Positions 1-13,076 of a DNA stretch of 13,076 nucleotides are shown here, piece after piece. The position numbers and the translations under genes are program-made. Below the pieces are notes generated by a model. That model worked only from the letters and a program-made list of their open reading frames with translations, was not told the DNA's origin and did not search any database. Within the stretch, counting starts at the first letter, position 1; each line of letters starts with the position of its first letter. Location: contig JAUQVK010000020.1 of NCBI GenBank assembly GCA_039794845.1, forward strand, positions 1 through 13,076, written 5' to 3'. This DNA is from Thermostichus sp. DRC_bins_24 (GTDB lineage Bacteria > Cyanobacteriota > Cyanobacteriia > Thermostichales > Thermostichaceae).

Positions 1-1257
1 TTTCCAATCGGGTACCTCATCGTGGATCGTATCCATGACGGTTTTGCTTAGATCCAGGGCCTCCGCTTGATTCTGCTCAAAATAGGAGGGAATGACGTTG
101 TGGGCCCCCAGCTTAACGGATCCCTCGGTGGGAGGCTCTAGCCCCGTGATCAGGCGCAGCAGGGTGGATTTACCGGCTCCATTCGGCCCCAAAAAAGCAA
201 TGCGATCCCCTCGTTCGATTAGCAGTTCTGCCCCCAAAAAGAGGATCTTATCGCCGTAGCTGTGGGTTAGATCTTTGATCTCTACCACTTCACGACCACT
301 GCGAGGGGCAGGTGGAAAGCGAAACTTGAGGGTGCGCACATCGCCCACAGGAGCTTCGACGCGCTCAATTTTCTCCAGTTGTTTCTCACGACTTTTGGCC
401 TGGGTGCTGCGGGTGGCGCTGGCCCGGAATCGATCCACAAAGGCTTGCTGTTTTTCGATTTCTTTTTGCTGGCGTTCGTAGGTGGCCTGCTGGGCTTCCC
501 GTTGTTCGGCTTTTTGTAGAAGATATTGAGAATAATTGCCTAAATAAGTGGTCGAGATCCCGCGCTCCGTTTCGACAATTTGGGTGCAGAGCCGATCCAG
601 AAACTCTCGGTCGTGAGAGACGATCACCATGGGAATGGTCAGACCCTTTAGGTAGGTTTCTAGCCATTCAATGGTTTCCAGATCCAGGTGGTTGGTGGGT
701 TCGTCCAGCAGCAACAAATCGGGTTTTTGCAGCAGGATTTTCCCTAAGCTCATGCGCATTTGCCAGCCCCCGCTAAAGGCGCTGACCAAGCGATCCCCAT
801 CTTCTGGCTCAAATCCCATTTCCGGCAAAATTTTGTCGATGCGGGCATCCAATTCGTAGCCATGCAGGCTTTCAAATTGTCGCTGTAGGCGATCCATGCG
901 ATGCAACAGGGTTTCCAGGGTATCGGGATCCGCCTGTTCCATCTGCCGCATCACCTGGGCCAATTCCAATTGAATGCGGTTTTCTTCCTCAAAGACGGTC
1001 CAAAACTCTTCTCGAACCGTACGAGCGGGATCCACCTCGAACTCTTGGGTGAGATAGGCAATCTGTAGGCTGGCGGGGCGAATCACTTCGCCGGTGGTGG
1101 GCTCTTCCTGGCCGGAGATGATCTTGAGTTGGGTGGTTTTCCCGGCCCCATTCACCCCCACCAAGCCGATGCGATCACCGGGTTTCACCTCCCAGTTCAC
1201 ATCCCGTAGCACTTCGCCTGTTGGGTAGATCTTGCTGATGTGTTCCAGTCGCAGCAT
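1..1257 (-). CDS. ABC-F family ATP-binding protein (tandem ABC domains, no transmembrane segments seen; EttA/Uup/YheS-like), 3' end runs off the window
   Basis: Manual translation from the ATG at 1257 gives MLRLEHISKIYPTGEVLRDVNWEVKPGDRIGLVGVNGAGKTT (Walker A, 1135-1158). It continues with signature FSGGWQMR, Walker B LLLLDEPTNHLD, ISHDREFLD, linker YLGNYSQY and a second Walker A GPNGAGKS (166-189), and is still in frame at position 1 (...EALDLSKTVMDTIHDEVPDWK). It is absent from the ORF track because its stop codon lies outside the window. Confidence 0.95.
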   Translation of the reverse strand, partial: MLRLEHISKIYPTGEVLRDVNWEVKPGDRIGLVGVNGAGKTTQLKIISGQEEPTTGEVIRPASLQIAYLTQEFEVDPARTVREEFWTVFEEENRIQLELAQVMRQMEQADPDTLETLLHRMDRLQRQFESLHGYELDARIDKILPEMGFEPEDGDRLVSAFSGGWQMRMSLGKILLQKPDLLLLDEPTNHLDLETIEWLETYLKGLTIPMVIVSHDREFLDRLCTQIVETERGISTTYLGNYSQYLLQKAEQREAQQATYERQQKEIEKQQAFVDRFRASATRSTQAKSREKQLEKIERVEAPVGDVRTLKFRFPPAPRSGREVVEIKDLTHSYGDKILFLGAELLIERGDRIAFLGPNGAGKSTLLRLITGLEPPTEGSVKLGAHNVIPSYFEQNQAEALDLSKTVMDTIHDEVPDWK

Positions 1258-1444
1258 GGTGTTCCTTAGGGTGAGCGACGCCGATCCGGCGAACCGCAGA
1301 AGAAAGCCTTTGCCCCAACCCCGACATCCGAGAGTGTGGCGTTTTCTTTACATTCCCCACCCGATCTTACGCAGTCCTGGGATCCACGTCCACGCCCGGA
1401 TGACTTAGCTCCGCCCAGCCCTCCGCTTGGCAGCAAAACAAGGA

Positions 1445-1460
1445 TGTAAAGAAGGTTACA
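1445..1460. promoter_or_regulatory. Candidate NtcA-binding palindrome TGTA-N8-TACA
   Basis: TGTAAAGAAGGTTACA matches the extended NtcA consensus exactly and lies in the divergent intergenic region. A TAN3T element (TACACT, 1479-1484) follows on the + strand at 19 nt spacing, shorter than the canonical ~22 nt. Confidence 0.55.
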
Positions 1461-1558
1461 GTTTGTAGCGCTTCCCGTTACACTCCTATTCCATATGAAA
1501 TAATAAAGGAAGTATTAAAGAAGAGTTGATGCTGGATTTGTCCGATTGGGGTTCTTTC

Positions 1559-1582
1559 GAGGGTTTGGTTTGAGGGTTTGGT
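1559..1582 (+). repeat. 11-bp direct repeat GAGGGTTTGGT x2, period 13
   Basis: Exact copies at 1559-1569 and 1572-1582. Confidence 0.8.
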
Positions 1583-1730
1583 CGGTCAACCAAAAGTCTA
1601 TTGCAGCCCTTTTCGGTTTCCGGTGATATCTACTGCGGTCACACAGATCTGTCCCTTATCCGGTAAGGGGTTCTCCGTCGTCTAACACCCTAGGTGAAGT
1701 CGAAAAAGCCTGTAAAGCCGACTGAGTGGA

Positions 1731-1766
1731 GACTCTTGCAATTGGGGCATGAATTGTAAAGGAGTC
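1731..1766 (+). promoter_or_regulatory. Hairpin covering the Shine-Dalgarno sequence (AAGGAG, 1759-1764) of the kinase gene
   Basis: GACTC(1731-35) pairs with GAGTC(1762-66), and TTGCAATT(1736-43) pairs with AATTGTAA(1752-59) with one G-U pair. There is a 2-nt bulge and an 8-nt loop; the ATG is at 1775. Confidence 0.5.
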
Positions 1767-1774
1767 AAGTTGAG

Positions 1775-4597
1775 ATGGCAATTCCACAATGTATTCCCGT
1801 TCCTGGGTTGCATTCCGAAATGATGCAGAGCTCAGAAACCCATTCTCATTTGGAGCAATTCAAGCAGACGAAGCGAGATTTGGAAAAAAGGAACCGGGAA
1901 TTGCAGCTCCTCTATCAACTGTCCAGACTGCATCTGTCGGCCGCCACCTTGGACCGAGTTTTTCAGTTGGCGGCGGCTCAAATCGCGGAAGTGACCGAAT
2001 TTCCGGTGGTGGCGATTGGGCTGTACGATGCAACCCGCCAGGTGATGGTGTTTGAGGGCATGACCGGGATCCCCTTACCGGCCGGGGTTTCGGTGCTGGA
2101 AGTGCCTGTGTCGGAGACCTGTTCAGGCACCGTGGTGCAGCACAAGCAGCCTGTTGTTAAAACCTATGCCCCCGGAGAAGAGAAACCCTGTGATCGCAAT
2201 AGTCTGCTCAGTCAACTGAAGATTGGCACCTTTGTTTGTATTCCCATGCTGGTTGGGGAAGAAGCCATTGGCACCCTCAGTCTGGCTCATCCCGAACCCA
2301 TTGAAGTGGATAGAGAACAGTTGGCGGGGCTGACCAGTTTGGCCAATTATCTGGCCCTGTTAGCCCACAACAAAAGAGTGGAAGCGGATCTGCGCCAAAG
2401 CCATGAGCGCTACTGTTTGGCTACCCGGGTGGTGAAAGGCATCGTTTACGAATGGGATCCGCAGGCCAATTCCGTTTTGCGGGAGAAGGGTTTGTTTGAG
2501 CTGTTGGGCTTTCGAGAAGAGGAGGTAGAGCCCACCGGAGACTGGTGGTTTGAACGCATTCATCCCGAGGATTTGCCTGCTTGTAGGGCTGAGTTTAAGC
2601 GGCTCTTCTCCGGTGGACAAGATCAATTTCAATGCGAATATCGCGTCCGTCGTCGAGATGGATCCTATGTGTTTGTGTTGGATCGGGGGATAGTTCTCCG
2701 GGATCCACAAGGGCAGATTACCCGAGTTATTGGAAACACTCAAGACATCAGCGAAGAGAAAGCAGCTGAACAAACCTTGCACCAACAATTGCGACAAACC
2801 CAGCTGCTGGCAGAAATTTCCCACCACATTCGTGAATCGTTGGATCTCGACCAAATCCTCAATCGGACGGTTTCGGAAGTGCGATCCCTACTGCAAACGG
2901 ATCGGGTGATCCTGTTTCAGCTTCGCCCCGATGGGAGCGGGGATGTGGTAACAGAGTCGGTGGCGGATCCTTGGCGACCGATTTTGGGATCCAACATTTA
3001 CGACCGTTGTTTTGCCCAATCGTTTATGGCGCCCTATCGGCAGGGACGGGTGAAAGCCATTGAAGACATCGAAACCGTCGGGCTTGATCCTTGTCATGTG
3101 CAGTTGCTCCGGCAGCATCAGGTGCGGGCCAACTTGGTGGTGCCCATCCTGCAGGAGGGATCCCTATGGGGCTTGTTGATTGCCCATCATTGTCGTGGCC
3201 CTCGCCGTTGGCAACCTCATGAGGTGGATCTGCTTAAGCATTTGGCGGATCAGGTGGCCATTGCCATTCAGCAATCGCAGCTTTATCAGCAGGTGCGCCA
3301 GCTCAATGCCGACCTAGAAGATATGGTGGAAGACCGCACCCAACAACTGCGGCAGGCCCTCGAGTTTGAATCCTTGCTCAAAGGCATGATCGAGAAAGTG
3401 CGCGATAGCCTAGACGAAGACTACATTTTACAAACTGCTGTTGAAGAATTGGGTCGCCAACTCCAGGTTATATGCTGCGATACTGCCCTTTATCATTTGG
3501 AAGAGCAATCCTCCACGATCAATCACGAATATCTCAACCCCGATAGCCCAGGGTTGCTGCCTGCGCTGGGCAAAGTGGTCTCCTTCCAAACCTTTCCCGA
3601 TCTTTATCACCAACTTCTGCAGGGCCAGTCCATTCAATTTTGTCTGCGGTTAAGCCCTTCTTATCGCAACCCTTCCCCGGCCCCCGAAGAACGATTCACG
3701 GTGCTCAGTTGTCCGCTCCAGGATGAGAACCAAGTCTTGGGGGATATGTGGCTCTACAAATCCGCATTGGCGACCTTCAGCGACGCGGAAGTACGGATGA
3801 TTCAACAGGTGGCCAATCAATGTGCCATCGCCCTGCGGCAAGCCCGCCTCTACAAAGCTTCCCAGGCCCAAGTCCAAGAATTGGAACGTCTGAACCGACT
3901 GAAAGATGACTTTTTGAGTACCGTCTCTCACGAGTTACGCTCTCCCATGGCCAGCATCAAAATGGCGGCAAAAATGTTGTCGGTGGTGCTGGATCGGGTG
4001 GATATTTCCAGCGAAAACGAAGCGGTCATCCAACGCTATTTGTCTATCCTCGACCAGGAATGTGCGCGAGAAACCAACCTGATCAACGATCTCCTAGAAC
4101 TCTCCCGCCTCGATGCCAATACCCAGCCGGTGGAATGGACCTCCCTCAACCTAGAAGACTGGCTGCCCCGCCAGTTGGATCCCTTTCGAGAACGGGCCGC
4201 CTCCCACGCTCAAACCCTCACCCTTCTTTTGCCAGAGCATCTGCCCCCCGTCATCACCTCCCCAGGGTATCTGGAGCGCGTTGTTACGGAGCTGCTCACC
4301 AATGCCTGCAAATACACCCCGGCGGGAGAGCAGATCACCGTCTCCATCACCTTCCTGGCGGATACCTGGCAACTGCAGGTGGCGAATACAGGCGTGGTCA
4401 TCCCCCCAGAAGAACTGGCACGGGTATTCGACAAATTCTATCGGGTACCCAACAACGATCCCTGGAAACATGGGGGTACGGGTCTGGGCCTGGCCTTGAG
4501 CCAAAAAGTTGCCGAACGCCTCCGGGGATCCCTGCGGGCCGAAAGTGGGCGGAACGAAACCCGATTCATTCTGGAGTTGCCCTTGCAACCGGAGTAA
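1775..4597 (+). CDS. Cyanobacteriochrome sensor histidine kinase: GAF - PAS/PAC - DXCF-type CBCR GAF - GAF - HisKA - HATPase_c
   Basis: 940-aa ORF with AAGGAG 10 nt upstream. PAS/PAC motifs are RIHPED and EYRVRRRDGSY. The CBCR GAF contains DRV, DRCF, CH and LWGLLIAHHC..PRRW. The H-box is FLSTVSHELRSP (His codon 3929), the N-box ELLTNACKYT, and the G1/F/G2 boxes NTGVVIP, VFDKFYR and GGTGLGL. No transmembrane segment is obvious. Confidence 0.95.
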   Translation: MAIPQCIPVPGLHSEMMQSSETHSHLEQFKQTKRDLEKRNRELQLLYQLSRLHLSAATLDRVFQLAAAQIAEVTEFPVVAIGLYDATRQVMVFEGMTGIPLPAGVSVLEVPVSETCSGTVVQHKQPVVKTYAPGEEKPCDRNSLLSQLKIGTFVCIPMLVGEEAIGTLSLAHPEPIEVDREQLAGLTSLANYLALLAHNKRVEADLRQSHERYCLATRVVKGIVYEWDPQANSVLREKGLFELLGFREEEVEPTGDWWFERIHPEDLPACRAEFKRLFSGGQDQFQCEYRVRRRDGSYVFVLDRGIVLRDPQGQITRVIGNTQDISEEKAAEQTLHQQLRQTQLLAEISHHIRESLDLDQILNRTVSEVRSLLQTDRVILFQLRPDGSGDVVTESVADPWRPILGSNIYDRCFAQSFMAPYRQGRVKAIEDIETVGLDPCHVQLLRQHQVRANLVVPILQEGSLWGLLIAHHCRGPRRWQPHEVDLLKHLADQVAIAIQQSQLYQQVRQLNADLEDMVEDRTQQLRQALEFESLLKGMIEKVRDSLDEDYILQTAVEELGRQLQVICCDTALYHLEEQSSTINHEYLNPDSPGLLPALGKVVSFQTFPDLYHQLLQGQSIQFCLRLSPSYRNPSPAPEERFTVLSCPLQDENQVLGDMWLYKSALATFSDAEVRMIQQVANQCAIALRQARLYKASQAQVQELERLNRLKDDFLSTVSHELRSPMASIKMAAKMLSVVLDRVDISSENEAVIQRYLSILDQECARETNLINDLLELSRLDANTQPVEWTSLNLEDWLPRQLDPFRERAASHAQTLTLLLPEHLPPVITSPGYLERVVTELLTNACKYTPAGEQITVSITFLADTWQLQVANTGVVIPPEELARVFDKFYRVPNNDPWKHGGTGLGLALSQKVAERLRGSLRAESGRNETRFILELPLQPE
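2840..3286 (+). other. Bilin-binding DXCF cyanobacteriochrome GAF domain within the kinase
   Basis: DRCF motif at 3002-3013 supplies the second Cys (C412). The canonical CH motif at 3092-3097 supplies C440-H441. Confidence 0.88.
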
Positions 4598-4676
4598 CAT
4601 TTTCCTTCGCGACATCCGGGATCCCGAAATGGGGCAAGCTAGAACTGACCTATTTTCGGCTGGGATCCCCCCTGCC

Positions 4677-5273
4677 ATGAATTCTTCCATCCGTGTTCTC
4701 ATCGCCGACGATCATCCCCTGTTCCGGCTGGGGTTGAAGTTTGCTCTGCAAGCTCAGGGGTTTGAGGTGGTGGCAGAAGCGGAAACGGGATCCCAGGCGG
4801 TGAACTGTTGCCGAGAGACTCCGATTGACGTAGCCATTTTGGATGTGCGCATGCCGGATGGCGATGGCATTGTGGCCTGCCAGCAAATCACTGCGTTGGG
4901 TCTGCCCCTGGTGGTGCTGTTGATGACCACCTTTCAGGAGCCTGCCCTCATCGAAGCCGCCCGCCGAGCAGGAGCCAAGGGGTATCTCTCCAAAGAGACC
5001 GATCCAGCGGAGCTGGCCCGGATGATCCGGCAAATTGTGGCCGCGCCCGAGCAAGATTGGCTCCCCGCCAAGCAAAACTTGCCCCACCTCACCCCACGGG
5101 AGCTGTGTGTGCTGCAACTGATGATGGAGGGGTTGGCCAACAAACAAATTGCCCGCCGCCTCGGCCTGAGCATTGAAACCGTGAAGGAATACGCCAGCAC
5201 CGCCTACCGCAAACTGGAGGCCAGCGACCGCGTCACCGCCCTGTTCAAAGCGCAACAACTGGGCATTTTGTAA
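4677..5273 (+). CDS. NarL/FixJ (LuxR-HTH) family response regulator, 198 aa
   Basis: Receiver domain has RVLIADDHPLFR, phosphoacceptor AILDVRMP (Asp codon 4842), MTT and YLSKE. The LuxR HTH is LTPRELCVLQLMMEGLANKQIARRLGLSIETVK. I chose the ATG at 4677 because the receiver domain starts there; an in-frame ATG at 4629 is an alternative. Confidence 0.93.
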   Translation: MNSSIRVLIADDHPLFRLGLKFALQAQGFEVVAEAETGSQAVNCCRETPIDVAILDVRMPDGDGIVACQQITALGLPLVVLLMTTFQEPALIEAARRAGAKGYLSKETDPAELARMIRQIVAAPEQDWLPAKQNLPHLTPRELCVLQLMMEGLANKQIARRLGLSIETVKEYASTAYRKLEASDRVTALFKAQQLGIL

Positions 5274-5357
5274 AGCGACGTGTAGAGGGAGCCTAGGGTT
5301 CCCCCCAGAGGTGGGGATGCCTGGTGGCAATGATCACCTGCATACTGTTGCTAGTTT

Positions 5358-5404
5358 GGCATCTTGGCAAGGGATCCCTTGTTTTGGGTGCCTTTCTCTT
5401 CTTT
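5358..5404 (+). terminator. Terminator/attenuator-like hairpin with a pyrimidine-rich tail
   Basis: The outer stem GGCATC(5358-63)/GGTGCC(5387-92) encloses the perfect 14-bp palindrome CAAGGGATCCCTTG (5368-5381). It is followed by TTTCTCTTCTTT (5393-5404). Confidence 0.4.
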
Positions 5405-5420
5405 CCGTCCTCTGAGAGAT

Positions 5421-8400
5421 ATGGCCATGCCTGCTCCTTCTACGCTGCTGCTCAAGCTCACCCTGCGGTTGCTCGGATCTTTGAAGGCGCGGGTGGACAA
5501 AGCCAAAATTCGGCAGCGCGGCTTTGTCTTGCCGATTGCCATCTTGATCGTCCTTGTGCTGAGTTTGGTAACGGTGGGTCTGTTGACTCGATCTACTCAG
5601 CGGAGCGTGCAAACCCAGGTTGAACGGGCCGGCCAAACCGTTAGCCGACAGTTGAATGCAGCCATTGACCGGGCTAGAGCCAAAATTGATTTCCTGGTTC
5701 GGGATCCGCGCTTACCCAACAGTGCCCCCACCGATGCCCAGTTTGCCTCGGCCCTGATTAACGACGGGGTTCTTATCCCCGAAAGTACCGATCAGCCCTA
5801 CATCCTGCCGGATGAAACCCAGTTTGTTATCACCACCGATATTCCAGTGGAGGATCCCCCTAATTCCGGGAATTTTATAGATGTCCCAGTACAGGCACCT
5901 GCTTGGTGGTTTTTGGTAGATACCGATAACAATGGCACCGATGACTCTGTAACGGTTTACACGATCCTGAGTGCTCGTCGGGCTGCCGGTAGAGACTTTG
6001 AAGACAACCTGACGGATACAGAGCGGGCACGTCGCCTAATGATTCGGAGTGGCCCACTGCAAGGGGCAGCCTTGGCAGGGTGTACCGATAGCCCCGCGGC
6101 TCAAACCATTAACCCCAACGTGGGGGATTGGTTCCAGGTGGGTTCTGCATTGTACAAGCCTTTCCAAGTGTATGCGGTTACCCTCCCGATTCAAGGGGCT
6201 GACTCGACAACTCGAGCTATTTCTGCCTTGCAATTCCAGCAGGATCGGCGGCGAGATGTATTGAACAAGTGGGGAGCCTTTAGCCGGGGGGATATGGAGT
6301 ACTTCTTCACCCCTGGCTACAACTGGAATGGTGCCATTTACGCCGGCGGCAGCCTGTTTTTCCGCTATGGGCCAGACAACCTATTCCGAGCCTTCACCAT
6401 CAGTTCCGAGCAATCCTGCTTCTACATGCCCGTGGATAACTCGGAAATTAAAGCCTTTGGAGAATTGGTAGCGGGGGCGATTGGTTTTGCCGGGCAGGAG
6501 GCCAGCGACAACATCCGCTTTGATGCCCATCCAGGATCCATTGATGTTGCACCCACCTTCTTCCCCAGTTTGAATAACCAGAATTTCGACTCGGTTGCCA
6601 ACGATGCCGACCCGGCGGCCATTGCTCTGGATCCCCTGGAATTGCACCTGTTTGGCCGCAACCGCAACCGAGGCACTTATGCCCAGGATCAGGCGGGTTG
6701 GAATACTTCTCCAGTGAATTCCAAGCGTTCCGGCGGGGATCCGGGGCGGGTAGAGGCAGGGGGGTTTGCCGCCGGATCCGGTCAGGTGTGCCCACCCTAC
6801 GTGGACGATGTCTATCGGGCAGACAATCGCTTTGGCCCAAAAGCTAGCTACGACCGGCCTCCCACGGTACCGGATCCGGTGAGGGGTTGTGATGTGCCCA
6901 CCTTTGCCGAGACCTTTGGTCAGACGACTGGGGCTCCGATTGGTAGTGGGGCCATCAACAACCAAAATGAATCTTTAACCGCCGATGATCCCCCTCCCGG
7001 GGCCCTTTCGGAAGTCGGATTGGATGGCTATTGGGAACGTCGTTCTCGTCTAGAGGGTTTACGAGTCATTGTGGGGCAACGGCTGGAGCTCACTCGGACG
7101 GATTCACTGCCCCTGCCCCTGGTTCCTGCCCCTGCTGATCCTGGTGATCCCAGCAACCTGCAACCCATTTACATCAGCAACGAAGCCCGCCAACGCCAAA
7201 CCCTGCGGGACAATCCTGCCGCTGTACAAGCCACGGCGGTCTATCACTACAGTCAAAATCAGGGTCGCTTCCCGGTGGCTTGTTTGGCCACGGTTGCTCA
7301 CCCCGGTTCTGTCGACAGCCTGCGGCGGGCTTCCACTTTCCCCGCAGGCAACCAAGCCACCCAATTGGGGATTAACTTCTTTACGGGGCAAGGCACAAAC
7401 ACCTGGGAATATGACCCGACCCCCATGCAAACCCAAAACCGTTTGCAGGCCGGTACTCCGCTTTGGAATGCCCTGACCAACCTAGCCAACTTTGCCGGGG
7501 ATCCTCAGGGAGCCTTCCCGCCCACTCAAGAGCCCGGACGGATTCACCCAGATCCGTTTATCACGGCTTTCGGGAATTTCTCAGAGTTACGACGAATTAT
7601 TGACAGTGGTGTAGACTACACCAACCTGAGCCTGGCGGATCAAACTACGGTGCAGACCGCGGCCTGTATGCTGGGGATGCTCGCAGATAACATTATCCGC
7701 ATTCAAAACGCTGCTGTCGCCGGAGATTCGGCTGCACAGCTCCTGTGGAATGATATCCAGGCCAGCTTGGCGGGCAATCGGGAGACGAACCCGGTTACCG
7801 GTGCAGCGGTGAACCGTTTCTACTTGCCGCTGCGCTACATCTTTCCCACCGCCAATTTTAACCAAACGGATCCGATAGAAGCAGAACGCCGTGCTGCCTA
7901 TTCCTTCCTTCCTGCTACGGTGAATTATCTGGCGGTACCCGATTTGGCGCAGGTGGCCTTGCCCCCTCGGTCGGGGATTGGCAACTGGGCCTTGCCCCAT
8001 GCCCAACAAAATTGTCCCAACGCAACCGCTGGCCCCAACAGCAACCGATTTGATCTGATTCAGATTGATGGGCAGTGCCATCGGGTGCCCTTTAAGGACT
8101 CCGTCTTTTATGACGGACGAGAGGCAATGGCGGTGCGCAACCTGAACATTGACTTGGCCTTGATTACCAACAATGTCGACAATCAGTCCAATGGTCTGAT
8201 TGCCGGGGATACTTGGCTACCCGCCGGAATTGAAGAAAATCGAGAAGGGGGGATTTTCTACGCCTTCCGAGAGGATGCGGTACGGGAGGATGCCATTGCC
8301 CGCCCTGCTCTGGGGAGTTTTGCCGATTACCTAACCAATTGGCGCAACGGCACTGCCAGCGGCAACCTGGGCAGCGCTGGGGTAATGAATGCTGGACAAC

Positions 8401-11400
8401 CCAATCGAGGAACCGCCAACAATCAAACCGTTTGGGATCCCCCCATTTCCAATGTGGCCCCGGATAATACGGGCCTAAGTCCCAAGCCTGTGGACTATTT
8501 CGCCGATCCGGATCGGCGACCCTACGGTTTCCGGCTGCGGAATGGGGCGGTGCTGCGCCGGGGAGGCTTGGATGCTGATGAAGCCGTGTTTGGTTTGTCC
8601 TTCATTTCCGATAATCCTGTTTATATTCAAGGGGACTTTAACCTACACCAGAACACAGGTGGGACGCTTCTGGAGGAGTTCACCACCCTATTGGGCATTG
8701 GTGGGGATGGCCTCTACAACAACTTCTACGGACGGTTGCGGGCAAATGAAGATGCTAGCTTTGCTCGTGCTGCTCAGGATTTGTGGCGGCCGACCGATGT
8801 GCTAGGCGACTCGGTGAATATTCTTTCCCCCAATTTCTGCGATGGCAGCATTGACGACGGATTTGTGCAGGATGGCACCTTGAATGGTGGGGGCTCTGCC
8901 TTTGTGGCCAACCGCGATTATCAAAGTGGTCGGGCTTCTGCTCCCCGCCGTGTGGACTATTACGGTTGCACGGGGCCAAACTTGGGGGCCAACACCTCCT
9001 TTATTAACCAGGCCTTGGTGGTGCGGGGGAACAACTGGCCCGCTCCGGATCCCAACAACGATGGGGCGGGGGTACGCCGGTTTGACAACACCAACGGTGC
9101 CCAAGATTTGGGGGACAACACCAACCGTCCCGGCTGGCCGGATCTGTTCGCCCGCGATACGGTATTGGCCCAATTTGACAGTACAAATGACACCACTGTG
9201 GGTGGTGGAATCCCTCAGGTACGGCGGTTGCGGGCACCGGATCCGGGCTATGCCTCCTTTGGTACGCGCATTTCCGCTTTGGGTAACCCAGTGGTGGATA
9301 CCTCCCGCTGGGTGATGGTGGCTCCCCCAGGGCCATGCCCTGCTCCCAATGGCTCCGGTTTGTTGGCGGAATACTACAACGGTTGGCTCTCCAGCCCGCA
9401 AAACCAGTACAATCGAGCAGATACAGGTTTTGCTGCGAGTGGTGAAGTCGGTCTGGGTTCAGCCGCTCGAACAGCCAACTTGCCCTATCTGCGCTCGGTT
9501 CGTTGGCCGGATACAATCTATCCCGCTCAAGGGGTTCCTGATGCTGTGGGTGCCTCTACAGGAGCTCCTAGCTGCAACCTAACAGGTACTAATGATCAAC
9601 GTTGGGCCTGTGTACGGGATGCCGTCAATGACGTAAGCGAACTGGCAGGGTTTGCCCGCAGTAGTGGTTCTTTCCCAGATTGGGGTGGTTTTTACTACCA
9701 GTTTGGCAGCAGCAATGCTCAAAACTCCAACTCACCCTTTAAGCGGCGACTGTACAACAACTTCCCCACCTGTAATGGCAGCTTGTCGGATATTTTCAAT
9801 CCTAGTTGCCGCCTATCTATACCGATTCTGTCGCCCCCTAACCCCTGGCCTCCCACGGTGCCCTTTAACCCACCCGATCCAAGCCCAGATCGGCGAGATC
9901 GGGGAGATTTTTTCTGGGTACCTGATTGTGGGGAACAAGATGGCAGCCCTCCCCTTTCTAGGGATGCTGATGACATTGGCTACTCTTACAGACCCTTGGG
10001 CAACCCCCGCATTGGCTATAACAACACTGACCCTGACCCTCTTAATCAGGGTGTGGTAGACTTCACCTTTAACCCCAATCAATTTAACCATTTACGTTCC
10101 TGCTGGCGGCGACGCAGTGGCGGCAGCCCCAGTGGTAACAACCAGGGCAACGACTTTTTCGTGGTGCGCTGGATAGGTCAGCTCTATCCTCGATATCCTG
10201 GCCTGGTAAACTATCGCCTGAATACGGATGATGGCGGGCGGATCCTGATCCGGCGGCGGGAGGATGACTCAACGGCCACCTTTCAGAATGCCTCTGCCGC
10301 CAATGGTACGTTCCTGAACCCCAACCCCAACACCGTCGGGGCCGAATCCTGGTTTGACAGCGGCAATGCCCTCACCACCTTGCGGGTGGAACTGGAGTGT
10401 GCTGATCCAGCTCAGGACTCCCCTTATTTGGTGGAGATCCAGACCTACGAGAACGCCGGTGGAGCTTTTGTTCGCTTCACCACCAACCCCGATGGACAGG
10501 GTGTAGAGAACTACGACCTGCGCTATCTGAAACCGGTGCGGCCGGTGAACAAACCCTGTGAGCCGGATCAGAGTAAAACGGTTAAAGATCCAACCGTACA
10601 AGCTAACTGTGCGACCACCCTCAACTGTGAACCGATTTGGAGTGGTTGGACTCCAGCCTGTGAGACGAATATTTGCGTTACCACCACCATCACCCAAACC
10701 CAGACCGCTACACTACCGAAAGGGTGTCCAGGTCTCCCACCCACCCCAAAAACTCAGTTGGAAACCTGTAATCCTCAATTTACTTTTGGGGATTGGTCTG
10801 CTTGGTCACCGGAGTGTACCCTAACGCAGCAGTGTAATGGGACTAAGATTACCCAAAGCCGCAGCCGCACACTTACCCCCTTATGTGTCACCAATCCTCC
10901 CTTCACCGAAACTCAAACCCGAACCATCACCTGCTCAGCACCTAGCCCCACCTGCGGCCCCTACTCTGCTTGGGATCCGGCCTGTAGTGTGGCTAATGGC
11001 GGCCTAAAAGTCACCCAGACCCGTTCTCTCAACTGTAACTCGGTCTGCAAAGGGGACTACACCCAAACCGAGACCCAAACCATCACCTGTCCAGCCGAAT
11101 GCAATGACTACTCGGCGGGGCCTTGGTCGCCTACCTGCGACAGCCTCACCATTGCCTGTGGCACCAGCCAGCCCTTAACCCAAACCCGTACCCTAACCAA
11201 AGGTGCCAACAACAGCCCCACCTGCCCCGCCACCAAAACCGAAACCCGAACCATCACCTGCACAGGCAAACCTTGCGGACCGACTACCTTTGCCCCGGAT
11301 TCTCCCTTCGACAGTCCGTTCGGGAAGCGAGTGGCCGTTAAACCCAGCACCCTGGACTTGCGCCCAGTGTGGGAAATCGAAGCCGATCCGGAGCCAGAAA

Positions 11401-12854
11401 CCCTGAGTGTGGCTTCTGTGGCTGCTCCTGCCAGCGTACCGGCGGGGGTAACCCTTGCCCTTCAGCCAGAGCTCTCGCCAGTGCTGGAGGTAAAAGCTGC
11501 CACCCGGCAGCCCCGCTGGCCCAGCTTGACGGAAGCTGTGCAGTCTGCCTTTAACTGGGTGTTTGGTGAGCCGGCTTATGCAGCCCGTAGAGGCTTAACC
11601 AGTGGCTTGCTCTCCAGCAAAATTGCTAATCCTACAAAAGAGCCAGGCATTCGCCCGGCGCAAAATGATGTGTCCCCCATCAAAGGAATGCCGCCTGTGG
11701 GTTCAGATGACTGGGCCAGGCAGTTGCGCCGGCGGTTGCTGAATGATAACGGGGAAGTTCGCTGCGGTGATGAAGAAGTGAATGCCACCGATAAGGGCTT
11801 TTGGGTGCCGGGGGTATTCCGGCCCAACTTCAACACCACCTTCAAATACACTGCCTACACAGGCAACAGCCGTCCCAGCACTCTAAAACTTGTCCCAGAT
11901 CCCAAGGATCCAGGCGTCAAGATCATTGTTGACCGGGATCCGCTGTTTGGGGATATCCCTGACGTACAGCCCCAAATGCGCCTCAATCCCTACGCTCGGG
12001 TGCAGACGGCTGTGGCCCAAGCCTACACCACCACGTCTGCCTACCTGGATGGGTACTACATTGACGACGAAGGGGCAGAGGCCATTCAGAATGGCCTTTG
12101 CTTCTACGTCAAACCTGCCGGCAATACCATTCAAATCCAGATTGACCGCAACGGTGGCGATGGTGGGCAGCAGGAATGGGTGAATGTGGAGCCGTTTACC
12201 CTGAATATCAACGCTGCCACCACCGGCTTTGCCGGGGCTAACCCCGTCTTGGGGGTGATTTTGGATGAGGTTACCCGTCGGCCCATCCCCATCCCCAACT
12301 TCCAGGAGCTGGCCTCCACCAACCTGGGCAATCGCCGCCGCAACGACAATGGCACCACCAACTCTCAGCTGCAACCTGCTGCGGAAACCCGGGTCAATGC
12401 CGTTGCCATCAGCGGGATTGTTCCACCCCGCCGCGATCAGCAAAGCGGTGGTATGCACAACTTCCTGCGCCTGAATGAGCTATGGCGAAACACCAACCTG
12501 TTTTTCAGTGGATCCATGATCCAACTGAACTACAGCACCTACTCCACCGGGCCTTTCTTGCAACGCAGCTTTGAGCCCCCCAACTTGGTTGCCGATGCAA
12601 CCAATGTGCTGGGCTTCGACTATTACTTCCCCCCCAATCGCCGCTTTGGCTATGATGTCGGCTTGCAAATTGCCCGTCGGTTCAGCCCAGTGTCGGCTCG
12701 TTTCCAGTTCCCCTCCAATACTCGAACAGAGTTTCTCAGAGAACTGGATCCTCGAGATCCTTACGTCCGTCGTCTGCGTTGTGCGTTGCAAGACCAACCA
12801 GGCGTTACCTTAGAAGGTGCTGCCCAAATCGGAGGTTGTGGGGAGTTTAATTAG
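5421..12854 (+). CDS. hpsA: HpsA-family giant protein (PilX-like prepilin N-terminus, putative pilus/polysaccharide-secretion associated) with inserted PA14-like domain and TSP1-like repeats, ~2477 aa
   Basis: Class III signal RQRG|FVLPIAILIVLVLSLVTVGLL (Phe codon 5523). Blocks I recognise from HpsA-family proteins: AAIDRARAKI..L..DPRLP, VDTDNNG, LDGYWERR...EGLRVIVGQRLEL, EARQRQTLRDN, YAFREDAVREDAIARP, GLSPKPVDYFADPDRRPYGFRLRNG, FISDNPVYIQGDFNLH, NFCDGSI.DGF, ETRVNAV.ISGIVP.R, GG.HNF.R and GYDVGL. A pseudopilin gene follows, as in the hps locus. The start is ATG 5421 or 5427 (GAGAG upstream) rather than TTG 5364. Confidence 0.85.
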   Translation: MAMPAPSTLLLKLTLRLLGSLKARVDKAKIRQRGFVLPIAILIVLVLSLVTVGLLTRSTQRSVQTQVERAGQTVSRQLNAAIDRARAKIDFLVRDPRLPNSAPTDAQFASALINDGVLIPESTDQPYILPDETQFVITTDIPVEDPPNSGNFIDVPVQAPAWWFLVDTDNNGTDDSVTVYTILSARRAAGRDFEDNLTDTERARRLMIRSGPLQGAALAGCTDSPAAQTINPNVGDWFQVGSALYKPFQVYAVTLPIQGADSTTRAISALQFQQDRRRDVLNKWGAFSRGDMEYFFTPGYNWNGAIYAGGSLFFRYGPDNLFRAFTISSEQSCFYMPVDNSEIKAFGELVAGAIGFAGQEASDNIRFDAHPGSIDVAPTFFPSLNNQNFDSVANDADPAAIALDPLELHLFGRNRNRGTYAQDQAGWNTSPVNSKRSGGDPGRVEAGGFAAGSGQVCPPYVDDVYRADNRFGPKASYDRPPTVPDPVRGCDVPTFAETFGQTTGAPIGSGAINNQNESLTADDPPPGALSEVGLDGYWERRSRLEGLRVIVGQRLELTRTDSLPLPLVPAPADPGDPSNLQPIYISNEARQRQTLRDNPAAVQATAVYHYSQNQGRFPVACLATVAHPGSVDSLRRASTFPAGNQATQLGINFFTGQGTNTWEYDPTPMQTQNRLQAGTPLWNALTNLANFAGDPQGAFPPTQEPGRIHPDPFITAFGNFSELRRIIDSGVDYTNLSLADQTTVQTAACMLGMLADNIIRIQNAAVAGDSAAQLLWNDIQASLAGNRETNPVTGAAVNRFYLPLRYIFPTANFNQTDPIEAERRAAYSFLPATVNYLAVPDLAQVALPPRSGIGNWALPHAQQNCPNATAGPNSNRFDLIQIDGQCHRVPFKDSVFYDGREAMAVRNLNIDLALITNNVDNQSNGLIAGDTWLPAGIEENREGGIFYAFREDAVREDAIARPALGSFADYLTNWRNGTASGNLGSAGVMNAGQPNRGTANNQTVWDPPISNVAPDNTGLSPKPVDYFADPDRRPYGFRLRNGAVLRRGGLDADEAVFGLSFISDNPVYIQGDFNLHQNTGGTLLEEFTTLLGIGGDGLYNNFYGRLRANEDASFARAAQDLWRPTDVLGDSVNILSPNFCDGSIDDGFVQDGTLNGGGSAFVANRDYQSGRASAPRRVDYYGCTGPNLGANTSFINQALVVRGNNWPAPDPNNDGAGVRRFDNTNGAQDLGDNTNRPGWPDLFARDTVLAQFDSTNDTTVGGGIPQVRRLRAPDPGYASFGTRISALGNPVVDTSRWVMVAPPGPCPAPNGSGLLAEYYNGWLSSPQNQYNRADTGFAASGEVGLGSAARTANLPYLRSVRWPDTIYPAQGVPDAVGASTGAPSCNLTGTNDQRWACVRDAVNDVSELAGFARSSGSFPDWGGFYYQFGSSNAQNSNSPFKRRLYNNFPTCNGSLSDIFNPSCRLSIPILSPPNPWPPTVPFNPPDPSPDRRDRGDFFWVPDCGEQDGSPPLSRDADDIGYSYRPLGNPRIGYNNTDPDPLNQGVVDFTFNPNQFNHLRSCWRRRSGGSPSGNNQGNDFFVVRWIGQLYPRYPGLVNYRLNTDDGGRILIRRREDDSTATFQNASAANGTFLNPNPNTVGAESWFDSGNALTTLRVELECADPAQDSPYLVEIQTYENAGGAFVRFTTNPDGQGVENYDLRYLKPVRPVNKPCEPDQSKTVKDPTVQANCATTLNCEPIWSGWTPACETNICVTTTITQTQTATLPKGCPGLPPTPKTQLETCNPQFTFGDWSAWSPECTLTQQCNGTKITQSRSRTLTPLCVTNPPFTETQTRTITCSAPSPTCGPYSAWDPACSVANGGLKVTQTRSLNCNSVCKGDYTQTETQTITCPAECNDYSAGPWSPTCDSLTIACGTSQPLTQTRTLTKGANNSPTCPATKTETRTITCTGKPCGPTTFAPDSPFDSPFGKRVAVKPSTLDLRPVWEIEADPEPETLSVASVAAPASVPAGVTLALQPELSPVLEVKAATRQPRWPSLTEAVQSAFNWVFGEPAYAARRGLTSGLLSSKIANPTKEPGIRPAQNDVSPIKGMPPVGSDDWARQLRRRLLNDNGEVRCGDEEVNATDKGFWVPGVFRPNFNTTFKYTAYTGNSRPSTLKLVPDPKDPGVKIIVDRDPLFGDIPDVQPQMRLNPYARVQTAVAQAYTTTSAYLDGYYIDDEGAEAIQNGLCFYVKPAGNTIQIQIDRNGGDGGQQEWVNVEPFTLNINAATTGFAGANPVLGVILDEVTRRPIPIPNFQELASTNLGNRRRNDNGTTNSQLQPAAETRVNAVAISGIVPPRRDQQSGGMHNFLRLNELWRNTNLFFSGSMIQLNYSTYSTGPFLQRSFEPPNLVADATNVLGFDYYFPPNRRFGYDVGLQIARRFSPVSARFQFPSNTRTEFLRELDPRDPYVRRLRCALQDQPGVTLEGAAQIGGCGEFN
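9351..10529 (+). other. PA14-like domain (interrupted) inside the HpsA-like protein
   Basis: PA14 motifs appear in the expected order: GSGLLAEYYNG (9351), VVDFTF (10053), NDFFVVRWIGQLYP...Y.L (10149), TDDGGRILI (DD at 10227-10232) and YLVEIQTYENAGGAFVRF. Confidence 0.75.
10626..11261 (+). repeat. Four tandem ~48-57 aa Cys/Trp/Thr-rich thrombospondin type-1-like repeats (coding)
   Basis: Units lie at 10626-10769, 10770-10934, 10935-11090 and 11091-11261. They contain WSGWTPAC / WSAWSPEC / YSAWDPAC / GPWSPTC, then TQ(S/T)(R/Q)(S/T), and end in ETC or T(R/Q)TITC. An exact 20-nt DNA repeat AAACCCGAACCATCACCTGC occurs at 10915-10934 and 11242-11261. Confidence 0.8.
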
Positions 12855-12942
12855 CCGGGTAGAGACTCCGGAACTTATGGGTAGAGTTAGAGTAAGCGTG
12901 TGTGCTTGGTTTTTGTAAAGGGTCGTTAGGGAGAATCCGGTA

Positions 12943-13076
12943 ATGGCTCGGTTGATAAATTGGCAGCGCTTCCACCGTCGGTGGAAGTCAGCAGATGGGT
13001 TCTCCCTAATCGAAGTGTTGGCCTCGGTGATCATCGTGGCCATTGCCATGGCAGCACTCGCACCAGCCCTAACCCT
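12943..13076 (+). CDS. hpsB: Type IV prepilin-like pseudopilin (HpsB-like), 5' fragment
   Basis: ATG at 12943 follows AGGGAG (12928-12933). Translation MARLINWQRFHRRWKSADG|FSLIEVLASVIIVAIAMAALAPALT shows a canonical prepilin peptidase site with Glu+5. The symbol is inferred from its position directly after the hpsA-like gene. Confidence 0.75.
   Translation, partial: MARLINWQRFHRRWKSADGFSLIEVLASVIIVAIAMAALAPALT

Follow-up and report, generated by a model that had tools for sequence, protein, structure and literature searches.

RESULTS

HpsA host protein and domain order

The window, a stretch of 13,076 nucleotides from Thermostichus sp. DRC_bins_24, contains a reading frame that is open from a TTG codon at position 5364 and spans 5364 to 12854 (see Table 1 for features). 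The whole protein scores 507.8 bits against the NCBIfam HpsA profile, with a curated cut-off of 400, which agrees with the assignment of the host protein to HpsA in the initial annotation. This score, the prepilin N terminus and the hpsB-/hpsC-like neighbors are those of an HpsA. The gene order in the relative L014 is hpsA, hpsB-like, hpsC-like and FimT/GspH-like, the downstream genes having their best matches in HpsB (50.6 bits), HpsC (102.6 bits) and a FimT/GspH-type pilin, all below their respective cut-offs. Named relatives of the protein come from Thermostichus and related "Synechococcus" strains.

HpsA has a role in motility and polysaccharide secretion and belongs to the PilX-EPS subfamily according to the accessible portion of PMC13759059, which describes PilX as lacking Glu5 and PilX-EPS as a pilin that caps the tip, carries a beta-solenoid within its pilin fold and has lineage-specific added domains. 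The same portion proposes that PilX-EPS/HpsA recognizes slime tracks, that is, self-laid polysaccharide, and leaves the added domains undefined and unmapped. In the protein studied here, the HpsA profile covers 5466 to 8861 and 12327 to 12797, and about 1,150 residues between them are unmatched. The order of domains is core, region X, a PA14-type domain, a repeat array, a linker of about 95 residues, a conserved motif, region Y and core.

Table 1. Features of the hpsA locus (positions in the window)
Feature	Position	Strand	Remarks
hpsA, PilX-EPS-type giant minor pilin	5427..12854	+	NCBIfam NF038301; 2,475 aa from ATG
Prepilin-type Gly-Phe cleavage site and hydrophobic helix, no Glu at position 5	5520..5585	+	Sequence, hydropathy peak
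PA14-type beta-sandwich domain	9345..10535	+	Core 10092-10535; ~250-aa insertion between likely first strand (~9357) and core
Asp-Asp pair aligned to DcisD calcium site of solved PA14 domains	10227..10232	+	Partner Asn 10452-10454
Two-Cys cap between PA14 and array	10551..10610	+	Kept in repeat-less G009 and G017 (exactly these 2 Cys)
TSR-like unit 1, 5 Cys	10626..10769	+
TSR-like unit 2, 4 Cys, WxxW and RxR	10770..10934	+	Missing in 18-Cys form
TSR-like unit 3, 5 Cys	10935..11090	+	Best structural match to solved TSRs
TSR-like unit 4, six Cys	11091..11276	+	Sole unit with complete six-Cys set
Low-complexity linker after array, ~95 aa	11283..11561	+	48-127 aa in relatives
Conserved motif ending in Ala-x-Ala	11562..11585	+	In 91 of 94 PA14-bearing HpsA proteins
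Start of next prepilin gene (hpsB/PilV-like)	12943..13076	+	Cut by contig end

The Ala-x-Ala motif resembles what we take to be a signal-peptidase box, and HpsA might be cut there, which would turn the array into the free end of an N-terminal fragment, either a dangling arm or a shed piece. Such processing would fit the conservation of the motif in 91 of 94 proteins, including G017, whose HpsA has no repeats, and its position behind a variable low-complexity linker. However, no strongly hydrophobic stretch precedes the motif (the best 19-residue mean is 1.5, compared with 2.9 for the pilin helix), and just one other short frame of the genome contains it. We consider cleavage at this site very unlikely.

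Four cysteine-rich units

The segment from 10551 to 11282 is in frame with the reading frame described above and encodes 244 residues, with 22 cysteines between the KPC motifs at 10551 and 11268, the number given by the initial annotation. Cysteine density is 6 to 9 per 100 residues in the array and 0 to 4 elsewhere in HpsA. Two of the cysteines (10557 and 10608) belong to the cap, so that the array proper has 20. An assembly artefact was ruled out, as the segment is conserved in 82 relatives at 36 to 77% identity.

The accessible portion of PMC5446238 describes the thrombospondin type-1 repeat (TSR) as a unit of about 60 residues with WxxWxxW, RxRxR and the receptor-binding motif CSVTCG. The four units found here have 48, 55, 52 and 62 residues and 5, 4, 5 and 6 cysteines, where five or six are expected of a TSR and unit 2 has four. 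A W/Y-S-x-W-x-P-x-C motif, which the initial annotation saw in all four units, occurs at 10638, 10794 and 10962; unit 4, called degenerate there, keeps the second Trp alone (11124) and is nevertheless the only unit with the complete six-cysteine set, in an order that we take to be of the spondin type. The T-Q-x-R pattern reported for the units needs a correction in unit 1, whose second strand lacks the Arg in this strain and has Arg or Lys there in 57 of 58 aligned relatives. When 40 units from 13 sources are aligned, the columns of Trp, Pro and Gln and four cysteine columns are invariant, and one cysteine column is common to neighboring units; across all four units of the aligned relatives, Trp, Gln and Arg are near-invariant. 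Among 89 HpsA-type relatives, none contains WxxWxxW, RxRxR or CSVTCG. The shorter WxxW occurs in 85 of them (in the query at units 1 and 2) and RxR in 83 (in the query at unit 2 only).

The array is near-neutral, with 17 basic and 16 acidic residues in the query and a median net charge of +2 over 88 arrays. Its GC3 of 0.57 lies within the range of the rest of the gene (0.56 to 0.63), and its GC content is likewise similar. A search of the same genome with the unit profile found the unit nowhere else. The longest exact DNA repeat in the segment is indeed 20 nucleotides long (copies at 10915 and 11242), as noted earlier; on its own it is weak evidence for duplication, because Thr-rich codons underlie it, and the variable number of units (see below) is the stronger sign of duplication and deletion.

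Predicted fold and relationship to thrombospondin type-1 repeats

The TSR fold is elongated, three-stranded and antiparallel. We modeled the array with AlphaFold2 on a 10-sequence alignment and obtained four elongated beta units with paired long strands in each (pLDDT 85, pTM 0.42); at this pTM the model lends no support to rigidity of the rod. In Foldseek, ranks 1 to 17 were all TSRs of properdin or thrombospondin-1, with a best E-value of 5e-6 and seven matches at an E-value of 0.001 or better; the whole-chain TM-scores were low (0.13 to 0.18). A VIA comparison with 48,161 chains placed TSR-containing chains at ranks 1 to 7 (Z 3.7 to 4.2, rmsd 3.0 to 3.8, 45 to 48 residues aligned), although the stated noise level is about 8, no array match reaches Z 5 and such values can reflect a common arrangement. 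The best unit, unit 3, matched properdin at Z 4.2 (rmsd 3.0, 48 residues aligned) and TSR3 of BAI1 at Z 3.8; unit 2 matched the UNC5H2 ectodomain at Z 3.5 (rmsd 3.6, 51 residues), and units 3 and 4 together matched two tandem properdin domains at Z 4.3 (rmsd 5.9, 102 residues). Bacterial G5/E and Rib rods ranked below the TSRs (Z 2.2 to 3.1). The elongated three-stranded antiparallel fold is thus matched by a predicted model at low Z.

Searches against family libraries were negative. For the segment, no Pfam family was found at an E-value of 1 or better and no NCBIfam family; no TSP family matched any of the 10 aligned members at an E-value of 10 or better, and TSP_1 had no match in the segment in a genome-wide search. 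A phmmer search of the segment against the PDB yielded no matches at an E-value of 10 or better, the array profile yielded a single unrelated PDB match (0.71), and the unit profile hit thrombospondin-1 at nonsignificant E-values of 2.5 and 6.5. Searched against 1.84 billion proteins, the array profile had 20 matches, namely, 7 HpsA-type proteins, 12 other repeat proteins and one abalone protein. The latter, the sole animal TSR protein of the 20, is ADGRB3-like, matches Pfam TSP_1 at 7e-20 and is found by the array profile at 3e-9; the unit profile scores 29.9 bits on it, compared with at most 6.1 bits in 200 local shuffles. The ESM Atlas placed the array near TSP1/spondin clusters at 0.77 to 0.83, a range of low recognition that makes this a lead only; for the repeat protein P0086 (see below) it returned unnamed clusters only.

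Could the resemblance be superficial, with an independent Cys/Thr-rich beta repeat serving as a heat-stable linker only and AlphaFold led by the Trp/Cys/Arg pattern? The missing Pfam match, the low Z scores, the Atlas scores of no more than 0.83, the nonsignificant PDB profile matches and a GC and GC3 like those of the rest of the gene would be consistent with this. On the other hand, two programs rank TSRs above all other folds, including the G5/E and Rib rods, the profile match to a real TSR protein is significant with shuffle controls, and the six cysteines of unit 4 stand in TSR order. Convergence therefore appears improbable to us, and we conclude that the units are TSR-like and probably homologous to TSRs, judging by profiles and predicted fold. 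They are no canonical TSP_1 members: the Pfam TSP_1 profile does not match them, and WxxWxxW, RxRxR and CSVTCG are missing in their complete form. The TSR likeness proposed initially is thus supported by the predicted fold in AlphaFold, Foldseek and VIA, and not by family membership. Thrombospondin type-3 repeats were rejected as a different, calcium-binding repeat.

Cysteine patterns point to disulfides between units

Cysteines were counted in those HpsA-type proteins in which both flanks are present, 89 in all; 2 truncated proteins were dropped, and proteins with nonmatching flank patterns are not included. The count is even in 89 of 89 (2, 14, 16, 18, 20 or 22), with the proviso that kin are not independent; this is in line with the disulfide stabilization suggested at the outset. 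Certain cysteines disappear jointly: 145 and 172 (residues here and below are numbered from nucleotide 10521) in G004, P0079 and P0085, and 213 and 252 in P0085. Overall, the pattern of cysteine gain and loss among the relatives points to disulfides that link neighboring repeats.

A simple rule describes these patterns: the loop after the second strand has as many Cys as the unit's own leading Cys and the first-loop Cys of the preceding unit add up to. All 79 close relatives that could be parsed automatically, which represent two patterns, obey it. The automatic assignment of cysteine roles failed or was wrong for 6 divergent proteins, so that anchors were set by hand, and the rule fits 7 of 8 hand-anchored patterns; P0089 fails, and P0102, which was left out of the test, fits by eye. 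Because the rule was partly derived from those same patterns, we treat it as an inference. It would entail links 52-122 and 105-176 between units and would account for the loss of exactly four cysteines with the deletion of unit 2. The genome also has a gene for a VKOR protein, which scores 95 bits at a cut-off of 27.5 and bears a CxxC in its C-terminal part, a combination that we take to represent the cyanobacterial disulfide-forming enzyme.

A PA14-type domain precedes the array

Directly upstream of the array lies a PA14-type domain that was overlooked in the initial annotation. A profile of 10092 to 10535 had three PDB matches at an E-value of 10 or better, all of them PA14 domains (6QDI at 2e-9, 6QE7 at 2e-8 and 6M8M at 0.08). 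The model of this core (pLDDT of about 75) has 6QE7 as its best VIA match (Z 8.6, rmsd 4.3, 109 residues aligned), with 6M8M, 5A3L and 6X95 also among the top ten; the query core thus shows homology to solved PA14 domains and is predicted to share their fold. The N-terminal two-thirds of the PA14-region model are unusable (pLDDT below 50). The first strand, which the model did not place, presumably lies at about 9357, assigned by motif likeness. Pfam PA14 does not match the query, and the relative G017 scores 19.8 bits (E-value 7e-4), below the cut-off of 24.

In PA14 domains an Asp-Asp pair (the DcisD motif) and an Asn form a calcium and sugar site, according to the accessible portion of PMC6852018. 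The query has all three residues, in alignment with the solved domains. The second Asp and the Asn of this triad are invariant in 9 of 9 aligned sequences; by motif count, just 68 of 94 relatives have Asp-Asp and 21 have Asn-Asp. Judging by profile and model, the PA14 domain is a better candidate for glycan binding than the array.

Distribution, copy number and history

Of 31 relatives' genomes including its own, 10 were seen to carry the array, all of them in the genus. It turned up in 2 of 401 phylum genomes, both in the genus, and, within the order, in 11 of 30 genomes, representing 2 of 11 genera; the PA14 part is wider (15 of the 30 genomes, 4 genera). Several negative genomes are fragmented, so that these counts mean "not found" rather than "absent." The full-length HpsA proteins of G012, G021, G027, G028 and G030 have no array motifs. 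Hence, the array is not a routine, annotated part of HpsA orthologues; a general HpsA component was ruled out, as the array was not found outside the genus in the 401 phylum genomes.

The comparison of repeat number that the initial annotation called for revealed 2 to 4 units, plus repeat-less linker forms. Among the 89 HpsA-type proteins, 56 have four units, 26 three, 6 two and 1 none, with the reservation that degenerate units can be undercounted. In G009 and P0124 the slot of the array holds a short Pro/Thr linker, and in G017 a poly-Pro linker. In a quick tree built from 20 rows of the HpsA core, without bootstrap, the sister of G009 is a four-unit protein (support 100); G009 is nested well within the clade that carries repeats, and G017 falls outside this clade. 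As far as sequences tell it, the history suggests that the array was gained once, in a Pro-rich slot, and later lost once. Repeat loss is rare (1 of 89 proteins), and the array is dispensable in at least one lineage. A recent transfer from an animal was ruled out on account of the GC3, which is like that of the rest of the gene, and the presence of the array in deep branches.

DISCUSSION

On balance we lean toward the view that the array is a length-variable, disulfide-locked, stiff spacer arm next to the PA14 domain, the latter being the actual sugar binder at the pilus tip. The prepilin helix would place HpsA, together with the downstream minor pilins, at the motility-pilus tip. After export, a VKOR-thioredoxin enzyme would oxidize the cysteines, with the putative pairs 13-30, 36-69, 47-83, 99-138, 145-172, 155-190, 194-235, 206-247 and 213-252, and the predicted bonds between units, 52-122 and 105-176, would turn the units into one stiff rod. 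The PA14 domain would bind calcium and a sugar, likely from the slime track or the mat matrix. The PA14-array-linker block presumably forms a loop in the HpsA core. Given that the insert rejoins the core on either side and that PA14 sits close to region X, the rod would project from a PA14 base, with the 95-residue linker leading back, and would thereby determine how far the tip reaches and what geometry it has. The lectin itself may not be raised by the rod, as a short link joins PA14 to the upstream part.

Could the array itself be the adhesin, its Trp/Gln/Arg face binding a glycan or a protein of a mat neighbor in the manner of animal and apicomplexan TSRs and so adding a specificity of its own to that of PA14? 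The near-invariance of Trp, Gln and Arg throughout the four units, retention of the array in 88 of 89 proteins with only rare loss, a topology that makes it a projecting loop and the glycosaminoglycan binding by WxxW motifs of TSRs described in the accessible portion of PMC5446238 are all compatible with such a role. However, a place in the core of the fold would account for the conserved residues, the net charge of the query array is close to zero (the median over 88 arrays is +2), WxxWxxW, RxRxR and CSVTCG occur in 0 of 89 proteins and Pro-rich linkers take its place in G009, P0124 and G017. An adhesive array seems possible to us and rather unlikely. The array is likely a strut, since it occupies the slot of Pro-rich spacers, varies in length, is neutral and lacks the binding motifs of TSRs. 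Of the "stalk or glycan-binding arm" suggested in the initial annotation, the stalk is thus favored; the glycan-binding arm is disfavored by the near-neutral charge, the missing TSR binding motifs and the Pro-rich replacements.

The array shares with TSRs (PF00090; properdin, 6RUS/6S08; thrombospondin-1, 1LSL/3R6B; TSR3 of BAI1, 7R84; TSR4 of F-spondin, 1VEX) tandem units of 48 to 62 residues, a Trp in the first strand, Gln/Arg in the second strand, putative cysteine layers and a predicted three-strand elongated fold. It differs in having at most two Trp, a Pro always before the following Cys, neither RxRxR nor CSVTCG, 4 to 6 cysteines per unit with likely interunit disulfides and a Thr-rich, neutral composition inside a bacterial pilin. 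The PA14 part has the profile and fold of PA14 lectins (RsgI3, 6QDI/6QE7; MhLap, 6M8M; MpPA14, 6X95; Flo5/Epa) and, in the query, the residues of the Asp-Asp and Asn triad; unlike these, it is below Pfam detection, is likely split by the insertion of about 250 residues and sits on a pilin instead of an anti-sigma factor, an RTX adhesin or a yeast wall protein. Compared with the HpsA/PilX-EPS tip pilins in the accessible portion of PMC13759059 (Nostoc HpsA, Synechocystis PilA12), the protein shares the helix without Glu5, the hpsB-/hpsC-like pilins and a large lineage-specific insert, whereas the roughly 1,150 residues outside the family profile hold PA14 plus the TSR-like array.

A group of uncurated, prokaryotic-type repeat proteins (P0086, P0090 to P0093 and P0095 to P0101) shares WxxWxP and QxRxR with the array. 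The unit profile scores 16 to 30 bits on them, above local shuffles in the four tested; they have fewer cysteines by eye, and their partner domains are DUF285 or LRR_5, with neither pilin nor PA14. Some of the DUF285/LRR_5-partnered proteins are named as bacterial MAG proteins. Separately, prasinovirus and phage proteins annotated as TSP1 are listed in a viral sequence library. The statement that such repeats are uncommon in bacteria went too far: surface proteins of prokaryotic type other than HpsA contain similar ones, and TSR-like repeats as such are neither unique nor rare in bacteria. In agreement with the initial annotation, TSR-like domains are not described for HpsA in the literature searched, and neither are PA14 domains; this literature lies mostly outside the subscription journals; the accessible text of PMC13759059 and its 11 text supplements do not contain "thrombospondin," and the supplements do not contain "PA14."

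The layout recalls Plasmodium TRAP and Toxoplasma MIC2, which likewise present a binding domain followed by TSRs on a surface protein tied to a motility motor (for TRAP, a ligand-binding I domain and then the TSR, according to the accessible portion of PMC7351488), and 4HQL and 4HQO are among the fold matches of the array at Z 2.8 to 2.9. However, the head domain and the motor are unrelated to those of HpsA, and the comparison is an analogy of layout only. Taken to its furthest form, the pilus tip would be a calcium-lectin adhesin built on the plan of an apicomplexan gliding adhesin, with a binding domain followed by true TSR homologues, each unit stapled by disulfides to the next in an uninterrupted, heat-stable rod, its length adjusted from strain to strain (0, 2, 3 or 4 units), while PA14 reads the cell's own slime track. 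This full picture we regard as doubtful.

The reach of these observations is limited: the array is narrowly distributed, at least one lineage does without it, and repeats of the TSR-like kind are not rare in bacteria. That Pfam fails to recognize the repeats studied here bears on the view, argued in the accessible portion of PMC3417536 for TSP1 in apicomplexans, that the domain is derived from animals. If real, the disulfides between units would show TSR modules assembled into a rigid rod in a new manner. For the undefined domains of PilX-EPS in the accessible portion of PMC13759059, our work names two candidates, a PA14-type lectin and a TSR-like rod, and the natural variants with 0, 2, 3 and 4 units make the proposal of track recognition directly testable. 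The PA14-array combination thus offers a testable candidate for how these pili may grip polysaccharide.

Features of the window around and within hpsA
Feature	Position (nt)	Strand	Remark
ABC-F family ATPase	1-1257	minus	gene cut by contig end
GAF-PAS-GAF-GAF histidine kinase	1775-4597	same as hpsA	
LuxR-type response regulator	4677-5273	same as hpsA	
Insertion of ~250 aa in likely PA14 domain	about 9400-10090		several Cys
Conserved internal motif ending in Ala-x-Ala	11562-11585		in 91/94 PA14-bearing HpsAs

TSR-like units also occur outside HpsA. Twelve other repeat proteins matched by the profile search with the array (P0086, P0090-P0093, and P0095-P0101) are surface-type proteins with up to 36 such units, frequently partnered by DUF285 or LRR_5 domains, and the Pfam TSP_1 model misses their units. 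When the AlphaFold2 model of the array was compared with BFVD, the matches at ranks 5 and 13 were viral proteins annotated as TSP1, one from an Ostreococcus virus and the other from an uncultured phage; the top ESM Atlas cluster for the array likewise comes from giant viruses. Viruses are possible carriers of the TSR-like module.

The likely PA14 domain preceding the array carries an insertion that varies strongly among relatives (35-73% identity) and for which the predicted model gives no confident fold. Downstream of the array, the Ala-x-Ala motif resembles a signal-peptidase box; a strong hydrophobic core is missing upstream of it. The histidine kinase and response regulator genes lie directly upstream of hpsA.

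Unit number differs within the HpsA family. Two members, P0122 and P0123, have a two-unit form with 14 Cys: deletion has removed units 1 and 2 but left one Cys behind, which keeps the Cys count even. The HpsA encoded at locus L049 (G028:C66), 3,160 aa long, has neither TSR-like repeats nor PA14 motifs; hence, it is likely that other cargo is also inserted in proteins of the HpsA family.
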